Part shown: positions 1 through 64,000 of the stretch, piece by piece
Layout: the number at the start of each line of letters is the position of its first letter
Numbering within the stretch: position 1 is the first letter of the stretch
Assembly (NCBI GenBank): GCA_020184695.1
Contig: JAANOX010000243.1
Coordinates: 124,001-188,000, forward strand
Direction: 5' to 3'
DNA length: 64,000 nucleotides
Origin: Histomonas meleagridis 2922-C6/04-290x
Taxonomy: Eukaryota; Protista; Parabasalia
Position numbers and translations under genes: made by a program
The notes under the pieces: generated by a model
Told to the model about the DNA's origin: nothing
Seen by the model: the letters and a program-made list of their open reading frames with translations, nothing else
Database searches by the model: none

Positions 1-90
1 AGCACTTATTAAAGCTTCTGAAAAAGGAGATGCAGAAAATTTTTGGTTATTTCTTCTAAATAAATATTTTTTAATTATATAAAGTTTATA
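1..90 (+). pseudogene. Ankyrin-repeat fragment cut by the window edge
   Basis: Frame from position 2 reads ALIKASEKGDAENFWLFLLNKYFLII*. It opens with AGCACTTATT, as in the ankyrin units at 51590 and 51760. Confidence 0.5.
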
Positions 91-446
91 TGTTTTAATA
101 AACACTTTGGATATATCAAAACTAAACACATAAATTAATACATGTATAAATATTTTTGCTCTACAGCTTTTCGTTTATTTTTTGTGTTAGACATATTTTT
201 GATAATCACAATAAAAATGAAAAATTATTTTAAACCATCAGAGTTTCACTTATAAAATATGATTGTACCCCTTGCAAAAGATTTTCTTTCCTTCAATAAA
301 CAGCCAATACCTTTTGTCATTTTGAAAATTACATTGTCAATAAATACAAAATTTCAGTATCTAATTAGTAATGTGAAAGTGTTTTCATTAAAATCTTTTA
401 AGAATTAAAACAAAAATTCAGTTTATTTCAATCTACAGATAAGCCC

Positions 447-1457
447 TTACAGTTCCCACCATCTCTTTTTTCTCTCATTCGTTGTTCCTTTGTAATTGAA
501 GAACTTTGGTATTTTTATGTTTGTGTTTTCTTTGTATTCTCCGTTTTCGAACTTTTCGAATATTTCTTTCAGTTGTGGAATTTGCGTTGTGTTATGTTCA
601 ATGTGAAAACTGCTTTTGTCTTCGCTCGCAATGGCTATAGCAGGCGGCACAACATTATACTGCGGATATGTTTCGTTGAACACCTTAAATTCGATCTGAC
701 CAAAGAGCGTCGTGTTTTCGATTAGCTCGATCTCATTTCGGAATTTTTCATATATTTGTGGATAGTTATGGATAATGAACATGAATTTACGTGTTGACTT
801 TTCTGCTGCACTAAGATTCCAATTACCTAATGATGACAATGAATATTCATCAACAAATTTGCTAATTGCCTGTGGATTAAAATCACCAGTATATTCAACG
901 GATACGTTCTTGTTGAGGTATGCAATCAACGTTGGCTTGGCAGTGCTCTCTCCGAAGTAAATTCGGTTTTTGAGGAATGGTATCCTTTCTTGAATATCGC
1001 GAACAAATAAACATTGGTCACGATAATTTCGTTGAGAGGAAAATGCAAAAGCTGGATATTCACTTGTAAATTCAATAGGATATTTGAAACATGGGATGTT
1101 GAGATCAACTTTCTTTAATTCTTCAGTAAGATTAATAAATGTTTCTAAATCCCTCTTTGGCCGAAGACGATTTGGTTTTCCTCGTAAAAATGTGACAAAT
1201 GAGGGAAATGATGGAGCTTGATATATCGCACGATAATATGGATTTGATTCACATTCTATTTGGCCCACTGCAACAGAAGTATCGTTCTCATAGAGATCCA
1301 TTAGTTCTGCCCATGCTGGGAGCACTTGTTTGCAAAAACCACAATAATCTGCATAAAATAGTATAAAACTTGGAATAAATGTGCTATTTTGAACAAATTC
1401 TTGACAGTTCTCTTGGGTAACTATCACTTTATATGTAATCAAAAACGAGAGAATCAT
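447..1457 (-). CDS. Thioredoxin/PDI-like secretory-pathway protein
   Basis: FYADYCGFCK (CxxC) thioredoxin motif after a short hydrophobic N-terminus; C-terminus KKRWWEL. Confidence 0.85.
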   Translation of the reverse strand: MILSFLITYKVIVTQENCQEFVQNSTFIPSFILFYADYCGFCKQVLPAWAELMDLYENDTSVAVGQIECESNPYYRAIYQAPSFPSFVTFLRGKPNRLRPKRDLETFINLTEELKKVDLNIPCFKYPIEFTSEYPAFAFSSQRNYRDQCLFVRDIQERIPFLKNRIYFGESTAKPTLIAYLNKNVSVEYTGDFNPQAISKFVDEYSLSSLGNWNLSAAEKSTRKFMFIIHNYPQIYEKFRNEIELIENTTLFGQIEFKVFNETYPQYNVVPPAIAIASEDKSSFHIEHNTTQIPQLKEIFEKFENGEYKENTNIKIPKFFNYKGTTNERKKRWWEL

Positions 1458-1506
1458 GAAAACTTATGTTTTATATACCCTATACAAAAAGTTTTAAATG
1501 AACACA

Positions 1507-1514
1507 AAACCGTT
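1507..1514 (-). promoter_or_regulatory. M3 (Myb-recognition-like) core promoter element
   Basis: Sense-strand AACGGTTT about 50 nt upstream of the ATG at 1457; fits the Trichomonas M3 consensus DRCSGYTD. Confidence 0.45.
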
Positions 1515-1600
1515 TTAATGTGGCACAAAATTTTTTATTTGGATTTCTTATCAACACAATAATTGGTTTATATAACAAAAATCATATAATATAACAAGAT

Positions 1601-2011
1601 TCAAGCCTTGATTTTGGATAGTTGATATTTACATTTATCTAGGATTTGTTGTTGTTTCTTAAGATTCAATAAATCACTTTCTATGGATTGCTCTAAATGA
1701 TTCATTGCTTCCTCTAATTGTAAAAGTGATTTTTCACACCAATCATTAGTGTCTTCTAATGAATGTTCTTCGCTTAAATCCAAATTCTTTTCATTATTTT
1801 TTTCAATTGTATCAATATTAAAAATATTATCTTGGCTTTGTTGGTCAGCATCTGATATTTGTGAATTTTCATTTGAATAATTTTGCATAATTTCATTTGA
1901 ATCAGAAAAAGAAAATGATTGGTTACTTTTCTTTAACTCAATGAGTTCATTAACTTCTTTGTCTAAGCTCTCCAAAAAATATTGTATTTCATCTGGAGTA
2001 ATGATCTCCAT
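1601..2011 (-). CDS. Hypothetical acidic/coiled-coil protein, 136 aa
   Basis: ATG-initiated ORF of protein-like composition with a heptad-like C-terminus; no family recognised. Confidence 0.7.
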   Translation of the reverse strand: MEIITPDEIQYFLESLDKEVNELIELKKSNQSFSFSDSNEIMQNYSNENSQISDADQQSQDNIFNIDTIEKNNEKNLDLSEEHSLEDTNDWCEKSLLQLEEAMNHLEQSIESDLLNLKKQQQILDKCKYQLSKIKA

Positions 2012-2132
2012 AAAAAAAAAAAAACGAATTTAAAAAGTAAACGTTCATCAAAACATAAAATGCAAAAACTTTCATTTAAATCATTTTTAAAAACAAGTTA
2101 ATGATTCCAAGCAAATATTCGTTATTCGTTTT

Positions 2133-3881
2133 TTACTTCTTTGGTCTTGCTCTAAATACTGTATGAAGTATCTTTTCAACATCTGGAGTAATAACTTTTG
2201 TTGCAGGAGCATCGACAGCAGATTGAATCTTTGCTCTTTCTTTCATTTTATATATCGCATTAATTCTATTTTTCATGGTTTGTTCATTTTCTGGATATGG
2301 ACTACCGCCACCACAAACACATCCTCCTGGGCAAGCTGTTACCTCAATATATTTAATTCCAGCTACCTCAGGATCATTCTTTTCTATTCTTTCCATTAAG
2401 TTTTGTGCTTCATGTAATTGATCAACAGCTGCAAACTTAAACGGTTTCCCATCAATGTTAATTTGGGCCACCCTAATCGTTTTATAACCTCTGATGTTTC
2501 CGAAATCGACTTTTTCAATGTTCTTTCCTGTCACTTTTTGGTATGTTGCCTTAGCTACAGCTTCTGCTAAGCCTCCAGAAGCATAAACGAGTGCAGCATC
2601 ACCAGTACTTTCACCGAAAAGCTTATCAAATTTTGAGTCCTTCAATTTTATGATTGAAATTCCGGCTGTCTTTAACATTTGAACTAATTCTCTAGTAGTT
2701 AGAGCGACATCAGTGTCTTTGATTCCGTTTGTGACGAAATTACCACGTTCAATTTCATCTTTTTTAGCAGTACAAGAACCAATATATACAGTATATATTT
2801 GTTCATTAGCATTGGGTAATTCTCTTGGCTTGGTTTTAGAGTTCTTAAGTAAGCCAGAAATCATTGTAGCTGTAGATCTTGAATTGCTAAGTTGTTTCAT
2901 TATTCCATTTTTACTTTGTTCAACAAAATTAACAAATGCTGGACAATTTGATGAGAATAATGGAAACTTTGCCTTTGGGTCTCGCAACTTTTTAGCTAGT
3001 TGCTCAGCTTCAAGATTTATTAATATATCATTACCTATTGAACCGTCAAAGATATATTTAAAGCCGAGTTGTCGTAGTGCGGTAATGACTTTTCCACCAG
3101 ATAATGTTCCAGCGGGATAACCAAATGCTTCAGATATATCTACAAAAACTGACGGGTCGATTGTACATACTGTGACTCTTTGTGATGGCTTACGAAGCTC
3201 AGATAACACTTCGCGTGCTTGACTGTTTTCTGTCATCGCACCACATGGGCAATATAATGTGCATTGTCCACATTTGACGCAGGTGCTCTTTTCCAACGTG
3301 ACACCTGAAGTTGGTTGTACTAACATATGGTCTCCGCGGTTGGCAAAGTGAATGGATTTTTGCCCAACAATTGATTCGCATGCTCGAACACAACGTCCAC
3401 ATAAAACACATTTGGCTGGATCAAATCGTATACTGTAAGTGGATGAATCAACAGCTTCGGGCGCTGGTTTGTGACGTTCTTTTTCATGAACATTAAATTC
3501 ATAAATAATATCACGGAAAGTACATCGATTATTTGCAATACATGAGGTGCAACGTTCATCATGAGAAGCAAGAAGCATTTCAAGATTGGCACTGACTGCT
3601 TCTTGAACTTTGGTTGATTTTGTATTTACTGTAAGTCCATCATATATTGGAGTGACACATGCTGGTGCAAGCCATGAATTGTTACATTCAACAAGGCAAA
3701 CACGACAAGAAGCACGTTGCGGAAGATTTGGATGATGACAAAGTCTTGGAATTTTAATATTGTTTCTGTCACATAATTCTAAAATTGTTTCTCCTTTCTT
3801 AGCCTCTAGCTTGCGTCCATTTACAGTTACTATTGCATTTCTCAGAGAAAATGAAGAAGTTGTGCTCAAGCTCGTCAGCAT
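2133..3881 (-). CDS. Long-form [FeFe]-hydrogenase-like protein with hydrogenosomal leader and divergent H-cluster pocket
   Basis: Leader MLTSLSTTSSFSLRN. [2Fe-2S] motif (LCHH...CRVC...AC), His-ligated [4Fe-4S] (HDERCTSC...C), two ferredoxin motifs (CVLCGRCVRAC, CVKCGQCTLYCP). H-cluster motifs present but altered: SSNCP, GSCTAKKDE, EVTACPGGCVCGGG. Confidence 0.93.
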   Translation of the reverse strand: MLTSLSTTSSFSLRNAIVTVNGRKLEAKKGETILELCDRNNIKIPRLCHHPNLPQRASCRVCLVECNNSWLAPACVTPIYDGLTVNTKSTKVQEAVSANLEMLLASHDERCTSCIANNRCTFRDIIYEFNVHEKERHKPAPEAVDSSTYSIRFDPAKCVLCGRCVRACESIVGQKSIHFANRGDHMLVQPTSGVTLEKSTCVKCGQCTLYCPCGAMTENSQAREVLSELRKPSQRVTVCTIDPSVFVDISEAFGYPAGTLSGGKVITALRQLGFKYIFDGSIGNDILINLEAEQLAKKLRDPKAKFPLFSSNCPAFVNFVEQSKNGIMKQLSNSRSTATMISGLLKNSKTKPRELPNANEQIYTVYIGSCTAKKDEIERGNFVTNGIKDTDVALTTRELVQMLKTAGISIIKLKDSKFDKLFGESTGDAALVYASGGLAEAVAKATYQKVTGKNIEKVDFGNIRGYKTIRVAQINIDGKPFKFAAVDQLHEAQNLMERIEKNDPEVAGIKYIEVTACPGGCVCGGGSPYPENEQTMKNRINAIYKMKERAKIQSAVDAPATKVITPDVEKILHTVFRARPKK

Positions 3882-3886
3882 TGAAA

Positions 3887-3891
3887 TGTGA
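3887..3891 (-). promoter_or_regulatory. Initiator (Inr) element
   Basis: Sense TCACA 6-10 nt upstream of the ATG; matches the trichomonad Inr TCA(Y)(W). Confidence 0.6.
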
Positions 3892-5231
3892 CTAACAAAA
3901 AGTGGATCAGCTCACTGTCATGTGACCGTTAAGTGCTTTGGTTCCAAAGTACTTTTTTGTAAAGAATGATATAATTATTAGGGTATCCAAATTCAAAAAG
4001 ATCATTTGCTTTCTGTTTTCGTTTAAATCTATTGATCATTTTCATTCGTTGCATAATTTTCTATTTCTTGGCGATTAATTTCTTCTTTATCTTCCGTTTC
4101 TTTATTGATTGAGGTACTCATTGATGATTTTATCATTCCTTTGTTCTTCTGTTTTTAAAAAGATGATAATTCCAACAATTATTAAAATTATTTTAATAGA
4201 AAAACGTATATAATGCCGTGAAAAACCTTTAGACAGACAACAAAAACTTAAATTTATCATAAATTTGTGTATAGTTTGTTAGAAATCCCAAAAAATTAAT
4301 ATTTGAAAAGAAAATCGAGAAGTGAGCAAAAAATAGGAACATTGCAAAAATTACAAATTTAAATCGAAAAAAATTAATAAATATATAATTAAATATGTTC
4401 TCTATGAATAATACCACATTATTAGCTTAAATTATATTAAGGTCTACAAGTTTTTTTCGGCGGTTTAATACAAATGAGATCTGTAGTCAATATTTTATTT
4501 TGTGATTTTCCATTATCATTATTCATTAATGTAAAGAAATTACTATAAATTTGATAATAAGTGGAATATAACACAGATAAATTTATAATAAATAAAATTC
4601 ATAATAGGGTAAGTAAATGGTGAATTAATATATGAAATAAAAAATGAATTTGTTGAAAGTGCTTTATAAAATGATTTTGTTTCTGTTATGCATAAAATTT
4701 CGCCAATATAAATGAATGAGATATATATAAATCAGGTTTAGTAAAAGTTTGTGTTGAAGAAAGACATGCATCAATTACTCCTTTTTTTATATTTAATTCT
4801 CCAACTGTTTCACTTGAATATGTTTCATTTAACAACAATTACTTTCAAATGTTGGGTGAATGTTACACATGAATTAAAATGATTTTTTAATATCATCAAA
4901 ACACGAAAAAACATTGAAATGAATAAAATGTACCTTTTAGTATCAAAAACGAAATTCGATTATACATGTGATGAAAAAATTTCTATTTAATTTCTATTTT
5001 ACATACACTTTATAGAATATCATTCATGCAGTATTTTTAGTTTAGAGAAAATTTTCAGATAAGTAAAATTTTTTCCCTTCCCATACCATTATTATATATT
5101 GAGTTATTTTCATGGTCGAACATGATTGAGTCGGCTTTATGATTATTAATATTTTAAATTCACATTTAAGAATTTTTCTTTTGCAAATTTCAATACACAA
5201 TAAAACGCAAGAAACAATCTCTATATTTTAT

Positions 5232-8200
5232 TTACACAGTTGTTAATTTCGATTCCACTAATTTCCCATCGGATGTACCCCACATAATATGTGGTAACAC
5301 TGGATGGAAAGAACAGAGCGCATTCGTTCCAATATCTTTCAATGTATGAATCACATTTCCATTCCAATCTGTGATTACTGGGAAAGACTTTGTTGGTGCC
5401 AATGACATAAATGGGGACAAAGTATGCACGTCAAAATCATTTAGCATCGAATTAGTATTATCAAATTCGATAACAGATATATCATCAATATTTTCCCAAC
5501 TTACACATTTACCACCATAAGTGCCAGCGAAGAATTTAGTCTTATTATTATTCCCTAAGCACCCAATAATTTTCATAATTTTATCATTTTTAATTTTTTG
5601 TTCTTCAATATTTTGAATGTCATTTGATCGTAAATCCATTGATGTGATTAAACCGCTGTCATAACCGGCCACGCAAACGTTCTCCGAAATTGGGTTCATA
5701 TTGATCGTTGTAATAATTTCATTATTTTTATTTGTTTTGAAAGAAGAAATTAATTTTTGGTATTCGATATCCCATAAATTTATAATACCTGTATTACCTC
5801 TAGCAGTGATAAATTGTTTTTTAGTATTAATTAAAGTTAAAACTAAAGGAAAATTTGTATTCGAATTATCTGATAAATCAGCGAAAAATGAAATTTTAGG
5901 ATTTAAATTGTTCGGATTCCAAACATTAACGAAACCATTTTCAGATCCGATGAATATCAATGAATTATTGTAATCCCAATCACTAATATTAATTGCAGAA
6001 ATTTTTGAACCGATAAATAACTTTTTAATATTTAAATATTTTTCATCAAAATAATAAATGTTATTTTTAGTAGTAGACACAGTTATTGATAAAGTTTTAT
6101 GATCATATTTAATGTTATTAGGAATTTCGGAATTATTAAATTTATATTTAAATGTTTTAACAAGTTTTGTTGTTGGTATATTTGTTAATGTTGGCTGAGG
6201 TAATGTTATAGGTGTTGAAATAACTTTTGTTTCTTCTTTTATTTCCCAATATTTAAATGATATCATTTGTTTTATAAATATATTAAAACATTTTTCATTA
6301 CTTTTTTCGGTATAATTAAATGTCGTTAATATTTGTTTCGATATATTTCTAATTATATTATTCGTATCATTTTGTAATATATTTATTAATTCTATTGATA
6401 ACTTAATACATTTTTGTAATGAGTTTTCTGTTTCAGTAAATATATCTGTAAATGAACAAAGTTTTTTGAAATCTTTCGAATGTTCTTCAAATGAAATTTC
6501 ATTAACATTTAAATAATTGTTAATAATATTTTTAATGGAATTTTTGGTTAAGTTAATTTTAGTATATAAATCTTTTGATTCTAATTGATAATTAGTTAAA
6601 AAGTTCCCTAAAAATATTAAATAATTATATCGAACTAAATATGAAATATCAAAAATTGATTTAAGTGCTAAACAAAACAATTGAACATTAACTTTATCTT
6701 CTGTTTGTATTAAATATGATAATATTGATAATGATATCGATCTAATTTCATAAGAATTATGGAAACAAAATGAAGCGATTTGTATATGTAAACCTAATTC
6801 ATATATAATTTTCGAATCAATTCCATATGAATCAAATATTTTGGATATTAATACTAATGTCCATAATATAAATAATGAATCATTATATGTGTTTAATAAA
6901 TTACTTATTTTACTAATAAATTGTTTAGATGAAAATGTAAATTGTAATGATTCATTATATGGTATAATAAATGATAATATCGCAGAGATCATCGATTTGG
7001 TTATTATCGGAATTTTTGGATCAAATAACTTTTCTTTAAATGTATGAATGTCATCATTTAAATTGATATTATTGATTAAACTTTCATCTGTTTGTAATAT
7101 TGATATACATAAATAACAAAGTGAATGTTTCCACATTTTGAAGTCAATGGAATTGTTATTATTATTTTTAATTAGTATTTTAAATAATTTGGGAAAAATT
7201 GTCGTTTTCGTTAATTTGTTTCGTGCGTTTTGTGATATTGATGCATATTTAGATAATAATATGAAAGAATTATGTAAAAGTTCTTCTGATTTCTCAGGTA
7301 TGTTAAATAATAATGTAATTAATGACGTCGGAATGTCATTTTGTTTACATTCGTTTTTTAAATACATTTCAACGGAATTGATCGTTTGATTAAATATATT
7401 AGTAATAAACCCAAATGATTCTGTCGTGATTTTTGTAATGACAAAGTCTGCTATTGTTTGCCAATTGCCCCATAATTGATGTGTGCTTAAATCTGGCAAT
7501 TCTGGATATGATATTGGATGGACTTGAAAATACTTAAGTAAAAATTGGCATAGTAAAAATTGTCGAAAAAGATATGAAATTAATTCATTGCTACGAAATA
7601 ATCGGCGATATTCTTCAATAGATAAAACATCTGATGCAATTGAATCAATAATTGCTTGAAGTGTTTCTTCAAGACCTTCAATATTAATATCAATGAACTT
7701 TTTCATTGGAAATTTATCAGTGACTATTGTCGTTCGATAATATTGAATAACATGACAAATAATTGCTAACTTAACAGGTGTAAAAATACATGATGTCAAA
7801 AAATCACGTGGTAAATGTGGGTCTTCTGGTAACGTTTCTTCAATATCTGTTGAACATAAACAAAAATAATCTTTCCAGTCATATTCAGTGTTATGTGATG
7901 TGACATTGTTCTGAAAAAGTGACATGCGAGGAATTGGATGTTGACTATTTGATGCGACTTGAAGTGCTCGTAATGCTGCTCCTGCATTAGAACAATCAAA
8001 TATATAGAAAGAGGGAGTCTTAATAGATTCAAATAATGTTCGAATTGGATAATTTTTAAAGATTCCCGTGGGATCTAAACAAGGAATTGAACTTTGGTCA
8101 TGAGGTGGAAACCCATAACCAATGTAATGAAAAAGAATACAGTCACTTGGCACATCGCGCCCATTAACTTTTGCTAAGTTTTTGATGCTTTCAATATTGG

Positions 8201-8672
8201 GATTTACCATATGACGAGAAGAACGGATTTTTGTGGAAAGGCGTGAATAATTTTCATTCATGTAGTTTTTAGCAAAATTGTTGTATTTTAATGGAGGAAT
8301 ACTTGAAACATTTTCCCACATGAAAATGGGAGAACTTGATGTATTTCTTGAACTGCTAACTGAAGATACCATTGTCAATACACACTTTATGTTAGTTTTG
8401 TATTTTTTTGTTTGTAAATGTGAATCATTATTTTCTAAAATATCATACTGATAATCATCAATATCTGGTGATTCTATTGGATGTGTTGTTAAAAAATCCT
8501 GGATTTTGAAAAGATTTAAATTTTGTTGAATGGTTTTAGAATAAATATTTGGCTTATCATCTTCTTCCTCTTCTTCATTAAAACACAAAGAATCATTTGA
8601 ATCATCTGTACTACCGAAAGGTACAATATCTTTAAGATTTACAAAGAAACTCTTTTGCATTTTATTGCTCAT
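5232..8672 (-). CDS. RPTOR: Raptor/KOG1, TORC1 scaffold subunit
   Basis: RNC-domain motifs (ILFHYIGYGFP, FDCSNAG, LPEDPHLPRDFLTSCIFTP), helical middle region and WD40-like C-terminus. First ATG is at 8672; the track used an upstream TTG. Confidence 0.9.
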   Translation of the reverse strand: MSNKMQKSFFVNLKDIVPFGSTDDSNDSLCFNEEEEEDDKPNIYSKTIQQNLNLFKIQDFLTTHPIESPDIDDYQYDILENNDSHLQTKKYKTNIKCVLTMVSSVSSSRNTSSSPIFMWENVSSIPPLKYNNFAKNYMNENYSRLSTKIRSSRHMVNPNIESIKNLAKVNGRDVPSDCILFHYIGYGFPPHDQSSIPCLDPTGIFKNYPIRTLFESIKTPSFYIFDCSNAGAALRALQVASNSQHPIPRMSLFQNNVTSHNTEYDWKDYFCLCSTDIEETLPEDPHLPRDFLTSCIFTPVKLAIICHVIQYYRTTIVTDKFPMKKFIDINIEGLEETLQAIIDSIASDVLSIEEYRRLFRSNELISYLFRQFLLCQFLLKYFQVHPISYPELPDLSTHQLWGNWQTIADFVITKITTESFGFITNIFNQTINSVEMYLKNECKQNDIPTSLITLLFNIPEKSEELLHNSFILLSKYASISQNARNKLTKTTIFPKLFKILIKNNNNNSIDFKMWKHSLCYLCISILQTDESLINNINLNDDIHTFKEKLFDPKIPIITKSMISAILSFIIPYNESLQFTFSSKQFISKISNLLNTYNDSLFILWTLVLISKIFDSYGIDSKIIYELGLHIQIASFCFHNSYEIRSISLSILSYLIQTEDKVNVQLFCLALKSIFDISYLVRYNYLIFLGNFLTNYQLESKDLYTKINLTKNSIKNIINNYLNVNEISFEEHSKDFKKLCSFTDIFTETENSLQKCIKLSIELINILQNDTNNIIRNISKQILTTFNYTEKSNEKCFNIFIKQMISFKYWEIKEETKVISTPITLPQPTLTNIPTTKLVKTFKYKFNNSEIPNNIKYDHKTLSITVSTTKNNIYYFDEKYLNIKKLFIGSKISAINISDWDYNNSLIFIGSENGFVNVWNPNNLNPKISFFADLSDNSNTNFPLVLTLINTKKQFITARGNTGIINLWDIEYQKLISSFKTNKNNEIITTINMNPISENVCVAGYDSGLITSMDLRSNDIQNIEEQKIKNDKIMKIIGCLGNNNKTKFFAGTYGGKCVSWENIDDISVIEFDNTNSMLNDFDVHTLSPFMSLAPTKSFPVITDWNGNVIHTLKDIGTNALCSFHPVLPHIMWGTSDGKLVESKLTTV

Positions 8673-8686
8673 TCCCAAAAAAAAAA

Positions 8687-8694
8687 AACGGTTA
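8687..8694 (+). promoter_or_regulatory. M3-like element in a 75-bp divergent promoter
   Basis: AACGGTTA lies between the ATGs at 8672 (-) and 8748 (+). Confidence 0.4.
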
Positions 8695-8747
8695 GATGAT
8701 TTACTTTAACGTTCGTCCAAATTGACTGAGGTTTGTTTAGATGGAAA

Positions 8748-10418
8748 ATGACCGATGAAACATCGTCGAGCGAAATGAATGCTACACAAGCAAATGAATT
8801 TATAGAAAAAATTATTAACGAAAAAGCTGAACTTAAATCAGAATATTTAGATCTTGCACTTCGTTTTAAATTGTTTGATAAAGCAAAATTTCTTCTCCAA
8901 AATAAAATCACATCAGAAAACTTTATACCAATGATTTCCTCCATTTTGGAAAGTGCTAGCGATATTAACAATGAATTTTATTCAATGATTCTTTATTCAA
9001 TAATCAATGGAGAAGAATTTTCTTCAATAATCGAAAACAACAATAAAATAAATCCAACCAATATCAATGCAGTAATGCTTGTTATTATGCCATATCTTCT
9101 TAAAGGCGGAAATCAAGAAATTTTTAATGATAATCAACTCATAAAAAGTCTTTTAGAAAGTTCAGAAAACACAATAACTTACAAAATAATAAGCAAGGAT
9201 ATTGAAAATCAACTCCAAAACATTAATAATGAATTACAAAATTTTGGAGATTCAAAGCAAAAATTGACTTCTTCAGCGTTTGGTCAAAGAATTAATGAAC
9301 TTTCCAACGCAGCCAAAGTCACAATCAAAATGTTATCCAACGCAAATGACAAAACGAGCATTGACAGGTTCAAAAGTCAATTTACAAGCAAAGTCAATGA
9401 AATCGAAAATTATATCCTTAAAAACTTAGATGAGCCAAGTAAACAATACCAATCTATAATAGAAAAAATTAATTTTCTCAAAGAGCAAATTAAAGAAATC
9501 AAAGAATCTTCACAAAAAATTATTAATTCATATATCAATCCATTTTTAAATGACAAAAACAAAGAAAATGCAACAAATGTTATAAACATGATAAAAGATA
9601 CATGTATTCAAGATCAAAAAGAAAGTTTTATTAATAAGTTTTATTACATTTTCGCTTCATTTGTTTTTTCTTCTCTTCAACTTTTTCTTGAAGATCAAAC
9701 TGAAAAAACCACTGAAATGTTCCGGTTATTTTCAGAAGAATTCAATGGCATCGATGAAAAAATTCAAAACAATTCTGCTGCATTCAAATCTTCTATCATC
9801 GAAGCTGATGAAATCGCAAAAGCAATCGAATCAGGTCCTGTTTCTAAGGCTTCCCAAAAAGCATCTCATACTCTTTTGTTTGCAATTCATTTTTCAGAAT
9901 GTTCTCTCCTTGATTCAATGATCAAAGTTGAAGCCATTGACAATTGTAATAATTCTTCATTTTATCCATGTCAATTCTCAACTGTTTTTAAAGACTCGAT
10001 AACCAAAGGTGCTAGAAGCCAAAGTGAGTTTCTAAAATCACAGAAGTCTGAATTATATGGATTGGTCAATGATCGAGTTCAATCTTTCTTCACAAAAATG
10101 CATCACATTCCTGGAATCATTTCAAGTATTGACTACACGAACTTTTCGCCCGAAGAGAAATGGAAATGGCCATCGATCTCTGGAACTTATTTTCCTTCAT
10201 CACCATGTGAAGTACGAAATGTACTTTTGTCGAGGTTTAGAATTGAAGAGATGTTAAAGCAATCACAAATAAGTCATACTGAGCATAAATGCAAAAAATG
10301 CCAACAAAACGAAGCTTTTGTTGTTTGCCCTGAATGTAAACAGTTGGTTTTGTGTGAGAAATGTAAAAATGAAACTCATAAGTGTCCAAATGATGGATGC
10401 AATGTGACATTTGATTAA
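8748..10418 (+). CDS. Helical protein with a C-terminal RING-like zinc finger
   Basis: C-terminal CKKC...CPECKQLVLCEKC...CPNDGC cysteine pattern. First ATG is at 8748. Confidence 0.8.
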   Translation: MTDETSSSEMNATQANEFIEKIINEKAELKSEYLDLALRFKLFDKAKFLLQNKITSENFIPMISSILESASDINNEFYSMILYSIINGEEFSSIIENNNKINPTNINAVMLVIMPYLLKGGNQEIFNDNQLIKSLLESSENTITYKIISKDIENQLQNINNELQNFGDSKQKLTSSAFGQRINELSNAAKVTIKMLSNANDKTSIDRFKSQFTSKVNEIENYILKNLDEPSKQYQSIIEKINFLKEQIKEIKESSQKIINSYINPFLNDKNKENATNVINMIKDTCIQDQKESFINKFYYIFASFVFSSLQLFLEDQTEKTTEMFRLFSEEFNGIDEKIQNNSAAFKSSIIEADEIAKAIESGPVSKASQKASHTLLFAIHFSECSLLDSMIKVEAIDNCNNSSFYPCQFSTVFKDSITKGARSQSEFLKSQKSELYGLVNDRVQSFFTKMHHIPGIISSIDYTNFSPEEKWKWPSISGTYFPSSPCEVRNVLLSRFRIEEMLKQSQISHTEHKCKKCQQNEAFVVCPECKQLVLCEKCKNETHKCPNDGCNVTFD

Positions 10419-11502
10419 ACTAAACTTTATATGAATTTAAATTTTAATTCTATATGAAATAAGTTAAATTAAATTTATAAGCGATAAACAAAAGAATATT
10501 ACATCAATTATTTTAAGCATGATATAAAAACTATTTTAAATTTCTTTTTATTAACTTAATATTTTCATAAATCAAATAATAATTATTCGCACAAATACAG
10601 AATAACATTGCAACAAATTGGTGATTAATAATTGTTTTATATATGTAGCAAATTAATTTGCCTTAAGGCGGTGTGTTCGAGAATGGCTCTTCGAAATCAA
10701 ATTCATTAAAGAACGAGTGCAAAATGATCTCCTCGAAGCCATACCGCTCTGTCTAGTCGCATGTCACAGCATACAGGTATGACAAAGCTATCGATGTTAT
10801 GTGACAGTACCTCTGTTTATACCTATCATCAAATCACCGAGATGCATCGCATTTCGAATAATTAGAACCACCACCACACCAAACATGCGGCCACATCCCT
10901 CTATCAGATTTGGCACAATTCGTATTCGTCGGATTTACATAAACCTCGACCAAATAACACTGTTTTGTCAAGTTTTGAATAATATATTTATTTATTATAT
11001 AAATAAAAATAAAAATCATTTTCTTTTTTTTCTCTTGGACGACGAAAAAACACTCGTTATATATGGGTGAATAATTTTATTTAAACAATGAAAATAGAGA
11101 ATGACCACAATATAAGGTTCAACAACGTGAGTAAGTATCTTGATAATTTTTGTCTTTATTAATATTTAAAAAATTTCTATTTAAATTCGAATTGTATTAA
11201 AACTTTTTTTTGATATTTTATAAATATAACCAAAATATGTACATTTTATGTCTTGCTTTTTCTCATTTAATTTTTATTTATTAAGATAAAGATACTCGAA
11301 ATGAAAAAAAACGATGGACTATTTGATATGTTTACAAATTAAACGGTTTCTTCCCACAAACGTTATTCATTTCTTATAGAAAATTATACATACTCAATTT
11401 TCATTTAAAATAAAAATGTAAGAAATGATAACTTTCTTTTATAAAAAACAAGAATAGATAGTCCACTTTATTTCCAAACTAACATTTTCTGTGGAATCAA
11501 AA

Positions 11503-12240
11503 TTACCAAAATTTCAGATTAAAATCATCAGGTGATTCAAAGGAATAATCATCTCCATTATCTTCGAATATATCGAAATTGGTACTTAAATCTCTGTCCA
11601 GTGCTTTTGGAGAAAATTCAGTTGTATTGCTTTTCTTCAAAGGAGCTGATGATGGTAAATTTAAGTGTGGAATCGACAGTGCTTCAATAGGCTGTGTGTA
11701 TTCAACAAATATTTGTCCTTTTGGTGGTCTCTGTAATGGTTTTTTGGAATTATTAATTTCCATAAATTGTTGAGCCATAATGCCAGAAAGATATGCTCTG
11801 ACAGTCCATTGGCGACATAGCTGTGGATTGCTTGCAATTGATGGGAGTGCATTTTTAAGGCATAAGCAAACTCTTGCCTTAATCTTAATTGTAGTATATC
11901 CTAATTGGTGAAATCCATTATTTATACTTGATTTGCATCTGCAAATGAGTTTGATGAGTTGCTGCGTGTTTACACAGAAGTAATTTCCTGTATATAGTAA
12001 ACCAGCAGCAATAGCCCTCTGTTCTCTATCTTTTGGCGATCTGTTTACAAAAGCTATAATTTTGCTGATTTCTTGTTGAAATGTTGCAGTATGGCGGTCT
12101 TTTGATTGGACAATATTAAAAGAATTTCGAAGACGCTCATATTCATCACGATCCTCTTTTGATAAACAGGAAATTGAATCAATTATTGGTCCTGTGAATG
12201 CTTCTGAGAGATCAGAGGAATCATCAAAATCAGAAATCAT
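11503..12240 (-). CDS. Initiator-binding-domain (IBD, IBP39 family) transcription factor
   Basis: LSKEDRDEYERLR...ISKIIAFVNRS...RAIAAGL...VNTQQLIKLICRCKSSINNGFHQLGY is the typical parabasalid IBD signature. First ATG is at 12240. Confidence 0.88.
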   Translation of the reverse strand: MISDFDDSSDLSEAFTGPIIDSISCLSKEDRDEYERLRNSFNIVQSKDRHTATFQQEISKIIAFVNRSPKDREQRAIAAGLLYTGNYFCVNTQQLIKLICRCKSSINNGFHQLGYTTIKIKARVCLCLKNALPSIASNPQLCRQWTVRAYLSGIMAQQFMEINNSKKPLQRPPKGQIFVEYTQPIEALSIPHLNLPSSAPLKKSNTTEFSPKALDRDLSTNFDIFEDNGDDYSFESPDDFNLKFW

Positions 12241-12866
12241 TTTTTGAGAGATATCGATCACTTAATTATGACATGTCATGTGAAATAGTAAATCGCCACA
12301 CAAAAACTTTTGGCTCACTAAAATAAAGTCATGAATTTTTTTGGTAACCGCCAGAGAAAGAACAATCGATACCGGTTTTTTTACAACCAAGGCACAAAAA
12401 GTTGAGCTTTTTGATACAAAACCGTGTTGTTTTGATTGAAAATTTACGATAGTAATATAAATCAATCAAACACAATTGAATGGTTTACAAATTGTTAAGT
12501 TTTAAAACGACCCGCTCACCTCATGTTTTTGATCTTTTTATGTATCTTTGGAAATTCTATTTTTATACGCATTTTTCTAATAAAATTCATTTTATTTTCT
12601 ATTAAAATATCATCTATATGTTGATTGTATTTCAAAATATATCTAATTATCTTCCATTTATTAAGAGGCTCCCAATATTTTTCTATTATACTTTTTTCTT
12701 TTTTATAATTATATATCGCAAACAGCGTGAAGCGCATTCTTGTATTATATAAAATGAAAAGTAGGCTTTAATAGTTATTATAAATAGGATATTTTGAATA
12801 TTCCCTAAAAATCATTCCTTTCTAACTTTCTAAGAATATAAATAGAAGAATTTGAATTATTATTGT

Positions 12867-13642
<776 letters not shown>

Positions 13643-14413
13643 TCATCATTTATTAATATTAAAAAAGTTAGTTAGATGGCAAAGAATGAAAAAAATCACA
13701 GCAACAGAATAGATTTGTCTAATTTTGATTAGATTATTTTACCATAGATAAATATTTGAAACTTTTCACATAAGGTTTATTGAGATATGATGAATATTTA
13801 AAGTTATATCGATTTTAAATTTAGAAGCATTTTTATGAAAATAAATTTATAATATTTTGTTTAAGTTATTAGGTGTATTCTATGTCATGTAAAAAATATA
13901 ATGTTAGTCATAAGGGATACCCCTATCTCTGATAAGAGATGATATGATAATAATAAATTTTTTGTGAGCTTTATTCAATTTTTAGAACATTCATCTATGA
14001 AAAAGTGAAACAATCATCATTTTTTTCCATTAAAGATTTACATCAATATCTTCAATTAATCCAAAATTATCTACATAATCTGTGAAAAAAATAAAAAAAT
14101 TTTTTACAAAAGGATTTTTTAAAATATTAAATATATGATGAGTTTTCTTAGTAAAGAAAAATCTGACGAAATGCATTAATATGGAGATTTTTATGAATAA
14201 TTAATGAAACATAATTTTGTTTATATAGTTCAATAGAAAATTTTTGTTAGTACAAAATGGTATTAAAACAAATTTAATATCTTATTAATTCATCGAGTTG
14301 AGACTTTGGTGACATGAGAGCGTTAACAATGTATTTCCTAAGAAGAACGTTTAAATCACATGAGAACGTTAACAACCAAGAATTCAATTTTTTACATCAC
14401 TTGTCCAGCAAAT

Positions 14414-16315
14414 ATGGAGAACCTTCCCACTCCACCTGATTTGAACCCAGACGACATAAAATCCATGATCTATGAAAGTATCTATTACTTCAAGCAATTA
14501 TCTGAGTTCAAAAATTTCATGCAATATTTAGATGATCCAGATATTTTAATAAGTTTTCTGATGAAATTGAAAAATAATCTCGCAAACTCAGATATTTCGG
14601 CAGGGGAACTCGCCAGATGGTTTTGGTTTACATTAGACTATCAATATTTGTTCCCACGACTTTTTATTTCTTTAATCATTGCCTTTGTTTCTAAAAAGGA
14701 TGAATACATTAGAATAGTATTTGATATGATCCCTTCATTAGCTGTATCAGCTAAGAACATTCTATTGCGTCATGTTGCAGTTGTATGTGGAGAAGAAAAA
14801 TTTTCAGATTCACCTTTTTTACTTGTTAACCATAAAGAAATGATCAAGCAAATGCCTAACTTTGTTGTTAACCATCCTGATCATCTTTCCCAAGCAATTG
14901 AATTTCTATATTTTAATATCAAAGTTTCACAAACAGAAGAACTTACAAAGTATGTCGAGGAATTCTTAGACACAAGAGACCAATATCAAGGGGAAAGCTA
15001 TGAAGCGTATTTCCAAATTGGAATTACATTAATCGAGAGACTTATTAATAACAATCTTTTAAAGCCATCTCTTCTATGCGAGCTCATTCCTCAGATTCTT
15101 GAATTTATTCAACATGGTCTTCCCAAAAAAGAAAAATCAGCAATTATCGAGCCAAAGAACTTGAGTGATAAAGTATATGAATCCTTAAAGAAATTCTCAC
15201 TTAAGTGTTGTCGTGGCTTTAACGACTCATCCAAGGCATATGATTTCATCACACAAACAGAGTTCGCACCCGAAATGGCACCTGAAATTACAAAAATTGC
15301 AATTGAGCATAATTCGATCGACATTCTCAAAAAGTGTGCGATTCAATGGCCGATAGAAGACGTTTTTTTGTTAATTTTAGGTTTTTGTCTTAAAAAAAAT
15401 ATCGAGTTATTTACTGGAATTGTACCAGAAATTCCAAAAGGATCTAAGGTACCAATACAGTTTTTATCTCAAATTGACCCTAACACATCACCATACCTCA
15501 TTCGAAATTTTTTGAAATCAGAATTATCTGACCGAAATAAATCAGGATCTGAGGCCGCGATAACAAAATATTTGATTGCAGTCCATAAGTTTCCAAAAGA
15601 GTTCTACGAAATTGTTTTTGCTGAACCATTCGTTTTCCAACAACCTGATATGATTAACTTCGTAACTCAAGGTTCTCTTAGATCTGGTGTTTCTCCTTTA
15701 GTAGTTCTAGATTTCATTAGACGAACAAAGCCAGAAATTAACACTTTTTGGCTTCAGTGCACTGTTTTGGATTACATCAAAGACGAAAACGTTTACAACG
15801 GTTTTGCTGACGAACTCATTCAAAAATTGACTGAACGAAATCCATCTTTCCAACGCTTAAATGATCTGAAGCTAAAAGTTCTTATGAGTCATTTCTCAAA
15901 GCAAAACGTTAGGGAAAGTTTACTGCAACATTTGCTCGAAAAATGTAATACAAAAGAACTTTTGATACATTTCTGTTTTCTTGCAAAACAAAATGGTTCA
16001 ATGGATTTGGAATTAATTGGTATGAAAAAAATGCTTAGCCTTGATAAGGCAGTTCCTTCTTTCGTTGAGCAATTTAGAATTTACATTAGCGCATTAAATC
16101 TTATGATCGAACTTGGAATAGATTGCGATATTGCATCGATTATTGAAAATGCAATAAAGTTACTCCAAAGTACAAAGAATGAGAAGTTTCCACTTTTGAC
16201 ACCAAATCAAATTGAACACTTTAAAACGTTTTTAAAAAAACTTCAAAATGTGGAAAAGTTTGGCAACTTGGCTAATAAAATTGATGAAATAAGAAAATTG
16301 ATTGATCAAGAATGA
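14414..16315 (+). CDS. Helical-solenoid hypothetical protein (weak VPS35-family resemblance at the N-terminus)
   Basis: Long ORF. An Inr TCACT at 14397-14401 favours the second Met (14414). YQYLFPRLFISLI resembles the PRLYL motif of VPS35/VPS35L; the family call is tentative. Confidence 0.7.
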   Translation: MENLPTPPDLNPDDIKSMIYESIYYFKQLSEFKNFMQYLDDPDILISFLMKLKNNLANSDISAGELARWFWFTLDYQYLFPRLFISLIIAFVSKKDEYIRIVFDMIPSLAVSAKNILLRHVAVVCGEEKFSDSPFLLVNHKEMIKQMPNFVVNHPDHLSQAIEFLYFNIKVSQTEELTKYVEEFLDTRDQYQGESYEAYFQIGITLIERLINNNLLKPSLLCELIPQILEFIQHGLPKKEKSAIIEPKNLSDKVYESLKKFSLKCCRGFNDSSKAYDFITQTEFAPEMAPEITKIAIEHNSIDILKKCAIQWPIEDVFLLILGFCLKKNIELFTGIVPEIPKGSKVPIQFLSQIDPNTSPYLIRNFLKSELSDRNKSGSEAAITKYLIAVHKFPKEFYEIVFAEPFVFQQPDMINFVTQGSLRSGVSPLVVLDFIRRTKPEINTFWLQCTVLDYIKDENVYNGFADELIQKLTERNPSFQRLNDLKLKVLMSHFSKQNVRESLLQHLLEKCNTKELLIHFCFLAKQNGSMDLELIGMKKMLSLDKAVPSFVEQFRIYISALNLMIELGIDCDIASIIENAIKLLQSTKNEKFPLLTPNQIEHFKTFLKKLQNVEKFGNLANKIDEIRKLIDQE

Positions 16316-16593
16316 CAATTATATTGTTTTATATATGTAAATTATAATCGAAATTTCTTCTTCTGTTTTAACACTAATGTGAATTGGCTTATTTAGAACA
16401 AATCATTTATTTTTTGAGATATATTGGCAATTAATTATTGTGGCAAGTAACTATTTACTTAAATTCTCAAACAGAGGCATGATAAGAACATAATTATTTG
16501 ACTTTTTTGAAAATTTTCATAAGGTTGTAAATAACAAATAAATGATGAGCATGTGCTTTATTCAAAAACCATATGTAATTATGAGGAATTTAT

Positions 16594-16671
16594 TTACCGA
16601 GCCTTTGCTCTCATTTGCCTCCTCTTCCTCTTAAGTCTCCGCATACGTTTCTTCAACCATTTACCACGCAT
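16594..16671 (-). CDS. RPL41: Ribosomal protein eL41 (L41), 25 aa
   Basis: Translates to [25 protein letters not shown], matching the eL41 pattern [21 protein letters not shown]. Too short for the ORF track. Confidence 0.95.
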   Translation of the reverse strand: [25 protein letters not shown]

Positions 16672-16677
16672 CTTCCA

Positions 16678-16697
16678 AAAGGAACGACCAAACCGTT
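16678..16697 (-). promoter_or_regulatory. M3 + M5 core promoter of RPL41
   Basis: Sense AACGGTTT (16697-16690) followed by CCTTT (16682-16678) just upstream of the ATG. This pair is described for T. vaginalis ribosomal-protein genes. Confidence 0.75.
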
Positions 16698-16747
16698 AAA
16701 ACCTCCAAAAACTGTTTTGAGATTTCAAATATGGACAATGTGATGAC

Positions 16748-17092
16748 GAACTGTTTAATGTTATTAATGCTCATTCTGAAGAAAAGTTATCCCAAAACAG
16801 TTAAAGTTCGCTGTGATAATGCATTATAAAAAGTGTTTAAAGTTATCAGTTATTTAAATTAGATAAATTTTTTGTTTTTTTTACTGGAAGTGTTAGTAAT
16901 TATAAAATATTTGTAAATATACTCAATAAAAATATATATTTCAAGATAAAAATATTTTAAATTAAAAAAAAGAAAAAAAAATAAAAAAATTTGGGTGAAC
17001 CGTGAATCGAACACGGATCTATTGAGCCACAATCAACAATACTAACCACTATACCATTCACCCCCTGAATATTTTCAATTAGATATAGTATA
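16748..17092. repeat. Left arm of a 345-bp inverted repeat
   Basis: Reverse complement of 17368-17712. Paired coordinates sum to 34460 at both ends and at the tRNA ends; no mismatch seen by eye. Confidence 0.95.
16992..17063 (-). tRNA. tRNA-His(GTG), copy 1
   Basis: 72-nt cloverleaf: acceptor GGGTGAA/TTCACCC, anticodon arm GTTGA-TTGTGGC-TCAAT, GTTCGA T-loop, downstream T-run terminator. Confidence 0.96.
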
Positions 17093-17367
17093 ATTATATA
17101 AATATCAATTAAATAATTTTGTTGTAGGGTATGTTGGATCTATTCGATATAGAAACAATTGATATTTTTAAATTTATAATAAATTTATAAAACTGTATAT
17201 CTCAACGAAATTCATAAATAAAAATTTTAAATACATATGTGTCATAAAAAATATTTCAATTAAGATATTTTTGTTGTTCAAATGTGATATCCCAGAAATT
17301 CATGAAATAAAACATTGATGGTTTTAAAAACAACATTAATATAACAACATCAATATAATATATAATC

Positions 17368-17712
17368 TATACTATATCTAATTGAAAATATTCAGGGGGT
17401 GAATGGTATAGTGGTTAGTATTGTTGATTGTGGCTCAATAGATCCGTGTTCGATTCACGGTTCACCCAAATTTTTTTATTTTTTTTTCTTTTTTTTAATT
17501 TAAAATATTTTTATCTTGAAATATATATTTTTATTGAGTATATTTACAAATATTTTATAATTACTAACACTTCCAGTAAAAAAAACAAAAAATTTATCTA
17601 ATTTAAATAACTGATAACTTTAAACACTTTTTATAATGCATTATCACAGCGAACTTTAACTGTTTTGGGATAACTTTTCTTCAGAATGAGCATTAATAAC
17701 ATTAAACAGTTC
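17368..17712. repeat. Right arm of a 345-bp inverted repeat
   Basis: Reverse complement of 16748-17092; spacer is 275 bp. Confidence 0.95.
17397..17468 (+). tRNA. tRNA-His(GTG), copy 2
   Basis: Identical to copy 1 (GGGTGAATGGTATAGTGGTTAG...GTTCGATTCACGGTTCACCCA), followed by T-runs. Confidence 0.96.
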
Positions 17713-17774
17713 CAAATTATCACCGCAACAATTTCATTACATTCATCAAAAACGTTTTGTTATTTGGGTATTTT

Positions 17775-20645
17775 TTAGATGGCGTTATAGTTATTTGTGC
17801 CTTTTCCACATGTTACAACGAATGTCACTGTTGCTTCTATTGAGTTACATACGTCAGTCCAAAATGCCTGGAAAGGTACTTCCACGACTCCCTTCACAGC
17901 GAACATTATCAAAGTGCCTATACCGAAGTACGACACTATGAACAATATCACAATCAACAAGAACACTGCTCCAGGCGTCATATTGCTTGAGCTGATTGGG
18001 CATACGTCTGGTGTATGAGCGAACAAAACTATAGAGTTCTGACGAGTTTGGACACCTACTTCATCGAAGTGAATTGTATGCTCAGGTACGGACTGATTAC
18101 ATTGGAATATCATATGTGTCTCGTACTTACCATATCCTCCATCATAGTTCACTGCGACACCTTCGAGTGGCTCTGACTCATTCACTAATGACATATGAAG
18201 TCCATAACGCGCGTCACCAATTGGCCAACAGTAATAATTGTTAATGCACTTCCAAATGTTTCCTTGTTTGACATCGGATGGACATGTGTAACCTTGTGGA
18301 CATGATGTAAGTTGACTTGGCGTATAATCGATTTCTGCTTTGTGATGATTCTTACCAAAGCCTAAAACGACTGGTTCTAAATCACTTTGTAACTTAGACA
18401 AATCTAATTTGATATGTTGACCAGATGAATATGTCTCAAAGACATAATTAATGGTATGTGGCGATGGCTCTGGTGTTGGCGTAACACCAGATGGTGCTAC
18501 TGGCGTCTCGAATTTAGATGGACATATGTATCGTGAGACTGCTTCATATGAAAATTCAGTGCCTGTTGTACTTTGATGATATACAACAATCGAATTGTCA
18601 ATTGGTAATGTGTCAACATTCTTAGATGCTGGATCACAATATGCACGAATCTCCATTCTGACTCCATAATGGCCTTCATAGTTAATGATTAAACCATTGT
18701 CTAATGAATTTTGATCTATTAACATGGACTTAAGACCTGGTAATCGTTTGTCACCAGCAGGATGACAATATGGTTTGTAATCATCATCATACCAACATTG
18801 CCATAAGTTTGCTTCTGTAAACTCTTCACAATCCCATCCTAATGGACATGAAATTAATGACCATGATGAAAATTCTGTATGGATTGAGGACTTACGACCA
18901 CGCTCATATAAGACCATATCTTCTTTAAGGACATCTTCTTCAATTTCTTCCAGATCAACAAAGACATAATGTGTATCATTATGATATAAGAAAAATGGAT
19001 TTGGTGATATAACTGGTGTTGGTGTAGGTGTTGGCCCTTTGACTGGCTTTTGTGGATAAATACGTGGTGGTGGTGTAGGTGTAGGTCCAGAACCTGATGC
19101 ACATGCACTTTTAGTTTGGACAGTGAAATAAAGTGTACGATCTTTGGTTAAAATTGTTTCTGCTAACTTAATTTCACCATCTGCTAAGTTTTCATTACAA
19201 ATGAAATCGACTTCGGCATGTCGCTTAACGTCTCCAGTGTAGGTGACCGTTACGCCATTGAACACATAACCGCCGTTTATCGTTGCGGTTAAATTATTTC
19301 GCATCAAACCATATGCATGACATTCTGGTTGAGTAGTGCCATCAGACCGAGTGCATGCATAAACAGTAGCATCTTCATCATCACAATCTGCTCCGGGTGG
19401 ACATGTCATAGCTCCACATGGTTGGTAGTATAGATCATAAAAAACACGATCTGCAACATTTTTAACTTCTGATTTAAGACCGCCTTCTTTGTTATAAATT
19501 TCAAGATCCATTGATACACTATAATCTGAACCTGGTTGTATATACTCAAATTTACATAAACCTTCAGCTGGCACTGGAACAGGATTTGGAGTTGGACAAG
19601 CATATATTGATTCACCAGCTACTTCTATTACATTACCTTTGTTGTTTGTATAATCAGCTCCTAAAAATACAATATGACCAGCAGGAAGATTTCGATTACA
19701 AGTCAAGTTCAACTGAGCATATTTCCCAGATATTTTTGGATGGTGGTAACGAACATAAAATCCACTGAAAATATCATTATCATCAATAAGATCATCATCA
19801 AGTTCTGAAATTGCAGTATTACCAAGAAGACCATACGACTCACATTCTTTAACATTTTCATCACAAAGCCAAGCAGATGAAGAAGTTTCAGATCCACATG
19901 TAGCACCCCATGGACATTGAAGAATTTGATCAGCAGGAGCTATGAAAATGTAACCACACTTGCCATTGCTTAATTTTGCAGGTGTCATCAAACCGAGAGG
20001 TCCGCCATTAACTTCTTTCAAATCAAATAATATTGCCAAATCTGTATCTTCTGGATGACGGAAAGTAACCAAAGTATCAGTCTCGAAGGCTGGTGTAGGT
20101 GATGGTGTGTTAACTGTTACAACGCTTGGACAACCTCTTTCATCAAGGAATCGAATATGAATTCTTTGGAATTGTTCGGAAACAACATCAACAATGAACT
20201 CGGGCTCTGCTTCTGTTACTCCAGGAGTGCAACGGAACTCGAAGAAAGTTTCCCAGTCATCGTAAGTTTCTGCATTAAGTGCAAATGGTTCACCATCTGC
20301 ATAGTTTATAACACCGGCATCAAGGTTGTTATCAAGAATAGGCTTCCAGTCGAAGTCATAAAAGCTTGCTAAAGGTATACATTTTTGATCATTGTCATTA
20401 CATTTAAATGAGTTTGAGCCTAACTTAACTCCGGTACTTGTGTAGTATGAGGGAAGTTCGTCAGCTGGAACTGCTTCGGCAAAGTGAATATAAAAAGTAT
20501 CCTGGTTTTTATTTTTATATGTGTAAAGCTTACCTGTGGCCGAGGTTAAATTCCAATACCGATCTTTAATAGTGACCCTTGAAAGCCCACGATCAATGGG
20601 TAAAGACGTTCCAGCGCTACCAAGTGTTAATAGAAGGCTAAACAT
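17775..20645 (-). CDS. Type I membrane receptor with about five MRH/ATG27-like domains (mannose-6-phosphate-receptor-like)
   Basis: Signal peptide; five Cys-rich modules separated by Pro/Thr linkers; TM segment GAVFLLIVILFIVSYFGIG followed by VEVPFQAFW, typical of M6PR/ATG27; C-terminal YNAI sorting motif. Confidence 0.8.
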   Translation of the reverse strand: MFSLLLTLGSAGTSLPIDRGLSRVTIKDRYWNLTSATGKLYTYKNKNQDTFYIHFAEAVPADELPSYYTSTGVKLGSNSFKCNDNDQKCIPLASFYDFDWKPILDNNLDAGVINYADGEPFALNAETYDDWETFFEFRCTPGVTEAEPEFIVDVVSEQFQRIHIRFLDERGCPSVVTVNTPSPTPAFETDTLVTFRHPEDTDLAILFDLKEVNGGPLGLMTPAKLSNGKCGYIFIAPADQILQCPWGATCGSETSSSAWLCDENVKECESYGLLGNTAISELDDDLIDDNDIFSGFYVRYHHPKISGKYAQLNLTCNRNLPAGHIVFLGADYTNNKGNVIEVAGESIYACPTPNPVPVPAEGLCKFEYIQPGSDYSVSMDLEIYNKEGGLKSEVKNVADRVFYDLYYQPCGAMTCPPGADCDDEDATVYACTRSDGTTQPECHAYGLMRNNLTATINGGYVFNGVTVTYTGDVKRHAEVDFICNENLADGEIKLAETILTKDRTLYFTVQTKSACASGSGPTPTPPPRIYPQKPVKGPTPTPTPVISPNPFFLYHNDTHYVFVDLEEIEEDVLKEDMVLYERGRKSSIHTEFSSWSLISCPLGWDCEEFTEANLWQCWYDDDYKPYCHPAGDKRLPGLKSMLIDQNSLDNGLIINYEGHYGVRMEIRAYCDPASKNVDTLPIDNSIVVYHQSTTGTEFSYEAVSRYICPSKFETPVAPSGVTPTPEPSPHTINYVFETYSSGQHIKLDLSKLQSDLEPVVLGFGKNHHKAEIDYTPSQLTSCPQGYTCPSDVKQGNIWKCINNYYCWPIGDARYGLHMSLVNESEPLEGVAVNYDGGYGKYETHMIFQCNQSVPEHTIHFDEVGVQTRQNSIVLFAHTPDVCPISSSNMTPGAVFLLIVILFIVSYFGIGTLIMFAVKGVVEVPFQAFWTDVCNSIEATVTFVVTCGKGTNNYNAI

Positions 20646-21229
20646 CAAAGTTGATAACCGATTAATTGAATTTTGATGGTTTTAAAAACTATATTATCAA
20701 AAAGTGTGAAAAGGAGGATAATTGAACGAGCGATAGTTGGTTTATCGGGCTATCAGAAAAAAAGAAAAAATAGATTTAATGTAGCAAATAAAGGATATAT
20801 CATAAAAAACTATATGCATTAAATCATATAAAAATGAATGGCATATGATTATAAATAAAAAATTGAGCTAATATAAAATGGTGATAGAAAGAGGAGACAT
20901 TTTTCTGGATTAAAAAGTGACATTTTATCATTTACAGTTGTATCGGCTTTCAATAAACGGAGCCAAAACATCGAATTGTAATTCGAAATTGTAATCAAAT
21001 TTATCATATAAGAATTAATTATTAACAAAAAAGCTGGACATGCCTGTGTTTATCTATTGGTGTTTCGAAAATCGCATTATATGCGTTTATACATTTTGAC
21101 AACACACTGCCAGAGCTCTGAAAAATTGAATGAATGGGCGATAAAAATGTGGCAAAATGAACACAACTTGATTTCTTATCGTTGATTTGCATCTGTTTTT
21201 GAATATTGTTGTAAAATGATTACCATCAA

Positions 21230-21930
21230 TTTATTTTCGGAAAATCTGAATCAATGGTATGATAATGATTTTAGGTCTTCTATCACTAGAAAAACATTAA
21301 TTTAATATTTCAACTAATTATTATAAAAATAATAGTTTTATATAAAACTATTAGACTGACTCAGTCAGCTACTAAAATTGGCAATGTCTGTCTGTAGCAA
21401 AAAAACGATGAAAACATTAACTTAATAATTGAACAAACAATGAAATTATTCGATTCAAACTTTCCATATACATTTAATTCAATAATGATAAACAATTCGA
21501 TTTATTTTGTATTTATGCAATTGCATGTGGAAATCTTGAAATTATTCAAGCATGTGAACAAAATCATTTAACATTTATAGATGCATCATAATTGCTGTTT
21601 CATATTTATTTCGATAATAATTTTTAATTCAAAAATAATATTTAAAAATTATTTAAAATATCTCGAACAGTACTTATGTGGGCATCCTGTGATGGTTATA
21701 CAGAAATAGTTAAATCTCTTCGTGAACGAAATAGAATTAATACTAATGCCAAAAATAAATATCTTCATTTGTTTTATTTAGAATTTATTCAAATCATTTT
21801 ATATTTCAAAGTAAAATATCGAAATCAATTATCCAAAAAATCACTTATTATGGCATCTGAAAAAGATCAGAAAGAATTAGTTTAACTACTTCTTAAACAA
21901 AAAGGAATTAATAGAATGTTAAATAAAATT
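21230..21930 (+). pseudogene. Decayed DUF3447-type ankyrin gene
   Basis: Fragments YAIACGNLEIIQACEQNH, TVLMWASCDGYTEIVKSL...INTNAKN and SLIMASEKDQKELV*LLLKQKGIN are homologous to the gene at 51.5-53.0 kb; stops and deletions present. The 5' boundary is approximate. Confidence 0.75.
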
Positions 21931-22199
21931 TTATGAAAATATGTTTCAAGCAACTTATGCTTGAGCTCAAGCAATATTAGCAATGTAGGTAGAATAAGTG
22001 ATTTTTCAGATATCACAAATATTTTCTCTATTTCCAACTCTACTTATTCAACTAAATATATTGTTATTAACATTTTTTTTTATTGAAGAATGCAAATAAA
22101 AATTTTGTTGAAATTTGATGCAATTCTAATTCTAAAGCTTCAATTTCTCAATTATAAAAGAAAATTTTAAATCATTTTTACAAATAATAAAAATGTGTC

Positions 22200-25100
22200 T
22201 TATTCAGAATATTTAATTGGGAAAATAACAATTTTCCCGTTCTTACAAAAAGCGAAGATCAATGATTCCTCAACGAATACTCTCAGATCGATTACTTCTG
22301 AATCTAATTTTGTCTCATTAATTGGTTTGCCAATTTCCAGGTCGAACGCCTCAAACAAATAAACAAATCCATCCTCGTCAGCGAAGACAACGAAATCGAT
22401 TCCATCGTATAATCTTTTGAATGTTGTCATCGATACAATTCTTGACTTCACTTCTTTCGTTTTAAGAAGTTTCCCGTTGATATTGAACAAATTCAGTCGG
22501 TGTTCAACTTCTGTCCTATAAATCATGATTTGGACGACGACAAATCCGAATGATTGCGTAATGCACATTAGCGATGGACTTCCATCAAGTTCTCTGGTTT
22601 CGAATATATTTGGCTTACTTAGCTGGCAAAACAGAAGTGAGTTATCTCTCGTTCCACAAATTAGTGCATCGAAAATTGTTGATAATGAAACGCATTGAAT
22701 TGATTCTCTGAACGAAGAAACCGAATAACTATACACGCCATTCTTGTATACTGCTACCGCAGCATCTTTCGCTGATATTGCAAACCATTTTTCATGATAT
22801 GATATTGTTACAATATCTAATAATGAAGATATAACATCCCTAATACTTTCATTTTGCTTTATAATCACATCAGTATGATTGTTATCGATATAAATTACGT
22901 TATTATTTTCAGTAATAATTGGTGGAATATCTAAATCAGCAGAACCTTTTGAAAACACTTGACATTGCTTATCAAAAAGAGAGCATACATTGTCAGCATT
23001 ACTTGACTTAAGTTTCATTGGTGATTTTTGTGTATTTACATGAATTTGGTTAAAATTTTTAAACACCGATGAGTCGACCGTTACTGTCCTAAACAAACCG
23101 TTAACCTCCAAAACCGAAATTTGGAATTTTGTCTCTTTTTTCAATACGTTAACCGAACAAACCTCCGCACAATCGTTATAAGTAATATTCACTTGTTCAT
23201 TAATTAATGAAACATTTTGTTTGTAATTAGGATCTCTTTTTGGATGTGGTTTCCCAAAGAATAATTGTGGAGGAATTTGTCCCACATTTTCTAATAGACT
23301 TTCAATTCCTTCTTGAGGTGTATCGTCGAGCGGTTTTTCCCAAACGGTCTCGTACATTTCTGACTTGTAAACGTTATCTGCCTTAACGGACTCCGGCGGT
23401 TTTTGCTTATATCCCCAAAGTAAATCAATCCAATTGTTAATATTTTGAGAGACATAATCTGATTCTAACGCCTTTCGATGTATATATATAAAGTTTTCGG
23501 GTGCTACTGAAGGATCACCAGCCCAAGGAGGTAATAAAACATTTTCTACATTCCCTTCTTCAGTTCTTCCTAAATCGAATGAATTAATATTTATTAAAAC
23601 TTCAGGCTCGAAATAAAATTCTGGAATTAGTTCTCTATAATCATTAATATTCGAAGTTACGAAATCGAATGAATCCTTAAACGATCTAAATAATCTTGCC
23701 GCATGATCGAATCTTCCACTTTGTATTTTAATATGTTGAGTTGTAAAAGGCTCAAGTCGAATTAACCATAGATATACTGTTAAAGGGTTTACAGGACCAC
23801 AAGAATATAGAAATGGTTCACCTCCAATTTTTTGTAATTCGTATGCTTTTTCTTTTAATTCATTTAATCTTTCAGGATTAATAGCACCTATAGGTTTTGA
23901 TAAATCTCTATAAATTTTCGGGTTATTTAAATCTAATTCAGTCGATGTATAATCACTTAATACCCAAGGAAAGATTGGATATTGTGATGCATCATTAAAA
24001 GAACGTCCACTAAATATATTAATATACATTAAATATTCGAAATTTGATATTTTCCCATGTACCCATTTATATGTTAAATTTTGTTCATCAAAAAATCGTG
24101 GAAACATATATTGTTGTAAATGTAATTGATTAATGTTTTTCATCTTATTAATTTGTTGTGTAATTGTTCTAAATTTATTGCCTTGAAAACGTATATATAT
24201 CGAGTCATTCGTTTTGGTAAATATTTCGAATCCTTGCCATTTATGATAATGAGTTCGATATAATACATAATCAATATCTGATGATGGGATAATTTTTGCA
24301 TGACCATTATAACAGATAATTAATTTATCTTTACCAAATTGTATGATTCCGGGAATATTCTTTTTAATTTTTACTATTTCACATTCTAAAAATTGATTTC
24401 CTTCTAAATTATTAAGTTTTTCATCATTTTCTTCATTTTCTTCTTTGTTATTGTTTTTATTTCTTGAAAATAATATCGCTAAAGGTGTTTCCTTCGGTGA
24501 ATTATTTTGTATTTCAATTAATTGTTGTGCTGTTAATCGAGAATCACCACAATCTCTCAGTAATGAAGCACTTAAATGTTTATCGAGTTGATATTTCTTA
24601 ATAATTTTAAATGGACAAAATGATGAACAATATGAATTATATCGAACGTAACCGAATTTCTTCTTTTCTAATAATTTATTCCATGGAGCTCTATCGATAG
24701 TTAATAAACTTGATAAATGATTCCATTTACGTATATTCTTTTTAGAGTTTTGGATTGAGATTTGATTACGAATGTTTATATTATTTCTTAATTCTTGTAT
24801 TAAATTAATTGGATAATCAGGTAAAGCATTTTTCTTTATAATCGACTGCAAAAATTTCTTATAATCATCGATTAATAAAACGTCAACATTTTTAGCAAAT
24901 GATTGAATAAAATCAAATGCATTTAATGCATTATAATGTTTTGATTTTGTATATTTATAATAAAAATGTTTTGCATTAATTTGTCCAAAATCTTTAAAAT
25001 AATTCAAATTTTTCGAATGATCTTTCATATATTTCGGATCTGCTTTCCATATAAATGCTGCTAAACAATAAGATAAATCAGAATATTGTTGTAACTTATA

Positions 25101-28100
25101 TTTAAATATTAATCGAATTGTATGTTTAGCTAAATCTAAATCTAACCAAATATTATCATCAGTAATTCGTAAGCTAAAGATATATAAAGTTTGACAATTT
25201 AATAAATCTTCTAATTTTTTATCAAGTGTTTCAATTTCGAATTTTGTATTATAATTTTCTTCATTAATAGATGTTTCAATTTCAGGTATACTTTGATCAA
25301 TAAAAGTTTCTTCTGATGATATTAATACACTATTTCTTTGGAAATCCTTTAAATCAAAAGTTAAAGGATGAAAATTATTCTTATCAAATGAAAATGAAGA
25401 AGAATTTTGGAATGAAGAATTACTTGAATCGAAACTAAAGTTTGAACTTCGTGGTGAAAGTTCGACATTATCGAAAGATATATTATCATTAAATTCTTCA
25501 TTATTATTCATATAATCATTTTCATATATACCAAAAGGACTTTTAAATTTATATACATTAATTATCTTTGGTATGTAAGTTTCTGAAGGTCTAAAGAATA
25601 TAAATTGTTGTAACATTCGTATTAATATTACCCAAGAAAATCGTGGAATTTCTTTACATTGACACATTCTTATTAAAACTTGATGTTGAATTTGTTCAGT
25701 ATCTATTGACATGACTTTACCTATTATACAAATAGCATAATATAAATCTTGCCAATTAGAATAAAATGCACTTATTAAAAATTCGATAACTTCTTTTTGA
25801 TTTTCATGATTAATTTGATATAACATCATTACTGGATATATTACTGATGAATTCTTGATAAAATAACTTTGTTTCTTTTCAGCTTTTCTGATTAAAAATA
25901 AAATCGATTCAATACCTTGCTTAATAGCTATATAAGATAATATAGGTAATAAATGTGGCATATCTTTATTCATCATTTCAATTAATGATTCGAAATGAAT
26001 TAATGTTAATGAAATATCAGTTGTATATTTAATTATTATATCTAAATAATATGATATATGAAATATGATATTATAATCTAAACTTTTTGCTATTATAAAA
26101 CATCGTATTAATTGATATGTAATTTTTTCATCCGGAATTCTTGTTAAATGACATAATAAATGAAAATATCCACCAAAGTCATGATAATTAATAATTATCT
26201 TATTCACTAATAAATTTTCTAAAAATTTTAATAAATCAATTTTTTGATCAATATCAATTTCTTTAACATCTTTATCGACATCAATTAATATATATTGAAT
26301 TAATGCAATGAAATCTTCATTAGTAAAATTAATATGTGTTATTGATATTAATATTTCGATTAAATATTTCCTACATTCATTAATATTTAAGTCAACTTTA
26401 TTATTATTAATGATAAAGTTTTTATTATAATAATTATAAATTATATATAAAAACCATTGAAATGTTTTATTTTTGATTATCAAATTATTATATGAAGGAA
26501 ATAATGTTCGAGACCAATGTTTTAATATTTTAATATGTGACTTAGAATCAGCTAACATCCATAAATCAATATTCATTAAAATATTATCAATTAATTGTAA
26601 TTGTAATGAATTTATTATAATCACATCCATTAAATTAAAAAAATGTGAATAAAGATTAAAATTAATTGATGATTTACCTGATTCACTTAATAAAAATGAT
26701 ATCATTGCAAATCCATCAATATTATAAAATGCTATTTGAGGTTTTTCACTTAATGAAAATAAATTATTTAATAATTGTATTGAATAATCAGGTAAAAAAG
26801 TTAATAATTTCCCATCAATTAAAGGTGTATCAAATTGTCCAAAAATTGGTAATATTATATTTAACTTACAAAAGTTAAGTAATAAATCATAAAATGAACT
26901 TCCTTTCTTTGTGACTATATTATTATGTTGAATTGTAATTGATTCATCATGAAATAATGGTCGAAACGCTAAATGATCACCAATATCTTGAGGCTCATAA
27001 GCAAATATAATATTCTTCTTTATAGATGTTAATGAAGGTCGAGGTCCATAATCATAAAATGAAGAAATTTCATCATCAATTAATTGTTCACTTAATATAA
27101 ATACTCCAATATTTGGTGGTGATTCAGGTAATTTAGAATCAGGAAATGGAGAATTCATAAAACATTGGATAGAATTAGATGGTATAAAACCACTAAATTT
27201 AGTTACTTTCTTAAGTATTGTTCCATTAATATATACACTAACGATACTATTAGAGCCATTTTGTTTATAAGTTATAGTTATAAAACTCCAAACTTTTTTA
27301 ATGCTTTGTAAATCAAAATTACCAAAGAATGAATCTTTACTTGTTTCAACTTGTACATGTAATACTACTCCAAATATTGAAATAGAAAATGAATTTTTTT
27401 GATTATCATTCATATATAAAATATTATGTTTAAAGTTTGAATCATTTTGGGTTAAATATAACCAAAATGAAAAACTAAATCCATCAATTATCGAATTATT
27501 TGTTATACCTTTAATTTCGATTGAACGTTTTGGTAATAAAGGAATTGAAGCTGAAGGAATATTACGTGAATTAATTAATATTGAATTAAATGATTTTAAT
27601 ATTAATTCATGAAAAGGACTTAAAAAATTAAGTTTAATTGGACATAATAAAGAGACAAATCTTTGTACAGATGCAACTGATGATACAACAGAAGAAATTT
27701 GTACATAAATTTTCAAGAATTTTTCAACTTTATTAGTGATTTCAGAATCAATTTCTTCTAATTGTCTCCATTCATCAATTCTATCAACTATAAACAAATC
27801 AAGTTCACCTTCATGACATTTAATACAATTATCTGTTGAAAATTTACATAAATTAGAAATGAAATCAAATGCTTCATTAAATGATTTAGAATTAATAAAT
27901 ATTCGTGAAAAAGAACATAATACTTGTGGTTGATATATAATAAAATTTGGTAATGTAACTGATAATCCTTGTCCTGCTAAAACTTCAATTAATTTCTCCA
28001 TCACTTTACTTTTAGGATTATCTTTATACATTTCCATAATTGCTGTTTCAACTGAAATTAACTCAGTTCCAATAATAGTATGATCAGTAGAATTACATGC

Positions 28101-30236
28101 AATAAATGTAACTAAATTCATTAATACATCTTCCGATAATTTTAATTCTAATATATTTTTACAAAATGTTGGAATTAATTGTTTCATAAAAAAAATCTTT
28201 TTATATAATAAAGAATTATTAAATGTGATTAAAATGTCTAAAATGATATCATTTGATATTTCTTTTGGTTCTTTACATGAAGAAATGATTAAATCTTGAA
28301 TATAATTTATGAATTTCTTTTGTGTCGATTCATTTCCAATATCATAACTTCGTAAAATATATGTTAAATGTGGTAATATTTCTTTACGAATATCTCTTTC
28401 ATATAATAACATTAAAAATAAATCAATTAATTTATCATTAAATAAAAATGATTGATCTTCAAACTTAAAAATGACTTCAACTAAAAAACTTAAAATTGTT
28501 TTTTGTGCAATATTAATTATTTCAAGATCACATTTCCGATATAAAATCATTGTTGTTAATAATCCTAAAGTTATATTTTCAAGTCTTGTTGATATTAAAT
28601 CATTATCAATCGTAAATAATCGTTGTACAGTTTCAATATATAAATATGGATATTTAGTCATATCATTTAATACTTTCATAATAAAAAATGGTTGATCTCT
28701 TAATACAATATTTAATGAATAATATCGTAATGTATTTAAATATTTAAAATTTTCTTCATCATTTTTATCAAAAATTGTAAATTTAGGATCAAAGATAAAA
28801 TCATTACATATTAAATCGAATCGGAAGTTAATATTTGGATATTTTTTTTTAATGACTTTAATAAAATATAAGATAATCGCTAATATATCATATACAGAAT
28901 CATTTTTATCAAATTTCAACAAATTAATTTGTGATAATGATGTAGAAAATAATGATGCAACATTTTCAATATTTTTTAATATAACTTCTTTAACTTTCCT
29001 TAATTCATCATATATTTTCTCTGAAAATAATTCTTTGAATTTCTTTTTTGTTGGAATTTGTATACTTTTACTTTCATTATCAAATTGATAATTCTTATTT
29101 CCAATATAGAAATAATCTTCGATTTTATAATCAATATCTAATTCAATTGGTTCATTGTTTGATTCAAAACTTAAAAATTTCGTCATAGAACATGAATTAA
29201 ATAAATAATATATAATCATTTCAAATAATGGCGGATCTAATGCATCTGATTTAATTTGATCGGATAAAAGTTGGAAAAATTGTATCATTTCTTTCGATTG
29301 ATATGTCGAATCTGCAATAATATCACGTCTACTTAATATATCAGTAATTATTTTAAGTACTTCATCAATAAATTTTTCTGGTAAATTATAAGTCGAATGA
29401 TTCATTGATTCATTTTGTGAATGTTCTAATATTTGAATCAATGATAGAATAAATGATACAAATCTTTGCTGTTGATCATTAATAGCATTTTTTGCATCTT
29501 GATAATTTTGATCTATATTAAGATGTTCTACATCTGATTTATAATTTTCTTCTATCTTTTTTATGATGTTTTCTTGTTCAATAATGATTTCTTTGGAATT
29601 AGCTAAAAACTGATTAAAGAATTGAATAAAAATATTGAAAGTGGAATTAGGAAGTGTCGAATTGTTAAGATAAAAGGCTGTCAGTGGACTTAATAGTTCG
29701 GAAAATGGAATGGTTTCAGTTGGATTTTTTAAAATTTCGGAGAAAACTGATACAAAAGCTGAAATAATCATTTGATATAAAGCTCTTGTTTCTTTTAAAT
29801 TTTTTGTATCGCGTGTATCTTTTGAATTAGTATCATTAATTTGTGTGCAGGCAATAATAAATGCATTTAACAAAAGTGGAATATATTCAATAGCTTCATT
29901 TTTTTTGTATTGTAGATTCCACGCAATCCAAGAATTTAATAAGTAGATACAATTATAAAAAGCAGGAGTTTGATTATAATCTAACGAATTTATTTTTTTA
30001 GGTTGAAATGGAAATGAATATTTATGTTCTCTTAGAACAGAAAGATAGTTGTCTTTATTGATTTCTTTGGAAATAATACTGATCTCTTGTTTTGAACTAT
30101 ATGGAATTGAATTTAGATCAACATCCTGAAAAAGTGTAAGAATTTGCTTTTTACATGTAAACATTGTTGACAATAACCTAATACATATTTTATCTGGGGT
30201 AAGAAGCTCTTCAGTGTTTTGGGTTTTGTCAAGCAT
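22200..30236 (-). CDS. BEACH-domain (Beige/BEACH) protein, PH-BEACH-WD40
   Basis: KWVHGKISNFEYLMYINIFSGRSFNDASQYPIFPWVLSDY, RELIPEFY, WIDLLWGYKQ and GQIPPQLF; ConA-like segment mid-protein; WD40-like C-terminus. Confidence 0.95.
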   Translation of the reverse strand: MLDKTQNTEELLTPDKICIRLLSTMFTCKKQILTLFQDVDLNSIPYSSKQEISIISKEINKDNYLSVLREHKYSFPFQPKKINSLDYNQTPAFYNCIYLLNSWIAWNLQYKKNEAIEYIPLLLNAFIIACTQINDTNSKDTRDTKNLKETRALYQMIISAFVSVFSEILKNPTETIPFSELLSPLTAFYLNNSTLPNSTFNIFIQFFNQFLANSKEIIIEQENIIKKIEENYKSDVEHLNIDQNYQDAKNAINDQQQRFVSFILSLIQILEHSQNESMNHSTYNLPEKFIDEVLKIITDILSRRDIIADSTYQSKEMIQFFQLLSDQIKSDALDPPLFEMIIYYLFNSCSMTKFLSFESNNEPIELDIDYKIEDYFYIGNKNYQFDNESKSIQIPTKKKFKELFSEKIYDELRKVKEVILKNIENVASLFSTSLSQINLLKFDKNDSVYDILAIILYFIKVIKKKYPNINFRFDLICNDFIFDPKFTIFDKNDEENFKYLNTLRYYSLNIVLRDQPFFIMKVLNDMTKYPYLYIETVQRLFTIDNDLISTRLENITLGLLTTMILYRKCDLEIINIAQKTILSFLVEVIFKFEDQSFLFNDKLIDLFLMLLYERDIRKEILPHLTYILRSYDIGNESTQKKFINYIQDLIISSCKEPKEISNDIILDILITFNNSLLYKKIFFMKQLIPTFCKNILELKLSEDVLMNLVTFIACNSTDHTIIGTELISVETAIMEMYKDNPKSKVMEKLIEVLAGQGLSVTLPNFIIYQPQVLCSFSRIFINSKSFNEAFDFISNLCKFSTDNCIKCHEGELDLFIVDRIDEWRQLEEIDSEITNKVEKFLKIYVQISSVVSSVASVQRFVSLLCPIKLNFLSPFHELILKSFNSILINSRNIPSASIPLLPKRSIEIKGITNNSIIDGFSFSFWLYLTQNDSNFKHNILYMNDNQKNSFSISIFGVVLHVQVETSKDSFFGNFDLQSIKKVWSFITITYKQNGSNSIVSVYINGTILKKVTKFSGFIPSNSIQCFMNSPFPDSKLPESPPNIGVFILSEQLIDDEISSFYDYGPRPSLTSIKKNIIFAYEPQDIGDHLAFRPLFHDESITIQHNNIVTKKGSSFYDLLLNFCKLNIILPIFGQFDTPLIDGKLLTFLPDYSIQLLNNLFSLSEKPQIAFYNIDGFAMISFLLSESGKSSINFNLYSHFFNLMDVIIINSLQLQLIDNILMNIDLWMLADSKSHIKILKHWSRTLFPSYNNLIIKNKTFQWFLYIIYNYYNKNFIINNNKVDLNINECRKYLIEILISITHINFTNEDFIALIQYILIDVDKDVKEIDIDQKIDLLKFLENLLVNKIIINYHDFGGYFHLLCHLTRIPDEKITYQLIRCFIIAKSLDYNIIFHISYYLDIIIKYTTDISLTLIHFESLIEMMNKDMPHLLPILSYIAIKQGIESILFLIRKAEKKQSYFIKNSSVIYPVMMLYQINHENQKEVIEFLISAFYSNWQDLYYAICIIGKVMSIDTEQIQHQVLIRMCQCKEIPRFSWVILIRMLQQFIFFRPSETYIPKIINVYKFKSPFGIYENDYMNNNEEFNDNISFDNVELSPRSSNFSFDSSNSSFQNSSSFSFDKNNFHPLTFDLKDFQRNSVLISSEETFIDQSIPEIETSINEENYNTKFEIETLDKKLEDLLNCQTLYIFSLRITDDNIWLDLDLAKHTIRLIFKYKLQQYSDLSYCLAAFIWKADPKYMKDHSKNLNYFKDFGQINAKHFYYKYTKSKHYNALNAFDFIQSFAKNVDVLLIDDYKKFLQSIIKKNALPDYPINLIQELRNNINIRNQISIQNSKKNIRKWNHLSSLLTIDRAPWNKLLEKKKFGYVRYNSYCSSFCPFKIIKKYQLDKHLSASLLRDCGDSRLTAQQLIEIQNNSPKETPLAILFSRNKNNNKEENEENDEKLNNLEGNQFLECEIVKIKKNIPGIIQFGKDKLIICYNGHAKIIPSSDIDYVLYRTHYHKWQGFEIFTKTNDSIYIRFQGNKFRTITQQINKMKNINQLHLQQYMFPRFFDEQNLTYKWVHGKISNFEYLMYINIFSGRSFNDASQYPIFPWVLSDYTSTELDLNNPKIYRDLSKPIGAINPERLNELKEKAYELQKIGGEPFLYSCGPVNPLTVYLWLIRLEPFTTQHIKIQSGRFDHAARLFRSFKDSFDFVTSNINDYRELIPEFYFEPEVLININSFDLGRTEEGNVENVLLPPWAGDPSVAPENFIYIHRKALESDYVSQNINNWIDLLWGYKQKPPESVKADNVYKSEMYETVWEKPLDDTPQEGIESLLENVGQIPPQLFFGKPHPKRDPNYKQNVSLINEQVNITYNDCAEVCSVNVLKKETKFQISVLEVNGLFRTVTVDSSVFKNFNQIHVNTQKSPMKLKSSNADNVCSLFDKQCQVFSKGSADLDIPPIITENNNVIYIDNNHTDVIIKQNESIRDVISSLLDIVTISYHEKWFAISAKDAAVAVYKNGVYSYSVSSFRESIQCVSLSTIFDALICGTRDNSLLFCQLSKPNIFETRELDGSPSLMCITQSFGFVVVQIMIYRTEVEHRLNLFNINGKLLKTKEVKSRIVSMTTFKRLYDGIDFVVFADEDGFVYLFEAFDLEIGKPINETKLDSEVIDLRVFVEESLIFAFCKNGKIVIFPIKYSE

Positions 30237-30528
30237 GAGCTGGCACTTTTTTGATCTGCTGGGATTTAATTTTTCGAATATGAATACATTGCAATAAAAC
30301 CAATAATTTGATTTATTGGATTTGTTACTATAATAAACATTTTAATTTTTATATTAAAAATAAATTATAATTAAATATTTAAATTATTTATTACAAAAAA
30401 TTCATTTTTTGGTTTTCAACAATGACATAGAAAATTGAATTACTAAAATTATCTGACACAATTTTGAATTTGAATTCAATTCCCCACAAAATTAAGTGAT
30501 GCAAAAAAAAATGTTTCATTATGAAGTT

Positions 30529-31905
30529 TTAGACTACGTTCATAGACCTATCAGTAAAATGTGTATGTAAATATTTGTGTGCTTCATGACTGCCCGGCTC
30601 TCCTAAGTTCATTCTTTGATATAATTCCTTAATTTGTCGGTTTTGATGAGAACATTTGCCAGTTAACGACTCATCAATCTTATAAACAGCTTCAACGCGA
30701 CTTCCAATTTGTTTCTTAGTCTTAGCTCGTGTTGAACCACCGCCACAGATACAACCGCCGGGGCACGCCATAACTTCAATGAACTTAACGTTCGCCACGT
30801 CAGGTGATTTCGATTTAACTTTTTCTAACAATTTCATTGCGTTAAGGATTCCTTGTGCCACCGCAACGCCGACTTCTTCACCATTGATGTTAACAGGACT
30901 AATCTTAATGCCATTCTCAAAACCTCTGACAGATTTCACATGAACATCTGGCATTTCAGTCTTGGTTGCATATTTATAAGCAGAACGAATTGCCGCTTCC
31001 ATAACACCACCAGATGCACAGAAAATAGCGCCAGCTCCTGTGCATTCTGAATATGGATCATCAAATGGAGTATCAGGAAGATTCTTGAAATCAATCTTAT
31101 GCTTCTTGATCATTTTCATGATTTCGCGTGTTGTAAGAACAATGTCTGTTTCGCCATTTAATTGTGGACGACGTATTTCATCTTTCTTGGCTGTACATGG
31201 CATTATGGCAACATTAACAACGCTCTTTCGTGGAAGACCTTTATTCTTTACAAAGTCATTAATGATAGCAGAACTGAGCATTCCAGCTGGAGATCTACAT
31301 GTAGAAAGATTTGGAATGAATTCTGGAGCACTTTGTTCGACATAGTTAACCCATGCAGGGCAACAGGATGTAAGCATTGGAAGTGGTCCTGTTCCTTTTG
31401 TAAGTCGATTAACAAATTCTGCAGCTTCTTCAACAATTGTTTGATCTGCGCCATAGTTTGTGTCAAACACATATTGGAACCCAAGGCGCTTCATTGCAGT
31501 AACCATTTTTCCGGTACTAATTGTTCCAAATGGTAAACCAAGTGCATCACTAAGACTAATACGAATAGCTGGAGCTGTTTGACAAATGGTTACCCTGCCT
31601 TGTGGATTCTTGAAAATTGATTCCATCTCTTCTATTGAATCTTTTTCTCGAATAGCTGCTGTTGGGCAAACAAGAGTACATTGACCACATTTAATGCAAT
31701 GTGTATCTTGTAGTAGTTTTCCTGATACAGTTCCTACAACTTTCTTTCCATTAACATTGTATAACTTGAGTATGCTTTGTCCAGCAACATTGGTGCAAGC
31801 TTTAACACATTGGGAACATCCAATGCACTTGGAGGGATCAATAAAAATCCCATTTGTGCTACTGTCTATGGACATTGAGATTCTTCTCGAAAAAGAAGAA
31901 AGCAT
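30529..31905 (-). CDS. Short-form hydrogenosomal [FeFe]-hydrogenase with a canonical H-cluster
   Basis: Leader MLSSFSRR; CIGCSQCVKAC and CIKCGQCTLVCP; canonical TSCCPAW, MPCTAKKDE and EVMACPGGCICGGG. Confidence 0.96.
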   Translation of the reverse strand: MLSSFSRRISMSIDSSTNGIFIDPSKCIGCSQCVKACTNVAGQSILKLYNVNGKKVVGTVSGKLLQDTHCIKCGQCTLVCPTAAIREKDSIEEMESIFKNPQGRVTICQTAPAIRISLSDALGLPFGTISTGKMVTAMKRLGFQYVFDTNYGADQTIVEEAAEFVNRLTKGTGPLPMLTSCCPAWVNYVEQSAPEFIPNLSTCRSPAGMLSSAIINDFVKNKGLPRKSVVNVAIMPCTAKKDEIRRPQLNGETDIVLTTREIMKMIKKHKIDFKNLPDTPFDDPYSECTGAGAIFCASGGVMEAAIRSAYKYATKTEMPDVHVKSVRGFENGIKISPVNINGEEVGVAVAQGILNAMKLLEKVKSKSPDVANVKFIEVMACPGGCICGGGSTRAKTKKQIGSRVEAVYKIDESLTGKCSHQNRQIKELYQRMNLGEPGSHEAHKYLHTHFTDRSMNVV

Positions 31906-31916
31906 TTAAACGGTGA

Positions 31917-31921
31917 AGTGA
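31917..31921 (-). promoter_or_regulatory. Initiator (Inr) element
   Basis: Sense TCACT 12-16 nt upstream of the ATG at 31905. Confidence 0.6.
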
Positions 31922-32817
31922 CAAATTTCTATTTGAATGAGGCTAATGCTATCATGGCGGTTTGAACGCTGAAGAAAGCATTTAAAAAGTTTCTATCGAT
32001 TGCAATTGTCACTTTCAGATGGTCGCCTTTTTGAAAACGTTTGAAAAATTTTTGATTTTTTGTTTTCTGTGGTTTATTTCGAAATTTGAATGTTGTTGTG
32101 TTCGTTTTTTGTTTAAAAAGTTTATACGATAAAAAAAATTTGTGAATTATTCAGAATATCATTCAATTTTAGGTTGGTTATAAAGTTTTTTATAATATCG
32201 TCAAATACAGTTTGTGAATTGCCGCACAATAAATTTTAAAAGGTTGCGAATTCACCTACTAGGTAAATTAGAACAATATAAAATTGTTGATTTTTATATT
32301 TCATCAATAGGTTAGTTCGATTACAAAATGGTAATTAAATTAAAAAACTTTAGATGGTTTAAATATTTTTGTAAATATTAATGAATTGCTTTAAATTCTG
32401 TTGCAATTACTATAAAAATAAATAATGTAAGTAATTTTAATATTTTCATTGTTAAAATTTTAGTGCCACTCTATGTTCAATATAAATACATGACTATGCT
32501 AATATAAAATTTTTTGTCATATAATTAATTGAAGTAATTTTTGAATTTTTCATTAGGCGTATCAATGTGTTAACTAATTAGCAAGGTGATGTTTCGGATA
32601 ATATAATAATGAGTCGTAAATTATTGAAACAAATATATCATTTCTCATTGTTATTCCTTTACTACTTTTGGATCATATATTTTCTATTAGATTAAAATAT
32701 ACAAGTTCGTTTTGCTCAATTGTCTGTCTTTTAATAAATAATTAAACACTAAAAATATCTAAAGGTGCTTTGTAAAATGAGGGGGGTCGAAAAACCGTTT
32801 TTCGTTTAAATAACGAA

Positions 32818-34752
32818 ATGACAAAGAACAACTGTTTACTCAACGAAGGAATAATTCAAGTCGGCGAAAAAATATACAAAATCATCGATGGTTCTGATGG
32901 TTATCTCAGTTTATTTTCTGCAACTCTTGATTCAGAATTTTCACCAGTTGAAACAAATGGTGATGTTCCGACAAACAGATATAAGTATGCCTGCATTCCA
33001 AGTGGAAAATCACATTTTCTCCTTCTTGGTGGTGACAGCGAAACAATTAATGAATTTGAAATCTGGAAATTTAATGTTAAAGCAAATGAATGGACGCTTC
33101 TCGAAAACATGTCAGATACTCCCATTAAACGCCGTTATGGGCATTCTGTTGCTTTTTCACCACAAAATCCAAAATCTGTTCTTTATATATTTGGCGGAAT
33201 CCGTGGTATTGAAGTTTGTCATTCTTTAATCATCATCACACTTAATAGCACAGGCTATACATATGAAAACATTGAGCATGGTAAAGGATGGCCATGTCCA
33301 CGATATTTTTCCACGATGATTACCATGCAAAACACAATTTGGGTATTTGGAGGCACAGGCATGAACAGTAACAAGCTTAATGACCTTTGGGAGATGGATC
33401 ATTCAATCTTTGATAGTCAACCTCGATGGATAAATCATCCCGCATTTCCACCAGCACGTGATTGTCATATCTCATGGGCCGAGAAAGGCGATTTATTCAT
33501 AGCCGGCGGCTTTAACGACAAAGGTTTTCCACTTAATGACATTTGGAAATATTCTAAAGATCGTTGGGAACAAACTATGATATTCGAATCAGAGTACCCG
33601 ATTTATCGCAGCACATTTGGTCTCTGTGAAATCTCTAACACATTAACATTAGCCAAAGAACGATCACCTTTTGCTGGTCTTGACATATTATTTAACAAGT
33701 TACGATTAAAGCAACGGGTTTATACTGAGCAATCGATTCAAGACGAAAAAACATTACAAGAACTTCATGAACAATCATTAACATTAAAAACGCAATGCGA
33801 AGCACTTGAACAATATTCTAAAGACAAAAAACGAACGAAAGAAATTGATGACGTTGTTAATATGTTTAGTGAAGAACGACGAAATCAAATACAAACGCAA
33901 ACAAAACAAGTTCGATTACAACTCTCAGCGAATACCAAAGATATTATAAATAATTTACCATCAGCAATTAAAGTCGAATCGATATTAGCTAAGCCTAAAG
34001 TACGAACATTATCAATGATGTTATCCCTTAAGGAAAAACAAGACTCGAAAAGAATGGAAACATTAAAAGCAGAACGAGAAATGGAAATCGAAATATATAA
34101 GTCACAACTTAAACGACTTGAAACGCAATGTAAATATGATATAACGAAACTTCCGAACATTGACACATCGAATTTTTCGACATTTGAAGAATTTTCGGAG
34201 ACATTAAAAGCTAAGGAAAGAGGATATGCATTAACGTTATATTATGGGATGCAATTACGTGAATATCAGCGATTATTATGTGAATCGCAATTATTAAATG
34301 AGAAAATCACAAAAATTGAAAAGAATCAACTCAGATATATCGAAGTTGTGAATCATTTAAGTAAAAAATTAACCAAAAAATTCGCAAAAGTCGCTGCGTT
34401 ACAAGAAGATTTGGATAATTGGAAAAAGTATTTAAGCGACGCAGAAAAAGATTGCGAACAAGTTAACGCATATTTGGAGGCTTTAAAGGAATACTTAGAC
34501 AACCCACAGCAACTTAAAAGTAAAGTCGAAGTGGCAAAGAAACAAAACGCACAGCTACAAGAACAGCTGCAACAAGAGTTGTCGGATATCGTGGTAAATA
34601 AGAAAGAGGTGATAAAGCAAATGTTTAAGGCAACACAGGAATTGAGCGAACAAATTAAAAGTCAGACGTCAGATGAAGCTCATAGCGCTATTGTGGAAGC
34701 GCTGCCTTCGCTGAATTATTATTTGTCTTATATTGTGTCTGCTACAAATTAA
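32818..34752 (+). CDS. Kelch-repeat protein with a C-terminal coiled coil
   Basis: Repeated GG/W Kelch motifs (FLLLGGD, RRYGHS...LYIFGG, IWVFGG...LNDLW, LFIAGG...LNDIW); heptad-rich C-terminal half. Confidence 0.88.
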   Translation: MTKNNCLLNEGIIQVGEKIYKIIDGSDGYLSLFSATLDSEFSPVETNGDVPTNRYKYACIPSGKSHFLLLGGDSETINEFEIWKFNVKANEWTLLENMSDTPIKRRYGHSVAFSPQNPKSVLYIFGGIRGIEVCHSLIIITLNSTGYTYENIEHGKGWPCPRYFSTMITMQNTIWVFGGTGMNSNKLNDLWEMDHSIFDSQPRWINHPAFPPARDCHISWAEKGDLFIAGGFNDKGFPLNDIWKYSKDRWEQTMIFESEYPIYRSTFGLCEISNTLTLAKERSPFAGLDILFNKLRLKQRVYTEQSIQDEKTLQELHEQSLTLKTQCEALEQYSKDKKRTKEIDDVVNMFSEERRNQIQTQTKQVRLQLSANTKDIINNLPSAIKVESILAKPKVRTLSMMLSLKEKQDSKRMETLKAEREMEIEIYKSQLKRLETQCKYDITKLPNIDTSNFSTFEEFSETLKAKERGYALTLYYGMQLREYQRLLCESQLLNEKITKIEKNQLRYIEVVNHLSKKLTKKFAKVAALQEDLDNWKKYLSDAEKDCEQVNAYLEALKEYLDNPQQLKSKVEVAKKQNAQLQEQLQQELSDIVVNKKEVIKQMFKATQELSEQIKSQTSDEAHSAIVEALPSLNYYLSYIVSATN

Positions 34753-35483
34753 GTAAATTGGTTTAAATATAATTTTTTTATTGTAAAGTTTTTGAGTGAA
34801 TATCATTTCTATTAGGTGAATATGATATTTTGTAAAAATAAACATTTAAGAAAGATATAAAAAATATATAGCAATATATAGCAAAGTTTTCGATTAAATA
34901 ATAATTCTTGTAAAGGCAATTGTTTTTGTAATTGGTATAATTTATAATTAATAAGAAATAAAATATTATAAAATGATGATGATTGTTATATTGATTAAGG
35001 GAAAACAACATGTTATTTAATCAATATTGCTCTTAATAAAATTGTAAATGTGATGTATTAATTTCAAATTTAAATATATATATGTGTGTGTATATGTATT
35101 AATATTCATTAATACAGCACTTATTATTCCACAATTGTTAAGGAACACTTTTTTAACATTATTTCAAATGTTTTAAATTAATTTACTAAAAATATCAAAA
35201 AAAAACAAACTTCAATTAAATCAAAGATATCTTTAAAAATATTTTAACAATTTACAACTCTTTGATGTAATTGAAAAATATGGTAATATAATGATTTTTT
35301 TCTATATATATACTCTAAATTTTTTTTTAATATATCAAATTTAATTTGTAATTATCTTTTGTGAAAACACATCAAAAAATAACAAGCTCTATTCTAATTT
35401 TACTTTTAAGAATTTTTTTTTCTATTTTTATTTATTTATTATTTTCCATAGAACACCAAATGGAGCATTATATAATAATATAC

Positions 35484-36677
35484 TTAAAATGGGAAACATT
35501 TTATTTCTTTCATTACGTCTCCAACCAAATGGAGGCTTCCAGTCACCAATATTGACGTGGGGTTCATTTGCATTGCTTTTTCGATAGCTTCTTTTAGAGT
35601 TTTTGCGTTATAACAATTATTTTTCATTTTAAAATTTTTATTATAGCGTTCTACATAAATAATTTGTTTCCATTTTCTTTTGAGTAATATTTTCAGTAAT
35701 TCATTTGGATTTCTTTCTTTAGTTGTTGCACATAATAAAACGTCATTTGGACTCTTTTTTGTTTCATACCACTGATTACATTTGGTTATACTATCTGTTG
35801 TATGTGCGCCATCAAGTAACCATTTGATTCCATCTTTGTCATATTCTTGAAACCTTCCGAATATTTTTGCATTTTCAGCACCTTTTATAGGTTCAAACTT
35901 TTTGTAATTCATAGATTTACATAATTCTTTTGCAAGAACTACACCAAGAGTAGTGTTTTCATTAGCACATGGACCTGTTATACCAGTTTTATGATGCCAA
36001 TTTGGTGGAATAGTCGTAAATTTAATTCCTGTTTGTTTGGATAATATGTTGAGAGAATTTTGAAAATGCAATGATTGTGGAACTGAGAAATTTTTCGAAG
36101 ATTTTGTAAAAATCCCAAATTTATTCCATGAAATGGAAAATGGTGTGGAACCAAGAATTTTGGTATGATCAAATTCCAGATGTGTTATCCCTGCAACAGT
36201 GGGCTGAAATATTTTTGTCCAATCAAATCGCCCGCCAATGCCGCATTCAATGACTGCACAATCAATGTTTTTAGTGTTGAATAAAAGTCCAGCAAGAAAA
36301 GTGTGAAGTGCAAAAAAAGGAGGTTTTGACAAATTCAATTTTTCCAGTTTTTCAATGAGCATTTTGTACGTTTGCAAATAAAGTTCTTCACTTATTGGGC
36401 TTCCATTAATCCAAATTCTTTCTCTTGGCGTAACAAGATGTGGAGACGTGAATAATCCAGTCCTTAGTCCACTTTCACGTAAAACTGATTCGGCAACAGC
36501 ACATGTGGATCCTTTGCCTTTTGTTCCTGCAACAATAATTGAAGGGATTGTTATCACTCCTCCAAAGAAAGACTCAGCAAAATGAGAAATACACATGCTT
36601 TTTAATCCAGTAGTTCTGAAGCCGGATGTCATTGGTGCATTTATCAAGGAATGAACCAATTTTTCATATTCATTCAT
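35484..36677 (-). CDS. FPGS: Folylpolyglutamate synthase (FolC/FPGS family)
   Basis: IVAGTKGKGST P-loop, TGLFTSPHL, ECGIGGRFD, LDGAHT and LVTGSLHLVG. First ATG is at 36677. Confidence 0.92.
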   Translation of the reverse strand: MNEYEKLVHSLINAPMTSGFRTTGLKSMCISHFAESFFGGVITIPSIIVAGTKGKGSTCAVAESVLRESGLRTGLFTSPHLVTPRERIWINGSPISEELYLQTYKMLIEKLEKLNLSKPPFFALHTFLAGLLFNTKNIDCAVIECGIGGRFDWTKIFQPTVAGITHLEFDHTKILGSTPFSISWNKFGIFTKSSKNFSVPQSLHFQNSLNILSKQTGIKFTTIPPNWHHKTGITGPCANENTTLGVVLAKELCKSMNYKKFEPIKGAENAKIFGRFQEYDKDGIKWLLDGAHTTDSITKCNQWYETKKSPNDVLLCATTKERNPNELLKILLKRKWKQIIYVERYNKNFKMKNNCYNAKTLKEAIEKAMQMNPTSILVTGSLHLVGDVMKEIKCFPF

Positions 36678-36729
36678 TTCAAATAGCCGCAAAAACGGGG
36701 CGCCCCAAAATAACACACATGAACTTTTA

Positions 36730-38190
36730 TTAAAAATATGTTTTCTTTACAGGTTTTGATTGATGCCCGAGATCAGACAATTCTATATCACCATTATTCC
36801 AACAACCTCTCCTAAGTAAAATCACAATTACAACAATAATTATTGCTATTATCAAAATACAAAAAACTACAATAACAGCAATTGCAGCATCCGAAAGGCC
36901 TGTGGATTCTGGCTGTGTTGAGTTTGTAGAAGATTGAGATGTTTGGGGTGGAGGAGTTTGAGCTGTTGGTGTAGAAGTCAATGGTTGAGGCTGAGAACTC
37001 GATGTTGGGTCCACCAGAATTGGAAACGCAGGTGCCATTTCAAGCATCTGTAAGATTATTGCACCTGTATTCAATGGCAGTGTTGGATAGAAATTTATAT
37101 TTCCATCAAGTGCTGTGCAATATATTGTTCCTCTTTGAGTTGCGGTAAAAGCGTTTGTGTATCTTGATTCAGTGTGACTACATTGAATTACTTTTTGGGT
37201 GTATGTACTTAAATCATTATACAAAACAATGTTGTTGATGAACATTTGGGCTCCAACAGATGAATTTACGTAAAAAAAAGATAAAATTGATGAAGTATCA
37301 ATTTGATTAATACTTACATAATTCATAATCAAATCAAAGTCAGAAACGTAAAGTGAAGATCCTTGTGAAGCCTTACAATCAGAAAACTTAACAGAGTAAA
37401 GAGAAAGAGTTCGTTGAGCGCCTTGTAAATAACCGCTAAAATAAACGGCCCCACCACATGATTCCGTTAAATTACTAATTGTGCAACGTTGAAAGCTTGT
37501 GTAATTGATATTCATTTCTAAAACAGTAGAATAAACAGCACCACCCTTTCCTGTTGTACTTATTTGACAATTTGAAAAATGGGATCCTTCTAAATTTAAA
37601 GAACCTGAGGTTTGACAATAAATAGCACCTCCTAAAGATTCACTAGTTGTTGGAGCTTGTGTGTTTACCCTTGTTAAACATGATGTGAAATTAGTTTTAG
37701 TTATAATCACATCAGAGTTGGATGTAATATAAAGAGCACCACCATGAAGAAAAGAAGAGCAATCAGTGAAGTTGCAAAGTTCGGCAGAGAAATAAGTGTT
37801 TTCTAGTGATGAGGAATCAGCAACAATTTTTATTGCGCCACCAGATGGATTTACTTCACTTGATGAGCAAGAACATGATATAAATGTACATGAATAAAGA
37901 TTGAAACAAGGACCAGTTAAATGTACATTGTTGTAATTATAATTAATTGTTTGACTGCATTGAGATACCGATTCAAAAAGAATTGGTGTTGATACAAAAT
38001 GTTTAAAAAACGAATAGCTTAAATCAAGCTTTTTTAATGAATTTGCAAAGAATGCATTCCCAAAAAAATTTGTAAGATACAAATTTTTAAATATGTATGT
38101 ATTATAATTATACCTGAGTGTACTTGAAAATAATGGTGATGGGTTTGTAGAAGCAGAAATTGCTAGAGATGTGAGAATAGTTAGATTCAT
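36730..38190 (-). CDS. Pmp-like (polymorphic membrane protein) surface adhesin
   Basis: Signal peptide, repeated FxxC...GGA[ILV] motifs, Ser/Thr/Pro stalk, single TM segment and short cytoplasmic tail. Confidence 0.85.
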   Translation of the reverse strand: MNLTILTSLAISASTNPSPLFSSTLRYNYNTYIFKNLYLTNFFGNAFFANSLKKLDLSYSFFKHFVSTPILFESVSQCSQTINYNYNNVHLTGPCFNLYSCTFISCSCSSSEVNPSGGAIKIVADSSSLENTYFSAELCNFTDCSSFLHGGALYITSNSDVIITKTNFTSCLTRVNTQAPTTSESLGGAIYCQTSGSLNLEGSHFSNCQISTTGKGGAVYSTVLEMNINYTSFQRCTISNLTESCGGAVYFSGYLQGAQRTLSLYSVKFSDCKASQGSSLYVSDFDLIMNYVSINQIDTSSILSFFYVNSSVGAQMFINNIVLYNDLSTYTQKVIQCSHTESRYTNAFTATQRGTIYCTALDGNINFYPTLPLNTGAIILQMLEMAPAFPILVDPTSSSQPQPLTSTPTAQTPPPQTSQSSTNSTQPESTGLSDAAIAVIVVFCILIIAIIIVVIVILLRRGCWNNGDIELSDLGHQSKPVKKTYF

Positions 38191-38233
38191 AATCTGGATG
38201 AATTTTTAAACGTACTTCATATGAATTTTTCTG

Positions 38234-39064
38234 ATGATGCAAATTCCTAATGTTCGCAATATTCATGATTTTGAAGGTAAATTAAAGGTGTTATCAGAAT
38301 GGTGTAAAGGCAATGAAGAAAAAAGTAATTATCTTGGATTATATAAACTTCCAAATAATGATTACTTAGTTGATATTGGAAAGTTATCTGCTCATTTTTC
38401 TGTAAAGGAACGTTCCCTTACGAGCTACTTTACACGTGCTGGATATAGACAAACTAAATTTCAAAAAAGTGAAAAATGTGCTTTATTTACAAAACAAAAA
38501 AAAGACACAATTATTTCATTACACAACGCAATACAGCCAGAAGTTCCACTAAAAGAAGAAGAAATTCCTATGTTACTTCATTGGGAAAGATTTAGTAATT
38601 TGAATCCAGAAAAAACTGTTCAAGATTTTATACTTTTTTGTGGTTCAAAAAAGAGTGGTTGGATTAAAACTCAACATTTAATTTCATTCCTCATTAATTC
38701 TGATGTCCTTGATGTTCACTCATATTGTTTTATTTACACCCATTTTGGGCCGATACAGTCCATACCATTCAAAATTTCAATGATGTTCTCATCCGTTTTG
38801 ACTCGTGGATGGCGGTTTAACGGCGGTTATAAAACGGTTAATCTGGAAGAAAACGGTTTGTTTGAATTCAGAGACGAAAACTTTCAAATTCGTTTTCAGA
38901 ACGATTGCGAAAGAAAACATGGTGATAGATGGCTATTTAATGAAGAAGGGAAACACTTTGACATAAATGATATCTTTGAACGCTTTTTCCCACAATATGA
39001 ACAATCCAATTATTTGTTAAGGGAATCAATTGAAGATTTATTTCCATCAATTTTCACCACTTAA
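38234..39064 (+). CDS. Divergent IBP39-like protein (IBD-like N-domain plus C-domain)
   Basis: LGLYKLPNNDYLVDIGKLSAHFSVKERSLTSYFTRAGY aligns by eye with the IBD core; FIYTHFGPIQSIPFKI...GWRF resembles the IBP39 C-domain. Confidence 0.6.
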   Translation: MMQIPNVRNIHDFEGKLKVLSEWCKGNEEKSNYLGLYKLPNNDYLVDIGKLSAHFSVKERSLTSYFTRAGYRQTKFQKSEKCALFTKQKKDTIISLHNAIQPEVPLKEEEIPMLLHWERFSNLNPEKTVQDFILFCGSKKSGWIKTQHLISFLINSDVLDVHSYCFIYTHFGPIQSIPFKISMMFSSVLTRGWRFNGGYKTVNLEENGLFEFRDENFQIRFQNDCERKHGDRWLFNEEGKHFDINDIFERFFPQYEQSNYLLRESIEDLFPSIFTT

Positions 39065-40360
39065 AAGAGACAAATAATGGTTACATAATTCTATGACATT
39101 TTCTGGTGCATCTTCTGTGGTTGTTATATTGACAACTGGATCATAAACATCGTCCAACTTTTGCTGTAAAGTACTCAAATCACCAAATTTTGTTAAATAA
39201 AACTGAACAATTTCGATCATTCCTTTTAAGCAAATTATTTGTAAATCTCCATCACACATTAAAGAATCTGTGTAGAGGTCAAAAACTATTTCGTTATTTT
39301 CTAAATTTTCATCTATGATATAATATTTTTCTACAAAAAAAATTCCAATTTCTTTCACTTCGAAAATATGTGTTTTAATAATATCAATTAAATCGATTAT
39401 CGTTTGATTTGGTATTTTTCCTCTCCAAAATTCACTAAAATGGACTAAACAAGCAAAAGTATGTATATGCCACTTATAATCATAAAATTCATATTGTGCA
39501 AATTCAATTAATTTATCCAAAATATTCGGAGGTGTCATTAAATATTTACATACTTTTAATGCTTTTGTTAAGCGTTTCGGATTAGTAGGTGAAAGAAATG
39601 TTCGAACAACATTATAAAATGTCGTTAAATCAATTGCTTCATATTGGATATCTTGGCGTTGAAATAATATGAATAAACAATTCATCCCCGTGCAATGAAT
39701 AATTTCATCTGATGTAAATGTTAATAGTTTTTGGATTTGATGATTTATGAAATCAATAAAATCAATTGGCAAATAGCGTAATGAACATTGGAAAGCAAAT
39801 GAACCAGAAGTGGAAAATAGATTTTGTTCAATTATGTTTAATATCCCGTGATTAACATAAAATTCAAGAGAGATCTGTGATTCAAGGATAATATTTCCGA
39901 TAAGTTTTAATGTCGATTCTTTAAGCTTTGATTGCATATCATTAAGGTTGTTAAGTAATGCTTCCAAAAATTGTTCTTTAAAAATATTCTCGTAAATTTC
40001 TGGATGAGATTCAATAGAACCATGTAAGATACTATGATATAATATATCTATGCATTCTATTTTGTTTCGTAGTGAAACATCAGGAGATATAATTAAAAAG
40101 ATAATTTCATTGATAGGCAAAAAAATTTTTTCAGAATCATTTTGATTTTCGTAATCAGAACAATATATAAGGTTCCAATTAATTTTTTGCAGGATGGAAA
40201 ATAATTCATCTTCAGTTTTATTAGATATTTCGAAATTTGAAATTAATTGACTTAAAGGTGGAGAACCTTTAATTTCTTTTGAATCAGTAGAAATATTTGA
40301 TGGGAAAGAGATATAATTTCTTATAGTTTTTGGCTTTTTAATTTCCCCTTTGTATTGCAT
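39047..40360 (-). CDS. ARM/HEAT-repeat-like hypothetical protein
   Basis: 437-aa ATG-initiated ORF with an amphipathic helical pattern (e.g. LKESTLKLIGNII); no specific family. Confidence 0.7.
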   Translation of the reverse strand: MQYKGEIKKPKTIRNYISFPSNISTDSKEIKGSPPLSQLISNFEISNKTEDELFSILQKINWNLIYCSDYENQNDSEKIFLPINEIIFLIISPDVSLRNKIECIDILYHSILHGSIESHPEIYENIFKEQFLEALLNNLNDMQSKLKESTLKLIGNIILESQISLEFYVNHGILNIIEQNLFSTSGSFAFQCSLRYLPIDFIDFINHQIQKLLTFTSDEIIHCTGMNCLFILFQRQDIQYEAIDLTTFYNVVRTFLSPTNPKRLTKALKVCKYLMTPPNILDKLIEFAQYEFYDYKWHIHTFACLVHFSEFWRGKIPNQTIIDLIDIIKTHIFEVKEIGIFFVEKYYIIDENLENNEIVFDLYTDSLMCDGDLQIICLKGMIEIVQFYLTKFGDLSTLQQKLDDVYDPVVNITTTEDAPENVIELCNHYLSLLSGEN

Positions 40361-40413
40361 TATGTTTTAGTGAAGATAGAGCTTTAGGGTGCCCTAATTT
40401 GCTGGTCTTGGAA

Positions 40414-41100
40414 ATGAAACAAAACAAATTCAAAAAACAAAAGAAACGCCCACCAACATTAACAGAAAAAGAAAGACTAGAAGGCTCTAAGTTTCGAATT
40501 CTTAATGAAAAATTATACACTACTACAAGTGATAAAGCTAAACAAATGTTTGATGAACACCCAGAATATTTTGATATAATGCATCGTGGGTTTACTAACC
40601 AAGCAACAACATGGCCCATTGTTCCTGTTGATTATGTTATAAAATGGATTCAAACAAATCATCATCCACCTGAAATCATTGCTGACATGGGATGTGGTGA
40701 AGCAAAAATTAGCGCTAGCGTACCAAATAAAGTTTATTCTTTTGATTTTAAAGCTAAAAACGATAAAGTAATAGAATGCGATATGTCACATACTCCTCTT
40801 GAAAACGAAAGTGTCGATGTTGTCGTCTTTGTGCTTTCTCTTATGGGCACTAACTTAGGGGAGTTTATTCAGGAAGCTCGACGAATCATCAAAAAAAGTG
40901 GTCGATTATTAATAATCGAAGTTACTTCTAGAATTGATGACTTGGACACCTTTGTTAAATCAGTTGAGGAGCGTGGATTCCACTTGGCAAGCAAAAAGGA
41001 TTTAACGAATTATTTTGTATGTGTTGAATTTACAGTTTGTGATCCTACAAATATTACAACTGAAATAAAGCTTAAACCATGTATATACAAGCGAAGATAA
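40414..41100 (+). CDS. RRP8: rRNA m1A methyltransferase Rrp8/nucleomethylin
   Basis: FRILNEKLYTTTS, HRGF..Q...WP..PVD, IADMGCGEA, CDMSHTPL and FVLSLMGTN. First ATG is at 40414. Confidence 0.93.
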   Translation: MKQNKFKKQKKRPPTLTEKERLEGSKFRILNEKLYTTTSDKAKQMFDEHPEYFDIMHRGFTNQATTWPIVPVDYVIKWIQTNHHPPEIIADMGCGEAKISASVPNKVYSFDFKAKNDKVIECDMSHTPLENESVDVVVFVLSLMGTNLGEFIQEARRIIKKSGRLLIIEVTSRIDDLDTFVKSVEERGFHLASKKDLTNYFVCVEFTVCDPTNITTEIKLKPCIYKRR

Positions 41101-41453
41101 ATTAAATAAAATATTATAGAGTTAAAAACCTGTTTTATTTCGTTAATTATCAAACTTTAATGTTTTAGTACATAATTTATGATAATATATCATAAACAGA
41201 ATTCTTACAGCATCAGATTTGTCTCATTGTATTTTTCAAATATATTTGTTTTAAATGATTTTAATTCGGCGGTGTATTTTTCAAATAAAATACTTGTCGT
41301 ATAAATTAGAATATTTTTTGTAGTAACAAATATCAAAATAAAAAAATATTTTATTCACAGAATTTTAGAACCAAGTAATACACCAATTAAAAATGTAAAA
41401 AATATGAACATTATTGTTTTAGTAAATTATAACGCTAAAATGTATATTTATAT

Positions 41454-44114
41454 TCAATTATTAAATCTTATATCGATGTTTCTAATTTCATTAAGAAACT
41501 TTTTGAAGATTTCCATTTTTTCTTTATTCGAATTTGATTTCACATTAAGTATCAATTCCAAGAACGCGTTATGGAATATATTTCTTTGTTCCACATTACC
41601 AATTTCTTCCTCAATATTTGAGAAAACATCAATTGCGATTTCAGACTCCTTTAAAATGAAAGATATAACGAAAAGATTTACTTCGTTTGTTGAAATACAA
41701 ACATTTAATAATTTAATAAAATGTTTCCTAAACATATCAACTTCATTCATTAAGCCAAACATTTTATTTAGTAAACTTGTTAAAATTAAAAAGATTTCTT
41801 TTATATAACAATCAATCGAATAATATGTAAAACAAAAACAAAAATTCCAAAATTTTTCACTGTTTTTAATAACATTTGGAAAGTGAATTAAAAATATTTC
41901 AATTAATTGCAAAATTTGATAAATTAAATTTGCGTCTAAATAACAAAAATTGTTTTCTGGAAGAAAAGAAATTATTTTATCGAATAATACGAACAAAGAA
42001 TTATCATTAAAAATTTCCATTATACCAAAATTCGGAAATGGCGAATGTAAAAGTTTATTCGTAAGTTCAATAATAATAGCGAATTCATTTTTATTCTTTA
42101 AATCGAATTCTGATAACGGAATCAATTTATCAAAATGATAAGTATAATATTTCTCTGTTTCAATTAACATATTTTCTTTCGATATCATATTTAAAAGTAA
42201 TTGAATCGTAAAATTACAAATATGAAATTGATGTTTTTGATATGAATAAAAAGGATTTTCAGTCGGAAATGATTTAATAAAAGTTTTTGTAAATGATAAC
42301 AATTCATTTTTTTCATTTGTATTATATAAGCAAAAATTACTGAAATTTTCATCAAAAAATAAATAAGATTTAATCCAAAGTTGACTATTATTAATACAAT
42401 TCCGAAATATTCCTTTTAATAAGTTAAATGAAATTATTTCAGAATTCGTTTTAAGTTTTTCAAAAAATAATTTTCGAAGATTAGAAAAATGAAATAGAAT
42501 TCTAAGAGCAACAAAATACACAAAAGAATTATTCGGAAGATTTGTTATTGTTTCAATTATTGTTTGTGGTGTATTTGTTTTACCTAAATATGAAATATTA
42601 TCTTGATTTGATATAAATGATTTTAATGATTTCTTTGCAAGTTCATAAAGTTCTTCTTTTAAATCATTCCAAATTCGATTAAAAACAAATGAAATTAATG
42701 AATAAAACTCATCAAAAGAATTCATAACAGGAATTTGTGAAATTGAATTCTTTTGAAGAAAAGTTTTTATGAAAAAATTCAAAAACAAAAGAACAAAATT
42801 TTCGGATTCTTCTGTCGATTGCATTAATTCAAAAATTTTGGGTATTAATTCATATTTTTGCCAAACTTTCATTAAAGGAATTGTTGCTACATAAATAAAT
42901 CCAATTTTAGTATTAACATCGATTTCATTTGCTAAATTTAATATGTTTTGTGATATTTCAGCAAAAATTTCGGAAATTTTTGATTTGGATATTTTTGAAA
43001 GATTTTCAATAATTTTTTGAATAAATTTATAATCAGTTAAAAGAACATTATATCCAATTTCAGAATTATTATTAATTAATTCAAATGATGATTTAATAAA
43101 TTTGGTTAAAATTAATGATGAATTATATGTTTGCTTTTGATCAGAAAGAAAATTAGAAAATTCACAAATTATGAAAAGGGAATTTGGGAAATTTTGATCC
43201 AAAAGATTAAAAATCAAATTAGAAATATTAATAATATGCTCACTTAATATATTTGGAAAACATGAAAGTGATTTAATCAATAAAGAAAAATTTTTAGAAT
43301 TTTCTTCATCATGAAATATTTCGATGTTTTGAATGAGAGAATTTAAAAATTTAAACGAAAAAAATGATAACTTTTCCTTTTCATCTTGTGAAATTCCCAT
43401 ATGCGTTATATTATCTACTATTTGTTGGATAATTAATATTGCTCCAGATGATATTGGATGCGAATAATTAATCACAGTTTGATATATGTTGGCATATAAA
43501 TCTTCATCTTGAAAAAGAACAAAAGGAAATTGTTTGTGATTCCCCATATATTTACAACAACACAACATCATATTAATTGACATTTCGCCATTGTCAGAAA
43601 TGGAATAAAGAGATGAATTAAAAAGATCAATAATTTGTGTTTCTTGAATATTTCTACTTTGCGATTGTGAAGAACGACATAAAAAATTATAAACAATACA
43701 TAGTTCAAAATGACCCATTACTGATAAATTTGTAGAATCTAATGGTAAAATTAGATTGCCATCATTTTGATAAACATAAAATACAATAAGCCCAATAACG
43801 TCTGCTAGTTTTTGTTGTACTGGCTCTTCTGTTATCTTGTCTCGAGGAAAATTTATTAAAAATGTAAATAATGATGATAATGTTAATTCATGCTGAAATA
43901 CTTTAACAAATTTCTTAATAAGCGAAACAATAAAAAGCTGACAATCCGGATCTAGAGGATTTGAAAATAAAATTTGAATTAAATCAAATAATCGAATTTG
44001 TTGCGAGATTAAATCTTTAACCCAAAATTCTGCTTCAGACCTTTCTTCACTACCGAATGGGCAAAGGCTTTTTTGAAAATTTATTAATATCTCTTGTTCA
44101 TTAAGTGTGCACAT
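41454..44114 (-). CDS. Importin-beta/exportin-like HEAT-repeat protein
   Basis: N-terminal SEERSEAEFWV resembles an IBN_N start; about 886 aa of helical repeats. The family call is tentative. Confidence 0.6.
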   Translation of the reverse strand: MCTLNEQEILINFQKSLCPFGSEERSEAEFWVKDLISQQIRLFDLIQILFSNPLDPDCQLFIVSLIKKFVKVFQHELTLSSLFTFLINFPRDKITEEPVQQKLADVIGLIVFYVYQNDGNLILPLDSTNLSVMGHFELCIVYNFLCRSSQSQSRNIQETQIIDLFNSSLYSISDNGEMSINMMLCCCKYMGNHKQFPFVLFQDEDLYANIYQTVINYSHPISSGAILIIQQIVDNITHMGISQDEKEKLSFFSFKFLNSLIQNIEIFHDEENSKNFSLLIKSLSCFPNILSEHIINISNLIFNLLDQNFPNSLFIICEFSNFLSDQKQTYNSSLILTKFIKSSFELINNNSEIGYNVLLTDYKFIQKIIENLSKISKSKISEIFAEISQNILNLANEIDVNTKIGFIYVATIPLMKVWQKYELIPKIFELMQSTEESENFVLLFLNFFIKTFLQKNSISQIPVMNSFDEFYSLISFVFNRIWNDLKEELYELAKKSLKSFISNQDNISYLGKTNTPQTIIETITNLPNNSFVYFVALRILFHFSNLRKLFFEKLKTNSEIISFNLLKGIFRNCINNSQLWIKSYLFFDENFSNFCLYNTNEKNELLSFTKTFIKSFPTENPFYSYQKHQFHICNFTIQLLLNMISKENMLIETEKYYTYHFDKLIPLSEFDLKNKNEFAIIIELTNKLLHSPFPNFGIMEIFNDNSLFVLFDKIISFLPENNFCYLDANLIYQILQLIEIFLIHFPNVIKNSEKFWNFCFCFTYYSIDCYIKEIFLILTSLLNKMFGLMNEVDMFRKHFIKLLNVCISTNEVNLFVISFILKESEIAIDVFSNIEEEIGNVEQRNIFHNAFLELILNVKSNSNKEKMEIFKKFLNEIRNIDIRFNN

Positions 44115-44595
44115 CAATAATGCACAACTTTAAAATGATTAAGATAACAAACGAAAAGTATTATTTTCTCAAAAAGATATATTAAAATTAAATAAGAAGC
44201 TTAGTTAGTGTTTATTTATGATTTTATAACGAAGTTAACTCTCAAAAAACAAATAATGTTATTTCTTCTCCATATGATATCCCTGATCATATAGAAACAG
44301 ATCCATTTCCATAAAATTCCCAAGAAAACTTTTACGACAATAATATTTGATAATTAAAAATTATTTCAGTTTTTTGTAGGTGAGAGAAAACGCATAAACA
44401 AATTTACATTTTTATATAATCAAAGCATGTTTCATTTGATCCTGTAAAAGGCTTGTTCGGCGATTTGATAGCTTTAGCGTTCAAGCATTTAGAGCACCCT
44501 AAATTTGCTATCGTTCAGTTGTGAATTTGCCATTGAATTATTTCCCTTGTTAAACTTTTTGTAAACCTGATCGTTATTCATATGAAAAGTATACG

Positions 44596-44600
44596 TCACT
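44596..44600 (+). promoter_or_regulatory. Initiator (Inr) element
   Basis: TCACT about 20 nt upstream of the ATG at 44621. Confidence 0.55.
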
Positions 44601-44620
44601 TTTGATCCAAAACATTTTTT

Positions 44621-47251
44621 ATGACAGATCTCACTCCCCACAGCATCCAATGCCCCGAAGGAATCGTTAACACGAACTGTGTCGGCATGTGTGAGCTTGC
44701 CGGGAAAATATGGATTGCCTATAGTACCGGAGATATCTTTTATTTAGCATATAATCCTGACTCTACAGGAGCGCCTTATTCATTTCCAGATAATTTCCAG
44801 ACATACAAACCAAACCCAGGCTGTACAATTCAGGCCATGACTTCGATTTTAACACCTCGTTTATTGTTCATCAGTTGTATTGGTGCAAAAAATGAACCTG
44901 ATAAGCTTTTAATTTTCAATGAAAAAACTATTCCTAATAAATCTGAGGTTCTTGTACCAAAGTGCAATATGTTTTCACTAAGCTATGAAGATAATTATCC
45001 AAATTTAGTCGTAGCAGTACAAAAGAAATTTTCTATCTACAAAATTAAAGATGATGTTAAAGAACCTAAAAGTCCACTTGACTACTTTAATCTTGTAGCT
45101 ACCAAAGAAGCTGGTGGTAATATTGAAACAATTGCAATCAACAAAAATGCAGTTGCAATATATTCCAATGGTAAGTATCGAACCTATTGGATTGAAACAG
45201 GTAGTTTTGTTGAAGTATCATCAGCCTATGTTCCGAAACCATTTGCATTACCAATTTCACCCGTCAACTTTTTGATAGGTAACACAGGAACGATGATTAT
45301 CACCGGTGAAGTTGGCAAAAAGCCATCATCCTCCATTCCTTATAACAAAGGATATGCCAAATATGTCCCAGCTGAAAGGCCACGCTCATTATTATACTAC
45401 AAAGAGAAAGTGTTTCAATTCCATAATGCCATGACATTAGTTGCACCTGATATGTCATATAACAAGCCACATGTTCCATTTAAGAGTATACCAATATCTA
45501 AAGTTCGCTTATTTTGTAAGCGTTATGAATTAGATGACTTATTAATTATGACTGATGATGAAATGTATACAATTGGAGGTGTTAGTCCAGGTGTTCGCTT
45601 AGCAGACAAAGCACTTAAATCAGGCATAGCTATACCATCCGTAGCTATCCAAAAGATTAAGAAAATACAAGATCAAAATGATGTAATTGTTGATATGTTT
45701 CGAGATTTATGGGTTCGTGTACCGAAAGATAAAACACAAAAGACTGAAACAGGGAAAATATTAGCAATCCAATTATTATCTAATGTTTTATGGCGTATGG
45801 ATATTCGTGAAGTATTATCATTGTTTCCATTTATCATGTTATCAATACCATTAGAAAACCGGGTCATATTGACAGGTTTACAGCCGATTGAAAATCCAAG
45901 CAAAGAGTTATTACAAGAATTAGGCAAATTCTTATTATTTACAAGTGAGAATTATAAAGTTAGTGATGATAATTCATTAATATCACAATTGTCCACAGTC
46001 GATACTGCCATTTTCCAATTTTATGCAGCATTTCATCAAACACGTGAACTTGATGCATTTATGCGAGATCAAAATTCCATTGATATTCAACTTGTTAGTC
46101 AATACTTTGCACAAAATCTTAAGCCTATGCATTTATATCCAGCATTAGCTATCTTTTATACACGTACTGAGAAACAAGTCAAAGCTTTAAGTTATTGGGA
46201 AACATTAAGTAACGCCGATAAAAGTGATCGATGGGCATTAGAAGCTTCATATACATTACAAGAGATTAGTCAAAAGAATATATTAGATGAAAACCTTGCG
46301 TGGATTAAAAAGAAGAATGTTTCACATGCAGTTAATGCATTATTACATCCTAATGTCGATACACAATATGCTACAGAATGGATCAAGAAGAATTGTCCCA
46401 CTTATATGATCAAGTTTTATGATTATATGGTCCAACAAACTAATCCACCACCAAAGACACCACTTGTAGAAGAAGCATTAATGGCATTTTGTAAGTTACT
46501 TAAAGATTTGGAGAAGCCGGACTTTAATGTCCGTGTAGTTACATATAATATGAATGCAGTTGCAGCGAAACCAGGTCCACATCCAGAGATGCTCGATCAA
46601 TTAGGGCAAGAATGCGAAGAAAAGATATCAAATATCATTCGGACATATGTCGCGAAACAACAAATTGATTTACATCCTTATGTCAAAATAGTGAAAGAAA
46701 CGAAACATTTGAAGTTATTATTCGAGTTTTATCAAATCGGAGAAATGTATAAAGAAGCAATCAAATTGATATTCAGTATGACGCCAGTGAATTATACGGA
46801 TTTACAAGAGTTTTGTCGAAATTCACCAAATTGTGAAAAGGCTTTTTCTGTAGCATTTAATCGAATGATCAAAAACAAATTCGATTTGGCTTATATCGAC
46901 TTCTTAATTAGAAACTTACAATGGGTAAACTATGAAGAAATGTTGGATTGGATACCTGAAAACGCGTCGCTGGCTCAGGTGGAGAATTTGTTGAAGACAG
47001 CAGATAATTATTTGATACAAAAGCAAAGAATGATGCTGCAAAAAGTGAACATTGCAAAATCAATGAAAATGGACGCTGACTATAAACTGACGAAGGCGCA
47101 AATAAGAAACGTAGAAATACAGCACACGACTGTATGCCAAAACTGCCAGAGACCAGTCGGAGACGGGTGGGTGGCAGTGGCACCAGACAGCAGAGTTTAC
47201 CATATAACGTGCAAACCGAAACTAGCCAACAACAAAGGAAATAATCATTAA
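44621..47251 (+). CDS. Vps39/Vam6/TGFBRAP1-like tethering-complex subunit
   Basis: Beta-propeller-like N-terminus, helical middle and C-terminal VEIQHTTVCQNCQRPVG...APDSRVYHITC matching the Vps39 C-terminal zinc motif. Confidence 0.75.
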   Translation: MTDLTPHSIQCPEGIVNTNCVGMCELAGKIWIAYSTGDIFYLAYNPDSTGAPYSFPDNFQTYKPNPGCTIQAMTSILTPRLLFISCIGAKNEPDKLLIFNEKTIPNKSEVLVPKCNMFSLSYEDNYPNLVVAVQKKFSIYKIKDDVKEPKSPLDYFNLVATKEAGGNIETIAINKNAVAIYSNGKYRTYWIETGSFVEVSSAYVPKPFALPISPVNFLIGNTGTMIITGEVGKKPSSSIPYNKGYAKYVPAERPRSLLYYKEKVFQFHNAMTLVAPDMSYNKPHVPFKSIPISKVRLFCKRYELDDLLIMTDDEMYTIGGVSPGVRLADKALKSGIAIPSVAIQKIKKIQDQNDVIVDMFRDLWVRVPKDKTQKTETGKILAIQLLSNVLWRMDIREVLSLFPFIMLSIPLENRVILTGLQPIENPSKELLQELGKFLLFTSENYKVSDDNSLISQLSTVDTAIFQFYAAFHQTRELDAFMRDQNSIDIQLVSQYFAQNLKPMHLYPALAIFYTRTEKQVKALSYWETLSNADKSDRWALEASYTLQEISQKNILDENLAWIKKKNVSHAVNALLHPNVDTQYATEWIKKNCPTYMIKFYDYMVQQTNPPPKTPLVEEALMAFCKLLKDLEKPDFNVRVVTYNMNAVAAKPGPHPEMLDQLGQECEEKISNIIRTYVAKQQIDLHPYVKIVKETKHLKLLFEFYQIGEMYKEAIKLIFSMTPVNYTDLQEFCRNSPNCEKAFSVAFNRMIKNKFDLAYIDFLIRNLQWVNYEEMLDWIPENASLAQVENLLKTADNYLIQKQRMMLQKVNIAKSMKMDADYKLTKAQIRNVEIQHTTVCQNCQRPVGDGWVAVAPDSRVYHITCKPKLANNKGNNH

Positions 47252-47285
47252 AACATTATATCTAATGTACTGTTTCAGTGGTGTG

Positions 47286-47549
47286 AAATGAAAAATAAAA
47301 ATTTAAACATTTAAATGAATATGAAAAAATTTAAACATTTAAATGAAAAATAAAAAATTTAAACATTTTAATGAAAAATAAAAAATTTAAACATTTTAAT
47401 GAATAAGAAAAATTTAAACATTTAAATGAATATGAAAAATTTAAACATTTAAATGAAAAATAAAAAATTTAAACATTTTAATGAAAAATAAAAAATTTAA
47501 ACATTTTAATGAATATGAAAAATTTAAACATTTTAATGAATATGAAAAA
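47286..47549. repeat. AT-rich minisatellite, ~27-28-bp unit, 9 copies plus a partial
   Basis: Nine occurrences of TTTAAACATTT separated by AATGAA(AAAT/TATG)AAAAA variants. Confidence 0.92.
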
Positions 47550-47764
47550 GAAAAAATTTGGTCATTCTGAGAAAAAAGAAATGAAAAATTGTAATCATTA
47601 TGATAAAAATAGAAAAATTGCAATCATTTTTATTGAATTCATCTATGAGAAAAGAACAAATACAATTACAATTTCCAAAGCTCACACCAAGTGTTGAAAA
47701 AAATGTAAATACAAAAGTTTTGCTAATTTTAAAGGGTACCCCAAAACGTTTGCCCTTCTGTTCC

Positions 47765-49113
47765 ATGTTCAACTTCTTCTTTTCCCCAGTTTCCCCCGAA
47801 CTCGCAGATAAATTAAATGCAGAAACACGGGTTTTCACTGACATCGTATTGGACCCATCTTGCCTTCGTGCATTTCGTGCTAATCACAAGCCTTTAATAG
47901 AATAGTATCTTTTTTTTCTAACATCAGTTTGTCCGAAAATATTAAGCAAATGTTTGAATATGCTTTAAATGTTACTGAAGAAAATCATCAAATATCAGCA
48001 AAATGTTTCACTTTATTAACAACAAGTAACGAAGATCTTGTAGATGCAATTCTCGAAAACAATGCTGAAATTCTTCACGATAACTTTGAAAAGGTTCTTA
48101 TTTCTAAGGATCCCATTCAAGTTAATCGATTTGCTATGATCATCCAAATGATTATATCTCAAGGAAAACATTCTGGTACAGACATTTCTCAATATCTTTT
48201 TGAACTTCTTAATTTTGCTTATAATCGATCAGTCTTTGATCTTTTTGTTTCAATAATCGATAATGATTCGAACCAATCATTAATTCAACTCCAAGAGTAT
48301 CTTAATGAAAATAACTTCACTCCTGCCCTTGCTAATATTATCAAAGATATTCCAGATGATTTAACTGTTGATCAAAATTCTTTAATTATCACGAATCTTT
48401 TTAAGCTTATTCCTCACATCAAACAATCATCTGTTCTCCAAAAGTCTATAACCGAATCCGAAGTCGAAATCATGTTTCGTGATTTTAAAGATCCATCAGA
48501 TTCCCTTCTTACCTCTCAATTCTCCGCAATTTATTCATCACTTACTGACCCCACTCTTTTTGACGTCGCTGCGACACATGTAACACGTCTTCTTGAATTC
48601 CTCGAAAAACTTCCACAGAAACCGTTTATGTCATATCATGAATTTATTTTGCTGATTTTGGCGCGCGTTTCTGCTCACGTTCCCGCAATATCCGATCGCC
48701 TTATCGGCAGCGGCTTTTGCAACAAACTTGTGAAATTAGTTCGTGAATTTCCAAAGCATTCTAATGCACATTTAGCGATCTTGTCATTCCACAAACAAAC
48801 ATTTAGTGTCGAATCATTGCGTAATAGTTTCTACGAAGAGTTTATACCACTTGCAGATGAAATGATTACTGATGAAAACGCTACAGTTGAACAAAGGGCA
48901 TTTGCATGGAATACATTACGAACAGCAAAGGAAGAAGAATATAATGTGGATGAAAAACTTAGCGAAATTGCAAAAATGAAATTTGAAAGCATATGCGAAA
49001 TTGCAGATTCAAGCTATGGAGGAGAGTTACCAAAACAAGCAGAAGTGGATGATATAGAGTTGACACAAGAACAGTTACAGGTATTCCTTAGGTTCTTGAG
49101 TGGAAATCGATGA
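47765..49113 (+). CDS. SAPS/PP6-regulatory-subunit-like protein, join(47765..47904,47928..49113), 441 aa
   Basis: Exon 1 (MFNFFFSPVSPEL...NHKPLIE) joins the 47929 ORF in frame across a 23-nt GT-AG intron, giving NHKPLIEYLSENIKQMFEYAL, which resembles the SAPS N-terminus. Confidence 0.78.
47905..47927 (+). other. 23-nt spliceosomal intron
   Basis: GTATCTTTTTTTTCTAACATCAG: GT donor, TCTAAC branch site next to a CAG acceptor. Removal deletes an in-frame TAG and restores the frame. Confidence 0.85.
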
Positions 49114-49541
49114 ATATTTAAACAAAACTTGAGTAAAGAAACTTTTTTAATACTCATACAATTTTCAATAGCTCAACATTGAAAAGGTATTTTCTATAAA
49201 TATTTAAATTGAATTCAAGCACATTTTGGTATTGAATTAATTCAATTTTTAATCAACAATTCGTATCGTTGTATTCATCATTAAACTTTGATATGTTTTA
49301 AAATTTGATAAATTTAATACAAAATAGTAAAAACGTAATTTTGTTAAGAACCAGCACTTGATCGCATATGTAATACCGAAGTTGATATATGTTTATATTA
49401 GTATCAGATCATATAAAAAAATATTTATGTGAAAATTAGATAAATATTCGATGCAATGAATCAAATATGTATATCTTATTATGATGTTATTTGACTTGAA
49501 CACGATATTCCATTTTTAATGAAAAAGGAAATATGAATATA

Positions 49542-50828
49542 CAGGGGGGTGAAAAAGTACCCAACCCACCCCTCAAAAATGCTCAAATATTGATATCAAT
49601 TAATTTAGTTAATGTTTTTAATCAATGTATTAACCATTGTTTCTAATGACATCTTCCAATCGGTTAATCCATTCATGGAACACATTTTGAAGGTCTTCGA
49701 AAGTAAGATTGTCCCATATTTCTCTGATGGCACTTTTTGACTCTTTTTCATCGTGAAATGATTTACCTGCGAACTTGTTTTTCGAGTATCCGAAAAACCA
49801 GAAGTCACTTGGTGCAATATCGGGGGAATATGGCGGATGGGGTGCTCTTATTAGTCCGCTTTTTTTTATACAATCAGTGGTCACTTTTGAATTATGAATG
49901 CGACAGTTGTCCATATGAATAAACATGCCCTTAACTTTTTTCTTTCTAGTACCAATTCGTCCATATATGACGATGCTGGATAAAATGCATCCACAAAAAT
50001 GTGTTGAATTAAATTTTAAACTTGGATCCAAAATCTTAACTGTTACAAGGCCAACACCAGTAACGAATATTGTAACCATCCGTATTTTTGTATAGATACT
50101 TCGTCTCAACCTTGGTTTAACAGAATCTAAATTTGGTGCCCATTGAAAGGCATGATCATTGTGCATATTAAACCAACTTTCATCACCAGTAATAATATTG
50201 GCAAAATTGTTTGGTTCATCTGCCTTAGAAGATATCTTTAAAAGTTCTTCTGATTTTTGGACCTCTTTTAATTTTTGTTCATTAGTGAGTAAATGAGGAA
50301 TCAACTTTTTTGAATATTTCTTATAATTTATTTCTAATAATTTTTCCTTAACAACAAATTTATCAACGTGGAGAGCTTTTGCCATTACCTTGGTTGATGC
50401 ATAAGGTTCATCATTGAGAAAATTTAAAATTAATTCCTTAATATCGATTTTTGGCCTTCCACTTTTTGGGAGATCTTCGCCTGTGGTTCTACCGACCTTC
50501 CAGCTTTTAATCCAATATTTTATTTAAGTTTCAGAGTATGCTTCCTCCTTATACGTTTCATCTAATTGCTTTTTGATTTTCCTGCAACCTTTGCCTTGTA
50601 GCATTAAAAAATGAATGACATACCTTTGCTCAATAGACATAATACCAATTATTTTAAACGTTCGAAAATTTGAACGTATATAACTTTTTACTGAATTTAT
50701 ATTTTTTAAAAATTTTTATATACTTAAATACACAAGAGTTAATACTTATATATAAATACCATTTTATGTTTTAATTCATATCTAATAAAGAATTACAGGG
50801 GTGGGTCGGGTACTTTTTCACCCCCCTG
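49542..50828 (-). mobile_element. Mariner (DD34D) transposon, 1287 bp
   Basis: 32-bp TIRs (49542-49573 and 50797-50828, one mismatch), TA target-site duplication on both sides, internal transposase. Confidence 0.96.
49618..50640 (-). pseudogene. Mariner transposase with two in-frame TAA stops
   Basis: MSIEQRYVIHF...SET*IKYW...SGRP; catalytic ITGDESW, HMDNCRIH and YSPDIAPSDFW with 34 residues between the second and third Asp. Stops at codon 39 (50526-50524) and in NG*YID near the C-terminus. Confidence 0.92.
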
Positions 50829-51500
50829 TATTAATTGCTAGAGACGGGACTGTTATGGCAAGACATTGGCATAAGTTATTGCAAATAACACTTATCAACA
50901 TAAACCTAAATACGACAAATATCATACCAGGTAAAAATAATGGAGAAATTAGTAAAATATTTGGTTATGTTAAAACTTCTAATAGATATAAAGTATTGTT
51001 TAAAGTTCCTAGTCAAAAAATTTATAAAGATATTATACCAAGTTATTTACGAGGTAATTCTCCTCAAATAATGGGTAACATTGAAAAGGAGGAAAAATAA
51101 ACAATTGTTCAAAAGTATGAATTTTAATGTAAAACTATAGGGATTTTGTATCCTGCAAGATGAAGGTGCCATTTCAGACGAAAAGTGCCAAAATGATTTT
51201 TACATGCTTCTGATTTTTGAACAAAAATAATATTAATTAATATGTAATTTCATATTTGAGAAAGAGGCCTCTTTCATGTCTAATTTGTTTACCATTTCTC
51301 ATGCATTCTTTGAATCGCTTCATCAATACGCTTTTTAGCTTCCATTTGAAAACGGTTTATAATTCAAGAATAGAAAAACTGTAAAATTTTAATACAGAAA
51401 AAATTCACTATGTGTGTCAGTATATTGAATGCTACTGATTTTTTACAACTGGTCGTAAATAAATTTCATGTTGTTTTTAAATAAGAAGTTAATAAAATAA

Positions 51501-52996
51501 ATTTTTGGCATTAATATCAATTTCTTCTTGTTCAAGAAGTAATTTTACTATTTCTGTATAATTTTTGGAAGAAGCTAAAATAAGTGCTGTATCAAATAAT
51601 TTAAATAATTTCCAAATATTATTTTGAAATATCAAATTATTAAAATAAATTATAAATAAAACAAATAAATACCTTTAGCATTAATATCAATTTCTTCTTG
51701 TTCAAGAAGTAATTTAACTATTATAGTATGACCATTCCAAGATGCAAACATAAGTGCTGTATAAAATAATTTAAATAATTTCCAAATATTATTTTGAAAT
51801 ATAAAATCATTAAAATAAATATAAAATACAACAAATTAAAATTTTTAGCATTAATATCAATTTTTTGCTTTAAAACGTATTCAACAAGTTCGATATTTCC
51901 TGATCCAGATGAAAATACCAATATATCATGTGGAATTGAATGCTCTTTAAGAAAACATAAAACTAAAATAATATTACCAACAATTACTGCTTCATTAATA
52001 ATGTTATCATTGATTTTCATTCCTTCTTTAACTAAAAATGAAAATATTTCATAATTATGATATAAAATACAAAGCTTTCCTAATTTTTCTAAACCATTAA
52101 CACCTTTTAATTTATTTTCATAAAAATATTTAAAGATATCATTATGATGAAACATAATTGCTGTTTCACATGCATCTTCAAATGATGAATGATTCTGCTC
52201 ACATAAATGAATGATTTCTTCATTTCCACCTGCAATTGCATATTTACCTGTGTTTTCTACATTTGTACTATTCATAAGTAAATATTTAAAACATTTAACT
52301 GATCCAAAAAATGCTGCGTAATCAATTAATGTAACATTATAATCATTAACAAATGAACATCTTTCATAAAGTGATGATTTTATTCTTTGATTAAAATCAA
52401 AATTTGTTTGTGATGATATTTCTTGAAGTTTTTCTATTTCATCATTTCGAATTATTTTTGCAATTTCATTCGGATTATGTCCTTCTTTAATTAATTTCTT
52501 ATGTAATTCCCAATCATTCGCTTTAAATTTTTCAAGGTTTTCGGAGAAATATTCAGAAAATTGATAACTATGTTTTAAAACGAAATGTGCTTTAAAATGT
52601 GAGAAAAATAAACTTTTCATATTTTTTGTAATTGATGAGTTAACTAAACCTTTTTCTATCAACTTTCCGATAAGATAATTAGATTCTTGTGAGCTCACAA
52701 TAGCTATTTGCCCGAAGGAATTGAGAAAAGATGTCAAGTATTTTAATTTGATTTTTATTAATATCTCGTTCAATTAAATTCAAAAACTTAATAATTATAT
52801 CTATGTCTTTCAGTTTTGCTACAAATAAAGTATAAATGAAACGGCAGATAATCAAGTTGAATGAATATGTTTGTGAATTATCATAAAATTTGCATAATGA
52901 TGAAATAGATGTATCAATATTGTCTATATTTATGTAATAAATTATTTCTGTGAGTGCAATTAAGTCTGAAAGGGAATTTATCTTTGATGTTCTCAT
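51501..52996 (-). CDS. DUF3447-type ankyrin gene with one frameshift and spacer-interrupted ankyrin repeats (possibly a pseudogene)
   Basis: N-terminal ORF 52996-52679 shifts into the 52773-51721 frame. Family motifs NDEIEKLQ, TLIDYAAFFGSVKCFKYL and YAIAGGNEEIIHLCEQ. Two further clean ankyrin units at 51760-51671 and 51590-51501. Confidence 0.7.
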
Positions 52997-53334
52997 TCAA
53001 ATAGAATTCTAGAATTATGAACGATAGTAAATCTTGAACGACCGTTAATGGAATGAAGAAGGTTAAATCACCCATTTTGGTATCTCAAAATTGTCCATCA
53101 TATTTTTCTTAAGCCTTTGCACAGTTAATACATAGTTTAATTTATGCATATATAGCCCATAAAAAGTGTGAGTTGTGTCGCCACCATCCGAGGATTACAT
53201 TAAAAATCTTTGATTCCTTAAAGCTTCAAATAAATTAGTTATTGAAATTTGACTTTATATTAAATTTTTTATTCTAATTTCAAAAATGATGAAATGGTTA
53301 TTTTACATAATAATGTTAAGCTTAATATTAATAA

Positions 53335-53904
53335 TTAATTGCGAATGGCAATGACAACTGCAACAATGAAAAGGGATGCAACAATAACAATTGCAATAAT
53401 GAGGAAAACAGTTTTGAATTTGTTCTGACCAACATTTTCAAGAGGAACCTCGCTTAGATTCATAGAATCAAATTCTTGCATTAAGAGAGATGGCTCAACT
53501 TGTTGGTTCTTTGAATTGTTCATTGATTCCTTAACCTGGGAAATAGCAAGAAGGGATTTCTTAACTGACACAAGCTGTTGTTCAAAACTAGTTTGGAATG
53601 CAAATGGACGGGCATTTTTCCATTCATTTCCATGAACTCTGAGAAAACGATTTTTGAGATCTTCAAGTGCTTTGTCAAGAATTTCTTGATCACTAACACC
53701 ACGAACAACACACAAAAATGTGAGGCCTCCTTCCATAGCTAATATTCCCCAGTAAAAGTCTTCAGAGATCACGATTGTTTTTCCAACAGAAATTTTGTTT
53801 TTTTCTGAATATTTTTGGAAAAACAAATCAAAGTTACCTGGCCTAGGACAGTGTTGAACTAAAGGAACATCATTGCGCATAACTGCAGCATAGCAAAATT
53901 CCAT
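53335..53904 (-). CDS. Longin-domain, tail-anchored protein (VAMP7-related) lacking a clear R-SNARE motif
   Basis: MEFCYAAV... longin pattern (GLTFLCV, ALEDLKNRF, FQTSFEQQL) and a C-terminal TM segment. The ATG at 53904 fits the domain start better than the track's upstream start. Confidence 0.8.
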   Translation of the reverse strand: MEFCYAAVMRNDVPLVQHCPRPGNFDLFFQKYSEKNKISVGKTIVISEDFYWGILAMEGGLTFLCVVRGVSDQEILDKALEDLKNRFLRVHGNEWKNARPFAFQTSFEQQLVSVKKSLLAISQVKESMNNSKNQQVEPSLLMQEFDSMNLSEVPLENVGQNKFKTVFLIIAIVIVASLFIVAVVIAIRN

Positions 53905-55369
53905 CTTATATGTGACGGTTTTAATCAATTTATAACACTTTTTGTCAGATGACTGCAAAACGATAGATTTACACAGAAAATGCTTATCGTAAACAAGCAT
54001 CCGCAGACTGTATACAGTTCACTGAAACAGACTTTGAAAATTGTGCTACATTTGGCGAATGTTCACATTCTTTTGTGAAAAAAAGTACAAAATAAATCAA
54101 ATTGCTTTTATCAAGAGCAGTGAAAATTTTAAAATTTAAATCAAACAATTTAATTATTTGTTTAATTGTTGAATTAAAATTTTCTTCTTTCAAAATATAA
54201 ATACTTTTACTAATTCTAAAAGTAATTTAGTTAATTAAAAGTCAACTCTCAGTATACATACTTCTTGAGAAAATTCATGGAAATTATTGGAAAGTGTTTG
54301 ACCGCTTCATTTTAAAAATTCCAACAGCTTTTAGAAATGGGTTTCATAAAAAACCAATCTTTGAGCCACTTTTCAACATACAATGTGCTCTTCAATCATC
54401 ACACCTGGCACACTTAAAAATGCATTTTCTTCATTATTTGAATTCATTTCCATGATCTCAAGTAATGGACTTGCAATAATTCGCTCTATCCACAATATTG
54501 CTAACCAAGTACATTGACACATTTGTAGCACATTCAAAGCCAACATGAAGATATTTTTTGTAACCATTTGAATTTTGGGTATCCTCACAATTGCCAATTT
54601 ATTTCGTTCAAGCACCCATACCTGCTGGCTTTGAAACCCCAACTTCTTATGAATATTTTCTTCAAACATCAACCACACATCCTGAATATTTCGATAATAT
54701 AGCCAAACATATGTTAATATACATATGTTAATGGAAGACACATTCTTCTTAGAACTTATCATTAATAAAGTTTAATCTAATTTCATTATACATATTATTT
54801 TTAGAAACTACATCAATTATATGTTAATTATTTGTTTTATTAACCATAAGATTGTTTTATATATATATTTATTACAATCTTTGTAATATAAATTTTTCAA
54901 AGTAATATTATCTGAAATCGGTATTTTCTAATTCAATCTTTGTTTCAGTCATTTATATTCTGATAAAATTTATAATAATAAATTATTGTTGGTAAGCATA
55001 TTAAATGTAATTATTGTAACTCTCAAATATACAAATGCAAAAATATTGCTTCATAAACAAATAAATAAATGTGAAAATATAAATAATATGTGCATTGAAA
55101 CAATGTGGCAGATGTGCCTTGTAAGTATGTGCCAGTGATACTTAAATTTTAGTTCACAATCTTCTTTCAATCCTCATTTCTTCTCTATTGAAAAGAACAA
55201 ATTTATATTCTAGATCCTTCTTCATCAAAAATTGTCAAAAATAGTTCATATAAACCTTTAATTCGCAAAAACATATTATTACAACAAATTCCACACTTTA
55301 AATGTTCAATAGAAACAACGACAAATTATTAATACATAAAACCAATTTTATTTATTTATTTATATATAT

Positions 55370-58300
55370 TTACAAATCAGAGAATATTTGATAAGGTTTT
55401 ATCAAATGTGACAAATTATAATTTTCATTTTCCATCAAATAATTATTACAATAATTAATTAATCTTAGATTGTCTTTTTCACCGCAAGAAGCCACCATTT
55501 GACAAAGATTTCTTCTCAAAGAATGGCATACGAAATATCCCTCGTCGCATTGAATTCGATATACTGAACCAGATTGAAAATCGATTTGAGGAATTAAATC
55601 TCTTTGAGGCACTATATCAACGATTGATATCAATTGCACGTTTTGATTTTTCATTTTATATTTGTTCTGTAATGCTGCAACACCTCCACCACTCATAGCC
55701 AACACAGCGAAACCGAATTTAATTGCAACTAATTTCGCTAAACCACCTCCTAAAGAATGTCCCACACATAATACGTCATCACCCAAATCTTTAATTTCAT
55801 TTATATTCTTGTCAATATAATTCGAGAAATCATTGATATATCGATCAATTATTGAAGTAGTAAATAATGTCTTAGGAAATAACATCAAATCTCCGATTTT
55901 CCCAATGTTTTCTTCACTTGAAAACAATACAAATGGAAACAAATAATCGAAAAATCGTATGAAAACTGATGGTAACCATAACTCAACATCAGTGATTATA
56001 TCAACATTAGCAGTTGTGCCTCTAAACCCAAAAATAGTTAAGTTTAAACTTGGTACACGAAATCGTCGCATATAACGACCATAAAATGAACGATTCGGAA
56101 AATCATTATCCATAACATAATTTTGGATTTCTGTTGTATAATTATAGATTAAAGTTTCATTTGTGGTTGATTTACATTCGATATAATATAAGTCTTTGTT
56201 TTGTTGTACATTTAAACATTGATAATCTTCAACAATTTGCGCTTTATATATATTTAATTGATTTTCACATGTTCCTTCTAATATAACTTCTTCACAATTC
56301 CGATTAAACCTTCGATCATTATAATGAACATATGTACAAACTTCAGAATTAGTTGTGTTACAACTAATAATAAATGTACCATTAACATATTCTTCTTGGA
56401 CATGGACTAAATCACCCAAAAAGACACTTCTTTCTGATAAAAGATATTCTTCAATTTCTTCATCATCTTGATAAGTTAATTGTGCGAAATAAACTGCTTG
56501 CATCACATCTAAACCTTTAATTTTATTATAACATATTGAAGGTTGAACTAAATTTTTATATTCGAAATTCGTTGTATAATTTGGATTTATATTTATATTT
56601 AATGAATTTCCAATTATTGTATTAATATCATTATTACTATTAGTTAAATTATTATTTTGTGAATAAATTGTTGATAATTTAACTTCAGGTTCTCGAAGTG
56701 ATACAAAGATATAAAATAATACAAAAAATATTCCAATTGCTAAGAAAAATGCTGTGAATCGGACCCAACGAAAGATTCGATATTTGGTTCCCCACATTAA
56801 ATATTTACGAAATGAAATTCGTAATTCTTCACGTGTTGATGAAGAATACATTTTCATTTTTAATGTTTCTTCATTAATTTTCTTATTACGTTTAATTCTT
56901 GTGAATATTACTGAAGGAAAATGTATAAACATTGAAAGAATTGTTATTATTATTAAAAGAATAAAACCTAAAGCAGTTATAAAGCCTTTAGCAATGAAAA
57001 CAATTAAAATTATTATAAATAAAATTGTTACTATTAAATAAAATAAATTAGAAAATATTGTCCATTTAGAAGACTTTTTTAACATTTCTTTAGGATTCTT
57101 AAAGAATGATTGAATAAATTGATTCGTATGATTTAAATAAATACAATTTAAAAACTCATCATCAAAATCATGATATTCAATAAGAGTATTCTCATCTATA
57201 AATATCGAAACAATTCCATGAAAGAAATATAATACATATTGAAGAATTATTAATGCAAATGGAATATATATCCCAGAGATCATTAAATAATTCGGTAAAA
57301 ATGTTCGTAAACTTGAATCAGTTAAAAATAAAAAAAGACTTATTAATGTAATTCCGCCTAAAATAACATGGATTACTTCATTAATATAATGACAAATGAG
57401 TTTAAATCGAGTCGATATTTTATAGAATATTTTCCCAGTTAAAATACTTTTACTAAAATTAATTAATATCATAAATGAATTTATGATGCGATATATCGTC
57501 GAAAGTTTAGAAAATGAGGAAAACGTAAAAGCATTCCGAAATGGTAATAAAAGTAAATTAATGAAATAGATACTATATAATATAGCAATTAATGATAAAA
57601 TATAATACCCAACTGTAAATTCTTCAAGATTCTCATAAATTCCAATAGTAGAAAACTCAATCCATATCATCATAAACATACAGAAAAAGATTATGCATTG
57701 GGCAAAGTTATAAAATATAAATAAAAATTTGGAAAATGAAGAAAAAATTCGAAAGATTTGAAGAATTGTTAATACCCATTTTACAGCTTTGCTTGTATAG
57801 GATTTGTTATGACTATCTTGTAGAACTTTATAATACGATGGAATATATTGTGATATGTTTTCTTCTTTTTTTATTTCATCTGATACATCAAGTTGAATAT
57901 ATTCACGATTTAAGAGCTTATTTAATGTTGACGTTACTTCTTCATCTGTATTCTCAGAACTTTGGGCTATTATTCGATTAAGTGATTTATCATATGATAA
58001 TGTGAAATTTACACCTTCATAAATTACTTCCATCTGCCCACGCTTATACTTTATCAATCCAATTAAACTATAATATTCTTTATTTGTTATCACATATGAA
58101 ATAAACTTCTTTTTAGAATCACTAATTTCAGTTAATGTTTCTATACTATCATCACTACTTTTTTCACTTGTTTGGTTATCACTGGTACTGCTGTCTGTTG
58201 ATGTTTCACTATTATTATCACTGCTTTTTTCACTCGAATTATTATTACTATTATTACTTTCTGTTAATGTTTCTGTATAATCGTCACCACTTTTATCGCT

Positions 58301-58375
58301 TGTATAATTATTACTGCTGCTACTGCTACTAGTTTCTTCGTAAGAGCTTTGTGTGGAAGATTGGCTTGATTCCAT
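55370..58375 (-). CDS. Multi-pass membrane protein with a C-terminal class 3 lipase domain
   Basis: Ser/Asp-rich repetitive N-terminus, several TM segments, FGFRGT, VGHSLGG nucleophile elbow and RDLIPQID. Confidence 0.88.
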   Translation of the reverse strand: MESSQSSTQSSYEETSSSSSSNNYTSDKSGDDYTETLTESNNSNNNSSEKSSDNNSETSTDSSTSDNQTSEKSSDDSIETLTEISDSKKKFISYVITNKEYYSLIGLIKYKRGQMEVIYEGVNFTLSYDKSLNRIIAQSSENTDEEVTSTLNKLLNREYIQLDVSDEIKKEENISQYIPSYYKVLQDSHNKSYTSKAVKWVLTILQIFRIFSSFSKFLFIFYNFAQCIIFFCMFMMIWIEFSTIGIYENLEEFTVGYYILSLIAILYSIYFINLLLLPFRNAFTFSSFSKLSTIYRIINSFMILINFSKSILTGKIFYKISTRFKLICHYINEVIHVILGGITLISLFLFLTDSSLRTFLPNYLMISGIYIPFALIILQYVLYFFHGIVSIFIDENTLIEYHDFDDEFLNCIYLNHTNQFIQSFFKNPKEMLKKSSKWTIFSNLFYLIVTILFIIILIVFIAKGFITALGFILLIIITILSMFIHFPSVIFTRIKRNKKINEETLKMKMYSSSTREELRISFRKYLMWGTKYRIFRWVRFTAFFLAIGIFFVLFYIFVSLREPEVKLSTIYSQNNNLTNSNNDINTIIGNSLNININPNYTTNFEYKNLVQPSICYNKIKGLDVMQAVYFAQLTYQDDEEIEEYLLSERSVFLGDLVHVQEEYVNGTFIISCNTTNSEVCTYVHYNDRRFNRNCEEVILEGTCENQLNIYKAQIVEDYQCLNVQQNKDLYYIECKSTTNETLIYNYTTEIQNYVMDNDFPNRSFYGRYMRRFRVPSLNLTIFGFRGTTANVDIITDVELWLPSVFIRFFDYLFPFVLFSSEENIGKIGDLMLFPKTLFTTSIIDRYINDFSNYIDKNINEIKDLGDDVLCVGHSLGGGLAKLVAIKFGFAVLAMSGGGVAALQNKYKMKNQNVQLISIVDIVPQRDLIPQIDFQSGSVYRIQCDEGYFVCHSLRRNLCQMVASCGEKDNLRLINYCNNYLMENENYNLSHLIKPYQIFSDL

Positions 58376-58686
58376 CTTTTTTCACGTTCAAAAAACCGAG
58401 ATTTTTCACAACTTAACAATAATTTCAGCAGAAATTTCAAAGCTTATTCAAAATTGCTTTCACCCAACCGAAATTCCGGTTACTTTTTTAAATTCATTAA
58501 TTTCAGCTAATTTAAGAGATTTAGTCATAAAATCACAAAAATTTATCATATTTAAATATATTTATTGATTTTTAATTTTATTTTCCAATTTTTCGAAATC
58601 AAATCACCAAATTGCAGTTGCGGTGTCATTTTACGATACAAAAAGTTTAATTAATTATTCAAAATTTATTGTTAAGAAAATACAAT

Positions 58687-61600
58687 TCAATTTTCGACAT
58701 CGTTATTTTCATCCTCTATTTTCCTTTCTCTATGTTCTGTATTTATTGCCAAAGTTGACGTACAATCCTCTGTCTTAAATATTCCGATTAATCTATCAGC
58801 CATTTCGAACATATTATTTCTATGCGACACCACAATGAACTGTGCGTTTGTTGTTCTTTCTCTTAAATAATTTGCAATGATTGAAATATTTCTAAAGTCC
58901 AAAGCTGCGTCAATTTCATCCATAATATAAAATGGCGTTGGTTTAAAATGATGTAATGAGAAAACAAGTGCCAAAGATGAAATAGTTCTTTCACCGCCAC
59001 TTAAATTGGAGATATTTTTCCAACTTTTCTCAGGTGGTCTAACAGAGAATTTAATACCTCCACTAAAAGGATCAAATCGATCAACGAATTCTAATTCTGC
59101 ATCACCTCCAAGTGTTAATAATTGATATGTTTCTTTAAGTTTTGCGGCTATTTTTTCGAATCCTTCCATGAACATATTTAATCTATTTTGTTTTAATTCA
59201 TTACAATTTTCGATAATTTCACCTCTTTTCATATCAATTTCTTTGAACTCTTCCATATTCGATTGATATATTTTATCTTTTTCTTCATATTCTTGTATAG
59301 ATGATAGATTAGGATCAAGTTCATTTAATTGTTTCTCGATTAATGCTTTTTCTAATTCAAGTTCTTCATCTGTACGTTCTTGAATTTGATCAAATTGATC
59401 TTCTTTGATACCTAATCTTTCGAATTGTTTACATATACCAAAAATATTTGCTTGAATTTCTTTCCGATCTGTTTCACGTTTCTTTACATCTTGTTTAGCT
59501 TCTGCAATCGATACAGTTAATTCATTAATTTCTGATTTTGATGTACGAAGTTGTTCATCTTGTTTTTGATGTGATTCTTCTAAATTTTCAATTTTTTCGA
59601 TTAATTCTTTGATATCTGTTTTTAATTTTCGTTTTTTTTCTTGTGATTGTTTAATTAAATCTTCAAGTGGTTCAATTTCTCTTTTACTTTTTTCAATTAT
59701 TTTTTCATTTTCTTCTTTTTGTGTTGTGTTTTTAGTAATTGAACGTTCAGAAGTATTAATTTTTACTTGAAGAACATTTTGTGTTCCATTAAGTTTCGCA
59801 ATTTCTTTTTCGATTGATTGTATTATATCTGTTTGAGGTTTCATTCTAATTTCGAATAATTCTCGAATTTTATTTTCTAATAATTTACTATTATTTGTTA
59901 ATGTATCGACAATTGTTTTCTTTTCTTCTAGAATTGGTTTATTTTCGAATATAAATTGTTCTAATTCATCAACTTTTCGTATATCTTCTTCATCTTCTTT
60001 AAATTCTTCCATTTCATTAATTTGTTCTTCAATTGTTTTTAATAATTTTGTTTTACTATCATAATCCATTTCCATTTTCCTTAAATTCATTTCTAATTTC
60101 TCGATATTAATACCTGAAAGTTGAGATTTAAGATTAAACAAATAATCTTTGCTTCTTTTTAATTCTTCATCAACCTTTTTAGATTCTTCTAATATTAAAT
60201 TATATTCATCTTCATCAACAATTTTCATTCCTCCTCTTTTAATATAATTACCACCTCCAGAGAATGTACCTGATACTTCAATTAATTTACCATCAATTGT
60301 TACAACTCGATGTCTTTCACCTGAATCTAATGCTGCATTTTTAGCATCATCAATATTTGCTGTAACTAATGTATCTCGAATAGCATAAAAAAATGCTGGT
60401 AAAAATATCGGATCTTTTGGCTCTAATTCATTCAATAATATTTTCGATTTCTTTGGTATCCTTTTAGGTAATTGAACTCTAGGTATCTTATTTAAGATGA
60501 TACATGTGACTATTCCTGCTTTACATCGTTTAACTTCTTCGACACATCTTTCTGCTGTTTCTGTCGTATCACAAACTACTGAATCAAGTCGATTACCTGC
60601 TGCTGTACTTATAGCTACATCATATTCTTCTTTAACTGTGCCTAAGTCTCCTAATCGTCCATATATTCCATTAATATTTTCTCTTCTTTTAAGTTCCATT
60701 ATACATTTAATTACATTACTTTTCCCTAATTGTTTATCCATCATTCGTCGCATTTCATTAACTTTTCGCGCTTTTTCTCGAGCTTGTATTTGTAGATTTT
60801 GTGTTTCTTGTTCTTTTATTTCAATTTCTTGTGTTAAGCGATCGATATCGATTTTACTTTGATCAATTTCAATTGTTATATTATTAATTTCTGTTGTTAA
60901 TGTATTAACAATTGTTTGAGTTTGTTCTAATTCTTGTAATTTCTCATTCTTTCGTCGTTCTGCATCAATTGATTTTTGTTTTATTGTCGATATTTCATTC
61001 TCTGCTTGTGTAATTCGTGAGTTTATTTCACGAAATTCATTATTCTTAAGTGATAATTCATTTTTAACTTCTTCAAGTTCCATTTGAATTTCTTCATTTT
61101 CTTTCTTGACTTCAGATTCAAGTTCATTAAGTTTCGATTTTTCTTCTGGTAATTTACTTTCAAGTTCTTCAATTTTTATTTTGTTGTCAGATATTTTTTG
61201 ATTATATTTAGTTAATGTAATATTTGCAGCTTGAATTGCTGTTGTAAGATTTTCGTTTTGTTTATTTGTTTCTTCAATTACTTCTTGTAAATGTTTATTT
61301 CGCATTTTATTACTAAAGATAAAGTTTTTCTCTTTGTTTATATCTTTTTGCATTTTGTCGCGACTTTTACGAAACTTTTTAAGTATAATTGTTTGGCTTT
61401 CATTGTTTTTCTTGAGTTCTTCGATTGTTATAACTAAATTATTGTACTTTTCAATGTTCGCTACAATTTGTTGTCTCATCGTTTCAACTTCACTGATGAC
61501 TTCACGAAGTTTTGCTTCTTCTTCTTCTTTAGTAATAAAGAGACGTTTGGCATCGACAAGCTTAAGTTTCTCTTTAAGACTAAGATAATGTAATGCTTCA

Positions 61601-62271
61601 TCTTTGGCAGATTCAAGAGAATCACGATCTTTTCGACTTGCTGATAATTTATCTGCAATGATCTCACGATCTTGATTGATCTGATTAAGAAGAGCTTCTG
61701 TAGATTCTATTTTTGGGATAAACTCATCAGAGCCAATGATATCTTCAATGTATTCTAATAACCCGGTTTGCTTTTTATTTCGACCTTTAGGTTTCATATA
61801 AGAAATTTGACCAACTTCACCCTGGAGAATTAAAAACCTGTTGTGATCTAGATCAATTCCTTCTTGTCGAAGAAAATCTGTGACATCTTCATTTGAAGAT
61901 TTTTGGTCATTTATATAATAATTTGAACCAGACGCACTTATATCTCGCTTAATGTTATATTCTTTACCTTCAATAATATTGTTGTTTTTATCTACTTTGG
62001 CAAAATGAACTTTAACTGAAGCATGCCCAACATTTGGATGCATTGAACTTTTATGAATTAAATCTATAAGTTTTGGTTGACGAATTCGTTGGGCTCTAAA
62101 GCCAAAAACAAAAAGTAAAGAATCTATTAAATTTGATTTTCCTGAACCATTAGGTCCGACAACACATGTGAACTGTGGATGAAATGGGCCAATTGTCTTC
62201 TTTCCAAAGTATGTTTTGAAATTATTTAATTCTATTTTTGTTAAAATTAGCCTTTCTTCCTCTTCAATCAT
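58687..62271 (-). CDS. SMC4: Condensin subunit SMC4
   Basis: IGPFHPQFTCVVGPNGSGKSNLIDSLLFVFGFRA, hinge GIYGRLGDLG, signature LSGGE and FYIMDEIDAALD; the first motif is SMC4-typical. Confidence 0.95.
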   Translation of the reverse strand: MIEEEERLILTKIELNNFKTYFGKKTIGPFHPQFTCVVGPNGSGKSNLIDSLLFVFGFRAQRIRQPKLIDLIHKSSMHPNVGHASVKVHFAKVDKNNNIIEGKEYNIKRDISASGSNYYINDQKSSNEDVTDFLRQEGIDLDHNRFLILQGEVGQISYMKPKGRNKKQTGLLEYIEDIIGSDEFIPKIESTEALLNQINQDREIIADKLSASRKDRDSLESAKDEALHYLSLKEKLKLVDAKRLFITKEEEEAKLREVISEVETMRQQIVANIEKYNNLVITIEELKKNNESQTIILKKFRKSRDKMQKDINKEKNFIFSNKMRNKHLQEVIEETNKQNENLTTAIQAANITLTKYNQKISDNKIKIEELESKLPEEKSKLNELESEVKKENEEIQMELEEVKNELSLKNNEFREINSRITQAENEISTIKQKSIDAERRKNEKLQELEQTQTIVNTLTTEINNITIEIDQSKIDIDRLTQEIEIKEQETQNLQIQAREKARKVNEMRRMMDKQLGKSNVIKCIMELKRRENINGIYGRLGDLGTVKEEYDVAISTAAGNRLDSVVCDTTETAERCVEEVKRCKAGIVTCIILNKIPRVQLPKRIPKKSKILLNELEPKDPIFLPAFFYAIRDTLVTANIDDAKNAALDSGERHRVVTIDGKLIEVSGTFSGGGNYIKRGGMKIVDEDEYNLILEESKKVDEELKRSKDYLFNLKSQLSGINIEKLEMNLRKMEMDYDSKTKLLKTIEEQINEMEEFKEDEEDIRKVDELEQFIFENKPILEEKKTIVDTLTNNSKLLENKIRELFEIRMKPQTDIIQSIEKEIAKLNGTQNVLQVKINTSERSITKNTTQKEENEKIIEKSKREIEPLEDLIKQSQEKKRKLKTDIKELIEKIENLEESHQKQDEQLRTSKSEINELTVSIAEAKQDVKKRETDRKEIQANIFGICKQFERLGIKEDQFDQIQERTDEELELEKALIEKQLNELDPNLSSIQEYEEKDKIYQSNMEEFKEIDMKRGEIIENCNELKQNRLNMFMEGFEKIAAKLKETYQLLTLGGDAELEFVDRFDPFSGGIKFSVRPPEKSWKNISNLSGGERTISSLALVFSLHHFKPTPFYIMDEIDAALDFRNISIIANYLRERTTNAQFIVVSHRNNMFEMADRLIGIFKTEDCTSTLAINTEHRERKIEDENNDVEN

Positions 62272-62299
62272 TTAAGGCCGTTTATTAATTATATAAACG

Positions 62300-63560
62300 G
62301 AATTTTAATCACTTTTACAGATTGAATTGTTTATATATTTACTTATATAAGTATGAAATTAACATAACCAAAAAATTACTTGTTCAAATTATTTTTAGTT
62401 TAAATGAAAATAATATAGACAAATTTTTAAAGCCTTCCTTTGCTTACTTTTTCAGAGAATTCCCATATTCATTCAATCACATTATTTGTTGGATTGTTTA
62501 TTCGCATTTTGTTTTAAAAGGTTTTGATGAATAATGTTTCTTTAATACACAAGAATTAAATTAACTTCTCAGCAAAATGGTTGAATATAAATTAATTGAT
62601 TCAAAGATATGTAAAAACAAAACAACGCCATTTTTTGGGCATTATAAATCAGAGATATAAAATATTATGAGTAATCCGAATGATCCTTTTTATCCATAAT
62701 TATCAAAAGCTTTCAAAGAATGATTGGGAACTTCATTTGAAATATATTAAAGAAGGAAATAATCCAGATGAAATATCAAAAATAATTCGAAATGATGAAA
62801 TAGAAAAACTTCAAGATATATCAACACATACAAATTTTGATTTTAATCAAGAGATTATCCCATCACTTTATGAAAGATATTTATTTATTAATCAAGAAAA
62901 TGATCCATTTATTGATTATGCAGCATTTTTTGTATCAATAAAATGTTTTAAAAATTTGCTTATGAATGTCTCTAATTTAATATGTGGAAACGAAGAAATT
63001 ATTCATGCTTTTACAAACCATGCGAAACTGCAATTTCATCGAAATAATATCTTTTATTATTTATTTAAAAACAAAATTGAAAAAAATATATCTATAGAGA
63101 ATTAGAAAAGAAATGTATTAAGTATTATAATTATGAAATGTTTTTATTAAAAGAAGGAATGACTGTTAATGAAGATATTATTAATGAAATTGCAAGAAGA
63201 AAATTCAAATTGTTTTGGACACCATTAATGTATGGACATACAGATGCAGCTGAAAGAGGAGAAGTTCTTCTTAAACAAAAAACAATTGATATAAATGCTA
63301 AAAATATATCTTTATTAGTTTTATGATTTAATTTCTAAATTTTAAATATAAAAAAATGTTGAAATTTATATAAAACATTTTAATCAGCGCTTAAAGTGCG
63401 CAATTATAAGGTCGTAATGAAATTGTTAAACATAAAGAATTGATTTAAAGTTAAGTTTATGAAATTATATTAATTTTTATAATTTTCTATTTAACGATAT
63501 TTGTACATATGTAATATATATTAAAGACAGCATTTCTACCTTCTAAACTATAGAAGATTT
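62300..63560 (+). pseudogene. Decayed DUF3447-type ankyrin gene
   Basis: NDWELHLKYIKEGNNPDEISKIIRNDEIEKLQD is a close paralogue of the 52-kb gene; deletions, stops and ankyrin fragments (TPLMYGH...DINAKN, SAL, TAF). Boundaries are approximate. Confidence 0.8.
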
Positions 63561-64000
63561 GGATTTTTTTTTAATTTAATAAAATGAATATTTAGATAAA
63601 ATTATACAATAATAGAAAAGAGAAGTTTGTTTTATTAAAATTGAACTTATATTTTCTTGTATAAAAATGTTGTTAGATATTCTTTGAAAACATAAAAGAA
63701 GATGATTGAAAAATGGCAAAATTGGCAACATTTTGGGTATTTTGTATAATGAATTCAAAAATTGTTTTTTTAACTTTCTTAACATTTTAAAAAAAAATAA
63801 TTTCACAGTTTTCCCGATCGAATGTTAAAAATAATTGTTCATTTTTGAATGAGTGTTTTTTCAACACTCTTATCAAAATTGAACCAATTAAAAGATGTTT
63901 ACGAATAATTGCTTTTGGAATTGAGTTAGATTTACATTCTCAAAAACATGGCAAGAAATCACAAGAAAGAATTAATGATTCTTATTAATAGCTTTACTAA

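What the first reader, a model, noticed from the sequence alone, without database searches (positions are those of the whole stretch)
2133..3881. [FeFe]-hydrogenase with intact Fe-S wiring but a rewritten catalytic pocket
Seen, comparing with the canonical paralogue at 30.5-31.9 kb: TSCCP>SSNCP, MPCTAKK>GSCTAKK, EVMAC>EVTAC, APAIR>DPSVF, EEAAEF>LEAEQL, RSP>RST and GAIFC>ALVY. All four [4Fe-4S]H cysteines, the L2 lysine and all accessory-cluster ligands remain. Established (CpI numbering recalled): these positions correspond to the proton-transfer Cys299 and Glu282 and to Met353, Met497, Ala230, Pro324 and Phe417. Cys299, Met353 and Met497 are also replaced in bacterial sensory HydS enzymes. 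Inference: a hydrogenosomal H2/O2 sensor or a non-catalytic electron-relay subunit (for example for NuoE/NuoF) rather than an H2 producer.
Basis: partly seen in the sequence, partly recalled or inferred. Interest (0 to 1): 0.7.

Follow-up and report, generated by a model that had tools for sequence, protein, structure and literature searches.

The report
Detuned hydrogenase paralogue in Histomonas
The poultry parasite Histomonas meleagridis keeps, under strong selection, a full-length hydrogenase copy whose iron-sulfur wiring is intact but whose proton path and di-iron pocket are rebuilt much as in bacterial "sensory" hydrogenases, so it is probably a slow or specialised enzyme, not the main hydrogen producer.

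Summary
Window 2133-3881 (-) is an intact 582-aa M3-type [FeFe]-hydrogenase gene of Histomonas meleagridis. All 16 accessory-cluster ligands, the four H-cluster cysteines and Lys358 are kept.

It is not a decaying copy. A second copy on another contig of the same genome gives dN/dS 0.04. Both belong to a parabasalid clade with 100/100 support (12 cluster representatives, including two Tritrichomonas foetus proteins, none from T. vaginalis). Transcript-like contigs cover the gene.

C298N and E282Q are published loss-of-proton-transfer mutants. M353G with M497S/T is the TmHydS pattern, and a sister subclade has the TamHydS pattern. The resemblance is best read as convergent: the clade sits inside the parabasalid group-A radiation and lacks the PAS domain, the C-terminal cysteine motif and the group-D relay glutamate.

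Best reading (about 0.5): a hydrogenosomal, H-cluster-bearing but slow or biased hydrogenase. Main rival: a cofactor-less Fe-S relay. A signalling sensor is unsupported.

I found no description of this clade, but Smutna et al. 2022 was unreadable. The scan also noted a similar hydrogenase homologue elsewhere in this genome (s1-367336).

The parts
2133..3881 (-). Complete CDS of the non-canonical M3 [FeFe]-hydrogenase paralogue (582 aa plus stop)
   Evidence: AF2 model pLDDT 91.6, TM 0.90 to CpI and to HydA of HydABC.
3882..3891 (-). Initiator-like TCACATTTCA directly upstream of the ATG
   Evidence: Sequence read. That it resembles the parabasalid Inr (TCA+1) is from my own knowledge, not tested.
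3837..3881 (-). Putative hydrogenosomal presequence MLTSLSTTSSFSLRN (aa 1-15)
   Evidence: It extends beyond the CpI N-terminus. It has the same ML...RN form as the T. vaginalis 64-kDa enzyme and most parabasalid homologues. Residues 1-12 have pLDDT below 50. Import itself is inferred.
3615..3830 (-). [2Fe-2S] domain (Fer2_4) with ligands C48, C59, C62, C75
3483..3587 (-). His-ligated [4Fe-4S] (FS4C) motif: H107, C111, C114, C120
3231..3431 (-). 2x[4Fe-4S] ferredoxin-like domain (FS4A/FS4B), eight Cys kept
2307..3173 (-). H-domain (Fe_hyd_lg_C)
3156..3158 (-). A230D (Asp242). Asp or Glu stands here in 11 of 12 clade II members and Asp in 2 of 5 clade I members.
   Evidence: A230 lies near the 2Fe subcluster and is Ser in the uptake-biased CpII (PMC5506873).
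3000..3002 (-). E282Q (Gln294) at the mouth of the canonical proton pathway. E279 and S319 are kept; R286 is Lys.
   Evidence: E282Q mutant data.
2940..2954 (-). L1 motif SSNCP (C299N; the ligand C300 is kept)
   Evidence: C298N mutant data.
2871..2873 (-). P324T
2760..2780 (-). L2 motif GSCTAKK (M353G, P354S; C355, K358 and K359 kept)
   Evidence: TmHydS has Gly at M353.
2556..2588 (-). VYASGGLAEAV: F417V, G418Y, V423L, M424A, A427V (lining of the distal-iron and gas cavity)
   Evidence: The group-D relay Glu would sit at V423; here it is Leu.
2319..2345 (-). L3 motif EVTACPGGC (M497T; C499 and C503 kept)
2136..2303 (-). Shortened, diverged C-terminal 'small-subunit-like' tail. It has no Cys and has lost the (R/K)xSHEN motif.
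   Evidence: No PF02256 hit. Columns 547-558. His columns.
30529..31905 (-). Canonical M2-type paralogue used as comparator (TSCCP, MPCTAKK, EVMAC). It is not part of the feature itself.

Best explanation
The gene encodes an intact, transcribed and strongly constrained paralogue of the parabasalid 64-kDa (M3) hydrogenosomal [FeFe]-hydrogenase. It belongs to an old parabasalid clade with two kinds of residues.

Kept: every Fe-S ligand, the four H-cluster cysteines and, in this subclade, Lys358.

Replaced: the first relay (C299N) and the mouth (E282Q, R286K) of the canonical proton pathway, the two methionines that frame the di-iron site (M353G, M497T), and residues lining the pocket and gas cavity (A230D, F417V, V423L, A427V and others).

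Most likely mechanism (inferred). The protein is imported into the hydrogenosome and receives its F-clusters. It still receives a [2Fe] subcluster from HydEFG. It then behaves like bacterial HydS-type enzymes: proton release from the bridgehead amine is hindered, turnover is slow, reduced states are stabilised, and bias and inhibitor sensitivity are altered, possibly favouring H2 oxidation. It exchanges electrons through its intact cluster chain with ferredoxin or NuoE/NuoF. Bulk H2 evolution is left to the canonical M2 enzymes, such as the one at 30529-31905.

The HydS-like pocket most likely arose inside the eukaryotic group-A lineage, that is, by convergence.
For: Shown:
- The ORF is intact with M3 architecture.
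- The predicted fold matches CpI and HydA of HydABC (TM 0.90, pLDDT 91.6).
- All ligands are kept.
- The substitutions are mapped to CpI numbering.
- C298N and E282Q are published proton-transfer-deficient variants.
- M353G/M497S is the TmHydS pattern and M353S/M497L the TamHydS pattern. Both enzymes bind an H-cluster and turn over slowly. The Histomonas subclade has G/T(S) and the T. foetus subclade S/L.
- The uptake-biased CpII has A230S/I268T/M353T.
- A second copy in the same genome gives dN/dS 0.042 at dS about 1.1.
- P0002 and P0003 are 81% identical in protein while their synonymous sites are saturated.
- Clade II has 100/100 support and is nested, together with canonical parabasalid M3 and M2 enzymes, against bacterial A6 outgroups.
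- Transcript-like contigs from 4 runs of 2 studies cover the gene. Their only break falls on the single 32-nt stretch shared with the paralogue.
- The presequence resembles that of the T. vaginalis 64-kDa enzyme.
Against: - Cofactor content cannot be read from sequence.
- A230D and A413D put two carboxylates next to a dianionic cofactor.
- K358 is Arg or His in four clade II members (P0006, P0012, P0024; P0008). P231 is Lys or Arg in P0002/P0003.
- One clade-I-like fragment (P0278) has lost all four H-cluster cysteines, which shows that relatives can do without the H-cluster.
- No alternative proton relay of the group-D kind is present, because V423 is Leu.
- E279 and S319 are kept, unlike in HydS.
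- No group C/D sequence could be put in the tree, so convergence rests on domain architecture, identity levels and nesting.
- The runs are labelled 'RNA?' (a guess). That they are RNA is my inference from poly(A) ends and gaps over intergenic DNA.
Confidence: 0.5

Rival explanations
1. Cofactor-less pseudo-hydrogenase. The protein keeps only its [4Fe-4S]H and F-clusters. It serves as an Fe-S electron relay or scaffold, for example as the HydA-like partner of hydrogenosomal NuoE/NuoF in NADH:ferredoxin exchange. This would parallel the way complex I NuoG kept the wiring of a hydrogenase-like ancestor.
For: - The cluster ligands are perfectly conserved while the pocket is rewritten.
- Two new carboxylates lie in the pocket, and K358 and P231 are variable within the clade.
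- The clade-I-like fragment P0278 has lost all H-cluster cysteines.
- The best sequence and fold match is HydA of the HydABC complexes.
- The databases searched show no canonical M3 enzyme from H. meleagridis or T. foetus, so these proteins would be the only M3 partners available.
- 64-kDa hydrogenases and the 51-kDa NADH dehydrogenase rose together in an H. meleagridis proteome (which paralogues were detected is not known).
Against: - The bridging C503 is invariant in clade II and K358 is kept in this subclade.
- The replacement residues are not random. They repeat the combinations seen in HydS enzymes that do bind the H-cluster.
- There is no evidence of any physical association with NuoE/NuoF.
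Confidence: 0.27
2. A true H2 (or O2) sensor. An H-cluster reports gas levels and passes the signal on to a regulatory partner, as proposed for bacterial group C/D HydS.
For: The pocket resembles HydS. Bulkier residues at V423L and A427V could restrict gas access, as in regulatory [NiFe] enzymes; that comparison is from my own knowledge and is an inference.
Against: There is no PAS domain or any other output domain, and no C-terminal 4-Cys cluster. The hydrogenosome has no genome, and no signalling route from it is known. The full three-domain electron-transfer chain is kept, which a sensor would not obviously need.
Confidence: 0.08
3. A normally efficient H2-evolving hydrogenase that uses a different, unrecognised proton route, for example through Asp242 (the A230D residue) or Asp428.
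For: A conserved new carboxylate at position 230 appears in both non-canonical clades. C299D shows that a carboxylate can replace the thiol relay. E279 and S319 are kept.
Against: Loss of both framing methionines lowers activity in known enzymes: M353L gives 15% H2 production. All characterised natural enzymes with this pocket are slow. Canonical M2 enzymes are present in the same genome for bulk H2 evolution.
Confidence: 0.08
4. A decaying duplicate under relaxed selection, or an annotation artefact.
For: The NCBIfam group-A score is below the cut-off (357.6 against 405.95). Branches in the clade are longer than in canonical clades.
Against: dN/dS is 0.042 between the two copies. The ORFs are intact in at least 12 lineages. 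The model is confident, and transcript-like contigs cover the gene.
Confidence: 0.02

Closest known systems
Parabasalid 64-kDa (M3) hydrogenosomal [FeFe]-hydrogenase (T. vaginalis '64kDa iron hydrogenase', P0010); bacterial group A6 / HydA of HydABC
   Same: Same domain order and length, and the same presequence style. 47% identical. The same 16 accessory ligands and four H-cluster cysteines. Best NCBIfam model is A6. Best PDB match by sequence and by fold is T. kivui HydA.
   Different: About 30 columns that are invariant in canonical enzymes are replaced. They include C299, E282, M353, M497, A230 and F417. The C-terminal SSU-like motif is lost. The score falls below the NCBIfam group-A cut-off.
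Bacterial putative sensory [FeFe]-hydrogenases: TmHydS (group C, M2f) and TamHydS (group D, M2e)
   Same: C299 is replaced. M353 is Gly/Ser and M497 is Ser/Thr/Leu, in the same pairings. Slow catalysis is therefore expected.
   Different: M3 rather than M2e/f architecture. No PAS domain, no C-terminal Cx2Cx4Cx16C motif, and no Glu at the V423 position. E279 and S319 are kept. The protein nests with the parabasalid group-A-like enzymes. It is a eukaryotic protein with an organelle-targeting presequence.
CpII of Clostridium pasteurianum (H2-uptake-biased group A enzyme)
   Same: Second-sphere changes at A230, I268 and M353. Clade I and some clade II members have M353T or M353S.
   Different: In CpII the changes described are confined to the second sphere, whereas here the proton relays C299 and E282 are replaced as well. 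CpII is an M2-type enzyme lacking FS2 and FS4C.
Engineered variants CaHydA C298N and CpI E282Q (PDB 6GM8)
   Same: Identical residue replacements at the two positions.
   Different: Here they occur naturally, in combination and under purifying selection, together with many other pocket changes.
Nar1/NARF (hydrogenase-like CIA proteins)
   Same: An H-domain homologue that keeps the cluster cysteines but lacks the catalytic Cys299 (Nar1 features are from my own knowledge).
   Different: Nar1 proteins are cytosolic and lack the M3 F-domain. This protein has the full M3 domain set and a presequence. No Nar1 sequence was compared here.

Membership tests
[FeFe]-hydrogenase, group A (prototypical, M3) | H-domain fold plus the M3 F-domain ([2Fe-2S], His-ligated [4Fe-4S], 2x[4Fe-4S]) | tested here: met
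   Pfam domains, ligands, Foldseek TM 0.90 to CpI and HydA
[FeFe]-hydrogenase, group A (prototypical, M3) | Four cysteines binding [4Fe-4S]H, including the bridging Cys503, and Lys358 | tested here: met
   C313, C370, C517, C521 and K373
[FeFe]-hydrogenase, group A (prototypical, M3) | L1 TSCCP with the proton-relay Cys299; L2 MPCxxKxxE; L3 ExMxCxxGCxxG | tested here: not met
   The motifs read SSNCP, GSCTAKKDE and EVTACPGGCVCG. C299, M353, P354 and M497 are replaced.
[FeFe]-hydrogenase, group A (prototypical, M3) | Canonical proton pathway C299-E279-S319-E282-R286 | tested here: not met
   The positions read N, E, S, Q, K: two of five kept and one conservative change
[FeFe]-hydrogenase, group A (prototypical, M3) | Score above the curated NCBIfam cut-off (TIGR02512 405.95; NF040763 765) | tested here: not met
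   357.6 and 503.5 bits. The canonical paralogue reaches 478.5 on TIGR02512.
[FeFe]-hydrogenase, group A (prototypical, M3) | Phylogenetic descent from group A / A6-like enzymes | tested here: met
   Nested with the canonical parabasalid M3 and M2 clades against bacterial A6 (100/99 and 98/94)
Sensory [FeFe]-hydrogenases, groups C and D (HydS) | Cys299 absent; M353 and M497 replaced by small or hydroxyl residues | tested here: met
   N, G and T, compared with PMC8163306
Sensory [FeFe]-hydrogenases, groups C and D (HydS) | All canonical proton-pathway residues missing | tested here: not met
   E279 and S319 are retained
Sensory [FeFe]-hydrogenases, groups C and D (HydS) | M2e/M2f architecture with a C-terminal Cx2Cx4Cx16C cluster motif (plus a PAS domain in group C) | tested here: not met
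   M3 N-terminus, no PAS hit, and no Cys after residue 523
Sensory [FeFe]-hydrogenases, groups C and D (HydS) | Group-D alternative relay Glu (TamHydS E252, the CpI V423 position) | tested here: not met
   Leu438 here, and Leu/Ile/Val throughout clade II
Sensory [FeFe]-hydrogenases, groups C and D (HydS) | Phylogenetic membership of group C or D | not tested
   No group C/D sequence with a usable reference was available for the tree. Nesting among parabasalid group-A-like enzymes argues against membership.
Sensory [FeFe]-hydrogenases, groups C and D (HydS) | Binds an H-cluster, with slow turnover and low CO sensitivity | not testable with these tools
   Needs maturation, FTIR and activity assays
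Nar1/NARF hydrogenase-like proteins | Cytosolic, no M3 F-domain, no [2Fe] subcluster | tested here: not met
   The full M3 F-domain and an organellar-type presequence are present. Cofactor content is not testable here.

The most novel reading that the evidence does not exclude
Parabasalid hydrogenosomes evolved their own HydS-like hydrogenase from a catalytic ancestor, independently of bacteria. It would be an H-cluster protein whose slow, H2-responsive redox state gates electron flow between NADH (NuoE/NuoF), ferredoxin and the canonical hydrogenases. That would make it the first organellar H2-sensing or H2-recycling [FeFe] enzyme. In Histomonas and Tritrichomonas it would have replaced the catalytic 64-kDa enzyme altogether.
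Probability: 0.15. Interest if true: 0.8.

Novelty: new variant of a known kind. Interest (0 to 1): 0.58.

Why it matters
Work on [FeFe]-hydrogenases currently turns on how the protein shell tunes the H-cluster. The natural comparators are a handful of bacterial group C/D enzymes. This clade offers an independent natural experiment:
- The same pocket solutions (G/S-T and S/L pairs, loss of Cys299) were reached from a different starting scaffold.
- Half of the canonical proton path is still in place.
- A conserved new Asp stands at position 230.

For parasite biology, the only 64-kDa-type hydrogenases found for Histomonas and Tritrichomonas foetus in the databases searched are non-canonical. 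Models of hydrogenosomal NADH/ferredoxin/H2 coupling drawn from T. vaginalis may therefore not carry over. The proteins are easy to express and to mature in vitro, so the question can be tested directly.

Tried and rejected
- Decaying pseudogene: rejected, dN/dS 0.042.
- Private substitutions: rejected, they define a clade with 100/100 support.
- Different species or strain as the source of the 93% hit: rejected. The canonical paralogue maps at 100% to GCA_020186115.1 contig WSYJ01000029.1, and the 93% copy lies on WSYJ01000186.1 of the same assembly, so the two are paralogues.
- Internal transcription start near 3500, suggested by a contig break: rejected. The break falls exactly on the only 32-nt run identical to the paralogue, a k-mer graph effect.
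- Copy of the group-D alternative proton relay: rejected, V423 is Leu.
- A T. vaginalis orthologue or other distant members: none found by the word search, the clade profile search or the exhaustive H-domain profile search.
- dN/dS for P0002/P0003: not estimable. Synonymous sites are saturated, with GC 31% against 60%.
- Single or double origin of the two non-canonical clades: unresolved. The AU test gives p = 0.40, so one origin is not rejected.
- Reading Smutna et al. 2022: not held. The papers that cite it give no sequence detail.
- A tree that includes bacterial group C/D or Nar1: no referenced sequences were available, so this step was left out.
Full report
**What is there.** Window 2133..3881 on the minus strand is one uninterrupted ORF of 582 codons. 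Pfam finds an N-terminal [2Fe-2S] domain, the His-ligated [4Fe-4S] motif of NuoG-type proteins, a 2x[4Fe-4S] ferredoxin domain and the [FeFe]-hydrogenase H-domain (214 bits). This is the M3 architecture. There is no hit to the C-terminal small-subunit-like domain, which the paralogue at 30529..31905 has. The best solved relatives by sequence are HydA of the electron-bifurcating HydABC complexes and CpI (E 3e-102 to 1e-84). An AlphaFold2 model built on 69 homologues is confident (mean pLDDT 91.6, pTM 0.91; only residues 1-12 are disordered). It superposes on T. kivui HydA and on CpI at TM 0.90.

**Source organism.** The canonical paralogue of the window is found at 100% identity on contig WSYJ01000029.1 of Histomonas meleagridis GCA_020186115.1.

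**The observation.** HMMER alignments to CpI chains give the numbering, and a 40-sequence alignment gives the residue states. R286K is an additional change. E279, S319, C300, C355, C499, C503, K358 and E361 are kept. All 16 ligands of the four accessory clusters are kept.

An unbiased scan looked for columns at least 92% conserved in 26 canonical sequences but changed in at least two thirds of the clade. It returns 30 columns.
- T/I268G, N269S, A272N, T275L, W303F and T356
- V423L, M424A, A427V and F493Y
- the (R/K)xSHEN motif of the C-terminal tail

The remodelling therefore covers the di-iron pocket, the start and the mouth of the proton pathway, the cavity in front of the distal iron, and the C-terminal wrap.

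**Not private and not decaying.** The best database hit (P0001, 93% identical) lies on another contig of the same assembly. It sits in a duplicated two-gene block together with a Raptor-like gene. Between the two copies the Nei-Gojobori estimates are dN 0.048, dS 1.14 and dN/dS 0.042. By region the ratio is 0.015 in the F-domain and 0.065 in the H-domain. All the key pocket residues are identical except the Q325 position.

A careful ML tree (LG+C20, 44 rows) gives these results:
- The protein falls in a clade of 12 cluster representatives with 100/100 support. The clade includes T. foetus 'Iron hydrogenase 1' and 'HndC' and eight metagenomic sequences.
- A second non-canonical clade of six, also 100/100, includes a third H. 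meleagridis protein, P0023.
- Both group with the canonical 64-kDa enzymes (98/94) inside a parabasalid clade, against bacterial A6 enzymes (100/99).
- The order of the three M3 groups is unresolved. One origin of the two non-canonical clades is not rejected (AU p = 0.40).

A clade-profile word search and an exhaustive H-domain profile search of 1.84 billion representatives added no member to the first clade and no T. vaginalis sequence. In the same searches the only M3-type proteins named from H. meleagridis or T. foetus are non-canonical. The orthologue pair P0002/P0003 is 81% identical in protein although synonymous sites are saturated and GC differs (31% against 60%). Their contigs carry parabasalid-type neighbours.

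**Expression.** Five small public runs from two studies hold the gene. Contigs from the four runs that were laid cover genic stretches and leave intergenic gaps. Some carry poly(A)/poly(T) loose ends at neighbouring genes, so I take them to be transcript assemblies, although the tool labels them only 'RNA?'. They cover 2118-3501 and 3474 to about 4300. The single break is at 3472-3503, which is exactly the longest run (32 nt) identical to the paralogue. Its depth there is higher than on either side, as expected if both copies are expressed. A proteome study of H. meleagridis detected two '64 kDa iron hydrogenases' from different contigs. I could not link them to particular genes.

**Location.** The first 15 residues, MLTSLSTTSSFSLRN, precede the point where CpI begins. 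They have the ML...R-N form of the T. vaginalis 64-kDa enzyme and of nearly all parabasalid homologues. That this form is the hydrogenosomal presequence comes from my own knowledge of the system. Import is inferred, not shown.

**What the changes should do.**
- Saturation mutagenesis of CaHydA found that only Asp can replace this cysteine. C298N was among the inactive clones, below 14% of wild type (PMC3485046).
- CpI E282Q keeps 8% of H2 evolution and HydA1 E144Q keeps 0.4%. The glutamine blocks water access, whereas Ala or Asp are tolerated (PMC6226526).
- The natural protein combines both changes, so the canonical proton route is blocked at its first and last steps.
- M353 and M497 are Gly and Ser in TmHydS and Ser and Leu in TamHydS. 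Both enzymes bind an H-cluster, turn over slowly and show altered inhibitor behaviour (PMC8163306).
- The Histomonas subclade has Gly with Thr or Ser. The T. foetus subclade has Ser with Leu. Clade I has Thr with Leu.
- M353T together with A230S and I268T marks the uptake-biased CpII, and M353L lowers H2 production to 15% (PMC5506873).

**Differences from HydS.**
- The architecture is M3, not M2e/f.
- There is no PAS domain and no C-terminal four-cysteine motif.
- The group-D relay glutamate (TamHydS E252, the CpI V423 position by the primer context and the paper's statement) is Leu here.
- E279 and S319 are retained.
- A carboxylate at position 230 is conserved in both non-canonical clades.

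Given the nesting in the tree, the resemblance to HydS is best read as convergence. No group C/D sequence could be placed in the tree, so this is not directly tested.

**Reading.** The most likely account (about 0.5) is a hydrogenosomal protein that still carries an H-cluster but is a slow, detuned hydrogenase and is not the main H2 producer. The main rival (about 0.27) is a protein without the di-iron subcluster that serves as an Fe-S relay, perhaps with NuoE/NuoF. In its favour:
- two carboxylates have been introduced into the pocket
- K358 is Arg or His in four clade members, including the two T. foetus proteins
- a related fragment (P0278) has lost all four H-cluster cysteines
- no canonical M3 partner is apparent in these species

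A signalling sensor has no anatomical support. An efficient enzyme with a hidden proton route is possible but unlikely. A pseudogene is excluded.

**Novelty.** The sequences are in public databases under generic names. In the searchable literature I found no description of a eukaryotic hydrogenase clade with this pocket. Smutna et al. 2022, on a cytosolic H2-uptake hydrogenase of T. vaginalis, could not be read. No T. vaginalis sequence falls in this clade, and this protein has a presequence, so the two are probably different things, but that is not settled. The scan holds another first-stage note on a hydrogenase homologue with a remodelled di-iron pocket on another piece of this genome (s1-367336), probably one of the paralogues found here.

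Noticed in passing
window 5232-8678 (-) with 2133-3881 (-); L001 1560-4347 and 5992-7757: The hydrogenase gene and its Raptor-like neighbour (Raptor_N plus WD40) form a two-gene block. The block is duplicated on another contig of the same assembly, at 84% and 72% nucleotide identity; the intergenic DNA cannot be aligned.
   Followed up: partly
P0023 (H. meleagridis, 596 aa; not in the window): A third non-canonical M3 paralogue in the same species (C299S, M353T, A230S), in a separate clade with 100/100 support. No canonical M3 enzyme from H. meleagridis or T. foetus appeared in any search.
   Followed up: partly
P0278 (374-aa metagenomic fragment, clade-I-like C-terminus HRPGF): All four H-cluster cysteine positions are replaced (D, L, T, A), so this relative is fully degenerate. 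It may be a true pseudo-enzyme or a pseudogene.
   Followed up: no
L003 5001-6743 and L005 227-1969: The orthologues P0002 and P0003 are 81% identical in protein and share their downstream neighbours, but the loci have 31% and 61% GC. This is an extreme compositional split between related uncultured parabasalids.
   Followed up: no
window 3882-4319: Transcript-like contigs run 80-440 nt upstream of the ATG, past the initiator-like TCACAT at -11 and at lower depth. This may be a long 5' UTR, an upstream transcript or read-through; it is unexplained.
   Followed up: no
window 2152 and 2477: The four 2023 runs carry C>T and T>C, giving R577K and I469V. Both changes match the residue of the paralogous copy, which suggests strain polymorphism or gene conversion.
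   Followed up: partly
window 2583 and 2760: The 2013 run's contig has TAT>TAG (Tyr433 to stop) and a 1-nt deletion, at depth below 4. These are most likely sequencing errors of that low-depth data set.
   Followed up: no
P0271 (Cyanophora paradoxa EukProt model, 4122 aa): One predicted protein holds seven hydrogenase H-domains, all with the canonical Cys299. It is probably a tandem gene array merged into one gene model.
   Followed up: no
P0372 cluster (Megasphaera, 813 aa, 209 members, named 'phosphate acetyltransferase'): A bacterial fusion protein whose H-domain has C299A and M353T, so it is another natural non-canonical hydrogenase domain under a misleading name.
   Followed up: no
window 22200-30236 (-): A giant 2678-aa ORF lies directly beside the canonical hydrogenase gene. 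By its C-terminal sequence it looks like a BEACH/WD40-type protein; I ran no family scan on it.
   Followed up: no
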